A stretch of 64,000 nt of DNA from an uncultured Bacteroidota bacterium (GCA_963700635.1 CAVOYH010000004.1:416001-480000), one strand, 5' to 3'; positions 1 to 64,000 are shown, numbered from the stretch's first letter. Numbers and translations are program-made. The notes: generated by a model not told the origin, from the letters alone.

Positions 1-14
1 GCTCTCTTTTCGTA

Positions 15-1541
15 TTGCTCATCCCGTGCATGATGTCTGCTCAGGCCCCCGACTGGGTAACCGGTATGGGGGGCGGGGCAACGTATCCTTCCTCGACGTA
101 CCTCACCGGTTTTGGCATCGCCCAGCTGAAGGCAGGGAAACCCCGGAATGAAGTTCTGGAAGAGGCCGTGAACGGCGCCCTCCGGAACGCTGCTGAAAAA
201 GTGCGTGTGTCCATTCTTGGTACGGTCGAATTGCGGACAGAAGAACGGGACACTTCATTAAGTCAATATTTCAGCACCGTGACACAATCCCGGACCACTC
301 TGGAGCTGGAGGGATTGGACAGCAAGACGTATCTTGACGACAAAGCGGGGCTTCTGTACGCTCTGGTCTTTGCCCGCCGGGACCAGTTGTTCGATCGATA
401 TAACCGGACTGCCGGTCTGTTACGGGCGCGGCTTGCCGTCCTTCTGAAGAGCGGAAGAGCTGCTGCGGCGGCCAATGATCTTGCCAACGCGCTGACGAGT
501 TATCTTCAGGTTTTGCCACTCTTCCGGCAGATCGAAGAGCTCGAAGGAATCTTGATGGTCCTTCGCGAGAGCAGCCCGGGGCAGATGGAGAAGACATCCG
601 CCTCCGCACGCCATGACGCAGAGCTGACTGCTTCCGTCGAACAGGAGATGGTACGGTTACTTCAGCGGCCGGTACGAACACTTGATGATGCCGCCACCCT
701 CCTTACCCATATTCTCGCCGGGCAACTCGGGGAGAAACACCTCACGATGGGCATTGAGCCCCCTTCTTTTCAGGACACACGATCTGGAAGTCCGTTCTCC
801 CGGTATCTGCATGAATCACTTCTCAGCAGTGCCGCATCGATCCCCTCGTGGGAAGTCCACGCCGCAGAAGCACCGCTTCGTGTGCGCGGCGTGCAGGAAG
901 GCGACCGGATCCTCGTCCGGGGGACCTATTGGGATGTGGCCGGCGGAGTGCGCGTTCGCATCATTGCGCGAAAGGCCCCCGGCGGTACGATTGTTGGGAG
1001 CGCCTCCGTGACAATTGCCGAAGCGATTGTTGATGCTTCCGGGCTTGCTACGACGCCGGCGAATTTCTCAGAGGTCGCACACGACCTCCGGAAGATTGAA
1101 CATGAAACTGCCCCTCATGGTGGACTCCAGCTGGAGTTGTGGACCAACAAAGGCGAAGAGAATCCGGTGTTCGTCCGCGGTGAAAGAATGCGCGTCTTTG
1201 TGCGGGCAAATATGCCGTGCGTTGTACGTCTGATCTATCATCTGGCCGACGGACAGCGGACACTGTTGCTTGATGAGTACCGGATCACAGCCGGCGCGGT
1301 GCGGAATGCCATTCGCGTCCCGGGTGAGTTTGAATGTGATGCTCCCTACGGGGCTGAGATCCTCCAGGCCTTCGCCTCAACCACAACCCTTCCGCGTCTG
1401 GCGGTCGAGCAACGCGGGGGTTACGCCTACATAACGGGCACCCTCGATGCGTTGTTACGCACCTCCCGAGCCCAATCCACACCGGGCTCCGGGTCACTCA
1501 CCGCTGAAGCCCGGGTGGTGGTGACAACTATGCCGGAATAA
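15..1541 (+). CDS. Exported protein with LPP20-like N-terminal region and C-terminal DUF4384-like domain (true start may lie at or before the window edge)
   Basis: 508 aa ORF. Signal-peptide-like end (SAQAPDWV), LPP20-like 'YLTGFG...A...AL' segment, C-terminal 'LELWTNKG...GERMRVFVRAN...APYGAEILQAFAS' typical of DUF4384. Confidence 0.6.
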   Translation: MLIPCMMSAQAPDWVTGMGGGATYPSSTYLTGFGIAQLKAGKPRNEVLEEAVNGALRNAAEKVRVSILGTVELRTEERDTSLSQYFSTVTQSRTTLELEGLDSKTYLDDKAGLLYALVFARRDQLFDRYNRTAGLLRARLAVLLKSGRAAAAANDLANALTSYLQVLPLFRQIEELEGILMVLRESSPGQMEKTSASARHDAELTASVEQEMVRLLQRPVRTLDDAATLLTHILAGQLGEKHLTMGIEPPSFQDTRSGSPFSRYLHESLLSSAASIPSWEVHAAEAPLRVRGVQEGDRILVRGTYWDVAGGVRVRIIARKAPGGTIVGSASVTIAEAIVDASGLATTPANFSEVAHDLRKIEHETAPHGGLQLELWTNKGEENPVFVRGERMRVFVRANMPCVVRLIYHLADGQRTLLLDEYRITAGAVRNAIRVPGEFECDAPYGAEILQAFASTTTLPRLAVEQRGGYAYITGTLDALLRTSRAQSTPGSGSLTAEARVVVTTMPE

Positions 1542-1568
1542 TCTGCCAGAAGAAAGTGTGTCCGCTGC

Positions 1569-1597
1569 TGGACTCTGAGCGTGCCGTTTCGTAAATT
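1569..1597 (+). promoter_or_regulatory. Putative sigma70 promoter of the BMC operon
   Basis: TGGACT-17 nt-TAAATT ending 37 nt upstream of ATG 1635. Confidence 0.45.
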
Positions 1598-1634
1598 TCA
1601 GTAATAACACTTCTTTTCATATGTGGAATGTCCC

Positions 1635-1928
1635 ATGGAATTAGGGCGCGTCGAAGGCACGATTGTTTCTACTGCCAAAACAGGCCGGCTCAAGGGCTAC
1701 AAGCTCCTGCTGATCAATCTGATCGGACCCGATGCGTCACCCGGCAGTAACCATGTCGTCGCCGTAGACGCCGTAGGCGCAGGAGAGGGAGAAGTTGTTA
1801 TTGTTGTGCGCGGCAGTTCCGCCCGGCAGGTTGATGACCTTTCCAATATCCCCACCGATACCAGCATCGTGGCTATCGTTGATTCCATCGAGTATAGGGG
1901 CAAAACCGTCTTCCGGAAGAGTTCCTGA
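1635..1928 (+). CDS. eutN: BMC pentamer (vertex) shell protein, EutN/CcmL family
   Basis: MELGRVEGTIVST...VAVDAVGAGEGEVV...GSSAR...DTSIVAIVD; ATG at 1635 preferred to GTG 1623. Confidence 0.95.
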   Translation: MELGRVEGTIVSTAKTGRLKGYKLLLINLIGPDASPGSNHVVAVDAVGAGEGEVVIVVRGSSARQVDDLSNIPTDTSIVAIVDSIEYRGKTVFRKSS

Positions 1929-2201
1929 ATGAAACTCGGGAAAGTGACCGGTAAAGTCTGGGCTACCATCAAGGATCCCAAACTCAACGGTATTCCCCTT
2001 TTCGTTATGCAGCCCGTGGACGAGTCAGGCAATGCCCTGGGAAACGAACTGATTGCCGCGGATACCATCGGGTCGCGCGAAGGCGATCTCGTGTTTTGGG
2101 TTGGCGGAGCAGAGGCAACGTTCGTTTTCCCCCAACGACAGATTCCAAGTGACGTTTCCATCGTGGGTCTGGTGGATCGACTCGACCTTCAAGACGACTG
2201 A
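1929..2201 (+). CDS. eutN: BMC pentamer shell protein, EutN/CcmL family
   Basis: MKLGKVTGKVWATIKD...IAADTIGSREGDLV...SDVSIVGLVD; abuts the previous stop codon. Confidence 0.95.
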   Translation: MKLGKVTGKVWATIKDPKLNGIPLFVMQPVDESGNALGNELIAADTIGSREGDLVFWVGGAEATFVFPQRQIPSDVSIVGLVDRLDLQDD

Positions 2202-2205
2202 AACC

Positions 2206-2490
2206 ATGATCCTCTGCAAAGTAGTTGGCAATATTGTCTCCACCGTCAAGCATAATGCATACCGGAACGCGAAAATCATGCTTGTGCGGCCGGTCAGTCC
2301 TGACGGGGTTACAAAATCAGGAACAATGGTGGCCGTGGATACCGTGGGAGCCGGGGAGGGCAATATTGTTCTGGTGGCATCGGAGGGCCGGGCCGCGATG
2401 GAGATTCTCGGGTTTACCGCCCGCCAGCCCCTTCGCAGCGTGATTGTAGGCATTGTCGATCATATCGAATATGACCGGAAGCGTGAATGA
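2206..2490 (+). CDS. eutN: BMC pentamer shell protein, EutN/CcmL family
   Basis: MILCKVVGNIVSTVKH...VAVDTVGAGEG...VIVGIVD; ATG 2206 lies within ORF 2053..2490. Confidence 0.95.
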   Translation: MILCKVVGNIVSTVKHNAYRNAKIMLVRPVSPDGVTKSGTMVAVDTVGAGEGNIVLVASEGRAAMEILGFTARQPLRSVIVGIVDHIEYDRKRE

Positions 2491-3143
2491 GACCAGAGGA
2501 ATTGCGGCCCTATGTGGAGCGTGCGGTGCGCGAGGCGATCGAACGTCAGCTGTCATCACCTTCACATAACAAGGTGCCGCTGAACATTTCGGCGCGCCAT
2601 CTGCATATCCGCCAGGATCATCTGGAAATGCTGTTTGGTGCCGGGACCCAGCTCACAAAGCTGAGAGATCTGCTGCAGCCGGGAGAATTCGCCGCAAACG
2701 AAACCGTCACGGTTGTCGGCCACAACCGCCGTGTGTTCGAGCAGGTACGTATTCTTGGACCTGTGCGGAAAGCGACGCAGGTGGAGCTCTCGTATACAGA
2801 TGGACGGTATCTGGGAATGGATCTCCCGGCGCGCGTGTCGGGCGACATCGCCGGTACGCATCCGGTCGTCCTGGTCGGTCCAAAAGGATCACTCTATCTT
2901 CCGGAGGGGGTGATTCGGGCGTTGCGCCATATTCACTGCAGCGAAGAAGACGCCCTCCGCCTCGGTCTGCGCAACGGTCAGATGGTGAATGTCCGAACAA
3001 CAGGGCCTATGGCGGTCACGCTCCACCAGGTGTTACTCAGGGTGGGGAAGAATGCGCGCAGGGAAATGCACATCGATACAGACGAAGCGAACGCAGCAGG
3101 GCTGGGGGCCGGGGCAACGGGAGAGATTGTGAAGGAAACCTGA
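2487..3143 (+). CDS. pduL: Phosphate propanoyltransferase (PduL/PTAC) with N-terminal encapsulation peptide
   Basis: SARHLH, LLQPGEFAA, RILGPVR, RHIH, EMHIDTDEANAA motifs; amphipathic N-terminal helix; ATGA overlap with the upstream gene. Confidence 0.95.
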   Translation: MRPEELRPYVERAVREAIERQLSSPSHNKVPLNISARHLHIRQDHLEMLFGAGTQLTKLRDLLQPGEFAANETVTVVGHNRRVFEQVRILGPVRKATQVELSYTDGRYLGMDLPARVSGDIAGTHPVVLVGPKGSLYLPEGVIRALRHIHCSEEDALRLGLRNGQMVNVRTTGPMAVTLHQVLLRVGKNARREMHIDTDEANAAGLGAGATGEIVKET

Positions 3144-3181
3144 TCAAACAGGGTGAATTGAGAATACTGACGTGAGGTTGC

Positions 3182-4603
3182 GTGATAGACCAGAAAAGTA
3201 TCACTGACATTGTGGAAACTGTGGTTGCCCGCCTGAAAGCGGAAGGAGTGGCGGGAACCGGTCCCCCTCCGGTCGCACATGGTTCTGGCGTCTTTGAACG
3301 GATAGAGGATGCGATTGCAGCGGCCCGTGATGCACAACCCCAGTGGGCTTCTACCCCCCGGGCCGTCAAAGAGCGCGTCATCACGGCGCTGCGCAATGTG
3401 ATGCATGCCCATGCGGAAGATCTTGCCCGCCGGGAATGGGAAGAGACAGGGCTCGGACGTGTTGAAGACAAAGTGGTGAAAATTCACAATGCTGCAAATG
3501 CCACCCCCGGGTGTGAGGACCTTGACACACGCTCCTGGAGTGGCGACAAGGGACTGGTAGTCGAAGAGTTCGCCCCCTACGGCGTTGTCGCCGCCGTGAC
3601 ACCGTCGACCCACCCTGTCCCTGTACTGTTTAACAGTCTCGTCATTATCATCGCCTCAGGGAATACCGTTGTGTTTAACGTCCATCCCGCGGCGAAACAG
3701 GTATCCGCTCACGCCCTGAAGCTGTTCCACCGTGCCATCTGCGAGAATGGCGGGCCTTCGCATGTCGCCACCATGGTTGCCGAACCAACAATCGAGAGCG
3801 CGAATACACTTTTTCGCGAACGCTCGATCCGTCTCATCGGAGCTACCGGCGGACCCGGCCTGGTAAAATCGGCGTTCAGCTCAGGCAAAAAGGTTATCGC
3901 GGCCGGACCCGGCAATCCTCCGGTTCTCGTGGATGAAACGGCCGACCTGGACATGGCTGCAAAGCACGTTATCGAGGGGGCCTCGTTCGATAACAACATC
4001 CTCTGCATCGCCGAGAAAGAGGCTTTTGTGGTTGATGGGGTCTATCGCCAGTTCCTGGATGCGCTCGCACGACACGGAGCGGTGCGACTGACCCGCGAAC
4101 AAATCCAGACGCTTGCGCGGAAGGTTTTCCTGAAGAATGAGCGGGGGGAAGTGCAGACCAGCCGCGAGTTCGTCGGCAAAAATGCCAATGTCCTGGCCCG
4201 CGCCGTCGGGATAACACTTCCTGACAGTGCCCGTCTTCTGTACGGCGAAGCGGAGTTTGACTGTGAGTTCGTCCAGGAAGAACAAATGATGCCGTACCTT
4301 CCCGTGGTGCGTGTCCGCGATGTTGATGAAGGTATCAGCCTCGCACACAAGGCAGAACACCGGTACGGACACACCGCGATGATTCATTCCAACAATCTTG
4401 AAACCATCACGCGGTTTAGCAGAACTCTGAACACATCGATTATCGTCGTGAACGGTTCCAGTCTCGTCGGGCTCGGCGGCTTGGCGGGCGAAGGAACATT
4501 CTCGCATACTGTTTCGAGTCCGACCGGTGAGGGGGTCTGTACTCCCCGCCATTTTGCCCGTACGCGGCGTCTGGCATTTGGAAAGAGTCTTCATTTCGTC
4601 TGA
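3182..4603 (+). CDS. CoA-acylating aldehyde dehydrogenase (EutE/PduP family) with N-terminal encapsulation peptide
   Basis: EETGLGRVEDK, PYGVVAAVTPST, ATGGPGLV, AGPGNPPVLVDETAD, FDNNILCIAEKE (catalytic Cys), PTGEG. Confidence 0.95.
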   Translation: MIDQKSITDIVETVVARLKAEGVAGTGPPPVAHGSGVFERIEDAIAAARDAQPQWASTPRAVKERVITALRNVMHAHAEDLARREWEETGLGRVEDKVVKIHNAANATPGCEDLDTRSWSGDKGLVVEEFAPYGVVAAVTPSTHPVPVLFNSLVIIIASGNTVVFNVHPAAKQVSAHALKLFHRAICENGGPSHVATMVAEPTIESANTLFRERSIRLIGATGGPGLVKSAFSSGKKVIAAGPGNPPVLVDETADLDMAAKHVIEGASFDNNILCIAEKEAFVVDGVYRQFLDALARHGAVRLTREQIQTLARKVFLKNERGEVQTSREFVGKNANVLARAVGITLPDSARLLYGEAEFDCEFVQEEQMMPYLPVVRVRDVDEGISLAHKAEHRYGHTAMIHSNNLETITRFSRTLNTSIIVVNGSSLVGLGGLAGEGTFSHTVSSPTGEGVCTPRHFARTRRLAFGKSLHFV

Positions 4604-4686
4604 CGATTGATGCAGTACTCTGACGATGAACACTAAACGTAAGAAACGACAATACTTCACATTTTCTCACACCTAGGAGCACTCAC

Positions 4687-4974
4687 ATGGCAATGGAAGC
4701 ACTTGGAATGATCGAAACCCGCGGACTTGTCGGGTCTATCGAGGCGGCGGATGCAATGGTCAAAGCCGCGCGCGTACAGCTTATCGGCAAGGTGCTTGTC
4801 GGTGGCGGACTCGTGACCATTTTTGTTCGCGGTGATGTCGCGGCGTGTAAGGCGGCGACGGATGCCGGTGCGGCAGCAGCACAGCGGGTCGGTGAGCTGG
4901 TCAGCTCCCATGTGATTCCGCGTCCGCATGATGAAATCGAAACCATTCTCCCTCAGCGGACTGACAAAGCATAA
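4687..4974 (+). CDS. BMC hexamer shell protein (EutM/PduA family)
   Basis: [25 protein letters not shown]...GGGLVT...RGDVAA...HVIPRPH; AGGAG SD upstream. Confidence 0.97.
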
Positions 4975-4985
4975 GGAATCTTCAG

Positions 4986-5771
4986 GTGAACAACCTGCTT
5001 ACCCTGAAACGGGACCTTGTTGAAGTTGGCCGCCGTGTGTACGCACGCGGTTATGTTGCGTCCAACGACGGAAATATCAGTGCACGACTTGACGAAAAAC
5101 GTGTTGTCATTACCCCGACCGGCGTCAGCAAAGGGTTTATGACGCCCGAAGATATGACGGTTGTGGACCTGGAAGGGAAGGTGCTCTCCGGAACCCGAAA
5201 ACCATCGTCCGAAGTGTACATGCATCTTGCCGTCTACAAAAACCGGCCGGATATCCACAGCGTGTGTCATGCACATCCCCCGTATGCGACCGGATTTGCC
5301 GTGGCGGGGATCCCCCTGGACAAATGTATCCTCCCCGAAGTGGTGATTGTCCTGGGCGGTATTCCCCTCGTGGAGTATGGAACGCCCGGTACCGAAGATT
5401 TCTTCAGGCCCGTCCTCAAGATTCTCGACAAGTACGATGCGTTCCTGCTGGCGAACCACGGTGCGCTCACCATCGGCAAGGATATCTATAACGCCTACTA
5501 CAAGATGGAAACGCTTGAGCACTTCGCCCACATTGCCTTTGTCGCCGAACAGCTCGGTCACATGACGGTGCTGAACAGAGATCAGGTGCAGAAACTGACT
5601 GATCTCAGGCAGAAGTTCGGGATCCGGACAAGCGTCGGTTGCGTAACATGTGATGATGATGCGTCAACCTGCGCCGCACCCGACCCCGAACCGCCGGCCG
5701 GAGGGCAGGACAATGAGTCGCTCATCCGGAGCATCACCGATGCGGTCATGAAGAAACTCCAGCAGTCGTAA
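4986..5771 (+). CDS. Class II aldolase/adducin family (fuculose/rhamnulose-1-phosphate aldolase-like) with C-terminal encapsulation peptide
   Basis: GNISAR, TPTG, PSSEVYMH, HAHPPYA, LLANHG motifs; C-terminal helix NESLIRSITDAVMKKLQQS. Confidence 0.92.
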   Translation: MNNLLTLKRDLVEVGRRVYARGYVASNDGNISARLDEKRVVITPTGVSKGFMTPEDMTVVDLEGKVLSGTRKPSSEVYMHLAVYKNRPDIHSVCHAHPPYATGFAVAGIPLDKCILPEVVIVLGGIPLVEYGTPGTEDFFRPVLKILDKYDAFLLANHGALTIGKDIYNAYYKMETLEHFAHIAFVAEQLGHMTVLNRDQVQKLTDLRQKFGIRTSVGCVTCDDDASTCAAPDPEPPAGGQDNESLIRSITDAVMKKLQQS

Positions 5772-6958
5772 TGAACATCATCGTCTGCAACATCGGTTCG
5801 AGCAGCTTCAAGTTCCAGCTGCTCGACATGCCGGGGGAACGCCAGCGTGCACGCGGGTACACCGAACGCGTGGGCGCGCAGGACGCGATCACGACGTACT
5901 GGGTTGAGGACCGGCAGGTCTACCAGGCGGTAAAGGGCGTTCCCTCACACCGTGAGGCCGTACAGGATGCCATTGACTTTCTGGTCGATCCAAAGAACGG
6001 CGTGCTTTCTTCGCTCGATCAGATCGAAGGCGTAGGATTCAAGACCGTGCAGGGTGGAGAGAAAAATGGTTCTGTTTTCCTGACCGAGGATGTTCTGGAA
6101 GCCATGGAAGTGTACAGGGATCTGGCCCCCGCGCACAATCCCCCGTATCTGACGGCAATCAGAATGTTCAGGGAACTCCTTCCCCGTACGCCGCTTGTCG
6201 GCGTGTTCGAACCGGGATTCCATACGACGATACCGGAGTACGCCCGGGTGTACGGGGCTCCGTTTGAGTGGTATGAACGCCTGGGCGTAAAAAAATACGG
6301 GTATCACGGCGCATCGCACAAGTTTATTGCCACGGAGACGGTGCGGCGGTTTGGCCTGCCTGTCGACAATCACCGGATAATCTCCTGCCACCTTGGCGGC
6401 TCCTCATCACTGTGCGCGATCAAGAATGGGGTTTCCATTGACACCTCAATGGGCTTCACCCCGCAATCAGGCCTTCTTCAGGGTACCCGGGTCGGGGATA
6501 TGGATCCGTTTGTTCTGCCGTTTGTGATGAAGAAGAAGGGGATCACGCTCGATCAGGCGCTTGCGGAATGTTCAAAAAACGGGGGTCTGGCAGGGATTTC
6601 GGGAATCTCCGCCGATATGCGGGATATCAATGCAGCCGTGGCGCGGGGGGATCGCCGTGCCCGCCTCGCGCGTGACCGCTTTGTCTATGACTGCAAGCGT
6701 TACGTGGGGGAATACCTTGTGTTGCTGGAGGGCGTGGATGTGATTGTCTTTACGGGCGGGATCGGCCAGCGTGATGCGGCTCTGCGTCGAGAAGTACTCA
6801 GCGCCCTGAGTTTTCTCGGGCTGAAGCTCGACGATGCGAAGAATAACGCGCATGCAGATCGTATCACTACGGCAGATTCAACCATCGTCGGAGTGGTTCT
6901 GGCGACCGATGAAGAGATTGTCGTTGCCCGTGAGACCGTACGGGTGATCGGGCAATAG
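5771..6958 (+). CDS. ackA: Acetate/propionate kinase (BMC-associated variant)
   Basis: NIGSSSFKFQ, APAHNPP, KKYGYHGASH, CHLGGSSS, SMGFTP, FTGGIG, TDEE. Confidence 0.93.
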   Translation: MNIIVCNIGSSSFKFQLLDMPGERQRARGYTERVGAQDAITTYWVEDRQVYQAVKGVPSHREAVQDAIDFLVDPKNGVLSSLDQIEGVGFKTVQGGEKNGSVFLTEDVLEAMEVYRDLAPAHNPPYLTAIRMFRELLPRTPLVGVFEPGFHTTIPEYARVYGAPFEWYERLGVKKYGYHGASHKFIATETVRRFGLPVDNHRIISCHLGGSSSLCAIKNGVSIDTSMGFTPQSGLLQGTRVGDMDPFVLPFVMKKKGITLDQALAECSKNGGLAGISGISADMRDINAAVARGDRRARLARDRFVYDCKRYVGEYLVLLEGVDVIVFTGGIGQRDAALRREVLSALSFLGLKLDDAKNNAHADRITTADSTIVGVVLATDEEIVVARETVRVIGQ

Positions 6959-8107
6959 TCACTCCCTGTCCTTCCCGCCAATACGTTGTACGTCGCCTGT
7001 TTCCCCCGTGTCCTTTTCCGGATCGTTCATCACCCGGGATTGATGCTCGATCGATTCCCGGTGGATGATCTCAAAAAGTTTCATGACGAACTCTTTTGTC
7101 AGGTTCTTCTCCCGCCCCTCTTCCAGCCGCGTCCGGACAATTTCATCCCAGCGTGATGATTGCAGAATTGTAGTGTTGCTCTTTTTCTTATAGGCGCCTA
7201 TCTCCTCCGCCACCGCCATACGTTCCGACATGATATCCAGGACGCCGTGGTCGATCTTGTCGATGCGTTCCCGCAGCTCCTCGAGCTTGGTGCGTGTCAT
7301 TACATCGCCAATGCTCTCCTGCCGGAAAACAAGATGGTTTAAGAGGACCCCTGTTTCCTCGGGTGTCAGCTGTTGTTGCGCATCACTGAGTGCTTCCGCA
7401 GGATGGATGTGTGATTCGATCATGAGGCCGTCGAAATTCAGATCCATGGCAGTCTGAGCCACTTCCTGGAGTGTATCCGTGCGGCCGCAGATATGGCTGG
7501 GATCGCAGACGATGGGAAGCCCGGGAACGCGCCGTTTGAGCTCAATCGGGATTTCCCAGTTGGGCTTGTTCCGGTATTTGGACCGTTCGAAGGTCGAGAA
7601 GCCGCGATGGATTGCGCCCAGTTTTGTGATGCCCGCCTTGTTGATACGTTCAAGAGCTCCGATCCACAGCTCGATATCCGGATTGATAGGGTTTTTTACG
7701 AGCACCGGCGTATCAGTTCCGCGGATTGTATCGGCGATTTCCTGCACGACAAATGGGTTGGCGGTGGATCGTGCGCCGATCCAGAGGATATCAATCCCCG
7801 CCTTGAGGGCTTCTTCAACATGACGGCTGTTTGCGACTTCGACGGCGGTAGGGAGGCCTGTTGCTTTTCCTGCGGCCCGGATCCAGCTCAATGCAACGCC
7901 TCCGATTCCTTCGAATGCAGAGGGCCGTGTGCGGGGTTTCCAGACGCCCGCCCTGAGGGCGTGTACGCGGCCGAGTTTCTTCAACTCCAATGCCGTCTGC
8001 AATACCTGGCTTTCACTTTCGGCGCTGCAGGGTCCAGAAATGATCAGCGGTCGCGGTGCATCAAGTCCGATCAAGCGCTGACGTTCAAACGATAAATGTG
8101 CCTCCAT
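6959..8107 (-). CDS. Bifunctional DAHP synthase (type I-beta-like)/chorismate mutase
   Basis: ISGPCSAES, RAGVWKPRTRP, WIGARS, VKNP, DPSHICG, GLMIESH; C-terminal AroQ domain LEELRERIDKID. Confidence 0.92.
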   Translation of the reverse strand: MEAHLSFERQRLIGLDAPRPLIISGPCSAESESQVLQTALELKKLGRVHALRAGVWKPRTRPSAFEGIGGVALSWIRAAGKATGLPTAVEVANSRHVEEALKAGIDILWIGARSTANPFVVQEIADTIRGTDTPVLVKNPINPDIELWIGALERINKAGITKLGAIHRGFSTFERSKYRNKPNWEIPIELKRRVPGLPIVCDPSHICGRTDTLQEVAQTAMDLNFDGLMIESHIHPAEALSDAQQQLTPEETGVLLNHLVFRQESIGDVMTRTKLEELRERIDKIDHGVLDIMSERMAVAEEIGAYKKKSNTTILQSSRWDEIVRTRLEEGREKNLTKEFVMKLFEIIHRESIEHQSRVMNDPEKDTGETGDVQRIGGKDRE

Positions 8108-8154
8108 TTCGGGTAATCCTTTTCGTTGTACGGTAATCGATTTCTGTCTCAGTG

Positions 8155-9036
8155 CTATCCGCCGTCAGGTCCATTATGGCCGCTACCATTAAGCCCCGCC
8201 AGCACCCTCCGGATTTCATTTGCCTCTTCCATGGTGCGTGCCAAGTGCTCCGTGCGCCCGGATTCCAGCATCTGCTTGAATGCGGTGATGTTTCGGATGT
8301 ATGCATCCAGGGCTTCACAAACAAATTCCGCATTCTGTTCGAAAATCGGAGCCCACATGGCCGGTGAGCTTTTTGCAAGACGCACCGTGGATTCAAAGCC
8401 GGAACCGGCAAGGGCAAAAATCGTGGACGTGCTCTTCTCGATCTCAAGGACCGTGGTTGCAAGGACGAATGAGGTGATATGCGAAATATGCGAGACGTAT
8501 GCGGCATGGCGATCGTGATCGTCGGCGCCCATAAAAAGAAGGCGCATGCCGAGAACCGTGTACAGGTGTTTGACACGTTCCAGTGCATCGACATCACTGG
8601 CGCCGGATTCGCAGAGGATCCCCGGCTTGCCACGGAAAAGATCCTTCTGTGCTGCTGCGGGGCCGCTGTTCTCCGTACCCGCAATCGGATGGGAAGGCAC
8701 AAATCGACCCCGGCGCGGATGAGCGCGTACGGCATTACAAATGGTACGTTTTGTTGACCCCGCATCGGTCACCACCGTGCCGGGGTTTATCATGTCCAGG
8801 ATATGGGGGAGTATGTTTACTGCAGCGCTGACAGGCACAGCGAGGATGATCAGGTCAGCCGACCGCACGCCCTGATCCAGGGTTACGATTTCGTCAATAA
8901 GGCCGAGATGGAGCGCAGCTGCGGAATGGGCCTCATTCTGATCTACCCCCAATACCCGATCGGAAAAACCCGCAGCTCGAAGATCCAGTGCCATGGATCC
9001 TCCAATAAGCCCGACACCGATCACTGTCGTCGTCAT
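8155..9036 (-). CDS. tyrA: Prephenate dehydrogenase
   Basis: IGVGLIGGS, DAGSTK, HPIAGTENSG, HDRHAAYVSHISH, STVRLAKS. Confidence 0.95.
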   Translation of the reverse strand: MTTTVIGVGLIGGSMALDLRAAGFSDRVLGVDQNEAHSAAALHLGLIDEIVTLDQGVRSADLIILAVPVSAAVNILPHILDMINPGTVVTDAGSTKRTICNAVRAHPRRGRFVPSHPIAGTENSGPAAAQKDLFRGKPGILCESGASDVDALERVKHLYTVLGMRLLFMGADDHDRHAAYVSHISHITSFVLATTVLEIEKSTSTIFALAGSGFESTVRLAKSSPAMWAPIFEQNAEFVCEALDAYIRNITAFKQMLESGRTEHLARTMEEANEIRRVLAGLNGSGHNGPDGG

Positions 9037-10226
9037 ACAACCTCCCGTGGGGCACTGGCAGAAGGGACATGCGTGCTCACACGATCTGATGCGGCTTGCA
9101 GTATGTTCACCGGACTGCAGAGGGAGAGGCGAAGGTAGCGCGCCCCCCTCGGTCCGAAGATGCTGCCCGGTGTAATAAAGAGTTGCATGGTCTGCAGGAT
9201 CCAGTCGCTGAAAAGCCTCGCTTCCGGTGCGTCGTCAGGAATGCGTCCCCACGCGAACATGCCCGCCTGACCGGATTCCACGGTACAGCGGAGTTTTTCG
9301 AGAAGCGACGTCCCGATGGCGCGCCGACGGTCATACTCGGTCTGCACTTGACGATACCATTCCGGACCGGCCTGCAATGCGGCGATCGCAGCCTCCTGGA
9401 CCGGAAGAAAGATGCCTGATTCGACATTACTTGCCACCCGTAGAACGGTTTCGATGTAGTCTTTACGGCCGGTAAGCCAGCCCAGGCGCCATCCCGCCAT
9501 ATTGTGTGACTTGCTCATGGATCCAAATTCGACCGCAACGTCTTTGGCCCCGTCGCACGAAAGAATGCTCATCGGTTCTGCCGTGGAACTCAGCATGGAA
9601 TACGGATTATCGTGGCAGATGAGGATACGGTGTCGCCGGCCGAAATCCACAAGGCGTTGAAGAGTGGACCGTTGCGCCGGCGCACCGGTTGGCATGTGGG
9701 GATAATTGGCCCAGAGCATTGTCACACCCGAACGGTCCAAACGCTCGAGCTCCGCCCAGTCAGGTGCCCAACCCTCTTCCGGATTGAGCGGGTACACGGC
9801 GATCTCACCTCCGGCAAGGCGTGTGACGGATGTGTACGTCGGGTACGACAGGTCGCTCACGAGCGCCCGATTTCCTGGATTAAGAAAGGCGAGGGCAAGA
9901 TAGATCATCCCCTGCTTGGAGCCCGGCAACGGAAGGATCTCAGTTGCAGGATCAACCGAGAGTCCGTGCGTGGAGTCGAGGTAGACTGAAATGGCTTCGC
10001 GCAGGGCGGGCAGGCCCTTGTACGCCTGATAGCCATGGTGATCTACTTTGCGGGCAGAAGAAGCGAGCTGTTCGATCGTTGATGGAGAGGGGGGCAGATC
10101 CGGATTGCCGATCCCCAGGTTAATGACCGGGATTCCACGTGAGACCATCGCCCGAATTTCCTGGAGCTTGGAGGAAAAATAATATTCTTCGACGCTCCGC
10201 AGGCGTTCAGAAGGCGGAATGATCAT
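9033..10226 (-). CDS. PLP-dependent class I/II aminotransferase (likely aromatic/prephenate aminotransferase)
   Basis: NLGIGNPD, NYPHMPTG, HDNPY, SMSKSHNMAGWRLG; located between pheA and tyrA with overlapping codons. Confidence 0.9.
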   Translation of the reverse strand: MIIPPSERLRSVEEYYFSSKLQEIRAMVSRGIPVINLGIGNPDLPPSPSTIEQLASSARKVDHHGYQAYKGLPALREAISVYLDSTHGLSVDPATEILPLPGSKQGMIYLALAFLNPGNRALVSDLSYPTYTSVTRLAGGEIAVYPLNPEEGWAPDWAELERLDRSGVTMLWANYPHMPTGAPAQRSTLQRLVDFGRRHRILICHDNPYSMLSSTAEPMSILSCDGAKDVAVEFGSMSKSHNMAGWRLGWLTGRKDYIETVLRVASNVESGIFLPVQEAAIAALQAGPEWYRQVQTEYDRRRAIGTSLLEKLRCTVESGQAGMFAWGRIPDDAPEARLFSDWILQTMQLFITPGSIFGPRGARYLRLSLCSPVNILQAASDRVSTHVPSASAPREVV

Positions 10227-11068
10227 AGAACTTTTTTCCCTCGCGGATAGGTGCCGAGAATATGCAATTCATGAACGTAAGGGGTGATTGACGCAAGTGC
10301 GTCCTTCAGGTGCTGAAGGTCATCAAATTCAAGGTCTATGTGCATAAAATATTCCCACTCGCGCCCGAGCACAGGCAGTGACTGAATTTTCGTGAGGTTA
10401 CACCCGTAGTCGGCCAGAATTGTTAGCACGCGGGCCAGACTTCCCCTGGTGTGCGAAACATGGAACGCCACGGAGGCTTTGTCCGGGGGCAGGATGTGCC
10501 CGTTGAGCTGGTCTCTATCGGTGAGAACGAGAAAACGTGTAAAATTTCTTTTGTGGGTTTCGATGCCGGGTGCGAGTATTTGAAGTCCGTACAGAGCCGC
10601 GGCGCGTTTTCCTCCAATCGCGCCTACCCCCTTTTTGTGGTGATCCTTGATCCAGGCCGCACTTCCAGCCGTGTCTGAAGTCTCAACCAGTCGCACATGA
10701 GGATGTTTTTCGAAAAACGTGTGACACTGCTGGATGGCCATCGGATGGGAGTGTACTTCGCGGATATCCTCAAGTTTCTGCCCGGGTAGCGCCATAAGAT
10801 TTTGCCGGATGGCCAGATACACTTCACCAATGATGGCTAGCGTGGAGGTTCGCAGGAGGGCGTAGTTCGGAAGAATTGTCCCTGCGACCGTGTTTTCGAT
10901 TGCCATGACAGCATACCGGGCTTTTCGCTTTTTCATGACCTGGAAAAGGTCGCGAAATGTCTCACAGGGGACAATGGTGAACGGGTCAGGGAAATGCTGT
11001 GCCGACGCCTCGTCGTGAAACGAGCCAGCGACTCCCTGTATCGCAATCGTAAGTTGGTCTGGGTCCAT
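10223..11068 (-). CDS. pheA: Prephenate dehydratase with ACT domain
   Basis: QGVAGSFH, AIENTVAG, SHPMAIQQC, DTAGSA, NFTRF, NLTKIQSLP. Confidence 0.95.
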   Translation of the reverse strand: MDPDQLTIAIQGVAGSFHDEASAQHFPDPFTIVPCETFRDLFQVMKKRKARYAVMAIENTVAGTILPNYALLRTSTLAIIGEVYLAIRQNLMALPGQKLEDIREVHSHPMAIQQCHTFFEKHPHVRLVETSDTAGSAAWIKDHHKKGVGAIGGKRAAALYGLQILAPGIETHKRNFTRFLVLTDRDQLNGHILPPDKASVAFHVSHTRGSLARVLTILADYGCNLTKIQSLPVLGREWEYFMHIDLEFDDLQHLKDALASITPYVHELHILGTYPRGKKVL

Positions 11069-11069
11069 A

Positions 11070-11099
11070 TAACGAAAAATCCCGACTTTTGTCGGGATT
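11070..11099 (-). terminator. Intrinsic terminator (attenuator) immediately upstream of pheA
   Basis: Minus-strand RNA reads AAUCCCGAC-AAAA-GUCGGGAUU-UUUCGUU (9-bp stem, 11078-11099) and ends just before pheA ATG 11068. Confidence 0.85.
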
Positions 11100-11127
11100 G
11101 GTTATTGACTATGCAGTGAGGGGTGCA

Positions 11128-11199
11128 TCAGTCCCGACAGGATTCGCTCGCGGGATAAAAGTAATAAAAAGAAAAGCCGTGATAGACGTTCGTTAGCAT
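11128..11199 (-). CDS. Phe/Tyr-rich leader peptide of the aromatic amino acid operon (23 aa, not in the ORF track)
   Basis: Hand translation MLTNVYHGFSFYYFYPASESCRD*; 7 Phe/Tyr codons within 10 codons; its 3' end is complementary to the terminator 5' arm. Confidence 0.85.
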   Translation of the reverse strand: MLTNVYHGFSFYYFYPASESCRD

Positions 11200-11339
11200 A
11201 CATCCAAGGAAAAGGTTTTCGCCATCAATAGCAAGCGGAAAAAAATGTCCTGGAATCCCGCACCGGCGATGTCAGGGTTTGTAAAGGCTTGCCCTCATGC
11301 GCGCGCAGTGGTCGTGCTTGCCTCTCACCGGTTTGCTGC

Positions 11340-12242
11340 CTAAAGAATCCTGTGCTGGGTGAGGAACTCCCTGATCTCGATGTAAATGCGGAGCATCTCG
11401 TCACGTGAGAATCCTCCATGATTGCCATCGGGGATGGTCACGAGACGGTTCGGGACTCCGGCCTTGTCCAGAGCCGCATGGAGCCGGGTTGCATGTGCAT
11501 ACGGCACAAGCTGGTCTCTGGTCCCATGGATCGAGAGTATGGGTGGAAGACCAGCGCGAACATAGGAAAGGGGAGACACGCGCCGTGCAATTTCCTTCCG
11601 GTCGCTCCGGCTTCCGATCCAGGAAACAGCGTAGTTCTGCCGGTTCGGCCCGGAAAGCAGATCTGCCACATCCGTAATGCCAAACCAATTGATGATGGCG
11701 GCGACAGTCAGTCTCGGACTGGTTTGATCCCAGTCCGTTGATGCGTCAAAGCCCGCTGTTGAATCCAGCATTCCGGTGGTCAGCGCAAGATGGCCGCCGG
11801 CAGAGCCTCCTGTGACGACGATGCGTGACGTGTCAAAGTTGTACGTCTTCGCATTCTTCATGACCCACTTAAGAGCGAGGCGGCAATCTTCGACGGCGGC
11901 GGGCGCTAGCGCAACGCGGGCCAGACGGTACTCCACATTCACAATCGAAAACCCCATCCCGAAATATGGGAGAAGTCCGACCAGACTACCTTCCTTCGTT
12001 CCTGCCACCCAGCCTCCGCCATGGATGTTCACGATTGTCGGCACGGGACCGGTATCGCTTCGCCGGGCGTACACATCAAGCTTACAGTCATATCCGTCGG
12101 CGACAGAGTATGTGATATTGGGGACAGTCCAATACCCTCTCTGCATATCAATGGCCCAGGGGATGGGTTCGGGAAGTTGCGGCTGGCCCGATGTGGGGAC
12201 GGCAATCAAGAGAGCAAGGGAAACAAGAATGAATGAGCGCAT
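11340..12242 (-). CDS. Exported alpha/beta hydrolase (HSL-like carbohydrate esterase/BD-FAE type)
   Basis: Signal peptide; HGGGW, GGSAGGHL, HGTRDQLV, HGG. Upstream TTGATT-17-TATATT promoter-like sequence. Confidence 0.88.
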   Translation of the reverse strand: MRSFILVSLALLIAVPTSGQPQLPEPIPWAIDMQRGYWTVPNITYSVADGYDCKLDVYARRSDTGPVPTIVNIHGGGWVAGTKEGSLVGLLPYFGMGFSIVNVEYRLARVALAPAAVEDCRLALKWVMKNAKTYNFDTSRIVVTGGSAGGHLALTTGMLDSTAGFDASTDWDQTSPRLTVAAIINWFGITDVADLLSGPNRQNYAVSWIGSRSDRKEIARRVSPLSYVRAGLPPILSIHGTRDQLVPYAHATRLHAALDKAGVPNRLVTIPDGNHGGFSRDEMLRIYIEIREFLTQHRIL

Positions 12243-12338
12243 CGTGACCTCGATTAGCGTGGTGACATCAGGTGAAACTTCTGTCTCAATATAGTCGGGT
12301 CATGGTCGAGAATCAACCACGGTTCCCGGTACGTCCGG

Positions 12339-13172
12339 TCAGGAAGAACGGGTTTGCGGGGCATACAGGACGGCCGCTTTCTCGGCGGAAGAAACAATGC
12401 CTCTGATGAGTGCAGAACTGAATCCATGGTGTTCCATCTGATTCAGGCCCGCTATCGTACAACCCTGCGGCGTTGTGACCTTATCGAGCTCTCCTTCAGG
12501 GTGGACGCCTGCTTGCACCAGCAAACTTGCCGCACCCCGCGCAGTCTGGGCAGCCATCAGGAGCGCCTCATCAGCGTGAAAACCTATTTCAATTCCTCCC
12601 TGGGACGCAGCCCGGACCGCCCGCAAAAAGAACGCGATCCCGCAGGCACAGAGTGCGGTGGCCGGAACCATGAGGGTTTCATCTATCACCAGAGTCTTGC
12701 CGAGTGCGTCAAAAAGCGACTTTACCGCGGGCATTACTGCGTCGGCGTGATGGTCTGCGGCGAGACAGGTCATTGACTCCCGGATCGAAATGGCGGTATT
12801 GGGCATGGCCCTGACAATGGGAATGTCCATTCCCAGCTGTGTGCGGATCTGCAGAATCGATGCGCCGGACACGACGGAGATGAGTGTGTGACGCCGCGGA
12901 TCAAGAACCGGGCGTATTTCCGCAAGAAGCGCGTTCAGCTGCTGCGGTGTGACGGCGAGGACGACCATGGTGGATGAAGAGACGGCCTGCACATTGTCAC
13001 TGGTCGTGATAAATCCTTCTGATTGAAAATGATCGAGAAGGGGAAGACGGCGTCGTGTAAGGACGATGCGGTCGGGCGTGAGAACTCTGGCTGAGACCAG
13101 TCCCCGGGCTATCGCTGCTCCAATGTTCCCGGTGCCAAGTATTGATATACGATTTTCCGTCCTGTCCATCAT
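12339..13172 (-). CDS. proC: Pyrroline-5-carboxylate reductase
   Basis: ILGTGNIG, RAMPNT, TALCACG, VTTPQGCTIAG; start ATG at 13172 or 13169. Confidence 0.93.
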   Translation of the reverse strand: MMDRTENRISILGTGNIGAAIARGLVSARVLTPDRIVLTRRRLPLLDHFQSEGFITTSDNVQAVSSSTMVVLAVTPQQLNALLAEIRPVLDPRRHTLISVVSGASILQIRTQLGMDIPIVRAMPNTAISIRESMTCLAADHHADAVMPAVKSLFDALGKTLVIDETLMVPATALCACGIAFFLRAVRAASQGGIEIGFHADEALLMAAQTARGAASLLVQAGVHPEGELDKVTTPQGCTIAGLNQMEHHGFSSALIRGIVSSAEKAAVLYAPQTRSS

Positions 13173-13246
13173 CTGCGTCCTTAAGAGATGTCTGAGAAAG
13201 ATACATTGATTGAGATCGCTGACCTGGCTGAGAACTCTCCTCATAC

Positions 13247-13280
13247 ACAGACCGACTTCAGGAGGCTGAAGTCGGTCTGT
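13247..13280. repeat. Perfect 15-bp inverted repeat (hairpin) upstream of proC
   Basis: ACAGACCGACTTCAG-GAGG-CTGAAGTCGGTCTGT; no clear U-tract on the proC strand. Confidence 0.8.
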
Positions 13281-13422
13281 TGTTGACAACCACACAGCAT
13301 CAGGCCCACCTCACCCGTCACCTGACGGGGTGTTCGGGTTGGCGGGTGGCACAACACTGCTTGTCTTCGTACCGGGGAGGCGCACATTCATGCGATAAAC
13401 ATAACGTATTCCATCCACGATG

Positions 13423-13863
13423 TCAATTGTTGTCAGCTCCTTTACCCGTTCCATGCTGATGGAGCCGCCGGGGGTTATCGACCAGCGTGCCGGCTTTTAG
13501 TTTTTCCAGCGCCGCGTCGATCGTCAGCTCATCCGTAAGTATGGGAACGATCCCCGCTGCGATAAGGTGCTGATGGGCGCCCATGCCCATCCCGCGTGCA
13601 ACGAGCACGGCGCAGTCGGATATGGGGGCGGTCATGGTTTCGTGCTTACGTTCATGACCATGCCCGTGATGTTCCTGCCCGTGATGTTCCTGTCCGTGAT
13701 GTTCCTGTCCGCCAAACGTGTGATGGCCTGCTTTCGGAATACGCACCCGTTGAAGTTCCTGCTGATCCTGCACGGTGACCACTTCATAAAACTTCGCCCG
13801 TCCGAAGTGGGCGGAGATGGCGTTACCGTCGTCCGTTACAAAAGCAATTTTGTTCTGTTGCAT
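13423..13863 (-). CDS. NifB/NifX family FeMo-cofactor-binding-like protein with His-rich insertion
   Basis: KIAFVTDDG...ISAHFGRA...VLVARGMGMGA...; (GQEHH)x3 insertion. Confidence 0.85.
   Translation of the reverse strand: MQQNKIAFVTDDGNAISAHFGRAKFYEVVTVQDQQELQRVRIPKAGHHTFGGQEHHGQEHHGQEHHGHGHERKHETMTAPISDCAVLVARGMGMGAHQHLIAAGIVPILTDELTIDAALEKLKAGTLVDNPRRLHQHGTGKGADNN
13666..13710. repeat. 15-nt tandem repeat x3 encoding GQEHH
   Basis: GTGATGTTCCTGCCC-GTGATGTTCCTGTCC-GTGATGTTCCTGTCC. Confidence 0.9.
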
Positions 13864-13928
13864 GATATTGGCCTTCTCTTCTGAATATCCCTCGTTGTGA
13901 AGGTGTTCCGTGGATTAGATGCCGCCGG

Positions 13929-14771
13929 CTACCACCCGGTGGCGTAAACGATCATTCCCGTAGTCAATCCAAAAATGAGGTTGAAGATCTTGATTTTTAC
14001 TGAGTCGCTGACTGAATGTGCAAGCATCGGGAGCATGCTATGGCCATCCTGCACAATCGAGCTGGTAAGCAACACGGAAAATGGAACGAGTCCATTTGCG
14101 AACATGGTTACGATGAGTAGGTGTGGACCGGATTGCGGAATGAGTCCGATGAGCGAGCTGAAAAGGAGAATGACAAATGGGTACCGTGAAGCCAATCCCT
14201 GCAGGTCGGCGTATTGCAGGCCGATTTCGACGATGAGCAATGCGGTGAATGTCCAGAGGGCGACTTTCCACAGGTGTCGCCGGAGAATGTGGTGCCAGAT
14301 GTGTTCCACGAAATAGTGGCGAAACCCCGACTCAGCGGGATGAAGAATCGGTACGGCACAATCACTGCTCGTACGGATTCGCAGACGCCTGACAAAAACA
14401 TCGGTGATCCATCCGAATCCCATGCCGCAGACTGCGAGCAGGAAGAAAAGGGGGATGGCTGTTTCCGGGATCAGCGCGAGCATGACAAAGGCTTCATCGC
14501 CGGAAGCCGCAACCATTGCGCCGGTCAGGGCGCCGAAACTGATCATGCCGTGGATATAGAGCGAGACGGATGTGAAACCCCCGATACAACCCGGGATTGC
14601 TCCGACCGCCGGGGCGACGACATACTGTCTCCATTGACGCGCCCCGCGGAGGATACCCGCTATGCGTCCATGCGTCCACACATTCAACAGATCCACCAGG
14701 AGCATCATCACGAACACCAGGAGGGTGACCTGGGTGGTCTCGCGAAGGACAGGAACAAGCAAGTCAGGCAT
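13929..14771 (-). CDS. Putative metal permease (putative manganese transporter/ArsP-like family)
   Basis: Multi-TM protein with GAIPGCIGG, SGDEAFV, GLIPQSGPH and SSIVQDGH motifs. Confidence 0.75.
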   Translation of the reverse strand: MPDLLVPVLRETTQVTLLVFVMMLLVDLLNVWTHGRIAGILRGARQWRQYVVAPAVGAIPGCIGGFTSVSLYIHGMISFGALTGAMVAASGDEAFVMLALIPETAIPLFFLLAVCGMGFGWITDVFVRRLRIRTSSDCAVPILHPAESGFRHYFVEHIWHHILRRHLWKVALWTFTALLIVEIGLQYADLQGLASRYPFVILLFSSLIGLIPQSGPHLLIVTMFANGLVPFSVLLTSSIVQDGHSMLPMLAHSVSDSVKIKIFNLIFGLTTGMIVYATGW

Positions 14772-14783
14772 AGGGATTCCTCA

Positions 14784-15170
14784 TTATTGCCCGCACCGGG
14801 GGCAACGGAACGAATCGGTGACGGCCGTTGGTACATCCCAGGGCTGGCGGCACCGTTTGCAGCGGACGCGTGCGTGATGGGTGTACACGATTTCTCCTCC
14901 GCCGATTTGCAGTCCCTTGCCGTGTATCAGGGCGTCGGCGACGGTGTTCCGGGCGCGACCCAGAATCCGCCCGAACGTCGGACGTGAGATATTCATCTTT
15001 GCCGCACCCTCCTCGTGTGAATCACCTTCACCATCGGCCAGGCGTAACGCCTCAAATTCATCGACGGTCAGGAAGTTGAATGTCAGGTGTGAGAGTGGGA
15101 CACCACGCGGTTTAAAAATGGTCACACGGGGAGCAGAGGCTACGTAACGTTGTCTGACGGGTCGGGACAT
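14784..15170 (-). CDS. DUF134 family predicted DNA-binding protein with C-terminal Zn ribbon
   Basis: MSRP...FKPRG...LTVDEFEALRLAD...MNISRPTFGRIL...ADALIHGK; C-terminal CKRC...CPRC. Confidence 0.9.
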   Translation of the reverse strand: MSRPVRQRYVASAPRVTIFKPRGVPLSHLTFNFLTVDEFEALRLADGEGDSHEEGAAKMNISRPTFGRILGRARNTVADALIHGKGLQIGGGEIVYTHHARVRCKRCRQPWDVPTAVTDSFRCPRCGQ

Positions 15171-15172
15171 GA

Positions 15173-15198
15173 TAGTAATGAGCATATGCTCATTACTA
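15173..15198. promoter_or_regulatory. Perfect 26-bp palindrome, candidate DUF134 operator
   Basis: TAGTAATGAGCATATGCTCATTACTA lies between the -10 box and the DUF134 start codon. Confidence 0.75.
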
Positions 15199-15226
15199 GT
15201 ATACAACAATCCTCTCCCGTTGTCAA
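15198..15226 (-). promoter_or_regulatory. Near-consensus sigma70 promoter of the DUF134 operon
   Basis: TTGACA (15226-15221)-17 nt-TATACT (15203-15198). Confidence 0.8.
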
Positions 15227-15250
15227 GTCCGGGGGATAGCGGGCGGGGCT

Positions 15251-16480
15251 TTAGGGGGTGAATTTGCTCAGGATGTCTCTGACTGCGTCCTTGTGCACGG
15301 CGCACCCGAGCATTTTCAGTTTTACGTAATCTTCATGGAAAAAATAATAACCGGGATGGTCGTTGTTGTAAGCGCTGCTCCAGGAATCCTTGACCAGGAA
15401 CCAGTCCGCGCCGCCCCATTCCGTATACCCCACAAGGTGGAGGCCGTGATCATCGGCCGTTGTGCCGTTGCTGAACCGGAATTGCCTCGCCGCGTCATCG
15501 ATCGCAGCGGCGGGGATGTCGAATGAAGGAATCACCGCGATGCCCGCCTTGCCCCGCGAGTATCCCCCCTCAGAAAAATCCCCTCCGATCGCGAGCGAGT
15601 ACCCGTTGCGGATGGATCGTTTGATAATGGTCATAAACTCGTCCAGCGGGACATTGTGGTAGTCCTTGCTGTGCCACCAGTTATCCGGGACTTCAAACTC
15701 GATGGTGCGATAGTACGGGTGTTCCAGAAGTGACAGGAAGTCCACGTAATCGTCAGGGTCCAACCGGATTACTGTCTTCAGGTATTCTTTCGGAGTCAAA
15801 CGCTTTCCATCAACCACAACGGTTGCCGGTGGTGTGCCGATGTAATGATCCAGAATCGCCCGCACGGTGGAAAGCACTTCCTCCTCGTTCCACGCTGCCG
15901 CTTCTTTTACGCCGTTAAGAAACCTCTTGAATTCCGGAAACAGCGTGTATTCGTGATCGTGATATGGGTCGCCGTGCCTGAGTCCGGTGTATGCCTCCGC
16001 CGGGAGTGCCCCGTACTGCTTCCAGATCCTGAACACGGCGTTGGCTTCCGAACCTTCCCCGAGATACGTTTCTCCACGTGTCCTGACAAACGCCCGTGCT
16101 TTCTCGACATATTCCCAGTACACCGTGTGAAGCTCTGAAAGCTTGATCGAACGGCCGGTTGTTCGGAGTATCTCTGATTCGAGAAGAGATGTCGTTGAAT
16201 AACACCAGCACATCCCGGAACGCCCCTGCATCAAGGGCGGAAGATGTTTTACCGAAGTAAAATCCCCGATCCCCTTTGGCTGGGGGATCGCGGCAAAGTC
16301 CACCATCATGGTCTTTTTCTTTGCATCTTTCCCGGACTTTCTGGCTTCCAGTCGGGCCGAGATGGAATCCAGCATGATGTCGGTGCGTACTTCAAAGACC
16401 GGACGGTACGCGTTTTCCTGGGCGTGAGCCAGAATGCCGAACGTCAGGAGAAGCGAAGTGCAGAAGAAGCGTCGATACAT
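15251..16480 (-). CDS. Exported C1 family cysteine aminopeptidase (PepC/bleomycin hydrolase-like)
   Basis: Signal peptide; QGRSGMCW (catalytic Cys), DDHGLHLVG (His), KDSW; EVPDNWW. Confidence 0.88.
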   Translation of the reverse strand: MYRRFFCTSLLLTFGILAHAQENAYRPVFEVRTDIMLDSISARLEARKSGKDAKKKTMMVDFAAIPQPKGIGDFTSVKHLPPLMQGRSGMCWCYSTTSLLESEILRTTGRSIKLSELHTVYWEYVEKARAFVRTRGETYLGEGSEANAVFRIWKQYGALPAEAYTGLRHGDPYHDHEYTLFPEFKRFLNGVKEAAAWNEEEVLSTVRAILDHYIGTPPATVVVDGKRLTPKEYLKTVIRLDPDDYVDFLSLLEHPYYRTIEFEVPDNWWHSKDYHNVPLDEFMTIIKRSIRNGYSLAIGGDFSEGGYSRGKAGIAVIPSFDIPAAAIDDAARQFRFSNGTTADDHGLHLVGYTEWGGADWFLVKDSWSSAYNNDHPGYYFFHEDYVKLKMLGCAVHKDAVRDILSKFTP

Positions 16481-16538
16481 AATGCTGTCCTTTGACATGT
16501 GAGTCAACCAAGGGGATACCAGACACCGGGCACACTAT

Positions 16539-19713
<3,175 letters not shown>

Positions 19714-19736
19714 TCAAGGTCTTCAGAAGATCACGC

Positions 19737-21764
19737 CTATTTGAACCTGATCTCAAACTCAGGAATTGCTCCGGAATCCGTGACCCGCACATCTGCCGAC
19801 CTGTCACCGGCGCTGATGCGCACTGTATATCCTGTCGGTTCCTTCTTGATTGTTGCACTCCGTGCTACCCCTTGTACGGGGGAGGGGAGCAGCACGGTCA
19901 CCAGACAGACGTCCTTTGAGGGAATCGTTGTGGCGACATCGGCAAAAGGATACAACTGCGCCTTGTCAGGAGGAATATCCGGCAACGCTGCAGTATACGC
20001 GATGCCGGCATTGGAGGCGGCACGGCCAACGAGGCGGGCATTCGGCCTGCCTACGGTAAATGCATCAGGGGTTGCATTTGTCGTTCCATTGCCATCCGTG
20101 TTGTAGGCGTAGAAACGGGCCTGGATTGTAGAGGGGGTGGTCTTCTTGCTGACCTTGTCGACGACCACCACCGCACGGATATCGGTCAGCGTGATCACGG
20201 TTCGTGTGATGGCCTGGACATCGGGCAGGACGAGTTGATATGCCGGCGTAGCGTCACTTGTCCAGAAGAAGTATCCCTGCCGTTCTCCATGCCGGATAAT
20301 CGACGCCGAAGCCTGCGACGCGTTGGTCCCTTCGCGCCCATCCACATACTGATGCCCCTGGCCATCAATCAGCACAGAGCTATGTCCTCCGGTCAGTCGC
20401 ATTTTCCATGAAGGATCCCGGAAACTGTACGGGGGCCTCATGGGGTCAACGACAAGCCGTTCGCCAAAACACTTTACAATAAGTCCGTTGCGATCTGCAT
20501 GTTCATGATTAAATGCAGGCCCGCTCCGCATGGCGACGACAAGATCATCGGGGAGATATCCGGTACGGCCGACCACCCAGTCAAGATCCGAAATCCAGAG
20601 ACGGGTACCCTGAGGAGGAGGGGTTGACGCAACAGTTGTATCGTAGTACAACACTGACCAGATGTCTTTTGACGTTGCAAGATTCTCGCCGAACCATCGG
20701 GCCAGGCCGTCCCTTGTCTGGCGGGAAATCCAGAAGGAGACAGAGGCATGCCCTCCCGAGCTGGCGTCGCTAAAATTGACGGTGGCATGGAGGTCATCCC
20801 GTGCGGGGAGCGTCATTGCCAGGAGGTAGTCCTGATAACCGCTCCAATTAAGCATGTCCGTGAGGTCCGCGACGCCCCCCCGGTGCAGGGCATCGATGGC
20901 CTGAACGATGTGCAGCGTCGTATAATGGGCATAGGAAACGCCCTCGTCGTAGGACCCATCACGCGCGTAGATGTCGCGGAATGTATTCACGCTATACGTC
21001 GCCTGTTCCAGCCAGCGTCGTGTATCGTCGGTCTCTCCCCAGTACTTCCGATACACGAGGGCGGTAAGCGCAAGTGCGGAGGCGGGAATAGCCTTCAGGT
21101 TGATCGTATTCAGGATGATCGGCCATCGGGCGAGACTGAGTTCCCGGTCCAGCGGGCGGTGGGTGAAGTAGGTGCTGGCGGTATCCATCGTCCACCCCTT
21201 CACACGATCAGGATAACGCATACCATAGGTAGCCCGGAAGCTTGGCTCCGTTCCACGCTCGGCCATCGTTGTGAGCCAGCGTTTTCTCAATTCGAGTGGA
21301 AGACGCTCTCCGAGGGCCTCCACCACAAGTGCAACAGCGATTCCGGAATTCGGCGCGCGTTGCAGCCCGATCATATCTGTACCACCTTCCAGGAAATAAT
21401 CCCACTTCGGGAATTTCATCAGAGATTCGATACATTCCCGGGCCAGATCGGCTGCATCAGCATCCCCTGTATAGAGATACACCAGGGCCATCTGTTGCGC
21501 GAGGTTTCCGATCCGGGCGATATCGTACAACTGGTCATTGTAACGGACCTCGGAGCGTAGAAAATGCCGCTCGCGGACACGGTCCAGCGTGTCCATCTGA
21601 CCCCTCAGCGTAGAGAAAAGCGGATGGCCGGCGTACAATTGCCGGTAACGGGCCACGTTCTGTGGTTCAAAAAAGACACCTCCGTCAGAACCGGCGGCGA
21701 AAACAAATTGTGAACAAAAAAGAAGACCAAGGATGAGTGGAGTGCGTAAAGTTCGTGAGAACAT
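19737..21764 (-). CDS. Exported heparinase II/III-like polysaccharide lyase family protein
   Basis: Signal peptide; DGSYDEGVSYAHY, NFSDA, NHEHADRN, GERLVVDP, HSSVLIDGQGH. Confidence 0.8.
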   Translation of the reverse strand: MFSRTLRTPLILGLLFCSQFVFAAGSDGGVFFEPQNVARYRQLYAGHPLFSTLRGQMDTLDRVRERHFLRSEVRYNDQLYDIARIGNLAQQMALVYLYTGDADAADLARECIESLMKFPKWDYFLEGGTDMIGLQRAPNSGIAVALVVEALGERLPLELRKRWLTTMAERGTEPSFRATYGMRYPDRVKGWTMDTASTYFTHRPLDRELSLARWPIILNTINLKAIPASALALTALVYRKYWGETDDTRRWLEQATYSVNTFRDIYARDGSYDEGVSYAHYTTLHIVQAIDALHRGGVADLTDMLNWSGYQDYLLAMTLPARDDLHATVNFSDASSGGHASVSFWISRQTRDGLARWFGENLATSKDIWSVLYYDTTVASTPPPQGTRLWISDLDWVVGRTGYLPDDLVVAMRSGPAFNHEHADRNGLIVKCFGERLVVDPMRPPYSFRDPSWKMRLTGGHSSVLIDGQGHQYVDGREGTNASQASASIIRHGERQGYFFWTSDATPAYQLVLPDVQAITRTVITLTDIRAVVVVDKVSKKTTPSTIQARFYAYNTDGNGTTNATPDAFTVGRPNARLVGRAASNAGIAYTAALPDIPPDKAQLYPFADVATTIPSKDVCLVTVLLPSPVQGVARSATIKKEPTGYTVRISAGDRSADVRVTDSGAIPEFEIRFK

Positions 21765-22120
21765 GGAGTCTCCGTGCTCGGGTGGGGGAGTCAGGTGGCT
21801 TAGGATATTTGAAACCTATGGAATCATTCATCGAGAATCAATGGAAATTGACATTGTAGAGGTTCATGACGATATTACCCGGTAACATCCTGAACAAGAC
21901 AATCAGAAGGAGAACCACAAACTGGTGCGGTGGATCCTCCACCGTATTGCTTGCAGGTGCACGGATTGTGTATGACGTGTCAGGGACGTTAATGAGTCCG
22001 GGATACGCAGTTATGCCATTTGTCCAGTTTGGGCTGAGAACAGGGCTTTAAGGGTCCTTGCCTCTTATTCCTGAACTCTGTAGGTTAGATTGACATCGTT
22101 CCGTTCTTTCGGGAAATCAT

Positions 22121-23167
22121 ATGGCAGGACGCCACGTTCTCATTGTGATCCCACTGATTCTGCAGGGAGCCGGGAGTTCCACCGGTCTCGCGCAGAATCC
22201 ATCCTCCACGCCGCCGGATTCCTCTGCGGCCCACCAGATTCTGTATGATCCTTTCGGACCGGAGAACGCGCCCGATCATACCGGTCAGGGATCCGGTGGC
22301 TCTGTAATCCCCACCCCTCACGAAAACACCATTCAATCCTCCTTCACGCGGATCAATGCTGATTATTTCGGCATCCAGTATATGCTGGATTCCCCGCTTC
22401 AGATTGCGGTTGGTTCGGGATGGTCTGCGTATGAGACCCACGGATATAGCGTCCAGGGCAGACTTCGAACGACCGGATTCAAAGAATGGACCTTTGAGCC
22501 GCTCAGAGAAGAGAATGTTCCGTACTACCTTCTCTCCACGGAGGTCTCGTTCGAATACCCGTTTCGGGAGCGCGGGTTCAGAGCATACAAGGTGAGGATA
22601 CACTGGATCACCGAAACCATGGGACTGGGAATGCCCGGTATCGGTGTGGTTGTATCCAAAGGAAACCTCATGCTCGCAGGTGACCGTGCGATGGGCCGGA
22701 GAGTTGAATTCGAAGGGACATGGATTCAGGTTGCGGGGGGATACGTGATGCCTCTTTCGCCCAGGAAAGGCGGGGTGAACCTCGCGATCTGCGGGGGTCT
22801 CGATCTGCTGGGAATAAAATACCAGGCCTATTTTACGGACCCCGGAGATTTTCTGGGGGCCAAGATCGGGTCAATCGGATGGATGGCTTCCCTCGGATGG
22901 AATGCAAACACCTTTTTCAACCTTGCAGGCTATCTTGGCGGGGAATATGGTTTTTCCACGGGCGCCCTCATTACCCATTCCAACAAGATTGTCTTCTCGG
23001 ACATCGCTCGGACTTCAGTGTTCCTGGGCCTGCAGGGGACGGGACGCTGGTTTAACGTGGTCGGCGGTATCCAGAAGGAGTGGGAGTATATCGACTTTCA
23101 GAGCACCGAGGTGTCTGACCGGGCGCTACGGTACTACTTCGGAGTGAACGTGTACATCCGGCGATAA
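22121..23167 (+). CDS. Hypothetical exported protein, possible outer-membrane beta-barrel
   Basis: Signal peptide, low-complexity linker, Gly/aromatic alternating strands, ends YYFGVNVYIRR; upstream TTGCCT-17-TAGGTT. Confidence 0.55.
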   Translation: MAGRHVLIVIPLILQGAGSSTGLAQNPSSTPPDSSAAHQILYDPFGPENAPDHTGQGSGGSVIPTPHENTIQSSFTRINADYFGIQYMLDSPLQIAVGSGWSAYETHGYSVQGRLRTTGFKEWTFEPLREENVPYYLLSTEVSFEYPFRERGFRAYKVRIHWITETMGLGMPGIGVVVSKGNLMLAGDRAMGRRVEFEGTWIQVAGGYVMPLSPRKGGVNLAICGGLDLLGIKYQAYFTDPGDFLGAKIGSIGWMASLGWNANTFFNLAGYLGGEYGFSTGALITHSNKIVFSDIARTSVFLGLQGTGRWFNVVGGIQKEWEYIDFQSTEVSDRALRYYFGVNVYIRR

Positions 23168-23180
23168 GGAGAAGCGAGTC

Positions 23181-24983
23181 ATGCGCGGAGTGGCATGGGG
23201 ATGGGTCTGTGCAAGTTTGCTGCTGGGGTCCTGCAGACTGTATGAAGGCGGGGGGACATTCCACGTTGCTCTGGAAGATCCTCCGGCGGTTTCGCTCGGC
23301 GAGCTTTCCCGTTACTATGACGAACGATCTGGCGGACTCATCACGCCGGCTGTCACGGACACAGCGTTGTTTCGCCGCGCGCTCTCTTTCACGTGGGATC
23401 CGTTCAACAGGCGCCGTGTCGTGGCACCATCGGTCTGCGGACACGACGAAGTGCAGAGCCTTTTTGTCTTTGATGAATCCCGGTTTGTTCACGAGTCAGG
23501 GGAGACTGACTTCCTGCGGGCGGTCTACCATGCCTATGCCGGATGGCCGTTTGACCATGCGCGGCAGGCATCCATTCTGCCCTACAGGACGCTTGCCAGT
23601 TGGGGAGGGTTGTTTTTCCCACCGATCAAGGAGCTCACCCATCCGGTTCCATTCTACTATGCTGGATTTGACGCCGGTTTTGATCCGGCGGCAGCAGAGT
23701 CCCCGTATTTTGATCCGGAGTTTCAGCGGTCTCTTGATCTCGAAACCCAGACCGAGCTGACCTATGGGAACACTCTGCGTGCGCTGTACAACGGCCGGGA
23801 GTCATACCCCGAAAAACTGCGGATGGTGTCTTCTGCGCGCAAGTTTCTGTATGTTGCCGTGATGACGATCGTTGCCGATTCCACGGGTCGCGAACTCATC
23901 CGACTGATGGTAAACCGGAAGCGTGCGGGGGTGGATGTACGATTGATCATCGATGACTTTTACACGTTCTCCATCTCCAGCTTCGCCGTCGGCACTCTTG
24001 AACGGGAAGGAATCCCGGTGGCCAGGGTTGCGGACAAGCGGCTGAACCAGATTGACAGGATGTTCCACAACAAATTCTGGATTCGGGACGGCGAAGAGGC
24101 GGTGTTGGGTGGTATGAACGTGCTCGACTACGAAAACACATCCACGGGATTTGATTTTCAGAATCGGGACACGGATCTGCTGGTACGGGGACCGGCCGTG
24201 ACGAGTCTTCTGGACAGCTACATCAAGCTCTGGAAGCGGTATGACAGAGAGGCGAGACCGATAACCCTTGGCGAGTCCACCCTGGCACTTCGGCTCGCGG
24301 AGGAACGTGCAGCCGGAGTTCGCGGGGCGGAACATTATGCCCGTTGGCTGGGGGATCCACGAACGCGGATGAACGGCATCTGTCGCACCGCGGTTCAGGG
24401 CGATGATGCCGATCCGCAGAAGATTGTCACGTTGTTAACGCGCTACGCAGAAAAGGCCAGGCATTCATTCTACTTCTCAACTCCTGGGGTCGAGTGCGAA
24501 CCACAATCCGATTCGCCGGGAGGCATTGATCTGCTGGCCCGGGTCTTGCTCGACAAGATCCGGGAACCTTCATTTCAGGGCGCTGTCGTGACAAACGGTA
24601 TCGATGGAGGATGGGGGGAGTCCACGATATTTCTCCGCACCCGGGTCAAGGATTCCGAGTTGGTGGACGATCCTTTGTGGATTGACATCATGACGCCAAT
24701 CGTTGACGGTGGAGGCAGGGATGTGGCACGGGGTGTTCGCGTGACGATGAAGCCGTTCTTGCGGGTCGGGCTGAGGGTCTACCAGTACATCAACTACATC
24801 CACGCCAAAGAGTTTTATTTCGACAGGCTGCTTTCCGCAGTTGGTAGTTGGAATTTTGACATGTACTCGGCGGATCGGAATCACGAATCCATGATTTTCT
24901 GTCTGGACGATTCTCTCAGGGTGCAGATGGAGAGGCACCTGGTACTGGACATGGTAAATTCCGTGCCGGTCCTTCTAAAATGA
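23181..24983 (+). CDS. Phospholipase D superfamily (cardiolipin synthase-like) predicted lipoprotein
   Basis: Two HKD motifs (HNKFWIRD...GGMN; HAKEFYFD...GSWNFD); lipobox-like LLLGSC; AGGAG SD. Confidence 0.85.
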   Translation: MRGVAWGWVCASLLLGSCRLYEGGGTFHVALEDPPAVSLGELSRYYDERSGGLITPAVTDTALFRRALSFTWDPFNRRRVVAPSVCGHDEVQSLFVFDESRFVHESGETDFLRAVYHAYAGWPFDHARQASILPYRTLASWGGLFFPPIKELTHPVPFYYAGFDAGFDPAAAESPYFDPEFQRSLDLETQTELTYGNTLRALYNGRESYPEKLRMVSSARKFLYVAVMTIVADSTGRELIRLMVNRKRAGVDVRLIIDDFYTFSISSFAVGTLEREGIPVARVADKRLNQIDRMFHNKFWIRDGEEAVLGGMNVLDYENTSTGFDFQNRDTDLLVRGPAVTSLLDSYIKLWKRYDREARPITLGESTLALRLAEERAAGVRGAEHYARWLGDPRTRMNGICRTAVQGDDADPQKIVTLLTRYAEKARHSFYFSTPGVECEPQSDSPGGIDLLARVLLDKIREPSFQGAVVTNGIDGGWGESTIFLRTRVKDSELVDDPLWIDIMTPIVDGGGRDVARGVRVTMKPFLRVGLRVYQYINYIHAKEFYFDRLLSAVGSWNFDMYSADRNHESMIFCLDDSLRVQMERHLVLDMVNSVPVLLK

Positions 24984-24994
24984 AATGCCGCCGC

Positions 24995-25056
24995 TCCCCC
25001 CGGGCGTCATACGATGCCGGTTCTTCCTGAAACGGTCGCATGACGCCTGCGGGGCC
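24995..25056. terminator. Possible bidirectional hairpin between the convergent PLD and pntB genes
   Basis: GGCGTCAT...ATGACGCC arms flanked by C and G runs; no strong U-tract. Confidence 0.35.
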
Positions 25057-25075
25057 CGGAGAGCATCAGCTTCAG

Positions 25076-26485
25076 TCAGTGTAATCCCGAAGCGCCGGAA
25101 AGTTGTTTTACCAGATCGCCGGCGACGGCCTTTGCATCCCCGAAGAGCATGAATGTGCGATTCTGGAAATAGAGTTCATTATCTATTCCTGCAAACCCCG
25201 GGTTCTTGCTCCGCTTGATGGCAAACACCGTGCGCGCCTTATCGGCGTCAATGATGGGCATCCCGTAGATGGGGGTGGATTTGTCGGTTCTTGCAGCGGG
25301 GTTTACCACATCGTTGGCTCCGATCACCAGGGCGACGTCGCATTGTGGCATATCCGAATTGATGTCATCCATCGAAACCTGATCAGCATACGGGATATCC
25401 GCCTCGGCCAGAAGCACGTTCATGTGTCCGGGCATCCTCCCCGCAACGGGATGAATGGCGAATTTTACTGATATCCCCCGTTTGGTCAGCTGGTCGTACA
25501 GCTCGCGGACTCTGTGCTGTGCCTGCGCGACAGCCATTCCGTATCCGGGGATGATGACGACGAGGGATGCCTGATCCAGAATCTGTGCGGCGCCTTCGAT
25601 CGTCTCCTCTTTGTACCTTCTCTCGTCTCCTCCCACCTTTGCAGCTTTCACCTGCCCGAATGCTCCAAAGAGCACGTTGGTAAATGATCTGTTCATGGCG
25701 CGGCACATGATAATGGAAAGAATCAGACCGCTTGATCCATCCAGGGCGCCGGCGATGATGAGGAGTTTGTTGTCGAGCACGAATCCCATGGCCACTGCCG
25801 CGAGGCCTGCGTACGAGTTCAGGATGGAAATCACCGTGGGCATATCCGCTCCGCCGATCGGGATGATCAACAGCACACCGAACATCAGCGCGAGTGTAAT
25901 GATGATGGGGAAGGCGATCGCGGCCCACGGACTGGTCGGATCAAGAACCACCAGCACGCCGAGAGCCACAGCAAGGATCATGAGCCCAATGTTCGAAGCG
26001 TTCTGAAGAGGATAGATGACCGGGCGTTGCGGTATCCACTTGAGTTCCTGGAGTTTGCCTGCCGCCATGAGGCTTCCGGTGAAAGTGAGAAAACCCAGAA
26101 GCACTTCGAGGATGATGGCGGAAGTCCGGAACGGAGTCAACTGGACGGCTCCTTCGCTGAGCCAGAGGTAGAACTTTGCCGTGCCGACAAGTCCGGCCGC
26201 CAGGCCGCCAAATGCGTGGGAGAGTGCAGTTCGTTGAGGAACGGCAGTCAGTGCGACGCGTGAGAGGGGAACACCAACGATAAATCCGGCGATGATCGCA
26301 AGGATGATCCAGACATGATGGATGATGCCGGGTTGTATCCACGTTGCCAGCACCGCGAGCACCATTGCCGCCACACCGGCGCGCACACTTTTTCGCGCGG
26401 TTTTTGGGTCATTCATCCAGTGGAGCGAGAAGACAAAGAGAGCTGACGCCGCCACGTACGCCAACTGTGCCAGTGAGGGGATCAT
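25076..26485 (-). CDS. pntB: NAD(P) transhydrogenase beta subunit
   Basis: GFLTFTGSLMAAGKLQ, IGGADMPTVISILNSYAG, PGYGMAVAQAQH, HPVAGRMPGHMNVLLAEA, GANDVVNP. Confidence 0.97.
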   Translation of the reverse strand: MIPSLAQLAYVAASALFVFSLHWMNDPKTARKSVRAGVAAMVLAVLATWIQPGIIHHVWIILAIIAGFIVGVPLSRVALTAVPQRTALSHAFGGLAAGLVGTAKFYLWLSEGAVQLTPFRTSAIILEVLLGFLTFTGSLMAAGKLQELKWIPQRPVIYPLQNASNIGLMILAVALGVLVVLDPTSPWAAIAFPIIITLALMFGVLLIIPIGGADMPTVISILNSYAGLAAVAMGFVLDNKLLIIAGALDGSSGLILSIIMCRAMNRSFTNVLFGAFGQVKAAKVGGDERRYKEETIEGAAQILDQASLVVIIPGYGMAVAQAQHRVRELYDQLTKRGISVKFAIHPVAGRMPGHMNVLLAEADIPYADQVSMDDINSDMPQCDVALVIGANDVVNPAARTDKSTPIYGMPIIDADKARTVFAIKRSKNPGFAGIDNELYFQNRTFMLFGDAKAVAGDLVKQLSGASGLH

Positions 26486-26946
26486 GGCCGATCCTCCTGG
26501 CGCGTCTGTTTGAACATTTTCAGCATACGATCAGTAATAAGGAATCCGCTGACAATGTTGGTCATGGAGGCAAAAAGCGCGATGGCACCGAGAATACGAT
26601 ATTCCACCGGGTAGTCCGACCCGGTGACAATGATCGATCCTACGACTGCAATCGCTGAAATGGCATTCGTCAGGGACATCAGGGGAGTGTGGAGTAAACG
26701 TGAGACCTTTGCGATCACTCCCATGCCGATAAAGGTTGCAAGGACGAACACAAAGATCATCGACCAGTAGTCGCTCGGGGGTGCAGCATGTGGATCAGCC
26801 TGAACATGTCCCGGAGCCGCCTCAGAATGTGGTGCAGCGGGTACAGCCGCGGGCTGGTCGGGCGTGATTTCCTGCGACAGCGTAGTCGTTTGCACTGCAA
26901 GGACACACAGCAGGACGCCGAGCCCGAAGGTGGCAAGAAGCTTCAT
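26482..26946 (-). CDS. pntA: NAD(P) transhydrogenase alpha subunit part 2 (membrane) with N-terminal signal-like extension
   Basis: LHTPLMSLTNAISAI, NIVSGFLITDRMLKMF; about 60 aa N-terminal extension. Confidence 0.93.
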   Translation of the reverse strand: MKLLATFGLGVLLCVLAVQTTTLSQEITPDQPAAVPAAPHSEAAPGHVQADPHAAPPSDYWSMIFVFVLATFIGMGVIAKVSRLLHTPLMSLTNAISAIAVVGSIIVTGSDYPVEYRILGAIALFASMTNIVSGFLITDRMLKMFKQTRQEDRP

Positions 26947-26977
26947 GGGGAATTCTCCTGAAAAATTTGTAGGACGA

Positions 26978-27005
26978 AATCTACAAATATTGGAGGAATT
27001 GTCAA
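26978..27005 (-). promoter_or_regulatory. Putative sigma70 promoter for pntA2-pntB
   Basis: TTGACA (27005-27000)-16 nt-TAGATT (26983-26978). Confidence 0.55.
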
Positions 27006-27068
27006 AGGCTCATCTTTATTCTTTCTTCTCAGCTTTTCCCTCATTATACTTGACCAATTCGGATCAAC

Positions 27069-28478
27069 ATGTTATTCCGTAACCATCCTGAACGCCGCAT
27101 GACCTCAACCCAAACGGTTACCGAGAGACTGGACAGTCTGTACGAATTTGACCGAGAACCGGTCGCGGATTCGCATCTTTACGGTGCGGGCAAATTCTGG
27201 GGTGTGTATGCCGGGGAGCATATTGCGGGAACCGAGTATATTATCGGGCCGCTGTTTGTGGCGCACGGGGTGACGGTGACCGATTTCTTCGGCGGCCTTC
27301 TGCTCGGCAATCTCCTGGCAGTTCTGAGCTGGGCGTTTATTGTGGCTCCCATCGCCGTCAGGACCCGGCTTACACTCTACTGGCAGCTTCGTAAAATCGC
27401 CGGTCCCGGCCTTACCGCCGCATACAGCCTTGTAAACGCCCTGATGTTCTGTTTTCTCGCCGGCTCCATGATCTCTGTCGCGGCGACAGCAGTCGGCCTT
27501 CCGTTTAATATGGATATGCCCCGGCTTGACGACACACTCCCGAACAGTATTGAGTGGGTCCTTGTTGTTCTTGGCGTCGGATCTGTGGTAACCCTCCTGG
27601 CGATTCTGGGTTTTGAGAAACTTGCCCATTTTGCGAAGATCGCATCTCCGTGGATGGTCCTTGTGTTTGTTGCAGGCGCACTCGCCGTGCTTCCCACTCT
27701 CGGTGTCAGTTCCGTTGATGATTTCTGGCGTGTGGCGAAAGAAAAGATCTGGACCGGAACCCCGTTCCCAGGGATGCATCAGTTTACCTTCTGGCATGTG
27801 ACGTTCTTTGCCTGGTTCTGCAACCTGGCAATGCACATCGGCATGGCGGATATGTCGCTGCTGCGGTTTGCGCGTAAATGGACGTATGGATTCACCAGCG
27901 CGGCCGGGATGTTTCTCGGACATGTCGTCGCCTGGGTGGCATCCGGAATACTTTGTGCCGCTGCCGCAGGCAATGTCGCTCCCGGACCGATCGCGTATCT
28001 TGGTGCGGGTGTTGCCGGAGCGGTTTCTGTCGTGATTGCCGGCTGGACGACAGCCAATCCAACACTGTACCGGGCCGGACTCGCTCTGCAGGTTGCCACT
28101 CCGAATTGGAAACGATGGAAGGTGACTCTCGGTGCTGGATTGCTCACCACCGTCGCAGCCCTGTTCCCTGCTCTGATGATGAAGCTTCTGGATTTTGTTG
28201 CGCTCTACGGGCTTATATTGATGCCGATGGGCGCGGTGATCTTTGCCGACTTCTGGCTCTTCCCGAAACTCCGACTCCGTCCGGCGTATGCCGAGACACG
28301 GCGCCTGCTTGTTTCATGGCCCGCCCTCGCGGCATGGGTTATCTCGCTGGCAGTGTGTTTTGTGTTGCCCGTGGAATTGTACTTCAAGGCGCTTCCGGGT
28401 TGGTTCGTCGCTGTTGTAACCTTTGTCGCCGCGAGTTACGTGCAGCAACGATCCGAAGAGAAAGGAGCAGCACGTTGA
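27069..28478 (+). CDS. NCS1 (purine-cytosine permease-like) family transporter; start may be ATG 27099
   Basis: About 12 TM segments; YEFDREPV, YAGEHIAGTE, NLAMHIG..D, AGWTTANPTLYRAG. Confidence 0.8.
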   Translation: MLFRNHPERRMTSTQTVTERLDSLYEFDREPVADSHLYGAGKFWGVYAGEHIAGTEYIIGPLFVAHGVTVTDFFGGLLLGNLLAVLSWAFIVAPIAVRTRLTLYWQLRKIAGPGLTAAYSLVNALMFCFLAGSMISVAATAVGLPFNMDMPRLDDTLPNSIEWVLVVLGVGSVVTLLAILGFEKLAHFAKIASPWMVLVFVAGALAVLPTLGVSSVDDFWRVAKEKIWTGTPFPGMHQFTFWHVTFFAWFCNLAMHIGMADMSLLRFARKWTYGFTSAAGMFLGHVVAWVASGILCAAAAGNVAPGPIAYLGAGVAGAVSVVIAGWTTANPTLYRAGLALQVATPNWKRWKVTLGAGLLTTVAALFPALMMKLLDFVALYGLILMPMGAVIFADFWLFPKLRLRPAYAETRRLLVSWPALAAWVISLAVCFVLPVELYFKALPGWFVAVVTFVAASYVQQRSEEKGAAR

Positions 28479-28642
28479 AACTCCTGCTAAAAAGTGCTTC
28501 GATGGCCGGACTCGGCCTCACCATCATACCTGCGGTGCTGGTTGCTTCCGGAGGTCTCCGCTGGCAGACTCATGCGGACCTTATGATCGCCGGGATGATC
28601 CTGTGGTTTGTCACCGCGCCCTTCTGGATGAAAAAAGATTGA
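28475..28642 (+). CDS. Small two-TM membrane protein (55 aa)
   Basis: TTG start overlapping the permease stop, AAAGGAG SD; MKLLLKSASMAGLGLTIIPAVLV...LMIAGMILWFVTAPFWMKKD. Confidence 0.75.
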   Translation: MKLLLKSASMAGLGLTIIPAVLVASGGLRWQTHADLMIAGMILWFVTAPFWMKKD

Positions 28643-28652
28643 GAGGGTTTCC

Positions 28653-30149
28653 ATGCAGATCATTGTTTCCCGTCTCCTTGTCCTCATCCTCCTCATCACG
28701 CCCTATCTCTCCGCCCAACCGCCATCCCCCCCCGCGGTGAAGGTGGGGGTGTTCGGGATCGGCCTCGATACCTACTGGGGACAGTTTGAAGGTCTCCGTG
28801 ACCGGCTCGAAGGATATCTGAACCGTATTGAAACACGACTCTCCACACTCGGGGTTGATGTTGTTTCGGGAGGGCTCGTAGATAATGTCGACAAGGCCCG
28901 GCACACCGCCGCCTTGATGAAATCGCAGGATGTGCGCGTACTATTCCTCTATGTCTCAACGTACGCGCTCTCGTCAACGGTGCTGCCTGTACTGCAGCAG
29001 GCAAATGTGCCGGTGGTCATCCTCAATCTGCAGCCCGAAAAGTCTATCGACTACAAGGCGTTTAATGCGCTGGGTGATCGTGGCAAAATGACCGGGGAGT
29101 GGCTTGCGTACTGTCAGGCTTGTGCGGTGCCGGAAGTGGCGAATATCTGCCTCAAAACAGGGGTACATTTTTCTCTCATAACGGGAACACTTGAGGACCC
29201 GGTCTCCTGGAACGAAATAGCGGAATGGGTGGATGCTGCGAGGGTGGCGGGGATAATGCGGGACAACCGTCTTGGTATCCTCGGTCACTACTACAATGGA
29301 ATGCTGGATGTGTATGCCGATGTCGCGCTGCAATCTGTGGTCTTTGGCACACACGTTGAACATCTTGAGATTGATGCCCTGAAGATGTTTCGGCGCCAGG
29401 TGAGCGAGGAAGAAGTGAAGGCAAAAATCCGCGAGATCCGTCAGTCGTTTACGGTTCTTCCCGAATGTGGGGAGGCTGAAATCGAACGTGCAGCGCGCAC
29501 GGCCTGTGCGTTGGACCGTCTGGTGGCCGACAGGCGTCTCGGCGGGATCGCATACTACTATGAAGGAAGTCCGGGAAGCGAGGAAGAAGATATTGTCACA
29601 TCTCTGATTGTGGGCAACTCACTGCTCACGGCCCGGCACATTCCGGTCGCCGGTGAATGTGAGGTCCGTAATGTGCAGGCAATGAAGATCCTTGATGCGT
29701 TCGGTGCCGGTGGATCGTTCAGCGAGTTTTATCTGATGGATTTTCATGACGATGTGGTCCTTCTGGGTCATGACGGACCCGGCCACATTGGTATCGCTGA
29801 GGGAAAACCTCTCCTCAGGCCCCTCGGGGTGTTTCACGGCAAACCCGGCACGGGGCTCTCTGTTGAAATGAAAGTGAAGCATGGCCCGGTCACCCTTCTG
29901 TCTGTGGTTCAGACGCGGGAGGGAAAACTTAAGCTCCTCGTTGCAGAAGGGGACTGTGTCCCTGGTCCCACCCTGGAAATCGGGAATACCAATAGCCGTT
30001 ACCGGTTCGCATGCGGTGCGCGCGGGTTTGTGGATGCGTGGAGCAAGGAGGGACCGGCCCACCATTGTGCGATCGGGACGGGACATGTCGTTTCACGGCT
30101 TAGAAAATTCGCTGCCCTGGTCAATCTCGAGCTTGTGGAAATTCGCTGA
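28653..30149 (+). CDS. L-fucose/L-arabinose isomerase family protein
   Basis: GIGLDTYW.QFEGL, GHYYNGMLDVY, VAGECEV, GSFSEFY, LGHDGPGH, IGNTNSRY, GPAHHCAIG.GH. Confidence 0.88.
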   Translation: MQIIVSRLLVLILLITPYLSAQPPSPPAVKVGVFGIGLDTYWGQFEGLRDRLEGYLNRIETRLSTLGVDVVSGGLVDNVDKARHTAALMKSQDVRVLFLYVSTYALSSTVLPVLQQANVPVVILNLQPEKSIDYKAFNALGDRGKMTGEWLAYCQACAVPEVANICLKTGVHFSLITGTLEDPVSWNEIAEWVDAARVAGIMRDNRLGILGHYYNGMLDVYADVALQSVVFGTHVEHLEIDALKMFRRQVSEEEVKAKIREIRQSFTVLPECGEAEIERAARTACALDRLVADRRLGGIAYYYEGSPGSEEEDIVTSLIVGNSLLTARHIPVAGECEVRNVQAMKILDAFGAGGSFSEFYLMDFHDDVVLLGHDGPGHIGIAEGKPLLRPLGVFHGKPGTGLSVEMKVKHGPVTLLSVVQTREGKLKLLVAEGDCVPGPTLEIGNTNSRYRFACGARGFVDAWSKEGPAHHCAIGTGHVVSRLRKFAALVNLELVEIR

Positions 30150-30164
30150 CCAGCGTGAAACGTC

Positions 30165-31289
30165 TCAGGTGAGCTGTTTGATGAAGCACCGCCGGCGCTT
30201 ATGCTGGCGTCGCTCGAAGATTTTCCAGTGCGCCTGGACGAGTTTGTTCTCTTCGAGTTCAACGTTGGATTCCGCGGAGACAATTCCGGTCCGGATAACC
30301 GATTCGCCCAGCGCGGTTATCAGGAGGGCGTCTGCTCCCTTACCCTGCAGGTCTCTCCGGATTGCACCGAGGTACAGGTCAACATAGCGTGGCCTCTTCA
30401 TGGCAAGCAGAAGGTGGATGAAACCGAAGGGAAGAATCCGGCCGTTTGCCTTTTGAAGCGCGCGCGAAAAAGAAGGCATCCCGATGACGAATCCGGCAAC
30501 CCGATCCTCTGCGTCAACAAGGACCTTCGTGTACTCCGGAGAAACATTCGGGATATAGAGTTTCACATAATAGTCGATTTCCTTGGGCGTCAGTGGCACA
30601 AAGCCATACAACCCGGTATACGTGTCATTGATAATCTCAAATATCTGGTGGGCATACGGGAGGAAGTCCTTGGCTTTGCGCGCTGCCAGGACGCGCACGC
30701 CGCGCCGGTCTGCCGTGATCGCCGCGATGCGGAGTGCTTTCTCCGGAATCTCGTCGGGAACGGTGATCTGGTATTCGAGCCAATCCACATCCTTCACGTA
30801 ACCGCGGGCTTCCATATGTTTGGGGTAGTACGGGTAATTGTAGAGCGTCGCCATCGTGCCCAATTCCTGAAACCCTTCTACAAGCATCCCCTCACGGTCC
30901 ATATCCGAAAATCCGAGCGGTCCATGGAGCGCGGTCATACCCTCGGCCCGGGCCCACTGTTCCACCGTCTCGAGCAGCGCGGCGAATACTTCTTCATCGT
31001 CGATAAAGTCAAGCCAGCCAAAGCGGCCGGTGGTTTTGCCCCAGAGTTTTACGTAGGAATGGTTGATAATGCCCGCAACCCGTCCCACGGTTTTCCCGTT
31101 CCGCTCAGCAAGCCAGTATCGTGCCGTGCAATGCTCAAACGCAGGGTTCTTGTCCCGCCGCAGGGTATTCCGCTCATCAAATATAAGCGGAGGGATCCAG
31201 AAGGGATTCTTCCGGTAGAGCGAAAACGGGAAAGTGATGAAGGCGTGCAGCTGCTGGCGCGTGGTGACTTCACGTATATGTACGGGCAT
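30165..31289 (-). CDS. GNAT-fold N-acetyltransferase (YghO-like)
   Basis: WIPPLI, NPAFEH, VGRVAGIIN, GRFGW, GPLGFSD, GMLVEGF, YNYPYY. Confidence 0.8.
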   Translation of the reverse strand: MPVHIREVTTRQQLHAFITFPFSLYRKNPFWIPPLIFDERNTLRRDKNPAFEHCTARYWLAERNGKTVGRVAGIINHSYVKLWGKTTGRFGWLDFIDDEEVFAALLETVEQWARAEGMTALHGPLGFSDMDREGMLVEGFQELGTMATLYNYPYYPKHMEARGYVKDVDWLEYQITVPDEIPEKALRIAAITADRRGVRVLAARKAKDFLPYAHQIFEIINDTYTGLYGFVPLTPKEIDYYVKLYIPNVSPEYTKVLVDAEDRVAGFVIGMPSFSRALQKANGRILPFGFIHLLLAMKRPRYVDLYLGAIRRDLQGKGADALLITALGESVIRTGIVSAESNVELEENKLVQAHWKIFERRQHKRRRCFIKQLT

Positions 31290-31448
31290 AGGAAAGGCCT
31301 TTGGAGAATGAGCTGTAACCGAGGAAAACAAGAGCCATTACAGTCATACTAATATAGCGATTGAAATTACGGAGTGCAATGTCCCCCGTTGTTCGCATAC
31401 CGGATCGCGGTCGGGGGATTCTTCCTTCTGCGAATCTGTCGTCTGGTA

Positions 31449-31477
31449 TTGACAAATCGAACTTGCACACGTATCTT
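31449..31477 (+). promoter_or_regulatory. Putative sigma70 promoter for the PAS kinase
   Basis: TTGACA-17 nt-TATCTT. Confidence 0.6.
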
Positions 31478-31570
31478 CTCAACCAGACCGCGTCTGCCCA
31501 CGTCCCAGTCATCAGATCGCCGGCACCACACAGAGATCTTCCCGGAGGGAGGAATCACCCGACCGACAGA

Positions 31571-33634
31571 ATGTCAACCAAGGCCTCCCAAATAGCGCTG
31601 CAAACGGGCATATTCTCCCTTCTGCTCGGCATAGTCTGGTTATTTGCCGGGGAATCTCTCATGCAGATTGTCCTTCCCGGGGACAGCGACTCCGGCGCAC
31701 GGTCGAGGGAGTGGGATCTGCTGGGCGTTCTGCTTTTTACGATACTTCTTACCGGGATGGTGTATATCCTGATTCGGCTTCACACCAGGCCCGACGGTGC
31801 CCCGGTGTGGGGCAGGTCCCGGCCTTCAACCCAATCGTTCCGATTCCAATCTCTCGCGGAATCCACAGCCGATGTGCTCTGGGTTGTCGATGCGGAGACG
31901 CTCCATTTTCTGTATGTGAGCAGTTCCGTCGCGACTCTACGCGGGTTCTCTGCTGCGGAAGTCCTCACACAGAATCTTTCCGCCGCGCTCACCCGTGATT
32001 CGTTCGGCCGTCTGCTGGAGGTAATGCAGGAAAGAATAAGCGCGTTCCAGGCCGGAAGTATCCAGACCTACGTCGATGATCTCGAACAGACCACCCGCAA
32101 CGGCGGAACCGTGTGGACACGCACCTGGACACGCTTCCTGATGAACGAGATCACGGAGAGGCTGGAGATTTGCGGAGTGTCCCGTGATCGGACCCTCCAA
32201 CGCCAGGACGATGCCATTAAGCGGGAGGGTGATGCACGACTGGATCTGATTCACCGCTGTGCCCATCTGGGCTTCATCGATATCGACTCCACCACGCTGG
32301 ACGTGTTCTGGTCTGACGAGACGTTCCGTCTGCTGGGATATCCTCCCCAGGCATTCAAACCGACGCACCGTAATTTTTTTGAACGCGTTCATCCTGACGA
32401 TGTGCAGATGGTGCAGGAAGGGATCTCCGCGCTCCTTATGGAAAACGCGATCTCTGACTCCGAATATCGAATCGTCCGGCCCGATGGAGAGATACGGTGG
32501 ATGTACGGGAGAAGCGACCTGGTGAAAGACGATAGCGGGTCACCATTACGATATATCACCATACTGTTTGATATCACTGCGCGGAAGCGGGTGGAGGAGG
32601 CGTTAAGTGTGAATGAACTCCGCTTCCGTGGTATGACGGAACAACTCGCCGATATGCTCTTTGTGACAGATGGGGCAGGAATTATCACTTACGTCTCGCC
32701 GGCGTGCGAGCGTCTGTTCGGAAAAACCCCCGACCAGGTGATCGGATCGGCTTTTATAGAGTTCCTGCCCGAAGACGAGAGGATACCCGTCTCCAACCTG
32801 TTCCGGTCAACGGCAGACCGCGACAATCCGGCACACCAGATGGATCTCGTGTTCCGGCATGCGGATGGAACGCTTTTCACGGGGGAACTAAGCGCGTCGG
32901 TACTTGTGAAAGGTGGTTCGGTCAATGGCATGATCGGTCTGGTCCGTGATGTTACCGAACGGAAACGCCATGACCAGCAGCTTAAGGCGTCACTCCGGGA
33001 AAAAGAAGTCCTGTTGAAAGAGATCCATCACCGCGTGAAGAACAATTTGCAGATTATCTCCAGCTTGATCAGCCTGCAGGCGAGCAGGGTCAAAGATGAG
33101 GAATCGAGGATGCTTTTCGACGAAAGCCGTTCGCGCATCCGCGCGCTGGCCCTTGTACACGAGCGCCTGTATTGGTCGGAAAGTCTGGCAAGCATCGACT
33201 TCAAGGAATACCTGAAAGGCGTCATTCAAGACCTTGTCCACTCCTCCGGGAATGAACATATTACCATCAACCTTGACGCGGAAATGGTGTCACTCGACAT
33301 CGATCAGGCGATTCCCTGCGGTCTCATCGTGCACGAACTCTGCACCAATGCTCTCAAGCATGCGTTTCGGGACAGACCCGGGGGCACGATATCCGTGTCA
33401 CTCCGTCAATACGCCGGTGGCACCGTTCTCCTTTCTGTGCAGGATGACGGGATCGGCCTTCCTACCGGACTTGATGTGTTTCGGGAGAGTTCGATGGGAA
33501 TGACCCTGGTGACCTCGCTGGTCGATCAGATCGGCGGGTCGCTTTCGGTAGACTGCACCGGCGGCACCGCTTTTACCGTCACCTTCCATCCGCAGGCACG
33601 TACGGAACCGGTCTCGAGTGCGACCCCGGTTTGA
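31571..33634 (+). CDS. Membrane-anchored multi-PAS sensor histidine kinase (HisKA_2 type)
   Basis: Two TM segments, three PAS/PAC domains, EIHHRVKNNLQ, ELCTNALKHA, DDGIG. Confidence 0.9.
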   Translation: MSTKASQIALQTGIFSLLLGIVWLFAGESLMQIVLPGDSDSGARSREWDLLGVLLFTILLTGMVYILIRLHTRPDGAPVWGRSRPSTQSFRFQSLAESTADVLWVVDAETLHFLYVSSSVATLRGFSAAEVLTQNLSAALTRDSFGRLLEVMQERISAFQAGSIQTYVDDLEQTTRNGGTVWTRTWTRFLMNEITERLEICGVSRDRTLQRQDDAIKREGDARLDLIHRCAHLGFIDIDSTTLDVFWSDETFRLLGYPPQAFKPTHRNFFERVHPDDVQMVQEGISALLMENAISDSEYRIVRPDGEIRWMYGRSDLVKDDSGSPLRYITILFDITARKRVEEALSVNELRFRGMTEQLADMLFVTDGAGIITYVSPACERLFGKTPDQVIGSAFIEFLPEDERIPVSNLFRSTADRDNPAHQMDLVFRHADGTLFTGELSASVLVKGGSVNGMIGLVRDVTERKRHDQQLKASLREKEVLLKEIHHRVKNNLQIISSLISLQASRVKDEESRMLFDESRSRIRALALVHERLYWSESLASIDFKEYLKGVIQDLVHSSGNEHITINLDAEMVSLDIDQAIPCGLIVHELCTNALKHAFRDRPGGTISVSLRQYAGGTVLLSVQDDGIGLPTGLDVFRESSMGMTLVTSLVDQIGGSLSVDCTGGTAFTVTFHPQARTEPVSSATPV

Positions 33635-33659
33635 CCCCCCTTCACTTTTTTCGTATTTT
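33631..33659 (+). promoter_or_regulatory. Putative sigma70 promoter for glnS
   Basis: TTGACC-17 nt-TATTTT. Confidence 0.55.
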
Positions 33660-33691
33660 AAGAAGTTGACCATGTTATCACCAGGAACCCC

Positions 33692-35374
33692 ATGTCTCTG
33701 ACCGAAAAGACCGATTTTATACGCGATATCATCGCAGAAGATCTCCATTCCAACAAATATCAGGGGCGCGTCCATACGCGTTTTCCCCCGGAACCGAATG
33801 GATACCTTCATATCGGGCATGCGAAATCGATAAATCTAAACTACGGCATTGCCAGGGAGAATCCGGGCGGAATCTGCAACCTGCGCTTCGACGACACAAA
33901 TCCTGAAAAGGAAGAGCAGGAGTACGTGGATTCTATCATTGCCGATGTCCGCTGGATTGCCGGGCGTATTGACCCGAAGGTTCTCTATGCCTCGGACTAT
34001 TTCGAGCAGATGTATGCGTGGGCGATTGATCTCGTACAAAAAGGGAAGGCCTATGTGTGTGACCTGAACGCCGAAGAGATTCGCGAATCCCGCGGGACGC
34101 TGACGGAGCCCGGCACAGATAGTCCATACAGAACCCGCAGTGTCGAAGAAAATCTTGATCTGCTTTCACGTATGCGCAAAGGCGAATTCCCTGATGGCGC
34201 ACGAACCCTCCGGGCGAAGATCGACATGGCCTCACCGAATATCAATCTTCGCGACCCGATCATGTACCGGATCGTTCACGAGCACCATCACCGTCAGGGG
34301 AGCACGTGGTGCATCTATCCGACGTACGATTGGGCGCATGGACTTGAGGATTCCATCGAAGGTATAACTCACTCCATCTGTACTCTGGAATTCGAGAACC
34401 ACCGGCCTTTGTACGACTGGTTTCTGGACGCACTGGAGATCTACCATCCGCAGCAAATAGAATTTGCAAGGCTCAATCTCAGTTACACCGTGCTCAGTAA
34501 ACGCCGGCTCCTGGAGCTTGTCCAGGGGCACCACGTAACCGGTTGGGATGATCCGCGTATGCCGACCATCGCCGGGTATCGCCGCCGCGGATATACCGCC
34601 GAGGCCATCCGAACATTCTGCGAGAAGATTGGTGTATCAAAAAAGGACAGTATCATCGATGTGGCGCTGCTGGAGTGGAGTATCCGGGAAGATCTGAACA
34701 AGCATGCACAGCGGGTGATGGCCGTTCTTCATCCCCTCAAGGTTGTCATTACAAACTACCCGGAGGGAACCAGCGAAGAACTTCCGGCACTGAACAACCC
34801 GGAAGATGAGAGTGCCGGGACACGGCTCATACCGTTCTCCCGGGAAATGTACATTGACCATGACGACTTCCGCGAGGTTCCTCCCCCAAAATATCACCGA
34901 CTCTCTCCCGGTAAGGAGGTGCGACTGCGCGCCGCGTATATCATCAAGTGTGAAAACGTGGTAAAGGATGCGGCCGGAAAGATTGTTGAGCTGCACTGCA
35001 CGTACGATCCCGAGACGAAGAGCGGAGGTCCGGCGGCCAACCGGAAAGTGAAGGGCACAATACACTGGGTCTCCGCCCCGCACGCAGTCGATGGGGAGGT
35101 ACGCCTGTACGACCGTCTTTTTCTCAAGGAAGACCCCAATGAAGACGGGAGTTTTCTTTCAAACCTCAACCCTGATTCGCTGCAGATTCTGTCCGGATGC
35201 AAGCTGGAGCCCATGCTCGGATCAGCGGCGCCAGGAGAGAGATTTCAATTCGAACGTGTGGGATATTTCTGCGTGGATTCCGCACGGACCGATTCGGGGG
35301 CGCCCGTATTCAACCGCACAGTGACGCTCCGGGATACGTGGGCAAAGATTGCACAAAGGGGAGCGGGGGTCTAA
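33692..35374 (+). CDS. glnS: Glutaminyl-tRNA synthetase
   Basis: [76 protein letters not shown]. Confidence 0.98.
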
Positions 35375-36757
35375 CGCCGGTACCGCGAAATAAACTCCTC
35401 GACTTCCGGGATCCCTCCCTGAAAAATGAGATATCCGTTGCTCGGCTCACGATCGGTAATCTCCCCTGCAACAGGTGTCATCATGATCTCCCTCACCTTC
35501 TCGACAGGTCGTCTGCTTTGGCCGAGTGCCCATCCCAGTTTCATGTACGCGACCTCCGGGAGCATGTTGGCTCCCGGGATAACGCCCAGTTCCATCATGT
35601 CGCGCCCCGTGTCATAGACATACATCTGAACATACCCCCACAACGTCTGAACAGTCATGTACACGGCAATCCCCTTCTGATGGGCCTCTTCGTAAGGAGG
35701 GATAGAGGGGTTTGTTAACATGGCCGAGCCCCGTGCCCGCGATGACGATCCCCCGGTACCCGTTGTCAATCAACGACTCGATAATGTCCGGCTTCATATT
35801 CGGGTAGTAGTACACGATTGAGACTTTTTCCTCGAACGCCGTATTGACGACAACCCGGTGGTCATCCCGCCGCCTCCGGTAGTCCTGGCGAAGCGGGGTG
35901 ATACGGTCCCGGCTGACCATGGCGAGCGGAATATCGCCGATCGTACGAAACGTGGAACGGTAGCTGGAATGCATTTTGCGTACCCGGGTCCCGCGGTGCA
36001 GAAGACCGTACTCATCGGAGGTCGGACCAAACATGCACACCGTAATCTCCGCGATGTCACTTTCCGCGGCAGTTTTCACGCTGTGCATGAGATTCAATGC
36101 CGCATCCGAGGAAGGGCGATCACTCGAGCGTTGTGAGCCGACCATGACGACAGGGACCGGGGAATCCTGGATCATGAAGGAGAGGATGGCCGCCGTATGA
36201 TGCATGGTGTCCGTCCCGTGCCCGATAACAATACCCTGAACCCCTTTTTCGATCTCACGTCCGATGGCCTGTGCTGTACCGATCCATTGTTCAGGCCCCA
36301 TATTCTCACTGAAGACGCCATACAGTTTTTCTGTTTCCAGATTGCAGATGTCGGCGAGTTCCGGCACGGAACCATATAATTCACCGGGCGAAAAGGCGGG
36401 GATAACCGCACCGGTGCGGTAATCCAACCGGCTTGCTATGGTGCCGCCCGTCCCCAGGAGTTTTACGCGCGGTTTCTGCGGGTCGTACGGAAATTCCTTT
36501 TCGGGGATCTTATAGTGGGCCTCCTTGCGTCCGTGGACGCTGATCTGTTGAACACCGGACGCTGCGATGCCGACATTGTATCCGCTTCGGAGTTTCAAGA
36601 CGATGTGGTGGGGATCAGCAGTTTCTGATCTCGGGAGCACAATGCCGACAAATACACCGTTCGCCGTATGGATCTCCACATCGCTCCAGACCTGCGCGCC
36701 ATATGCCTTCAATGTCGAAAGCGCTTCCTCGCGATACCCTCTGAAATCGCCGTTCAT
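35371..36757 (-). CDS. gatD: Archaeal-type Glu-tRNA(Gln) amidotransferase subunit D (asparaginase-like), split by one extra base near 35687; 461 aa if repaired
   Basis: GatD N-terminal domain ([10 protein letters not shown]), [54 protein letters not shown]; after the shift VYDTGRDM and [18 protein letters not shown] overlap with gatE. Confidence 0.93.
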
Positions 36758-38670
36758 GTCCGGTTCTCCATAAGGAGTGCGACAATCAGTTCTGCGACCT
36801 GCGCGCCCTCGACCCTGCCTCGTAGCTTCTGCATCACGCATCCCATCAGGACTGTCGCCGTGTGCTCTGGGTGACGGATGTGTATGCCTGTTATGTGTTC
36901 TTTGCACGACGTGATGACCGAATCCAGCTCGTCACCCGTACATCTGCCCGGGAGTTGTTCCCTGGAAAATGCCCTGCCTTCGGCGATGCCACGGAGGGCG
37001 GGGAGTACACCTTCGCGGGTTAGCACGCCGTCTCTCAACGCACAGAGAAGCTCCTGCATCTGCTCGCGTGTAAATGTTTGGGGACGGCCCAGTGACCGTG
37101 TGACACGTTTGGGAAGCTGGATAAGAATGACGGCGACAGCCGTAGGCCGGAGTCGCCAAGCCGTGACGGCTTCGGCAAAGAGATCTGCGTAGTGTGAAAT
37201 GCTCAATGGACCCACACAATCTTCTGGAATGTGCAGCGAACGGTACCACTGTTCGCGTTCCCAGACCGGTTGGGGGACGTTTGCACGAATACGTGCGAGC
37301 CGTTCGGCCGAGATGCGCAGTGGCGGGAGATCCGTATCAGGGTACATCCGGTTAGGTCCGGGCAGGATACGTTCAAATCCGTTGGTACCATCCCGGAGCG
37401 CCTGCCTGGTTTCGGATGGGACGCCGTGGGTCGCCTCTTGCGCCCGGATGATGATCTCGGCCGCTCCGGCAGGTCCATCCTGTTTGCTGCCCCAGACGAG
37501 GACCAGTGCATCGTCTTCTGCCGCATTGAGTGTGCGTCGCACACTTTGCCATTCGGATGAGGCGAGTGTTTCGCTCGGACTGTCGGAGTGGATAATGTTG
37601 GGCAGTGTTGTAAGGCAGGCAACCACCCGAACACGATCGGAAATTTCCCTGGAGAAATATGTGTCAGTTTGTGTCTGCCACCGCAGGAGATCCCTGAAAC
37701 CAAAAAGCGCGACAGCGTAGACGAACTTGCCCCCCGCGATTGCGTCCCGTATGGGCTGGTAGAGGGTCCGCCGCAGAAGTTTGGTGACGTCTTCCGTGTG
37801 TGAGCGAAATGTTTCCGAGGTAATACCACGGCGGTGCAACTCGTCGCGAAGCCGGAGGAGCTGGACCTGACGCATGGCTTCATGATAGGTCAGAAGGGGG
37901 ATATCCGGGATACGCGGGACACCTTTGATTTCGATCCGCGTTCCGCCTGTCACGCTGACGTTTACGTCCTGTCGCGCGGCCCCGGCACCCGTGCGGACCT
38001 TTCCCGTACTCCGGACCAGCTGCCGGAGGATCTGCGCCACCTCGGCAACTTCAGCCGGCGTGTGCATGTCGGGGGCAGTGACGGTTTCAATCAGCGGCAT
38101 CCCGAGCCGGTCGGTAAGATACGTCCGCCGGTGGCCGACATCGCTGACCTCACGGCAGGCGTCCTCTTCGAGTCCAAGCTGGAGAATGCGGATATGCCGG
38201 TCCTTATAGGGTGTTGAGCCTTCCACCCCCACGATGGTGGTGCGTTGAAACCCGGTGGGGATACTGCCGTCGAGATATTGTTTCCGGGCAATGTGAATCT
38301 CATCAACCATCGTGCATCCGTACAGCATTGCTACTTCGAGGGCGATGTCCAGAGCCTCCGGGTTGAGCTCAAAAGGGGGGGTGTCGTCCATTTCATACGT
38401 GCACACCGTGTCGCGATGAATAAGATAAATGATCTCCTTCTTCGTCTTAAATTCCATCAGGGCCGTGCCGTCATATTCCCCCAATTCCGACAGCGTGGGC
38501 CGCATATGCCGCAAAATCTCCGCGTTACATTCATCGCTGTAGCGTCCGGATGGGCACCGGCAGAACAGCTTCTTTGATGTCAGGAGTTGCTGATGGATTT
38601 CCAGACCGGATTTGAAACCGATGGCCGCATAGTCTGCTTCGGTCATCTCGTGGAACGGCTTGAGAGTCAT
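36754..38670 (-). CDS. gatE: Archaeal-type Glu-tRNA(Gln) amidotransferase subunit E
   Basis: GLEIHQQL, KLFCRC, RPTLSELGEYD, DGSIPTGFQRT, LEEDACR, DRLGMPLIE, RQDVNVSV..G.RIEIKGV, GatE-specific GAD-like insertion (IIHSD...DDALVLVWG), LPGPNRMYPDTDLPP, MG..M..LRG tail. Confidence 0.95.
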   Translation of the reverse strand: MTLKPFHEMTEADYAAIGFKSGLEIHQQLLTSKKLFCRCPSGRYSDECNAEILRHMRPTLSELGEYDGTALMEFKTKKEIIYLIHRDTVCTYEMDDTPPFELNPEALDIALEVAMLYGCTMVDEIHIARKQYLDGSIPTGFQRTTIVGVEGSTPYKDRHIRILQLGLEEDACREVSDVGHRRTYLTDRLGMPLIETVTAPDMHTPAEVAEVAQILRQLVRSTGKVRTGAGAARQDVNVSVTGGTRIEIKGVPRIPDIPLLTYHEAMRQVQLLRLRDELHRRGITSETFRSHTEDVTKLLRRTLYQPIRDAIAGGKFVYAVALFGFRDLLRWQTQTDTYFSREISDRVRVVACLTTLPNIIHSDSPSETLASSEWQSVRRTLNAAEDDALVLVWGSKQDGPAGAAEIIIRAQEATHGVPSETRQALRDGTNGFERILPGPNRMYPDTDLPPLRISAERLARIRANVPQPVWEREQWYRSLHIPEDCVGPLSISHYADLFAEAVTAWRLRPTAVAVILIQLPKRVTRSLGRPQTFTREQMQELLCALRDGVLTREGVLPALRGIAEGRAFSREQLPGRCTGDELDSVITSCKEHITGIHIRHPEHTATVLMGCVMQKLRGRVEGAQVAELIVALLMENRT

Positions 38671-38819
38671 GGGGTGTTTGTCCAGGACAGGCGTAAGGAT
38701 ATTTTCTAAAGGTCCACAAACAAACCAGGAAATGCAACCTCCCCTTGCTAATGCTTCTTTTCGTCCCTAAGTTATTTTGATCCATCACTCATCCCCAGAC
38801 ACTTCGTTGAACCAAGTCC

Positions 38820-40719
38820 ATGACACCCAACGCGCTCACTGCACTTCTTGAGAATATCCGGCACGCCAGAATCGGGATACTCGGCGATTTTTTTCTGGAC
38901 GTGTACCTTCTCCTTGATCCGGCAGCATCCGAAGTATCCGTTGAGACCGGCCTTGCCACGCGGGCAGTTCGGAGTCAGCGGTACTTCCTCGGCGGGGCAG
39001 GAAATGTCGCCAGCAACCTGCTGGCCATGGGAGCGGGGCAGCTGTCTGTCTTCGGCGTCATCGGCCGCGACCCCTTCGGCGCAGAAATGCAGAGTATGAT
39101 GTCGGAGCAGGGTGTCAAGACGGACGGTCTCCTTGTCCAGCGGGAGACCTGGGACACCCACGTGTACACAAAGCCACACGAACGGGAGCATGAGCAGCAC
39201 CGGATTGACTTTGGTAACTTTAACCAGTTGCAGGCCTCGACCGGTCGCCAGCTTCTCGAGCTTCTCGAAAACGCTCTGCCTACGCTTGACCTCGTCGTTA
39301 TCAATCAGCAGGCTATCCGTGGACTTCACTCCGCCGAATTTCGCCAGGGATTGACCGAGCTTATACAGCGGCATCCGGAATTCCGGTTTATCGTGGACTC
39401 GCGCCATTACTCCGATGTGTACGCCGGAGCGATGCGCAAGGTGAATGTTCTCGAAGCGTCCCGGTTGTCCCGGGTGCAGGCGGCAAGGGGCGACTCCCCG
39501 GATGGATCCTCCATTGAGACACTTGCGCGGGAGCTGTTTGAGCGCTGGGGAAAACCGCTTTTCCTGACGCGGGGCGAACACGGGTGCAGCGTCTGTGACG
39601 ATTCAGGATATAGAGAGATACCGGGTCTGCTTATACTGTCGCCAGTGGATCCCGTGGGTGCCGGAGACAGCATGCTCGCCGGGATCGCTGCAGCCCTGGC
39701 GACGGGGGCAGAACCGTACACAGCAGCCGAACTCGGCGACACTCGTGGCAGGCGTGACGGTCCAGAAGTTGATGCAGACGGGCACCGCATCGCCCGAGGA
39801 AATCCTCAAGTTAGGCACCGATCCTGATTTCCGTTACAAACCCGATCTGGCCCGGCAGCCTCGCAAGGCAACGTACCGGCCCGGTACCAACATCGAGATT
39901 GTCTCGATTCTTCCGGAACGCCGTCGGTTTACGCATGTCATCTTCGATCACGATGGGACACTGTCGACGTTGCGGCAGGGGTGGGAAGATATCATGGAAC
40001 CCATGATGACCCGGGCTATTCTTGGAGACAAGGCACACGACGTGGATGAGACACTCTACAACGAAGTTCGAAGTGCCGTCAGAGATTTTATTGATAAAAC
40101 AACGGGTATCCAGACTCTGGTCCAGATGCGGGGGCTCATCAATCTTGTGCGGCGCTTCAGGTGTGTTCCGGAAGGTTCCATTCTGGACGAGGCAGGGTAC
40201 AAGAGCATCTACAACGAGGAGCTTCTCGGCATGGTCAATGGCCGGATTACGCAGCTAGCGAAGGGAGAGCTGGATGTCGAGGATTTCACTATCAAGAACG
40301 CCGGAGCGTTGCTTCGCGAGCTTTCTTTGCGGGATGTTGAACTGTATCTCGCCAGCGGCACGGACCACGATGATGTTGTACGTGAGACAGAGATGCTGGG
40401 ATATCGAAACCTGTTCGGCGGCAGGATCTATGGTGCAGTCGGGGATGTGACGAAAGAAGCAAAACGTATGGTGCTTGAACGGATCATGAACGATATCGGG
40501 GATGCAGCGCACGAACGCATTCTGACATTCGGGGACGGTCCGGTCGAGGTTCGTGAGACCCACAAACGCGGCGGGTATGCGGTTGGTGTGGCGAGTAATG
40601 AGATCCGGCGTTACGGACAGGATCTACAGAAGCGGCGAAGACTCATCGAGGCTGGTGCCGATCTGATCATTCCGGATTTCTGTCAATTGGATTCGCTCGT
40701 CCAACTTCTGTTCCCGTGA
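38820..40719 (+). CDS. Fused PfkB/RfaE-like sugar kinase and HAD hydrolase, split by one extra base near 39738; about 632 aa if repaired
   Basis: GDFFLDVY, GGAGNVA.NL, TRGEHG, DPVGAGDS; after repair AAELGTLVAGVTVQKL..TGTA; HAD motifs FDHDGTLS, LASGT, K, FGDGPVE. Confidence 0.82.
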
Positions 40720-40745
40720 TTGACTCTCCCTCCTCGCATGCGCGT

Positions 40746-41495
40746 CTATTCTGCGGAGAGTTCGACGATCTGCACAGAGATATTGTCCGATCCACCCCGT
40801 GCGTTCGCCAGTGACACCAGTTCGAGCACCCCTTCGTCCGGCGGCGTCCGCACGACGACTTCATGGATTTCGCCTTCTTCCACATGATTGGTCAGACCAT
40901 CCGTGCAGAGGACAAATCGAATCCCCCGCATCAGCTCCAGCGGCCCCACGAGCTCCATGTCCACATGTGGGTGCAGGCCAAGGGCGCGTGTGAGAAGATT
41001 TCGCTCAGGATGGATCCGCGCCTGGTCACGTGTGATCACACCGCGGGAATACAGGTCCCATACCCGAGTGTGATCTGTCGTGATCTGGCGAATATGACTC
41101 TCTGTGACCAGAAAGGCCTTGCTGTCCCCGACGTGGGCAACCCACGCCGAAGATCCCTGTAGCACGAGAACGGTGCATGTTGTTCCCATCCCAGAGAATG
41201 CCGGGGAAGAGGACCCCTTCTGGTACACGCTGCTGTTTGCTTCATTCATGGCAGAGGAGAGGAGACCTGGCAGAGCGTCCGATTCGGCGCCGGAAAAGGT
41301 TGAGATGATGGTCGATACTGCCAGCTCGCTGGCATGGCGGCCAGCACGATGGCCACCCATACCGTCAGCCACAACGAAGAGGACACCTCTGGAGTCTTCG
41401 AGGGTTGTTGTCGCCTCCGGAGTCATTCCCAGAGTGTCCTGATTCTCGGATCGCACCAATCCTCTGTCGGAGTGCTGACCATAGCGGATCTTCAT
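40746..41495 (-). CDS. PP2C-family Ser/Thr protein phosphatase (Stp1/PrpC-like)
   Basis: SDRGLVRSENQD, VADGMGGH, GMGTT, HVGDS, RNLLTRALG, LCTDGL, GGSDNIS. Confidence 0.95.
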   Translation of the reverse strand: MKIRYGQHSDRGLVRSENQDTLGMTPEATTTLEDSRGVLFVVADGMGGHRAGRHASELAVSTIISTFSGAESDALPGLLSSAMNEANSSVYQKGSSSPAFSGMGTTCTVLVLQGSSAWVAHVGDSKAFLVTESHIRQITTDHTRVWDLYSRGVITRDQARIHPERNLLTRALGLHPHVDMELVGPLELMRGIRFVLCTDGLTNHVEEGEIHEVVVRTPPDEGVLELVSLANARGGSDNISVQIVELSAE

Positions 41496-41629
41496 AACAA
41501 CACCACGGAAATTCTTGCGGCACGGTGGGTGGATACCATGCGGATACGCTCCTTTGATCGTCGGTGACTCCGGGTGTCGGCCCGGCAGGGTGCGGCGCTC
41601 TTAGTCTTAGCGTGGCCCATCATGAATTG

Positions 41630-41658
41630 AATGTACCAAAGAAAGAACGGAGATTCAA
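41630..41658 (-). promoter_or_regulatory. Putative sigma70 promoter (extended -10) upstream of PP2C
   Basis: TTGAAT-17 nt-TACATT with TG extension. Confidence 0.5.
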
Positions 41659-41692
41659 AGTCCCCCCGAGTGGAGAAGGGCGGCATGCGTGA

Positions 41693-41731
41693 TGCCGGTG
41701 TGACCTGGAAGCAAACCCAGACACACCGGCA
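41693..41731 (-). terminator. Hairpin downstream of the OM protein gene
   Basis: TGCCGGTGTG...CACACCGGCA 10-bp arms. Confidence 0.45.
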
Positions 41732-41748
41732 ATACCAGGAAATGCAGA

Positions 41749-43394
41749 TTAGAAAGGTCTGCTGAAACGAAGAATAAATCGCGCAGGTTCACTCTTGTCC
41801 GTGCGCCAAACGACCGCAGCCCGTACGGACCCGCTGACGTTGGCGATGCCGACGCCCACATCGCTCCTCAGGTCGTTCCACCGGATACCCCCGAACCCGG
41901 ACAACGCGGAGACGTCTGGAGCAACGGTACGCACGACACCGGCATCGGCGAGGAGTATGAAGTTAATATGCCGGAGCAGCCAGCTGGGCCAGAACGAAAG
42001 ATCGTGTAACACATCTCCGTTAAGCAGATATTCGGCGTTCAGGAGGATCATCCTGTTCGCGCCTGTACTATCCCCCGGGAACGAGGAAAACCCGAAGGCG
42101 GGAATCGTCCCGGGCCACCCAGCTCATACGTCTTCTGACGGGGCAGCAGTCCGTGGGCGGTGCCTGCACGCAGACGCATGTTCAACCGATCATAGGATCC
42201 CAGGGGCTGATAACGTCGCACTTCAACCACATATTTTTCGAACTCAAATTCGCCGCCAAAAACACGCGGGTTGGAGAATTCCGTAAACGCGTAGGCGGTC
42301 CAGCCCCGAGGGATTTTTGATTCGCTGATTGCAGAGCTGACTCCCAGATTTGCGGTGATGCTGCGCATGCGACCGTCATCTATCTGAGGATTTGGCCGAA
42401 ACGTCCGGGCTCCGCCAAAAAGTGCCCAGGAGGTGTTGTCAGCAACGGAGGCATAACGATCGGCAAGGAACGAGAGTTTGGCTTCGGCGAAGACGTCAGT
42501 TGTTCGGTAGTACGCCGCAACATGAGCAGTGAATCCCTCGCGCTGAAAATAGTCCCGATAGTCAGCACGAAGGAAAAACGCAGCCGCACTGTTCTCGGCC
42601 TGTCCGATGATCCATGGATCCTTGGTGTCGGTGAGAGAGTATCCTTCGACCCCGGCTTCCAGAAGCCAGGCATCGGAATCTGAAGGGAGGGCAATTTGGC
42701 GGGCGATACCGATATTTCCACGCCAACGGTGTGAAACAAATCCATACCCCACAGACCCAAATGCATTAAACTCACGTTCCCCCGCCCAGTTGTATTTCTT
42801 CGGGGTGCCCAGGCCCACAAAGAGCCCTTCTACACGGTTATACCTGAGAAAGAACGGTGTGGTAGTCCATGTCTCGCTTGCCCAGGGTAACGGGCGGCGG
42901 ATTGGGTGGAATGTCAATCTGGACTCCTCAAAGGTGCCGGTCCTGGGGCTTCGGGATTGCTCAAGAGTTCCTATGATAGCAGCATCCTGATCGCGTAAAA
43001 GTGTGGTTTCCCTCAACCGGACATTACCGGTGATCCGCGACCCCGGACGCATGGAAATTGTCCCTCCTCGGGCGACGATGTCTCCATCCAGCATCCCCGA
43101 GATGCTCAGAACAGCGTGGTCCAGGAAAATTGACCCGCGCAAGGTGTCTCCGGTCTGAATGGTAGTGTCCGAGCGAATTATGCGCGTGTGCATCATGCCC
43201 GTTGAGTCAATTGCCGGCAGCCGATTTTCTGGCGAAAAGTCGTCAAAAATTGTCTTCATGAAACGGTCGAATCCGACCTCAAATCGGGTCCAGAAATCGT
43301 CCGGAAGTCCCTCGTTGTTTCTGCCTTGTGAAAAGCACATGGAGGACGAGAGAAGCAGCAGAAGTCCCCACACGAAAGGTCTGGAACTTTTCAT
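41749..43394 (-). CDS. Exported protein with N-terminal beta-helix (bactofilin-like) and C-terminal Omp85/BamA-like barrel, split by one missing base near 42110; about 548 aa if repaired
   Basis: Signal peptide; RYNRVEGLFVG, DYRDYF, ELGG(PGTIPAF), NRMILLNAEY, LADAG, SDVGVGI, C-terminal Phe (RFSRPF). Confidence 0.72.
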
Positions 43395-43506
43395 AGTATC
43401 TCCGCACATTGAGCAGCAGGGATGAATATACCACCGTCTACGTATCCGCGAAGCAGAGGTTTCAGTGGGTTCAGTGGTATATGCTACACCCGGACATGGA
43501 GGAAAT

Positions 43507-44229
43507 ATGGAGCAACGGTTCGGAAAAGCTGTGGTGGTCCTGTTACTGTCGGCGGTCGTCGGTGTGTGCCACTGCGGCGATCCACAGGTTTCCGGGACGC
43601 CGGATGTCTACAGTAGAAGAAGGGCAGAAATGGTGGATTCGCAGATCGCCGGAAGGGGCATTGCTGATACCGCCGTTCTGAGGGCAATGCGGACTGTCCC
43701 ACGACATCATTTTGTCCACCCCACGGACGCGGCCCTGGCCTATGAGGATCACCCCCTCTCCATCGGATACGGGCAGACGATTTCTCAACCGTACATCGTC
43801 GCTCTGATGACAGAGCTCGTCAGGCCAGCCGGTTTACACCGCGTCCTGGAGATTGGTACGGGCTCAGGCTATCAGGCAGCTGTCCTTGCAGAGCTCGTGG
43901 ATTCGGTGTTCAGCATTGAGATTGTTGAACCGCTGGCGACAACGGCTGCAGATCGACTCGCTCGATTGGGGTATAAGAACATCGTTGTGCGCCGGGGTGA
44001 CGGATACGCCGGCTGGGTAGAGAAAGCTCCGTTTGACGCGATCGTGGTTACTGCCGCGGCGCCCACAATCCCACAACCACTGGTAGACCAGCTTCGGGAA
44101 GGCGGACGGATGGTAATCCCGCGCGGGGAGGAGTCATCGGTGCAACAACTCCTCCTGCTGGAAAAACGAAACGGAACAGTAACAGAGCACGTTGTGTTGC
44201 CCGTGCGATTCGTCCCCCTTGTACACTAA
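43507..44229 (+). CDS. pcm: Protein-L-isoaspartate O-methyltransferase with N-terminal signal-like sequence
   Basis: VPRHHFV, AYED.PL.IGYGQTISQPY, VLEIGTGSGYQAA, APFDAIVVTAA, VRFVPL; GGAGG SD. Confidence 0.95.
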   Translation: MEQRFGKAVVVLLLSAVVGVCHCGDPQVSGTPDVYSRRRAEMVDSQIAGRGIADTAVLRAMRTVPRHHFVHPTDAALAYEDHPLSIGYGQTISQPYIVALMTELVRPAGLHRVLEIGTGSGYQAAVLAELVDSVFSIEIVEPLATTAADRLARLGYKNIVVRRGDGYAGWVEKAPFDAIVVTAAAPTIPQPLVDQLREGGRMVIPRGEESSVQQLLLLEKRNGTVTEHVVLPVRFVPLVH

Positions 44230-44308
44230 AGGGACGGTATCAGACCCGACAAATTGGTATATTAGACACACATTTCCTTGATTCGTTCCATGCACAAAGG
44301 AGTCCGGC

Positions 44309-45961
44309 ATGCGTGTTCATCGTAAGATCTTCTATCTGCTCTCTGTGTACTTCCTGCTGATCTGGTCAGAACCGGCCTCTTTGCTTCGGGCCTGCACGAA
44401 TATCCTCGTGACAAAAGGAGCCTCGAAGGACGGATCGACGATGATCACCTATGCCGCTGATTCTCATACGCTGTACGGTGAATTGTACTTCCGGCCCGCC
44501 GCGGATTATCCGGCCGGAACCATGATGGATATCATTGACTGGGATTCCGGAAAGTTTCTGGGCCGGATCCCTCAGGCACGGCACACGTTCTCCGTGGTCG
44601 GGAATATGAACGAACACCAGGTTTCCATCGGAGAAACGACGTTCGGAGGGCGGCCGGAGCTCGTGGACAGTACGGGGATCATCGATTACGGGAGTCTGAT
44701 GTATATCGCGCTGCAGCGTTCCCGCAGCGCCCGGGAGGCGATCCACGTGATGACATCCCTCGTTGCAGAATTTGGCTATAACAGCTCTGGCGAGTCGTTT
44801 TCGATAAGCGATCCTCAGGAAGTCTGGATTCTGGAGATGATCGGAAAAGGGCCGGGACAGAAGGGAGCCGTTTGGGTGGCTCGCCGTATTCCCGATGGGT
44901 ACATCGCCGGACACGCAAATCATGCACGAATCATGACGTTCCCGCGTGGAGATACTCTGAACTGCCTGTATGCGTCCGATGTGATCAGTGTCGCCCGCGC
45001 ACGGGGCTATTTTACAGGCAAGGATGACGAGTTCAGTTTCTCAGACGCGTATGCGCCCCTTGATTTTAGTGCAGCACGTTTTTGCGAAGCACGTGTGTGG
45101 GCGGTCTTCAACCGAGTTTCGAGCGGGATGGAGAAATATATCAGCTATGCCCGTGGGAGTGACCTGACGAACCGGATGCCGCTCTGGATCAAACCCGACA
45201 AGAAACTCTCCACCCGTGATGTGATGGAACTCATGCGTGACTACTACCAGGGGACGGAATTTGATATGAGCAAGGATGCAGGCGCCGGTGCCTTTGGATG
45301 TCCGTACCGCTGGCGCCCCCTTACCTGGAAGGTGGATTCTGTCACCTATCTGAACGAACGGGCAATCGCAACCCAACAAACCGGTTTTTCATTTGTTGCA
45401 CAGGCACGCTCGTGGCTTCCCGACCACATCGGCGGCATTCTCTGGTTCGGGGTAGATGACATTTATCATACGGTGTACACCCCGATGTACTGCAGCATGA
45501 CCCGGGTGCCCCATGCGTTTGCAGAGGGAAATGGCGCTATGATGGAGTTTTCGGACGACGCGGCATTCTGGGTGTTTAATCAGGTCTCCAATCTCTCGTA
45601 CACCCGTTTTGATACCATCAGCGTGGATATCAGAGTGAAACAGGCGGAAATTGAAGGCAAATATCTGGCGCTGACTCCTGCCATTGACAACGCAGCTTTG
45701 TCGTTGACAAAACAGAACAGGGAGCAGGCAATTCAGTTTCTGACAGAGTATTCCGTAGGTCAGGGTGAGTCTACCCTTCGTGAATGGAAACAACTCTACC
45801 GATCACTTTTTGTAACCTACATGGATGGAAACATCAAGACGAAGGTTCCAAATCAGTTGAATCCGAAGGTGAAACAGCCCGGATATGGACCGGCATGGTA
45901 CCGCAAAGTGTCCGAAGAGACGGGGAACAAACTCAAGGTGGTCAGTGGAGCGGGGCACTAG
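44309..45961 (+). CDS. Exported C69 family dipeptidase (Ntn hydrolase)
   Basis: Signal peptide then CTNILVTKGASKDGS (N-terminal Cys nucleophile), NMNEHQV.IGETT, GESFSI.D, RWRPL. Confidence 0.9.
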   Translation: MRVHRKIFYLLSVYFLLIWSEPASLLRACTNILVTKGASKDGSTMITYAADSHTLYGELYFRPAADYPAGTMMDIIDWDSGKFLGRIPQARHTFSVVGNMNEHQVSIGETTFGGRPELVDSTGIIDYGSLMYIALQRSRSAREAIHVMTSLVAEFGYNSSGESFSISDPQEVWILEMIGKGPGQKGAVWVARRIPDGYIAGHANHARIMTFPRGDTLNCLYASDVISVARARGYFTGKDDEFSFSDAYAPLDFSAARFCEARVWAVFNRVSSGMEKYISYARGSDLTNRMPLWIKPDKKLSTRDVMELMRDYYQGTEFDMSKDAGAGAFGCPYRWRPLTWKVDSVTYLNERAIATQQTGFSFVAQARSWLPDHIGGILWFGVDDIYHTVYTPMYCSMTRVPHAFAEGNGAMMEFSDDAAFWVFNQVSNLSYTRFDTISVDIRVKQAEIEGKYLALTPAIDNAALSLTKQNREQAIQFLTEYSVGQGESTLREWKQLYRSLFVTYMDGNIKTKVPNQLNPKVKQPGYGPAWYRKVSEETGNKLKVVSGAGH

Positions 45962-46169
45962 GGTCAGACGAAAAAGAAAGTGGCTGGCACTATAGGACGG
46001 GGCGTTAGCTCCCAACTGGTTACAAACCGGCTGGCACCATCAGGATAGAGGGTGCCAGCCAGTCGACAAAGACACACTTCAGTACATCAACTTCTTTCGG
46101 ACATCACACAACAACAGTGCCATTCCCCACACAAACAGCGCCGATGCGGCTCAGGTCAGGCGCGTTGTC

Positions 46170-47948
46170 TTATTTCATCAGGACCATCGTCCGCGTCTGC
46201 ATGAACCCGGCTGCCTGAAGGCGGTAGAGGTACACTCCGCTTGCACGTGTTGAGGCGTCAAACGTCAGCGTGTGTGGGCCCGCATCCTTCTGCCCGTCCA
46301 GCAACGTTACAACTTCCCGCCCCAGGAGATCGTACACGCTCAGCTTCACGGGCCCGCTCTGGCCCAGATGGAACGCGATCGTTGTGGACGGATTAAACGG
46401 ATTCGGATAATTTTGATTGAGAGCGTATGTTCCCGGCACCACCTCAGCATCCGGGACATCAAGCGCGAGGTCGACCGCATCAAAGTATACATCCTGAGGT
46501 CCATACCCGACATACGCGACATTTCCCCTGTACGAAGTCCCGCCCAGATCACGGTCATGACCGACTACCGGAATAACGGTTCCTGTAGGCCTGAATTGGC
46601 TCACGGCCCGGGGCGTCGCGGAATACAACCCGGAAAGTTTGTCCATTACAGCTTTATAGTAAATAACGTCGGAGCCCTCGCTGGACCGGTATGCAGTTCG
46701 CCAGTAGTATCCGGCTGCCCATGGAGCATAGGCTACGGAGGTCAATTCTTCGTTGTCCGTTGACGTTGCGATACTGTCACGCGTGAAGGTCCTGAAAAGG
46801 TCCGTGGAGTACAGGTACATTGCATCGTTATATGTTGGCGCGCCGGTGGCCCGCGTGTAGGTGATCATCGCATTACCCCTGACCGGATCAATAGCCAGCG
46901 ATGGGTCAAAGTCGTCCTTCGGGGTACTGGGGTACGAAATGGTCCATGAAGCTGGGAATGTAAAAGAGTTGCGTGCAACCCTGATCGATCTGGATGGAGC
47001 GGCAAAGCGTGTGAACGCGACAACCAGGCTGTCGGGAGATGTGCTCCAGTCGATTGCGATTGTGGGAGTAGCCTCCTGAAATCCTCTTACCGTGGTATCG
47101 GGCGTTAGCCAGTTTTTCCCCCAGTTGGTCGTCCGTGTGATCAATAACCCCCGTGACAGATCGGTCGACGGGGTAATGTACTCTGTGGCAATGTAGTGAT
47201 ATGTCATCGACGGCGTGAACAGTGTTCCATCGGTGCAGATGCTGGGATTGCGGTAGTTGGTCGACGCATCTGCGGCGTCAATAAGGGTGTATCTCCAATT
47301 TGACCCATTGCTCAACATGCTTCCCCAGTAGAGATGTCCGCCACCGTTACTACTGAGATCACTCTTGGTTATAAAGACAAAACCCAGCAGCCATGTTCCT
47401 GCAGATGAGTCAGTCACGCACATATCGAATGATTGGATGGCTCGCCCCGCAGACATGAATCCGCCGACGTAACTCCAGGTGCGCCCGCCGGTCGTGGAGC
47501 GATAGGCCCTGAGGATCGAGAGCGTGTCCTGATATCGTGAATTGATGGCAAGAAATATTCCTCCAAGCGTGTCAACATCAAGTGCGAGCTGGCGTCTGCC
47601 GTGGGAGTACATCGGACCCGTGTAGACTTTGACATCATCTCCCCAGAGAGGCCCGGCAGCTGCATCAAATGTGTCATCCCGGTTGTCCTGGTACACCGGT
47701 GGCGCCGCGTCCGGGGGGAGTGATGGCAGGGTCTGGCAGATATCCCGCTCCAGTTCACGAACCCGGGTGATGTCTCCGGCTTTACGCGCCAGCGACAACT
47801 CCTTTGTCAGCCGGTGCAGGTTGTCAGATGCAGGTACTGCTGATGTAGCTTGATCACTGCGCAGTTCCTCATGAGTCTGCGGTGCGGCATATGCTCCGCA
47901 TAGCGCCACGCAAACCAGAAACACGACGACCAAGCGTAACCGTGTCAT
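46170..47948 (-). CDS. T9SS type A sorting domain-containing secreted protein with BNR/Asp-box-like repeats
   Basis: Signal peptide; STTGGRTW, TTNWGKNW, STDLFRTF; C-terminal LNQNYPNPFNPSTTI...SGVYLYRL...MVLMK. Confidence 0.85.
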   Translation of the reverse strand: MTRLRLVVVFLVCVALCGAYAAPQTHEELRSDQATSAVPASDNLHRLTKELSLARKAGDITRVRELERDICQTLPSLPPDAAPPVYQDNRDDTFDAAAGPLWGDDVKVYTGPMYSHGRRQLALDVDTLGGIFLAINSRYQDTLSILRAYRSTTGGRTWSYVGGFMSAGRAIQSFDMCVTDSSAGTWLLGFVFITKSDLSSNGGGHLYWGSMLSNGSNWRYTLIDAADASTNYRNPSICTDGTLFTPSMTYHYIATEYITPSTDLSRGLLITRTTNWGKNWLTPDTTVRGFQEATPTIAIDWSTSPDSLVVAFTRFAAPSRSIRVARNSFTFPASWTISYPSTPKDDFDPSLAIDPVRGNAMITYTRATGAPTYNDAMYLYSTDLFRTFTRDSIATSTDNEELTSVAYAPWAAGYYWRTAYRSSEGSDVIYYKAVMDKLSGLYSATPRAVSQFRPTGTVIPVVGHDRDLGGTSYRGNVAYVGYGPQDVYFDAVDLALDVPDAEVVPGTYALNQNYPNPFNPSTTIAFHLGQSGPVKLSVYDLLGREVVTLLDGQKDAGPHTLTFDASTRASGVYLYRLQAAGFMQTRTMVLMK

Positions 47949-48043
47949 AGGGGAATCCTCCGAATGGTGTGGTAAAAGCGTGGAGAAGGAGTCGTTCGAA
48001 ATGCTTCTCATGTATATAGTACGCAAGCGAACGCAAGTGAAAC

Positions 48044-48063
48044 AATACCGCATTCGCGGTATT
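48044..48063. promoter_or_regulatory. 8-4-8 inverted repeat, candidate response-regulator binding site
   Basis: AATACCGC-ATTC-GCGGTATT lies just upstream of a weak -35 and a TACTAT -10 (48021-48016) for the T9SS gene. Confidence 0.5.
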
Positions 48064-48108
48064 TCGTGCTGTGTGAGCCAGTGGGAGCGTACGACGGAAG
48101 AATAAATC

Positions 48109-48771
48109 TTAGAGCAGGTGTTCGTTCAGGGCCTTTGCGACGGCGCCCGTACGGGTGTGTACGTGCAGTTTGGCATAGATGTTCTTGATATGCGTGTCGA
48201 TCGTGTGATAACTGAGGATCAATTCGCCTGCAATTTGCTTCTTTGTCAGCCCATCTACCATAAGTTTCAGAATATCATGCTCCCGATGGGTAAGCGGACT
48301 GGGTGTACGGGGTCCCGCCAGCTGCGTAAACATCGTCAGCACTTTGCGCGCAATCTGGCCATTAATGGGCGCGCTGCCCTTAAACACTTCCAGCATCGCG
48401 CTGATGATCTCCTCAGGCGGAGAACTCTTCAGAAGATATCCGGAGGCCCCTGCGCAAAGCGCGTCAAAAACCTTCTCATCGTCCTCGTGAATTGTCAGAA
48501 TTATTACGCGGGTGGCGGGAGAGATCTCACGGACCTTCATGGTCCCATCAATGCCGTTCATGCCGGGAAGGCCGATATCCATGAGGATCACATCCGGTGC
48601 GGCTTCCGTATCCAGTGCCCGCAAGGCATCCTCACACCGCGAATATGTATGCTCACAACGGATGCCCTCCACATCATGCAAAAGGCCTGTGATGGTCTTC
48701 CGATAAAGGCTGTCGTCCTCTACAACCCAGAGTTCCTTTTCCTCTACAGGCGGAGTTGTTCTTCTCGGCAT
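48109..48771 (-). CDS. NarL/LuxR family response regulator
   Basis: VVEDD, DVILMDIGLPGMNG, GASGYLLK, LTHREHDIL, TIDTHIKNIYAKL. Confidence 0.95.
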   Translation of the reverse strand: MPRRTTPPVEEKELWVVEDDSLYRKTITGLLHDVEGIRCEHTYSRCEDALRALDTEAAPDVILMDIGLPGMNGIDGTMKVREISPATRVIILTIHEDDEKVFDALCAGASGYLLKSSPPEEIISAMLEVFKGSAPINGQIARKVLTMFTQLAGPRTPSPLTHREHDILKLMVDGLTKKQIAGELILSYHTIDTHIKNIYAKLHVHTRTGAVAKALNEHLL

Positions 48772-48861
48772 TGTGTGCTTGCCCCAGATTGACGATTCTA
48801 TTGCGGGAAGGGCAGTTCTATTCCAATGTATACAGATCATCCTCCCGAAACGATACCGTAT

Positions 48862-51800
48862 TTACGGTAATTTTACCTCCAGCGAAACAATCGTCCCTTT
48901 CTCCGGGCTGCTGGTCACGATGAGGGGGGCTCCCAGTCGTTCCGCCCTTCTTCGCATCGTGGTAAGCCCGTTTCCGGCGGTTGGCAGTTGAGGGTCAAAG
49001 CCCCTCCCGTTATCTGAAACCTGCAACGAGAGGTGTCCCTGCCGTTCTCCAAGCTGAATCGATACTCGCGTTGCGCCGGCGTGCCGGACGACATTGCTCA
49101 GAGCCTCCTTGTACAACAGCACAAGATCTCGGCGAAAAGTCATCGGGAGCCGCTTTGAAACGGCACGGTCATCCACCTGAAAGGTGTATTCCATTCCGGC
49201 CAGAAGTTTGGCGGCGATACCCTGCATACGATCTCTCATGTTATCTGTTGTGTCGTGCTCGGGATTGACAAACCAGACAATATCTCGCAGCGAGTCCGAC
49301 GTCGTGCGTGCGGCGCGGCTTATATCCTGCAGCTGATCGGCAACCGTCGCCGTGTCCGCGAGACGTCTGCGCACGAGATCTGCAAGGACGGCTATGCTGG
49401 CAAGATTACTTCCGATCTCGTCGTGAAGGTCTGCGGCGATGTTCAGACGCATCCGTTCGACTCTTAACAACGATGCGACACGAAGCCGGTAGGCGATGGT
49501 AATCCCGGCGATGCAGAAAAGCCCAATACCTATCCGGAACCATAACGTCTTCCAGAACGGAGGTGAGATCGTAATCCGCATGGATACGCCCGAATTATTC
49601 CAGATCCCATCGTTGTTCGCCCCGCGGATCCGGAAGACGTACTGTCCGGGCTCAATATTCGTATAACTCGCCATCCGTCGTGTTCCTGCCATCACCCACG
49701 TCTTGTCTATCCCTTCAAGGATGTACGCGTAGGTATTACGATCAGGGAGTGAGAAATCCAGAGCTGCATATTCGAAGGAGAAGAAGTTGTCCTCGTAGCT
49801 CAGCGTAAGGGCGTCGGTTGCGAAGGGTGCGAGGTGGTGCTGGAGAGGCCGGTCAAATACCCGGAACCCCGTAATGACGATGGGGGGAACATGCGGATTT
49901 GTTCTGATGTCTCCAGGACGGACACTATTAAAGCCATTCACTCCGCCGAAAAACAACGTACCATCAGGGCCCAGACATGCCGCGTTGTAGTTAAACTCAT
50001 CCGCCTGGAGGCCATCGTGTTTTGTGAAGTTCTCAAATGTCGACTTCACCGGATCAAAACAGGAGATCCCCTGGTTCGTGCTGAGCCAGAGTTTCCCCTC
50101 CGCATCTTCGAGCACGGCGTACACCACGTTGTTCGGGAGACCCTGGTGTACGGTGAAGTGAACACACTCTCCGGAAACGGGGTCCAGTTTGTTCAAACCG
50201 CCCCCGAATGTCCCCACCCAGAAGGTGCCGCTTGTGCTGGGAAGAATCGCCTGAACATAGTTGCTGCTCAGACTGCGCGGGTTAGCCGGATGTTTCCGAA
50301 AACTGGTAAAGGATTCGGTGGCAGCATCATAGCGGCCGATCCCTCCGCGTGCCGTTCCGACCCAGAGGGTGCCGGATTGATCGACCGCAAGAGAACGGAT
50401 GTCATCGTCGGGCAGACTCGAAGGATCTTTGCTGTCGTGGGTGAAAACCTTCAAGATGGAACCGGAAGGGTTGATCATGGCTAACCCGACAATCCAGGTT
50501 CCTACCCAGATGTTCCCATTCCGGTCCTGCTCGATCGCACTGATGTATGCATTCAGCCGTCTCGATGGATTGTCCGGGTCCATCCGGTATCGATGGAACC
50601 GTTCGGTACGGCGGTCAAGTCGTGCCAGCCCTCCGCCGTATGTGCCGACCCAGACAGATCCCTGTGCGTCCGTCATCAGGGCCGACACATAGTCGTGGGG
50701 CAGACTGGCCGGATTTGAAGGGTCGTGGCGGTAGTGGAGGAATGTTCCCGTGCGGGGGTCAAACCGGTTAAGACCACCGTCTTCCGTGCCGATCCACACG
50801 AATCCGGCTGAATCCATGCACATGGCAAAGACCCTTCTTCCGCTCAGAGAGTGAGGCTTTCCTCCGTCAGGAGTGTACAATCCGAACTTCTGGATGTACG
50901 GAGAAGAGACGCATAAGCCATTGGCTGTGCCGAACCACATCACTTCGGCGGCATCTTCGAACAACGCGGTAACAACATCATCGCTGAGCGAAGTTTTCGG
51001 AAAAGGAGAATAGCTGAACCTGGTAAAACTCCGGGATTGCCGGTCAAAGAGGGCAGCACCGTCCCCCACCGTCCCTATCCACAATCTGCCCTTACGATCT
51101 TGATACAGTGACCGGATGATGTCACCCGGGATTGACCGCGTGTCATCCGGGGAGGTTCGAAAATGTTCGAACTTCCGGTGGGAACAGTTTAGCCGATTGA
51201 GTCCCCCCCCCCACGTGCCTACCCACAAGTCTCCGTTATCATCCTCGCAGAGTGAGAGGATCCTGTCATCAGAGATCGATGTGGCGTCCCGGAGATTATG
51301 CCGGAATTCACTTACGGATCCGCTGCGGGGATCGTATGTGAGGAGACCTGTGAAATATGACCCAATCCAGATGATCCCGCTCCTGTCTATCAGCATGCAG
51401 AAGAGATCGTCCCGAGGAGCCGTGGGAAGGGAAGCAAATACGTTGGGCATCCGGGTGAAGGTTCGGGACGCGCGGTCAAGCCGGTTTAGCCCTCCTCCCG
51501 CAGTGCAAATCCAGAGAAATCCGAGGGAATCTTCCGAGATCGCTGTCACGCGGTCATGACTGATCGAAGTGGAGTCCGACGGATCGGTCTGGTACCGGGT
51601 GAATGTGTGATGAACAGGATCATGACAGGTTAGACCACCCCCCCATGTCCCGATCCAGATAAGCCCGTCCCGGTCTTCGTGTAATGCCCAGATGTAACTG
51701 GAGGAGAGCGAATTGGAGTCGATGGGATCGTGCCGGTACGTTACAAAGTTATGACCGTCATACCGATTCAACCCGTCTTCCGTTCCGAACCACATGAACC

Positions 51801-51966
51801 CTCTGTTGTCCTGGATCACACAGAGGACCACGCTTTGTGAAAGTCCTTCGTCGGTTGAGATCCGGTGGAAGAGTAACTCGGAAGGTCGGACTTGTCCGCG
51901 GGCCGTCAAACACGCGCCCAAGAGTGCCGCGACGGGGAGAACTCTGGCGAGGCACGTCAAATACAT
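48862..51966 (-). CDS. Sensor histidine kinase with periplasmic beta-propeller repeats, Y_Y_Y domain and HisKA_3 (start may be 52026)
   Basis: Repeated D..G.xWIGT.GGL units, YTNIEPGQYVFRIRG, PPFW, TM segment, IAADLHDEIGS, EALSN..RHA, DNGRGF, GNGL. Confidence 0.92.
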   Translation of the reverse strand: MYLTCLARVLPVAALLGACLTARGQVRPSELLFHRISTDEGLSQSVVLCVIQDNRGFMWFGTEDGLNRYDGHNFVTYRHDPIDSNSLSSSYIWALHEDRDGLIWIGTWGGGLTCHDPVHHTFTRYQTDPSDSTSISHDRVTAISEDSLGFLWICTAGGGLNRLDRASRTFTRMPNVFASLPTAPRDDLFCMLIDRSGIIWIGSYFTGLLTYDPRSGSVSEFRHNLRDATSISDDRILSLCEDDNGDLWVGTWGGGLNRLNCSHRKFEHFRTSPDDTRSIPGDIIRSLYQDRKGRLWIGTVGDGAALFDRQSRSFTRFSYSPFPKTSLSDDVVTALFEDAAEVMWFGTANGLCVSSPYIQKFGLYTPDGGKPHSLSGRRVFAMCMDSAGFVWIGTEDGGLNRFDPRTGTFLHYRHDPSNPASLPHDYVSALMTDAQGSVWVGTYGGGLARLDRRTERFHRYRMDPDNPSRRLNAYISAIEQDRNGNIWVGTWIVGLAMINPSGSILKVFTHDSKDPSSLPDDDIRSLAVDQSGTLWVGTARGGIGRYDAATESFTSFRKHPANPRSLSSNYVQAILPSTSGTFWVGTFGGGLNKLDPVSGECVHFTVHQGLPNNVVYAVLEDAEGKLWLSTNQGISCFDPVKSTFENFTKHDGLQADEFNYNAACLGPDGTLFFGGVNGFNSVRPGDIRTNPHVPPIVITGFRVFDRPLQHHLAPFATDALTLSYEDNFFSFEYAALDFSLPDRNTYAYILEGIDKTWVMAGTRRMASYTNIEPGQYVFRIRGANNDGIWNNSGVSMRITISPPFWKTLWFRIGIGLFCIAGITIAYRLRVASLLRVERMRLNIAADLHDEIGSNLASIAVLADLVRRRLADTATVADQLQDISRAARTTSDSLRDIVWFVNPEHDTTDNMRDRMQGIAAKLLAGMEYTFQVDDRAVSKRLPMTFRRDLVLLYKEALSNVVRHAGATRVSIQLGERQGHLSLQVSDNGRGFDPQLPTAGNGLTTMRRRAERLGAPLIVTSSPEKGTIVSLEVKLP

Positions 51967-52109
51967 CTCTGTTTGAGAGAGGATTCTGGACCATCGATCG
52001 GGAAAAGATCTGGGTTCAATGTCCATGGCACCTGCGTTGGTACTTACGGTGGCAGATGCCTTAAGATAGGGGAGGATGGGGGGAATGTCAACTTTTCCCC
52101 TGCGGGCTT

Positions 52110-52991
52110 TTACGCCTTTTTGAAAAGGCCTATATATCCCCATCCAGAATTCGAGAAGTACGGGATCGAATATCGACGAAGGGATGACTCCAGGAGTGCC
52201 TCCGTTCGATCCAGCAGCGTGCGGGGAAGAACACGCAGACGACGCGCGAGTCTGAACTCAAAGCCGAAAGTCATTCCATCAACCCGTTCTAGTCCGTAAC
52301 GGCCGAGGAGTCGTTCGTACGCGGCGATGTCGTACGATTTGTTTGAATACTGACGGTTCTTGAGCATCCAATCCGACCGCGCCGCATATCCGAGTTTCTT
52401 GACTGTAACATCTTCCTCTCTCCTCCGGGAGAAGAGAGAAAGCAACTTCTTACGAAGATGGAAATCAAGGTCTGAGAGGGAGTAGAGATTGGTCACATTG
52501 ATAAGGACATACCCCCCGGGTTTGAGCACCCTCAAGATCTCGGCGAGAGCCTTCTCATCCGCCAGGAGATATCCGAGTACACCGATGCAGAGAACGAGAT
52601 CAAATTGTTTGTCTCCGGCGGGAAGATTTTCAATGTCCCCCAGAAGAAGGTCGACAGTAGGGGTGGATGGCCCCAGGGAGGCAAACCGCCTACTACAGGA
52701 GGCCAGCATTTCCGGAGAGAGGTCTACCCCCGTAGCCCTGTATCCCATCGTGACAAGTTCCTCGAGATATGCGCCGGCTCCGCACCCGATATCGAGTGCG
52801 GTCTGATGAGCCGATTGTGGGACCCCGTGAAGCATGTTGACGGCATACTTTTTCCTGCGCTGGATCAGCCGGGAGAAGTATTCGTCCTTCTTTTCGTAGA
52901 ACTCTCCCTGCCAGGAGGTACTCTCATCGAAAAAGGAACGAACACGCTCCTTCTGGACGGATTCCGTGACGGCGGCAGTGTCTTCACGCAT
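52110..52991 (-). CDS. Class I SAM-dependent methyltransferase
   Basis: ALDIGCGAG, GVDLSPEML, GDIENLP, RVLKPGG. Confidence 0.9.
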   Translation of the reverse strand: MREDTAAVTESVQKERVRSFFDESTSWQGEFYEKKDEYFSRLIQRRKKYAVNMLHGVPQSAHQTALDIGCGAGAYLEELVTMGYRATGVDLSPEMLASCSRRFASLGPSTPTVDLLLGDIENLPAGDKQFDLVLCIGVLGYLLADEKALAEILRVLKPGGYVLINVTNLYSLSDLDFHLRKKLLSLFSRRREEDVTVKKLGYAARSDWMLKNRQYSNKSYDIAAYERLLGRYGLERVDGMTFGFEFRLARRLRVLPRTLLDRTEALLESSLRRYSIPYFSNSGWGYIGLFKKA

Positions 52992-54192
52992 GGGGGGCAG
53001 CTCCCTTTCTGATTCCGTTTGCGGTATGTCGTTTGGCGAGAAACCACGAATCCATCAGAAAGGGGACAGGGTCGCGCATGGAGTGTACGTGATACACTTT
53101 CTTCCCCATGTATGACCGTAACCAGGTGCCGATCGTCCACTCGCCGGTCTTCCGGTAGTCCATGAAGGCTTTTACATCTTTGTTAAGATCGATCCACTTG
53201 ACGCCGTGTTGGAGATCTGGTTTCAGAGGGGATTCGGCGCCGATCAAATCGTAATAGGCCAGGGCGGTAATATTGAGTCCGCTACCGGTGGCAAGGTATG
53301 CCCACAGACTGTTTCGCGTGTGCATTTCCATGATCTTTAGTGCGCGTGTTTTCCGGTCGCGCTTAAATTGAATGTTTACGTGTCCGCGCAGCCCCAGACG
53401 CTGTGCGGCCTTTAAGGCGGTATCCGACATCTCGTCATCCCGTACTGTTTCCACGATGGAACCGACGCCTGCGTGAACGGGATAGATCCGGAGCTTGTGT
53501 CCGATAAAATGGGCAAGGGGTTGTTCATGCGCGTTAAAATACAGATTCACGCTGTACAGGTCCAGGTCATCCCCATCAATGTACTCCTGCATAACGACCG
53601 CAGGGTTTATCTGGACAACCTTCCTGAACATGGTGAGGAGTGATTCCCGGTCTTCGCAAAGGATCGCTTTTCGGTATGGCCCGACGAGTTCCAGAAACCG
53701 TGGATGCCACCAGTCGTCCTTGTGCGATGGCTTCAGAATGCAGGGGAATGCCAGCTGGCTGGAATAGTGATCAGCCTCTTCCACCGAGGCGGGCATGAAG
53801 GATTTTGGGACCGGCAGGGAGAGTCGTTCCGCCAACCTGGCAAATGCCCGTTTATCCAGGATCGAGTGTACAAGATCATGATCGGGCAGGTTAAAGTAAT
53901 AGTATGGCGCAAGTTCGTCCCTGAACTGCGAGAATGTCAGGACAGCCCTGTCGTCGTCGCTGAAGAAGGCCATTTTTCGCCCCTCTTCTTTTCCGAGGGC
54001 GATGAGCCGATCGACAAAATCCCTGGAAAGAGAGTGTGAAAAATGGACCCTGCGGGTGCAGTATCGGGAATAGTATGCGATGTTGTCATCATAATATGAT
54101 CCGACATAGACCGGAATGCCCACCTCGCCGAGACTGCGAACGAGTCCGATTTCGCCGCACACAAGTGCGGGTACGGGGGATCGGGTGGTCAT
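52984..54192 (-). CDS. ATP-grasp carboxylate-amine ligase (D-aspartate ligase-like)
   Basis: VRSLG, SRY, ILDKRAF, FPCILKP, MQEYIDGDD, QFKRD, LKIMEMHTR, DPVPF. Confidence 0.82.
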   Translation of the reverse strand: MTTRSPVPALVCGEIGLVRSLGEVGIPVYVGSYYDDNIAYYSRYCTRRVHFSHSLSRDFVDRLIALGKEEGRKMAFFSDDDRAVLTFSQFRDELAPYYYFNLPDHDLVHSILDKRAFARLAERLSLPVPKSFMPASVEEADHYSSQLAFPCILKPSHKDDWWHPRFLELVGPYRKAILCEDRESLLTMFRKVVQINPAVVMQEYIDGDDLDLYSVNLYFNAHEQPLAHFIGHKLRIYPVHAGVGSIVETVRDDEMSDTALKAAQRLGLRGHVNIQFKRDRKTRALKIMEMHTRNSLWAYLATGSGLNITALAYYDLIGAESPLKPDLQHGVKWIDLNKDVKAFMDYRKTGEWTIGTWLRSYMGKKVYHVHSMRDPVPFLMDSWFLAKRHTANGIRKGAAPHA

Positions 54193-55364
54193 GGGTTGTT
54201 TTCCTTTCTTCGAGAATGTGCTGCGGCAGCGAGGAGTTCCATCACCGTAGAGACATGATGAGAGAGATCGTAGTGTTCTTCAATACGCTTCCTGCCCCTG
54301 GCCCCCATTTCGAGGCACCGCGGGGGGCTGGATCGCAGTGTGCGGAGTCTGTCGCGGAGGAGGTCCAGGTCATCAGGCCGGACCAGAAACCCGGTCTCGC
54401 CGTCGACGACGATATCGCTGATTCCGCCGACATCGGATATGATGACCGGGAGGCCCATCGCCATTGCCTCCAGCGCCACGATGGAATAAGTATCCGCTCT
54501 TGTCGGGAGCACAAATGCGTCCGCTTCGGCGTAGAGGGCCACGAGTCGGGAACTGTTCGGTTCAAGGTCTGAATGCACAACAATGTTCGGTCCCGATTTG
54601 CCAACAGGCGAAGATGTCACAAAATGGAATTCACAATCGCGGAATTCCGGTTCCTGTGCAAGGCGGAGGAGGAGGTCGCCTCCCTTCCTCTCAAAGTTCC
54701 AGCCGACGTGGAGTACTCTGAATGGCTTCTGCACCCCGCGCGCGTAGGAGGCAATGCGGTCCGGGGGGTTCCACTTGTTCAGATCAATTCCCGGAGGCAG
54801 GACTGTGATCCGCTCCGGCGGGATGCCATATTCATTCACGAACGAATCGCGGACGGCCGTAGACCACGGGAGGAGATGGTACGCACTGGCGTAGACACTC
54901 CGGGTTATCCGGTGCTTGAGCTTTGATATGTGGGACTCTGGGTCAAATTCCGGAACTGCGTACCAGAGTTTGTGTTTTGCGCAGAACAGAGGTGTTATAT
55001 CGGTCGAGAGCAGATAAGGAACCCGCCGCCGGAAGCCCCAGAGAAAGGTAAGGAGACTGTGCTCGAGGAAATACGCAGCATCCAGAGCGCCGTGCTGCCG
55101 TACAAGGGGACGCATTCTCAACCAGGTGGCCATGGAGTTTTTCCATGACCCGTTCAACGAAATGGGGGGAATTTTTGTGATCCAGTCGTCAGGATACATC
55201 TCGATGGGCAGCCAGGATACAGTCACATCATTCCGTGTCTCGAGGGAACGTTTCAGGTTACTGTAAACGGTCTGGATTCCTCCCACCATCCAGATGGCAA
55301 AAAGAAAATGATTGCGGAGCGCCGTCTGGGTGAGAGGATGAGTCAAGTGTTGTGTCCCGTTCAT
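54189..55364 (-). CDS. Glycosyltransferase family 4
   Basis: PPGIDL, FERKGG, ADAFVLPT.ADTYSIVALEAMAMGLPVI.SDVGG. Confidence 0.92.
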   Translation of the reverse strand: MNGTQHLTHPLTQTALRNHFLFAIWMVGGIQTVYSNLKRSLETRNDVTVSWLPIEMYPDDWITKIPPISLNGSWKNSMATWLRMRPLVRQHGALDAAYFLEHSLLTFLWGFRRRVPYLLSTDITPLFCAKHKLWYAVPEFDPESHISKLKHRITRSVYASAYHLLPWSTAVRDSFVNEYGIPPERITVLPPGIDLNKWNPPDRIASYARGVQKPFRVLHVGWNFERKGGDLLLRLAQEPEFRDCEFHFVTSSPVGKSGPNIVVHSDLEPNSSRLVALYAEADAFVLPTRADTYSIVALEAMAMGLPVIISDVGGISDIVVDGETGFLVRPDDLDLLRDRLRTLRSSPPRCLEMGARGRKRIEEHYDLSHHVSTVMELLAAAAHSRRKENNP

Positions 55365-56587
55365 AATGCCGCCGCCTGTGTGATCGTGTGCCGTCGTGGA
55401 GCCGGTCGTGTTGAGAGTGATGCATACTGCGCCAGAAGCGTTTCTCCAATCTTATCCCATCCATGCTGCGCGTGGACCGCCTCTAACGCCCTTGCGGAAA
55501 GAGTGCCCCGGAGCGTGGGGTCCTCCAGGAGACGCACGACCGCGTCTGCAAATGCGTCGGGGGTGTCGGCAATGAGCAGATGTTCGTTGTGCCGGACCTC
55601 CAGACCTTCACACCCGAGGGAGGTGGAGACCGCCGGGATGCCCATTGCCATGGCCTCCAGGAGTTTTAAGCGGGTTCCCCCGCCCGCGTAGAGTGGTGCG
55701 ACGAAGACAGCAGATTCTTCGAGGAATGGCTTGACATCATCCACGAAACCAGTCACGCGAACGGATGGTGAGGCGGCACTACGGACGGCCTGGGATGGAT
55801 GCCCGCCGACAATGGTCAGATGTGCTCCCGGCACCCGCCTGTGTATGATCGGCAGGATCGCGTTGAGAAAATACTGGATCCCGGAGTCGTTTGGCTGATA
55901 ATTCAGCATACCCACAAACAGGACGGAGAGAGGTTTCCTCCTGTCCGGACGCGCTACAAACTCTGCAAGATCGACTCCGTTCGGGACCAGTGCGATCGTG
56001 GTTGAAGGAGCCATCGTTCTGAATATCGCGCGGTCCCGGTCGGAAACGGCCAGAACCATATCACAACGCTGGCAGCTGAGTGCTTCCTCCTGCTTCAATC
56101 GCCATGCAAATGCCTGAAAAAATATTCTCCGCAGGAGGCTGCCTGACTCCCGGGCTACACGGACCAGATTGTCATACTCAACATTGTGCGCATCGGCCAC
56201 AACCCTTGCAGCGGGAGGGAACCGGTACATTCTGAGGAGTGGATTCGTGATGTGAACGACATCAGGCATGGACTGTGCACACAACGCGTCGATCGCACCC
56301 TGCACACGGGCCCTGTGCCAGTGGCGTACCCATCCCCAGCCCGTGAGGATATACAGCACGACGCGCAGGACTCTCCGCCACCCGTGGTTCTGTACATCGG
56401 CGACAACGATTCTGTGTGCACGCTCGCCATAGGCTTCGCGGAACCCTGCGTCGTCATGGCCTGAACCCAGAATGAGGAGCGACACCGTGTGTTCTCTGGC
56501 GGCTTCCAGGAACAGGTGGAGATTTCTTCGTACGACGCCTGATCCCGGCGGGAAGAGGGCTGAGTGTGAAATCATGAGGATATTCAC
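55361..56587 (-). CDS. Glycosyltransferase family 4
   Basis: GTG start overlapping the upstream stop; DAHNVE, VPNGVD, GGGTRLKLLEAMAMG. Confidence 0.92.
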   Translation of the reverse strand: MNILMISHSALFPPGSGVVRRNLHLFLEAAREHTVSLLILGSGHDDAGFREAYGERAHRIVVADVQNHGWRRVLRVVLYILTGWGWVRHWHRARVQGAIDALCAQSMPDVVHITNPLLRMYRFPPAARVVADAHNVEYDNLVRVARESGSLLRRIFFQAFAWRLKQEEALSCQRCDMVLAVSDRDRAIFRTMAPSTTIALVPNGVDLAEFVARPDRRKPLSVLFVGMLNYQPNDSGIQYFLNAILPIIHRRVPGAHLTIVGGHPSQAVRSAASPSVRVTGFVDDVKPFLEESAVFVAPLYAGGGTRLKLLEAMAMGIPAVSTSLGCEGLEVRHNEHLLIADTPDAFADAVVRLLEDPTLRGTLSARALEAVHAQHGWDKIGETLLAQYASLSTRPAPRRHTITQAAAL

Positions 56588-57927
56588 TTCTGCTCCCTCG
56601 CTATCACAAGAGACTTGTCGGGTTCGCGGGCCTTCTGAATCGCATCCGACAGGATTGTGCCGCATCGTTTCACACAGTAGGATAGAAATCCCGCTGAGAA
56701 GACGCCATGTTTGCGTGCATGGTGCGCAAGGTACGACCACTCGTGAATCGAACGCCGGACCAGGGCATCGCGGAGGAGTCGCGCGCTGTGTAGCAACTGT
56801 GCCTTCCTGCCTCCCTTGCTGTACATGAGCAGAGTCCAGTTCGGAACGTTTACTGCGCCGAGCGTATACTTGTACCGTTCCGTTCCACGCATAAAATCAT
56901 ACACTTTTACGCCCAGCGTATGGCACTCGCGCATGATGTGCATCAGGAGGACATTGCCTGGTGAATACCGGTTCACTTTCGGGGTCTCGAATGCCCCCCC
57001 GAGATATGTCGAGCATTCGGAACGGTAGACCAGTCCGTAGTCTCCGACAAACCGTTTCCCCTCCATTTTCAAGAATGCGAGAAGTAACCATCCCCTTTTC
57101 ATCAAGAGGGGGGCGACGCCGCGGTGGAATTGATCGGTTATTGAATCGGCAAATACACCCTGGTGTCCCACCACATTCCAGCGAGACTGATGCATCCGGA
57201 TAAAATCATTCATGGCCGATTCGACCTGTCCGAAATCCGTTACATGTTCGAACTCGGCGCGAAATTCCTCGCTGATGACCCGCATGCGCTTCATGAGGCG
57301 GTTACGGTGTGCGCTGGGGAATGTCGCGACGGTATCTGTCCACGTCTCCCGCAATGTCGTGCGGGGACAATATTCGCTCAGAAAACGCTCACCCGAGAAT
57401 CCGGCGGCAGAGAGTGCGGTTCGTAATCGGTCATGGGTCAGGGAGCCATCATGGATGTCTTCCAGCAGGACGATGTCAAAGTCCTTTCGGCGTAGGGCCA
57501 GATGTCGTGCGACCTGCGTGCATACCAGATCTTCTTTTCCACGCTCGACGATCAGGTCAAGATAGTCGGACGTTCCTCGGCCTGTAAAAGACAGCCTCCG
57601 GTATCCGAGAGGTCCGAGAACTGCGACCCGCTCTATGTACAGGGGGGCAATCCCGATGAGGATCTCCCCCTCGCGGACCACGATCATGTGGAGTCGTGAG
57701 CGTTTGTCCGGCTCCCCAAAATGCCTCCACCACGTCCGTTGCCATTCAAAAGTCTGGAAGACACGGGATTCGCTTCTGTCCAGCAGGTCATCCCATTCCC
57801 TTTGCAGGGCATCAAATTCGGTTGAAGTGTTCAGAAGATGCACCTGGATGGGGAGGTCCATCTTCACCATGGGATCTTTTCTCAGTGTGGGGGTCGTCGT
57901 CATGGTATGTTGGAATTGTGTATTCAT
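56584..57927 (-). CDS. GNAT family acetyltransferase (CelD/BcsL-like)
   Basis: EWDDL...VFQTFEW..TWW, GIAPL, SDYLD, YSPG, YDFMRG.ERYK. Confidence 0.85.
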   Translation of the reverse strand: MNTQFQHTMTTTPTLRKDPMVKMDLPIQVHLLNTSTEFDALQREWDDLLDRSESRVFQTFEWQRTWWRHFGEPDKRSRLHMIVVREGEILIGIAPLYIERVAVLGPLGYRRLSFTGRGTSDYLDLIVERGKEDLVCTQVARHLALRRKDFDIVLLEDIHDGSLTHDRLRTALSAAGFSGERFLSEYCPRTTLRETWTDTVATFPSAHRNRLMKRMRVISEEFRAEFEHVTDFGQVESAMNDFIRMHQSRWNVVGHQGVFADSITDQFHRGVAPLLMKRGWLLLAFLKMEGKRFVGDYGLVYRSECSTYLGGAFETPKVNRYSPGNVLLMHIMRECHTLGVKVYDFMRGTERYKYTLGAVNVPNWTLLMYSKGGRKAQLLHSARLLRDALVRRSIHEWSYLAHHARKHGVFSAGFLSYCVKRCGTILSDAIQKAREPDKSLVIAREQK

Positions 57928-58712
57928 CAGAACCCTTTCCGGATTTCGAGCGGCGTGGTCTGTCCCACGATGCGGCGGGCTTTCCACCAGGCCCATAATC
58001 CCAGTTTTTCTGCACCTGACAACTTCGCCCCAAACCGGAGGCCTTGTGCGTTCGTGGTTACGTTGACTCTGCGGATTTCCCAGCGGTCACTCCCCGGATG
58101 GAAGGGCCCCCCGTTTACGGCAAATGCACAGAGATATCCGGCGCTCCGCAGGGCGTTCTTTGATCTGCCATCAATATGGCTGTACGGGTAGGAAAAAGCC
58201 CTGGATCCGGAACCGGTTATATGCTCGATGTTCGCTTTTGAGTCCATAAGCTCCGCATACAGATCTTTGTCGCTCAGGCCCGGCAGAGAACGGTGTGTAA
58301 GCGTGTGCGATCCAAACTCTATTCCGTGGCCCGCCATCTCGGCTATCTGCCCGGGCGTAAGGAGCCGGGTTTCCGGAATGCCGAGAGGGACGTCCCACCA
58401 ATTTGTCCGGCGTGAAAAATCGGCCACGAGAAATATCACCGCCGGGATCTTATACTCTCGGAGAATCGGGAATGCATGAATGTAGTTGTCTTCATAGCCG
58501 TCATCAAACGTAACTAACACCCGTTTTGCCGTCTGTCCGACTGCTCCGCCATCGTCAGAAAGGAGCTCGTCCAGAGTGACCGCACGGTACCCGTGAGCAA
58601 GGATGTATTCCATCTGCCGGCGAAAATCCGACTCGCGGACGACATACGTCGACGAAAAATCCTCCCGATCAGAACACACGCGGTGGTACACAAGCGGCTG
58701 GATACTGCTCAT
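57927..58712 (-). CDS. Polysaccharide deacetylase (CE4/NodB)
   Basis: LVYHRV, TFDDGY, GSHTLTH, FSYPY, IRRV. Confidence 0.92.
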   Translation of the reverse strand: MSSIQPLVYHRVCSDREDFSSTYVVRESDFRRQMEYILAHGYRAVTLDELLSDDGGAVGQTAKRVLVTFDDGYEDNYIHAFPILREYKIPAVIFLVADFSRRTNWWDVPLGIPETRLLTPGQIAEMAGHGIEFGSHTLTHRSLPGLSDKDLYAELMDSKANIEHITGSGSRAFSYPYSHIDGRSKNALRSAGYLCAFAVNGGPFHPGSDRWEIRRVNVTTNAQGLRFGAKLSGAEKLGLWAWWKARRIVGQTTPLEIRKGF

Positions 58713-59920
58713 CGGGGCTCCTTTGTTGACGATATGGCCTCTCGTGATGTACGTATCCATTGTGATGTATCTCCGGTCGTTGCAAGACGGAGATAAAGAC
58801 GGATCTTCCAGAGTGCGTACCGGGGCACATAGCGCAGCAGAGAAAGGATCTCCCGAAGCGCGCCGGCCGCGGCAAATCCCAGGAGGGCATGGATCGTGCC
58901 CATAAGGGCCGTAAGACCCCAGAGGAAAAGGAACAGTGGACTCTGGAGGACGCCAACGGCCCAGAGGACCCCATTCAGGAGAATCATGGAGAAAACCCAG
59001 ATCATGACGGTGATGAAGGGAGGTGTCAGGAGGTCGATCCATGCATCCAGGAGCCTGAATGACCGGTTCCTGATCGCTGCAGCCAGCAGGGGCCAGGCGT
59101 AACGGCGGATAACCGGGACACGTCCGCTTTCCCACCGTGCGCGCTGGGATTCAGCGTTCCGCGCATCGGTGGGCATCGTGGCAAGCACCTGTGCTTCAGG
59201 GAGGAACCACACCCGGATCCCGTGAAGAAGGAGCACCAGCCCGTATTCCAGATCTTCGGCCCTTGAATACGCTGCCCAGGGTATCTTCCGCAACGTGTCA
59301 ACCGTGAATGCCATTCCATTACCGCGGAGCCCGGCAGAACACAAAAGCGCCGACCGGCCCAGCGGCCTCGCAAAATTGTAGAGCAGGAATCCCGCGCGTG
59401 TGGCTTCAGCGCTCCAGGAACCGGGTGTCGGCCTCACCTGGTCATTACACTGACAGGCGGCCGCTCCATGTTCGAATGCTCCGTTGATGTCCGCAAGGAG
59501 GTTCGATGAAACCACGGTGTCGGCATCACACACGACAAATCCTTCATACGAATCCTGTAAAAGAGTGTCGAATGCCCACCGTAAAGCATATCCTTTTCCC
59601 TTTTCACCGGAAGAGGTCCGCACGAGAACCCGTGCCCCCTCGGCCCGGGCAAGGTCCGCGGTTTCGTCCGAACAATTGTCGGCGATGACCACCACGTCAA
59701 ACAGGGAGGCAGGATAGGATACTGCCTGCAGACTTCGCACAGTCTCGGTGATGGAAGCTTCTTCATCGTGGGCCGGAACGACGAGCGCAAAGCGCCGGTG
59801 TGTCAGTGTCTCCGGAATATGTTTCCGTGGCACGAGATACGCCAGCACACTCAGCAGCGCGAGATACGCCAGAGGGAGGCCCAGCAACAGCAGGAGAACG
59901 ATTTGGATAAGGTTGATCAC
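58709..59920 (-). CDS. Glycosyltransferase family 2 (membrane-associated, processive-like)
   Basis: VPAHDEE, ADNCSD, GKGYAL, DADT, AEDLE, QRARW, C-terminal TM segments. Confidence 0.92.
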   Translation of the reverse strand: MINLIQIVLLLLLGLPLAYLALLSVLAYLVPRKHIPETLTHRRFALVVPAHDEEASITETVRSLQAVSYPASLFDVVVIADNCSDETADLARAEGARVLVRTSSGEKGKGYALRWAFDTLLQDSYEGFVVCDADTVVSSNLLADINGAFEHGAAACQCNDQVRPTPGSWSAEATRAGFLLYNFARPLGRSALLCSAGLRGNGMAFTVDTLRKIPWAAYSRAEDLEYGLVLLLHGIRVWFLPEAQVLATMPTDARNAESQRARWESGRVPVIRRYAWPLLAAAIRNRSFRLLDAWIDLLTPPFITVMIWVFSMILLNGVLWAVGVLQSPLFLFLWGLTALMGTIHALLGFAAAGALREILSLLRYVPRYALWKIRLYLRLATTGDTSQWIRTSREAISSTKEPR

Positions 59921-61137
59921 GCCTTTGCCACTCCCTCAGCCATCCGGGACCGGAACACCGCAGCATACGCGTCGTTCAGTTGGTTTCCGACGACTGACCA
60001 ATCATACCGGGCGCTGACAAGTTCATGCCCGTTCTCGACGAGTGATTTCCTGAGCCGTTGATCCCGCATCAGCTGTACTGTCGCGTCCGCAAAGGCCGCT
60101 GGTTCATCCGCGATAAGCGCCGTTCTGCCGTGCTCGACATCGATCCCTTCGCATCCGATGGATGTCGTGACGATCGGCCGGCGCATGGACATCGCTTCAA
60201 GCACCTTGAGTCTGGTTCCCCCGCCAATACGAAGAGGCACAACATAGACGGATGCCCGTTGCACGTAGGGACGCACATCCGGAACAAATCCGGTAACAAT
60301 AATATTGGAGGAGGCATACCGCCGCACGGATTCCGGCGGCGCGTTACCCACCACGTACAATTTTACTTGCGGTACCTGTCGCTGGATTAAAGGGAAGATG
60401 TCCCTGATAAAATATTCTATCCCTTCAGCGTTTGGAAAGTAATTGATCGCACCGGTGAAAACGAGCGAGTATTCTTCCGGCGTAGTGTCCGGAAACTGGA
60501 AGTACGAAGTGTCCACACCGTTCGGGATAACAAATTTTGGGACATCAGGCACATCCGCCTCGAGCATGTTGCTGTCACGCCTCGATGTCAGAAAAATGGC
60601 GTCCTGCTCCCGGCAAATGGATATTTCCTGTGGATACAGTTTGCGATACTCATAGTCAGCCCACCATCGCCGGACAAACCCATCTGTGGATTGTGCTACC
60701 CTCCGGTGGATGTCATATTCTATGTTTGCAGCATCGAGGACCCTGACCGCTTGAGTGTTGAACGTGAAATACCCCATGACCGGGTAAGCGATCTGGACCA
60801 GATCGAACGACTCCCGCTCCAGAATCCGATCGAGAGCGCGCTGCATCGCCCGGTTCCTGGACGTAACCTCTGTGAATGAGGTATTCCGGATTAGTGCGTA
60901 GAGTTGTCCGATCCTCTTCCATCGTTCAGCGAGCAGAGGGGGCTCGGGGAGCATGGTGGTCTTTTCTGCCGGATGGCCGAGTGCGCGTTCCAGCGCTCGG
61001 GCGTCGCCTGCAGTGCCGTAACCCAGTACCTGCACGTCATGGTACCGGGTCATCCATTGCAGAAGGTGGAAGACACGAAGACCCCCGCCAAAGGTCGGCG
61101 GCACCGGCGCGTACGGTATGAGGTTCAGGATCTTCAT
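59917..61137 (-). CDS. Glycosyltransferase family 4
   Basis: PPTFGGGLR, IPNGVD, NAEGI, GGGTRLKVLEAM. Confidence 0.92.
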   Translation of the reverse strand: MKILNLIPYAPVPPTFGGGLRVFHLLQWMTRYHDVQVLGYGTAGDARALERALGHPAEKTTMLPEPPLLAERWKRIGQLYALIRNTSFTEVTSRNRAMQRALDRILERESFDLVQIAYPVMGYFTFNTQAVRVLDAANIEYDIHRRVAQSTDGFVRRWWADYEYRKLYPQEISICREQDAIFLTSRRDSNMLEADVPDVPKFVIPNGVDTSYFQFPDTTPEEYSLVFTGAINYFPNAEGIEYFIRDIFPLIQRQVPQVKLYVVGNAPPESVRRYASSNIIVTGFVPDVRPYVQRASVYVVPLRIGGGTRLKVLEAMSMRRPIVTTSIGCEGIDVEHGRTALIADEPAAFADATVQLMRDQRLRKSLVENGHELVSARYDWSVVGNQLNDAYAAVFRSRMAEGVAKA

Positions 61138-62630
61138 GACTTGACGGATCTCCCGGTCAGAAAGAACCCCCGGAGGCCCGAGGACGAGATCGTGGATCTG
61201 ACAAAGGCCCTGTCCTCCGGCTGGATCGCCCCGGTCAGAAAGATAGCGCCCACATAGACCCCGGCTCCTGCAAGGGCCTGGAGAAGCCAGTGGACCTGGA
61301 GTGTACTGAGACCCCAGATGCAGAGAGCCAATGAAATGCCGGCGAGTATGGTTCTGAGCGGCTGATGAAATCGTTTTTTGGGAAAGAATCCCCGGGGGAG
61401 CAGCAAGAGCGCAGTAATAAGGATTCCCAATTCCGTGATATTGGTTGCGATCGCCGATCCGATTCCGCCATTTCCTGCCACATCCTGAAAATACGGTATG
61501 AGGAGGGCGTTCAACCCGATGCTGAAGGGTATCGCCGCGAGTGCAACCCACGACCACTGACGCTGCCTATCCATGGCAATCAATGCCGTCACAAGAACAA
61601 AATCGATATACACGAGTATCAGACCGGGTGAGAGTGCTGCGAGCACTGCAACGGAACCGGCGTAGTCCGTCGCACCGAACAGCGTCGTAATAATTTCTTC
61701 GGAAAACGCATACGTGCCGATGGAAAGAGGGATCGCGACCATGAGGATTATTTCAAGACTTTTCATTGTCGTCATCACCACGGTACCTTTTTGATCCACA
61801 CTCCTCGAAAGCACAGGAAATACGGCGATAGACAGAATGCTGGGAAAAAACATGAGGATATCAAAAAACCGGAACGCCGCGCCGAACCACCCCACAACTT
61901 CTTCCGGCACCATCAATGAGAGCATCACAGCGTTGATCCGGTAGTAGATAACGGCGAAGATGGCCATCATCAGATAGGGGAGCCCCTCGCGGGCGAGCCC
62001 CGCTACGTTCGCCCAGTTCACGCGGGGCAGATGGGGAACAAAAGGCCGGAGCCGGCGGAACGCAATAACACAACCCAGAAGCGTGCTGGCTCCCATAATA
62101 ATTGCAATGGTGAAAGAGGTCCCACCCATCACAAGCGCGGTAACACCTACGACGGTGAGGAATACTCGTTCTACGATCGACACCACAGATCGGTGCACCA
62201 TCTCCTCAAATCCTTGAAATGCGCTGATAAACACTCCCAGAGGGCCTTCCCAGAGTTTCGCGCCGACGAGAATGAGAATGACAACCTGCACAGGCCAGGG
62301 ATATCCCACGAGCCAGGAAAAGAGTCCAAGAAGCAACAATGAGACAACGCTGAGGATCATCCGGAAGCCAATAGAGTCCGAGATCAACGACGGGGCGTGA
62401 TCGTGATGCCGCGCGATTTCTTTCGCGATAAAATACGCACCGCCGAAGTCCACAAAGACCTGTGCGATCATGGCGACGGACATCGCGAGGTAGAGTCGGC
62501 CAAAATCCTCACTGCCGAGATATCGCGGCAGGAAGAGCATCAACACGAACGACGAGACCCACGTGACCACCTGAGATCCCATCATCACGGTGGCGTTACG
62601 GGCTATGGATGTGGCTATCTCTTTGCTCAT
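61134..62630 (-). CDS. wzx: Wzx-type polysaccharide flippase
   Basis: About 14 TM segments; RYLGSEDFG, VDFG, VGWFGAA, FPVLSR, LNALLIP. Confidence 0.9.
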   Translation of the reverse strand: MSKEIATSIARNATVMMGSQVVTWVSSFVLMLFLPRYLGSEDFGRLYLAMSVAMIAQVFVDFGGAYFIAKEIARHHDHAPSLISDSIGFRMILSVVSLLLLGLFSWLVGYPWPVQVVILILVGAKLWEGPLGVFISAFQGFEEMVHRSVVSIVERVFLTVVGVTALVMGGTSFTIAIIMGASTLLGCVIAFRRLRPFVPHLPRVNWANVAGLAREGLPYLMMAIFAVIYYRINAVMLSLMVPEEVVGWFGAAFRFFDILMFFPSILSIAVFPVLSRSVDQKGTVVMTTMKSLEIILMVAIPLSIGTYAFSEEIITTLFGATDYAGSVAVLAALSPGLILVYIDFVLVTALIAMDRQRQWSWVALAAIPFSIGLNALLIPYFQDVAGNGGIGSAIATNITELGILITALLLLPRGFFPKKRFHQPLRTILAGISLALCIWGLSTLQVHWLLQALAGAGVYVGAIFLTGAIQPEDRAFVRSTISSSGLRGFFLTGRSVKS

Positions 62631-63448
62631 GAGTTTCCTGGAATCCGAATGCTGGTATCCTGTCCGAGCCGCGCCAGGGATTTCAGGCGCATCCGCTTAA
62701 TCCGCTCGCGAGGGCCAAAGACCTGCATCGCAAGCCCCAATGGTCCTACGGTGATCCCCACGGGGCGGCGCCCGATTTCATATAGGTCTGTCCCAAACAC
62801 GGTCGGGGATGCACCACCCCCGACTGCAAAATCATATCCGGCTTTGATTACCATCCTCTTGATCGCCGGCGTGACGGCATCGTGTGGGTAGGCGCAGCTG
62901 TGCACAGGCATGTCGAGCAGATCCTCAATGAGTGCCTTCGATCGGGTCAGTTCGCCCTCAACGACCTCTGCTGGAAGTGAGGGCAGCGGCCTCCCCGTGC
63001 ACGTCAGAGAGCCGATCTCACTTCCGGTTTCCGCGAGAGCATGGAGGTGATCGCCGCACGCGGCAAGGGTTGATCGGGTGTGTGTGTGAGTTGTTGAAGG
63101 GTCGCCGCTTGCCACAAACACCACCGCCCGGCCACCGATCTCACGGAACACGTGGAGAAGTGTGCGGTACAGCTCCGGCGGACCTCCATCAAATGTCAGC
63201 ACGACGGGCTTCCGGGGGAGATGCAGCTCACCTTTCAAGAACAGCCGGCAGTCGGAAAGGGTGATGAGGGTGAAACCCCAGCGGTCCAGAAGATCAAGAT
63301 GTCTCCGTAAAATATTTCCGGGAGGCACATCCCGGCTCCCCCTGGGAGGCGACAAGTGCCGGGACGGGATGGTATAGCGCAGTACTGTGATGCCATACGG
63401 ATCACCCTCAGCAAGCATTCCCTGTGCCAGTCGTGTTGTGAGATTCAT
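62627..63448 (-). CDS. Polysaccharide deacetylase-like protein with degenerate catalytic motifs
   Basis: LPRKPVVLTFDGG, EIGSLTCTG, AYP; CE4 fold motifs with substituted metal ligands. Confidence 0.8.
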   Translation of the reverse strand: MNLTTRLAQGMLAEGDPYGITVLRYTIPSRHLSPPRGSRDVPPGNILRRHLDLLDRWGFTLITLSDCRLFLKGELHLPRKPVVLTFDGGPPELYRTLLHVFREIGGRAVVFVASGDPSTTHTHTRSTLAACGDHLHALAETGSEIGSLTCTGRPLPSLPAEVVEGELTRSKALIEDLLDMPVHSCAYPHDAVTPAIKRMVIKAGYDFAVGGGASPTVFGTDLYEIGRRPVGITVGPLGLAMQVFGPRERIKRMRLKSLARLGQDTSIRIPGNS

Positions 63449-63455
63449 TCTTCCT

Positions 63456-64000
63456 TCACTTTTCGGTTTCAGTCAGTGGTTGTGCGACTCTATGCGAGCG
63501 GACAGGATGGGCCGTCACCGAAATCTGTCGCGCCAACGTGCGCGCGACAAACATGGGGATCTCCAGAAACACTCGCTGCCATTTTGATGCGGGTTCATGC
63601 GTAAAACGGTATCCCCATTCAAGGCCGAGGTTCCTGATCCATTCGGGCGCCCGCGGTTTTTCGCCCGAGAGGAAATCAAACAACCCGCCCACGCCGATGC
63701 AGATTTTCGCGTGGAGGTCGGAACGATGGTTGGCGATCCACGTCTCCTGGGCAGGAGTGCCCATACCAACAAGGACTACATCGGGTGCGGCGTCGTTGAT
63801 GGCCCGGGCTACCTCCGCAGCAGTCTCTGCCGGGAAGTGCCCGTGTCGTGAGCCTGCGATGACAAGTCCCGGATACCGGGCAGCAATCGTGCTAATACAT
63901 TTTTCAAGGACCGGGGGTCGCGCACCGAGCAGGTACACAGATCCCCCTGCTGCGACCAGTTCATCGAGTATGCGCGGAACAAAATCAGTTCCGTTCAGAT
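63456..64000 (-). CDS. WecB/TagA/CpsF family glycosyltransferase (GT26), 5' end beyond the window
   Basis: Frame is open to the window edge (LNGTDFVP...VYLLG); VGMGTPAQE.W, GVGGLFDF.SG..PRAP, GLEW.YR...EP. Confidence 0.93.
   Translation of the reverse strand, partial: LNGTDFVPRILDELVAAGGSVYLLGARPPVLEKCISTIAARYPGLVIAGSRHGHFPAETAAEVARAINDAAPDVVLVGMGTPAQETWIANHRSDLHAKICIGVGGLFDFLSGEKPRAPEWIRNLGLEWGYRFTHEPASKWQRVFLEIPMFVARTLARQISVTAHPVRSHRVAQPLTETEK

Follow-up and report, generated by a model that had tools for sequence, protein, structure and literature searches.

A gatE-gatD pair assigned to a bacterial branch of the GatDE amidotransferase family lies tail-to-tail with glnS in an uncultured Bacteroidota genome

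The window, a DNA stretch of 64,000 nucleotides from an uncultured Bacteroidota bacterium, carries gatE and gatD on one strand and glnS on the other (Table 1). Both gatE and a complete glnS are open reading frames with the boundaries given by the initial annotation. The two gat genes are adjacent and translationally coupled by an ATGA overlap that can be read directly on the coding strand, where acATGAac holds the end of gatE (...cgg aca TGA) and the start of gatD (ATG aac ggc), an arrangement pointing to co-transcription. The reported overlap of the gatD and glnS stop codons at 35371-35374 is likewise visible on both strands, the TAA of glnS (35372-35374) overlapping the TAG of gatD (35373-35371). 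The flanking genes, already noted as plainly bacterial, encode a PAS histidine kinase, PntB, a peptidase C69 and a T9SS Por_Secre_tail protein. The divergent intergenic region upstream of gatE is presumably a promoter region; no Rfam family matched its 149 bp at E≤1, and a sigma-70-like site was looked for there and not seen.

Table 1. Features of the gatE-gatD-glnS locus (positions counted from the first nucleotide of the window)
Feature	Position	Strand	Description
gatE	36754-38670	-	638 aa, intact; kinase/transamidase and tRNA-binding subunit by profile and structure-chain matches
gatD, part before the frameshift	35693-36757	-	355 codons; GatD_N, asparaginase N domain, start of C domain
Surplus base in gatD	~35692	-	C on the coding strand, cctta[c]gaag; shifts the frame
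gatD, part after the frameshift	35371-35691	-	106 codons and stop; remainder of asparaginase C domain
glnS	33692-35374	+	560 aa, complete glutaminyl-tRNA synthetase; convergent with gatD
Divergent intergenic region 5′ of gatE	38671-38819	.	149 bp between gatE start and pfkB/HAD gene

Profile searches bore out the proposal that the proteins belong with GatE and GatD rather than with GatB and AnsA. GatE scored 538.2 bits on NF003107 (cut-off 456) and 450.3 bits on TIGR00134 (cut-off 319.55), whereas GatB models gave 59-141 bits against cut-offs of 315-680, the best of them 140.9 versus 338; an assignment to GatB was rejected on these scores. The GatB_N catalytic domain (PF02934) extends over residues 21-457, and as these 437 residues fall on 273 profile positions, the domain must contain an insertion of about 160 aa, in agreement with the GatE-specific insertion noted before. 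Alignment with Pyrococcus abyssi GatE (1ZQ1_C) is continuous over residues 12-634 and includes insertion and tail (E 5e-101), so that the AspRS-like insertion domain in the catalytic cradle and the C-terminal YqeY-like tail are both present; PF02637 alone remained sub-threshold (22.3 bits, cut-off 27). The Methanothermobacter thermautotrophicus chain 2D6F_C aligned end to end (E 2e-93). Residues H26, E168/E169 and E195 are invariant in an alignment of 32 GatE sequences. By an offset of 11 residues (residue 13 corresponds to residue 2 of 2D6F_C), H26, E168 and E195 would be equivalent to His15, Glu157 and Glu184, described as the Mg2+-binding residues of the kinase site in M. thermautotrophicus GatE (PMC2330236).

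The gene annotated as gatD does occupy 35371-36757, but its 1387 nt are not a single open frame. They are covered by two ORFs in different frames of the minus strand, 35612-36907 and 35371-35769, and one surplus base interrupts the gene in the assembly. On each of the two GatD models (cut-offs 310 and 324), the N-terminal piece reached 406 bits over profile positions 1-329 of 405, and the piece after the shift 92-94 bits over positions 318-403 of 405, together with a match to PF17763. The Pfam domains of GatD are GatD_N (PF18195, 52.8 bits), PF00710 and PF17763; thus the N-terminal domain absent from ordinary asparaginases is present, as are the motifs named with it. TGGT, HGTDT and SSDRPSSD all occur in the translation, and the asparaginase N domain before the shift contains the annotated motif set (17 protein letters not shown) and RKMH. 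TGGT, HGTDT and RKMH align with the same motifs of 2D6F_A, and we take their residues to be the asparaginase-type catalytic Thr and the Thr-Lys-Asp triad. Over the first 381 residues, GatD matched archaeal GatD structures with E-values of 9e-96 (2D6F_A) and 9e-94. The N-terminal piece also exceeded the subfamily cut-off of the type I asparaginase model TIGR00519 (288 bits, cut-off 260.5), as would any GatD by virtue of its asparaginase domain, and stayed below that of type II asparaginase (143 bits, cut-off 314). AnsA was rejected as an identity given the GatD_N domain, the higher score on GatD models (406 versus 288 bits) and the coupling to gatE.

The gatDE genes are native to this bacterial lineage. 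The locus lies about 450 kb inside a contig of 1.02 Mb with bacterial genes on both sides, and its GC content is even and resembles that of the flanks. The closest GatE homologs are 68-79% identical and come from bacterial metagenome-assembled genomes wherever a source is named; from these source names the host is placed in the Ignavibacteria class of the Bacteroidota. GatE was found in all five other species of the genus, in 15 of 36 genomes of the family and in 16 of 401 genomes of the phylum sample, all of the same class, and the gene order glnS-gatD-gatE-pfkB/HAD is common to three further genomes of the genus. This conservation fits the stable bacterial lineage that had been postulated. 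Beyond the phylum, the GatDE branch spans at least 15 bacterial phyla, 69 of 73 titled loci being named as bacteria among the matches listed (80 loci). Within these loci gatE recurs in 70 and gatD in 56, a shortfall that includes contig ends and ORF picking, and no other gene recurs among the matches listed.

Judged from its sequence, the pair belongs to a bacterial branch of the GatDE family. A long branch (length 0.40, SH-aLRT 100) separates bacterial-type from archaeal-type GatE, and the GatE described here is 40-58% identical to other bacterial-type clusters and 32-39% to representatives of the archaeal-type clusters. The archaeal sequences nearest to bacterial-type GatE are those of Asgard archaea. 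The root was placed inside the archaea by FastTree and, without support, on the bacterial side by an IQ-TREE mixture model; as the two disagree, any transfer may have gone in either direction. Of the earlier idea of a bacterial lineage, possibly derived by an old inter-domain transfer, the lineage is supported, and the transfer is a possibility.

In this genome GatDE is an extra enzyme, as GlnRS, AsnRS, GatA (two copies), GatB, GatC, one GluRS and one AspRS are all encoded. The glnS product scored 716 bits on TIGR00440 (cut-off 426) and carries three Pfam class Ic synthetase domains, and the view that GlnRS makes the transamidation route unnecessary is formally correct. AsnB gave no match at E≤1e-30 and AsnA was looked for in this genome and not found, so asparagine is either made on tRNA or imported. 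The four tRNA(Gln) genes all have U1-A72; no tRNA(Asn) gene was found in the assembly. The combination with GlnRS is widespread, being present in 16 of 17 GatE-positive relatives and in four of five GatE-positive genomes of other phyla, and a GatE-bearing genome devoid of both GlnRS and GatB was not encountered in either set (0/17 and 0/5). GatDE is the sole amidotransferase in five genomes (G028, G037, G449, G450 and G452). Exchange of Arg358 for Gln rendered the Thermus thermophilus GluRS non-discriminating (PMC2978374). The GluRS of this genome has Arg at that position, which, taken alone, would argue against any Glu-tRNA(Gln) being made. The same Arg is found in 51 of 51 GluRS sequences, including those of 10 genomes that are without GlnRS and hence obliged to mischarge, so that this marker is uninformative in the lineage.

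Homology suggests, with a probability of roughly 0.6, that the locus is a native two-gene operon for an accessory tRNA-dependent amidotransferase. In this scheme, a mischarged aminoacyl-tRNA would dock on GatE, which would phosphorylate the carboxylate of the attached side chain; with ammonia freed by GatD from Gln or Asn, GatE would next amidate the activated intermediate. The default predicted substrate is Glu-tRNA(Gln), in this host with the bacterial U1-A72 pair, and Asp-tRNA(Asn) would be its main rival. M. thermautotrophicus GatDE is described as recognising A1-U72 of archaeal tRNA(Gln) (PMC2330236), so that recognition by the enzyme considered here would have to differ from that of the solved one. 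Tentatively, and with slightly less than even confidence, we propose that GatDE still acts on Glu-tRNA(Gln), where it may offer another way to Gln-tRNA(Gln) and also draw off the Glu-tRNA(Gln) produced by an incompletely discriminating GluRS. Three complete relatives possess GlnRS and lack both GatB and GatE, so an amidotransferase is dispensable for such clearing.

As GatDE is kept, in the genomes examined, only alongside GlnRS or GatCAB, bacterial GatDE might have a distinct substrate or role rather than standing in for the glutamine route, be it Asp-tRNA(Asn), a backup that draws on Asn when glutamine is limiting, or an aminoacyl-tRNA with no part in translation. We regard this broader reading as unlikely; if true, GatDE would be an ancient family shared by both domains rather than one invented by archaea. 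Its variant in which GatDE amidates Asp-tRNA(Asn) for tRNA-dependent asparagine formation, alongside or instead of GatCAB, appears rather improbable. The regular presence of GlnRS makes a glutamine role seem the least needed, AsnA and AsnB were not found, and several genomes have GatDE as their sole amidotransferase. Moreover, bacterial tRNA(Asn) and tRNA(Gln) are both of the U1-A72 type (PMC2330236), and a GatE adapted to this pair could take either. However, the complete GatCAB of this genome already explains tRNA-dependent asparagine synthesis, G028 and G037, which lack GatB, have AsnRS and AsnB and hence need no Asp-tRNA(Asn) amidotransferase, AsnRS is present in all five genomes of other phyla, and archaeal GatDE is described as rejecting Asp-tRNA(Asn) (PMC2330236). 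The specific suggestion that GatDE was repurposed in place of GatCAB/AsnRS does not fit a genome that encodes AsnRS, GatA, GatB and GatC. The other roles suggested, namely a backup Gln-tRNA route at low free Gln, proofreading of mischarged Glu-tRNA(Gln) and a non-translational amidation system, are still candidates.

The frameshift in gatD is very probably an assembly error. We judge it so because the assembly also splits the essential hisS gene, which is whole in three related genomes (G001, G002 and G037), and because 7-9% of comparable genes are likewise broken: a comparison of the related stretches C3 and C6 showed splits in 9 of 100 and 6 of 90 genes that could be compared, lone single-base gaps accounting for 7 of the 10 split genes inspected. 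The pfkB/HAD gene adjoining gatE has one surplus C as well. In a DNA alignment with 10 relatives, in all of which gatD is open with 1383 nt, the column of the surplus base is confined to this assembly. Conservation is equal on the two sides of the shift; for the 106 codons that follow it, pN is 0.046-0.087 and pS 0.68-0.85 against three members of the genus, and across gatE and the two parts of gatD pN ranged from 0.05 to 0.21 while pS was saturated. The assembly is long-read-like, and with the surplus base most likely an error of it, the organism probably makes an intact GatD of 460 aa. That the frameshift is instead real, and that GatDE has been newly inactivated in this strain as a redundant system at the start of its decay, seems quite improbable. 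The base does lie outside any homopolymer, GatDE is redundant here, GatE occurs in fewer than half of the family genomes, and its presence requires at least seven state changes, gains or losses, when mapped onto a GluRS phylogeny of 51 genomes; but gatE is fully open, and the broken hisS together with the equal conservation beyond the shift speaks against the decaying relic that had been considered.

Persistent strong purifying selection, the long branch between the two GatE types and the lack, among the genomes examined, of a GatE-positive one devoid of GlnRS as well as GatB could also be accommodated if bacterial GatDE had been recruited outside bulk translation, for another carboxylate aminoacyl-tRNA or tRNA-like substrate or as an Asn-fed regulated backup at scarce Gln. 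Such a recruitment is improbable, as the canonical catalytic and domain features are all kept, gatE and gatD recur without a conserved partner gene among the matches listed and no RNA element was found upstream of gatE. Archaeal DNA misjoined to a bacterial contig can practically be dismissed, for despite an estimated contamination of the bin of 6.7% and a contig (C6) that looks like a second, related organism, the locus sits deep among bacterial genes, recurs with the same gene order in three congeneric genomes and has nearest homologs that are bacterial wherever a source is named.

The accessory amidotransferase proposed here resembles archaeal GatDE (P. abyssi 1ZQ1; M. thermautotrophicus 2D6F, with tRNA(Gln)) in its two subunits, domain order, GatD_N, GatE insertion and YqeY-like tail, and in the conservation of the Mg-site residues and the asparaginase-type motifs. 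It differs in that GatE falls on the bacterial side of the fully supported split, in that the host tRNA(Gln) is U1-A72 instead of A1-U72 and in that the host has GlnRS, which archaea are described as lacking (PMC3439900, PMC2330236). With bacterial GatCAB, encoded in the same genome, it would share the chemistry, GatE being a paralog of GatB (PMC2330236), whereas the glutaminase of GatDE is the asparaginase-type GatD rather than the amidase-type GatA, and GatC is not required. From type I L-asparaginase (AnsA), whose fold recurs in the GatD core (PF00710, PF17763), GatD is set apart by the features given above. A redundant amidotransferase beside GlnRS and AsnRS is also known from T. thermophilus, Deinococcus radiodurans and Bdellovibrio bacteriovorus, where tRNA-dependent Asn synthesis accounts for the presence of GatCAB (PMC4206432). 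The present genome is likewise without AsnA and AsnB, but the extra enzyme in those species is GatCAB, whereas GatDE here forms a third layer on top of it. GatDE has been called an archaeal signature protein (PMC2330236, PMC8762117) and is still described as exclusive to archaea in reviews up to 2022. The host here is bacterial, a departure that concerns the known distribution of GatDE and not its structure.

On sequence grounds, the identity of gatE, gatD and glnS in the window is beyond doubt. The initial annotation had proposed profile searches against the GatE, GatD and GatB families, and these came out in favour of its assignment: against two GatE equivalog models with cut-offs of 456 and 320, GatE reached 538 and 450 bits, and no GatB model (cut-offs from 315 upwards) gave it more than 141 bits. 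On its own, the first piece of gatD scored 406 bits with each of the two GatD models, whose cut-offs are 310 and 324; the remaining profile positions (318-403 of 405) came from the second piece, and glnS matched TIGR00440 with 716 bits. In Pfam, the N-terminal domain of GatD is present and the GatB_N catalytic domain is spread across 437 residues of GatE, i.e. the GatE insertion is present. Each protein can be aligned over its whole length with the archaeal enzymes of known structure from Pyrococcus abyssi (1ZQ1) and Methanothermobacter thermautotrophicus (2D6F). H26, E168/E169 and E195 of GatE, matched via an offset to the Mg-site residues His15, Glu157 and Glu184 (PMC2330236), are invariant across 32 diverse GatE sequences, and GatD retains the [17 protein letters not shown] and RKMH motifs. 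All structural marks of GatD and GatE were found, except that the gatD frame is broken in this assembly. The ORF coordinates agree with the gene positions proposed initially, and the sequence itself confirms that gatE stop and gatD start overlap as ATGA and that the two convergent genes glnS and gatD share bases of their stop codons (TAA and TAG) at 35371-35374. No RNA leader was apparent at the locus in Rfam (no match of note; one sR55 match, 19 bits, E 0.37), and sigma-70-like and terminator-like sites occurred at chance level.

Coordinates of the features discussed (window positions unless a contig of the same assembly, C3 or C4, is named)
Feature	Position	Strand	Remarks
glnS	33692-35374	+	open frame, 560 codons
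gatD	35371-36757	-	1387-nt span; two overlapping ORFs in different frames, 35612-36907 and 35371-35769
gatE	36754-38670	-	open frame, 638 codons
pfkB/HAD fusion	38820-40719	+	ORFs 38820-39827 and 39595-40719; one surplus C near 39737
T9SS-tailed protein	46170-48053	-	627 aa, C-terminal sorting domain Por_Secre_tail
GatA paralog	C4:112073-113464		634 bits, above cut-off
GatA paralog	C3:1919584-1920966		614 bits, above cut-off

The window corresponds to 416-480 kb of a contig 1.02 Mb long; the genome comprises 4.2 Mb in six contigs (completeness 97%, contamination 6.7%). At its beginning, contig C6 matches the start of C4 in reversed orientation (1.96 kb, 98.5% identity), and C6 probably stems from a second, related organism that accounts for the contamination estimate. 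GC content is even throughout the gatE-gatD locus. As described initially, the flanking genes are bacterial, encoding a PAS histidine kinase, PntB, a C69 peptidase and the T9SS-tailed protein, whose predicted sorting domain fits a host from the Bacteroidota/FCB group. The order glnS, gatD, gatE, pfkB/HAD is common to three relatives (G001, G003 and G005). With bacterial flanks, even GC, a 1.02-Mb contig and the same gene order in relatives, a bacterial-archaeal chimera, which the initial annotation had considered, is ruled out for practical purposes. Among the 120 matches listed, the closest GatE proteins share 68-79% identity, come from sources labelled Ignavibacteriae, Ignavibacteriales or Bacteroidota MAG, and are already annotated as GatE in the database.

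The interrupted gatD frame had raised the possibility of a decaying relic. In a gatD DNA alignment with ten relatives, one column is unique to the window, an extra C near 35692 (cctta[c]gaag); further along, the window also has one additional in-frame codon. In all ten relatives gatD is open over 1383 nt. To compare, 129 ORFs from the loci of 12 relatives were searched against the genome, and 55 had a match of at least 55% identity: 36 in one piece (>90% of length), ten partial without a second piece and nine split. All nine split queries fall on only two genes, gatD and the pfkB/HAD fusion divergent from gatE. The latter is a single ORF of 632-666 aa in G001, G003 and G005, and its break shows the +1 C signature seen in gatD. 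The 182-kb contig C6 is collinear with C3:1,643,000-1,809,000 at about 78% (76-82%) nucleotide identity; in reciprocal comparisons of the two stretches, 9 of 100 and 6 of 90 comparable genes were split. Among ten inspected cases, seven have an isolated one-base gap amid good alignment, and the other three are ambiguous. Even hisS, encoding the histidyl-tRNA synthetase indispensable to any cell, is broken into two frames (C4:209779-210702 and 210665-211057), and it is whole in G001, G002 and G037. Split hisS together with the 15 split C3/C6 genes points to an indel-rich, probably long-read assembly. Past the shift, pN was 0.046-0.087 (106 codons) versus 0.082-0.098 before it (355 codons), with pS saturated at 0.68-0.85. 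Because relatives are intact, hisS and other genes are likewise split and the post-shift codons are just as conserved, the gatD frameshift is very probably an assembly error, and the relic reading is not sustained. A search of sequencing runs found three DNA runs, with 0.05-0.07 of the words, and no RNA run; none of their reads lay over position 35692, the closest piece being 56 nt of low likeness at 35703-35758. The lesson for annotation is that this frameshift should not be taken for gene decay, and that frameshifts anywhere in this genome should not yield pseudogene calls without reads.

GatE occurs in all five other species of the window's genus, in 15 of 36 genomes of the family and in 1 of 24 from the order's other families. 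A phylum-wide sample of 401 genomes contained GatE in 16, all of the same class; the three largest other families of that sample had none (0/87, 0/61 and 0/28). The GatE carriers include three single-contig genomes, G148, G384 and G400. On the synteny check proposed initially, the glnS-gatD adjacency is kept only in G001, G002, G003, G005 and G033, and six further GatE-positive relatives (G016, G018, G024, G028, G032 and G037) have glnS next to gltX instead. We read the adjacency as lineage-specific and set aside functional coupling of glnS and gatD. Going by the gene coordinates, glnS adjoins gltX in 26 of the relatives in which GlnRS was matched (47 in all), and asnS often lies a few kb off. 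Within the window's genus, glnS lies apart from gltX and asnS (both at C2:210744-217553), tail to tail with gatD.

Beyond the phylum, a scan of one genome per species gave at least 600 matches, and 73 GatE proteins were read out from the best 80 loci. By record title 69 of these are bacterial and span at least 15 phyla, including Bacteroidota, Ignavibacteriota, Planctomycetota, Gemmatimonadota, Acidobacteriota, Aminicenantota, Calditrichota, Cloacimonadota, Krumholzibacteriota, Fermentibacterota, Zixiibacteriota, Myxococcota and Coatesiibacteriota, some 'Eubacteriales', 'Rickettsiales' and 'Hyphomicrobiales' titles in the set looking doubtful. The other four are three unplaced records and one titled Thermoplasmata archaeon. 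The latter (locus L110, CBDVER010000015.1, a MAG) is the sole archaeal-titled record in the best 80 loci, and its GatE falls into the bacterial-type clade; it represents either a mis-binned contig or a bacteria-to-archaeon transfer. In a 50%-identity library, 665 clusters matched GatE at E<=1e-30, with identity to the window's protein stepping from 40-58% to 32-39%. The single bacterial clade envisaged initially was recovered with FastTree (182 rows) at a support of 99; it unites the window's GatE with all 67 named bacterial rows, the one 'Thermoplasmata' row, three unplaced named rows and 32 without a name. Its sister is a cluster that includes a protein from Heimdallarchaeota; a Thorarchaeota group branches next. 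IQ-TREE (48 rows, site-heterogeneous model) separated bacterial-type from archaeal-type GatE with an SH-aLRT of 100 and a branch length of 0.40, and placed the GatB outgroup, on a very long branch (4.4), on the bacterial side without support. As the root differs between the two methods, we claim no transfer donor.

GatDE is presented as an archaeal signature in two reviews (PMC2330236, 2008; PMC7373986, 2020) and as occurring 'exclusively in archaea' in a third (PMC8762117, 2022). The genome described here contradicts the archaeal-host attribute. No discussion of bacterial GatDE was found in the titles, abstracts and passages searched, which covered Ignavibacteria and Ignavibacterium album; nor did the term GatDE occur in the papers examined on Asgard, Bacteroidetes, Planctomycetes and Aminicenantes. 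A further search yielded a single paper containing the term, on the AspRS of Bdellovibrio. With our study, gatE-gatD emerges as a conserved, selected pair within a class of bacteria and, going by the titles of the records, in 15 or more bacterial phyla. The window contributes an inventory of aminoacyl-tRNA synthetases and amidotransferases from a near-complete genome, co-occurrence tables, a negative control for the GluRS marker, the disagreeing GatE roots and the gatD break as a likely artefact signature of the assembly. Three questions are now directly testable: the purpose of a third Gln/Asn charging layer, the recognition of U1-A72 tRNAs by GatE, and whether GatDE is an archaeal invention or older than the domain split.

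GatDE is not the sole conceivable source of Gln-tRNA or Asn-tRNA in any of the genomes examined; it is always additional to GlnRS or GatCAB. GatE was present in 17 of 61 related genomes, 16 of which have GlnRS, the exception being G035 (79% complete). Conversely, 14 of the 61 lack GlnRS, and 13 of these also lack GatE (the fourteenth is G035); GatB was found in 13 of the 14, G035 included, with partial matches only in G055 (66% complete). Six of the 61 are without GatB, among them G028 and G037 (both 100% complete), which have GatE, GlnRS, AsnRS and AsnB. Five GatE-bearing genomes from other phyla have GlnRS (4/5), GatB (2/5) and AsnRS (5/5), and none is without both GlnRS and GatB. On a GluRS FastTree of 51 of the 61 genomes, which offered four phylogenetically independent pairs, GatE was concordant with GlnRS in one to three pairs and never opposite, which is not significant. 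The ten genomes dropped for no or a partial GluRS match were G004, G008, G018, G023, G027, G035, G038, G043, G054 and G055. The 'Arg358' position of GluRS, a marker for discriminating versus non-discriminating enzymes, proved uninformative in this lineage, being Arg in 51/51 genomes including ten without GlnRS.

The genome of the window itself encodes GlnRS, AsnRS (on C2), a single GluRS and a single AspRS (both bacterial), two GatA paralogs, one GatB and one GatC. Each GatA paralog lies about 5-6 kb from a tRNA-Glu(CUC)/tRNA-Gln(CUG) pair. This inventory accords with the earlier remark that GlnRS makes transamidation formally unneeded. No tRNA(Asn) was present among 47 tRNA genes (ARAGORN, whole genome) despite AsnRS, and a regular-expression search of the genome for a GUU anticodon loop plus T-loop returned nothing tRNA-like; the gene probably lies in an assembly gap or is indel-damaged.

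By default, the substrate of bacterial GatDE may be Glu-tRNA(Gln), to which we assign a probability of roughly 45% among functional readings; the enzyme would still transamidate it, as a parallel route and sink. Action on Asp-tRNA(Asn) ranks next and appears unlikely. AsnA and AsnB were not found in the genome. Among the related genomes, GatE showed no visible tendency to occur where AsnB or AsnRS is lacking. Another role altogether is more doubtful still, and no conserved neighbour besides gatE and gatD recurred in the best 80 named loci, where a third cluster, in 11 of 80, is probably an antisense ORF inside gatD.

Thermus and Deinococcus keep GatCAB for tRNA-dependent asparagine synthesis (PMC4206432), and by analogy GatCAB is plausibly retained for the same purpose here. 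Since GatCAB would then serve asparagine, and GlnRS and AsnRS are present, GatDE would be left without an obligatory job. Archaeal GatDE reads A1-U72 of tRNA(Gln) (PMC2330236), whereas all four tRNA(Gln) genes of this bacterium carry U1-A72.
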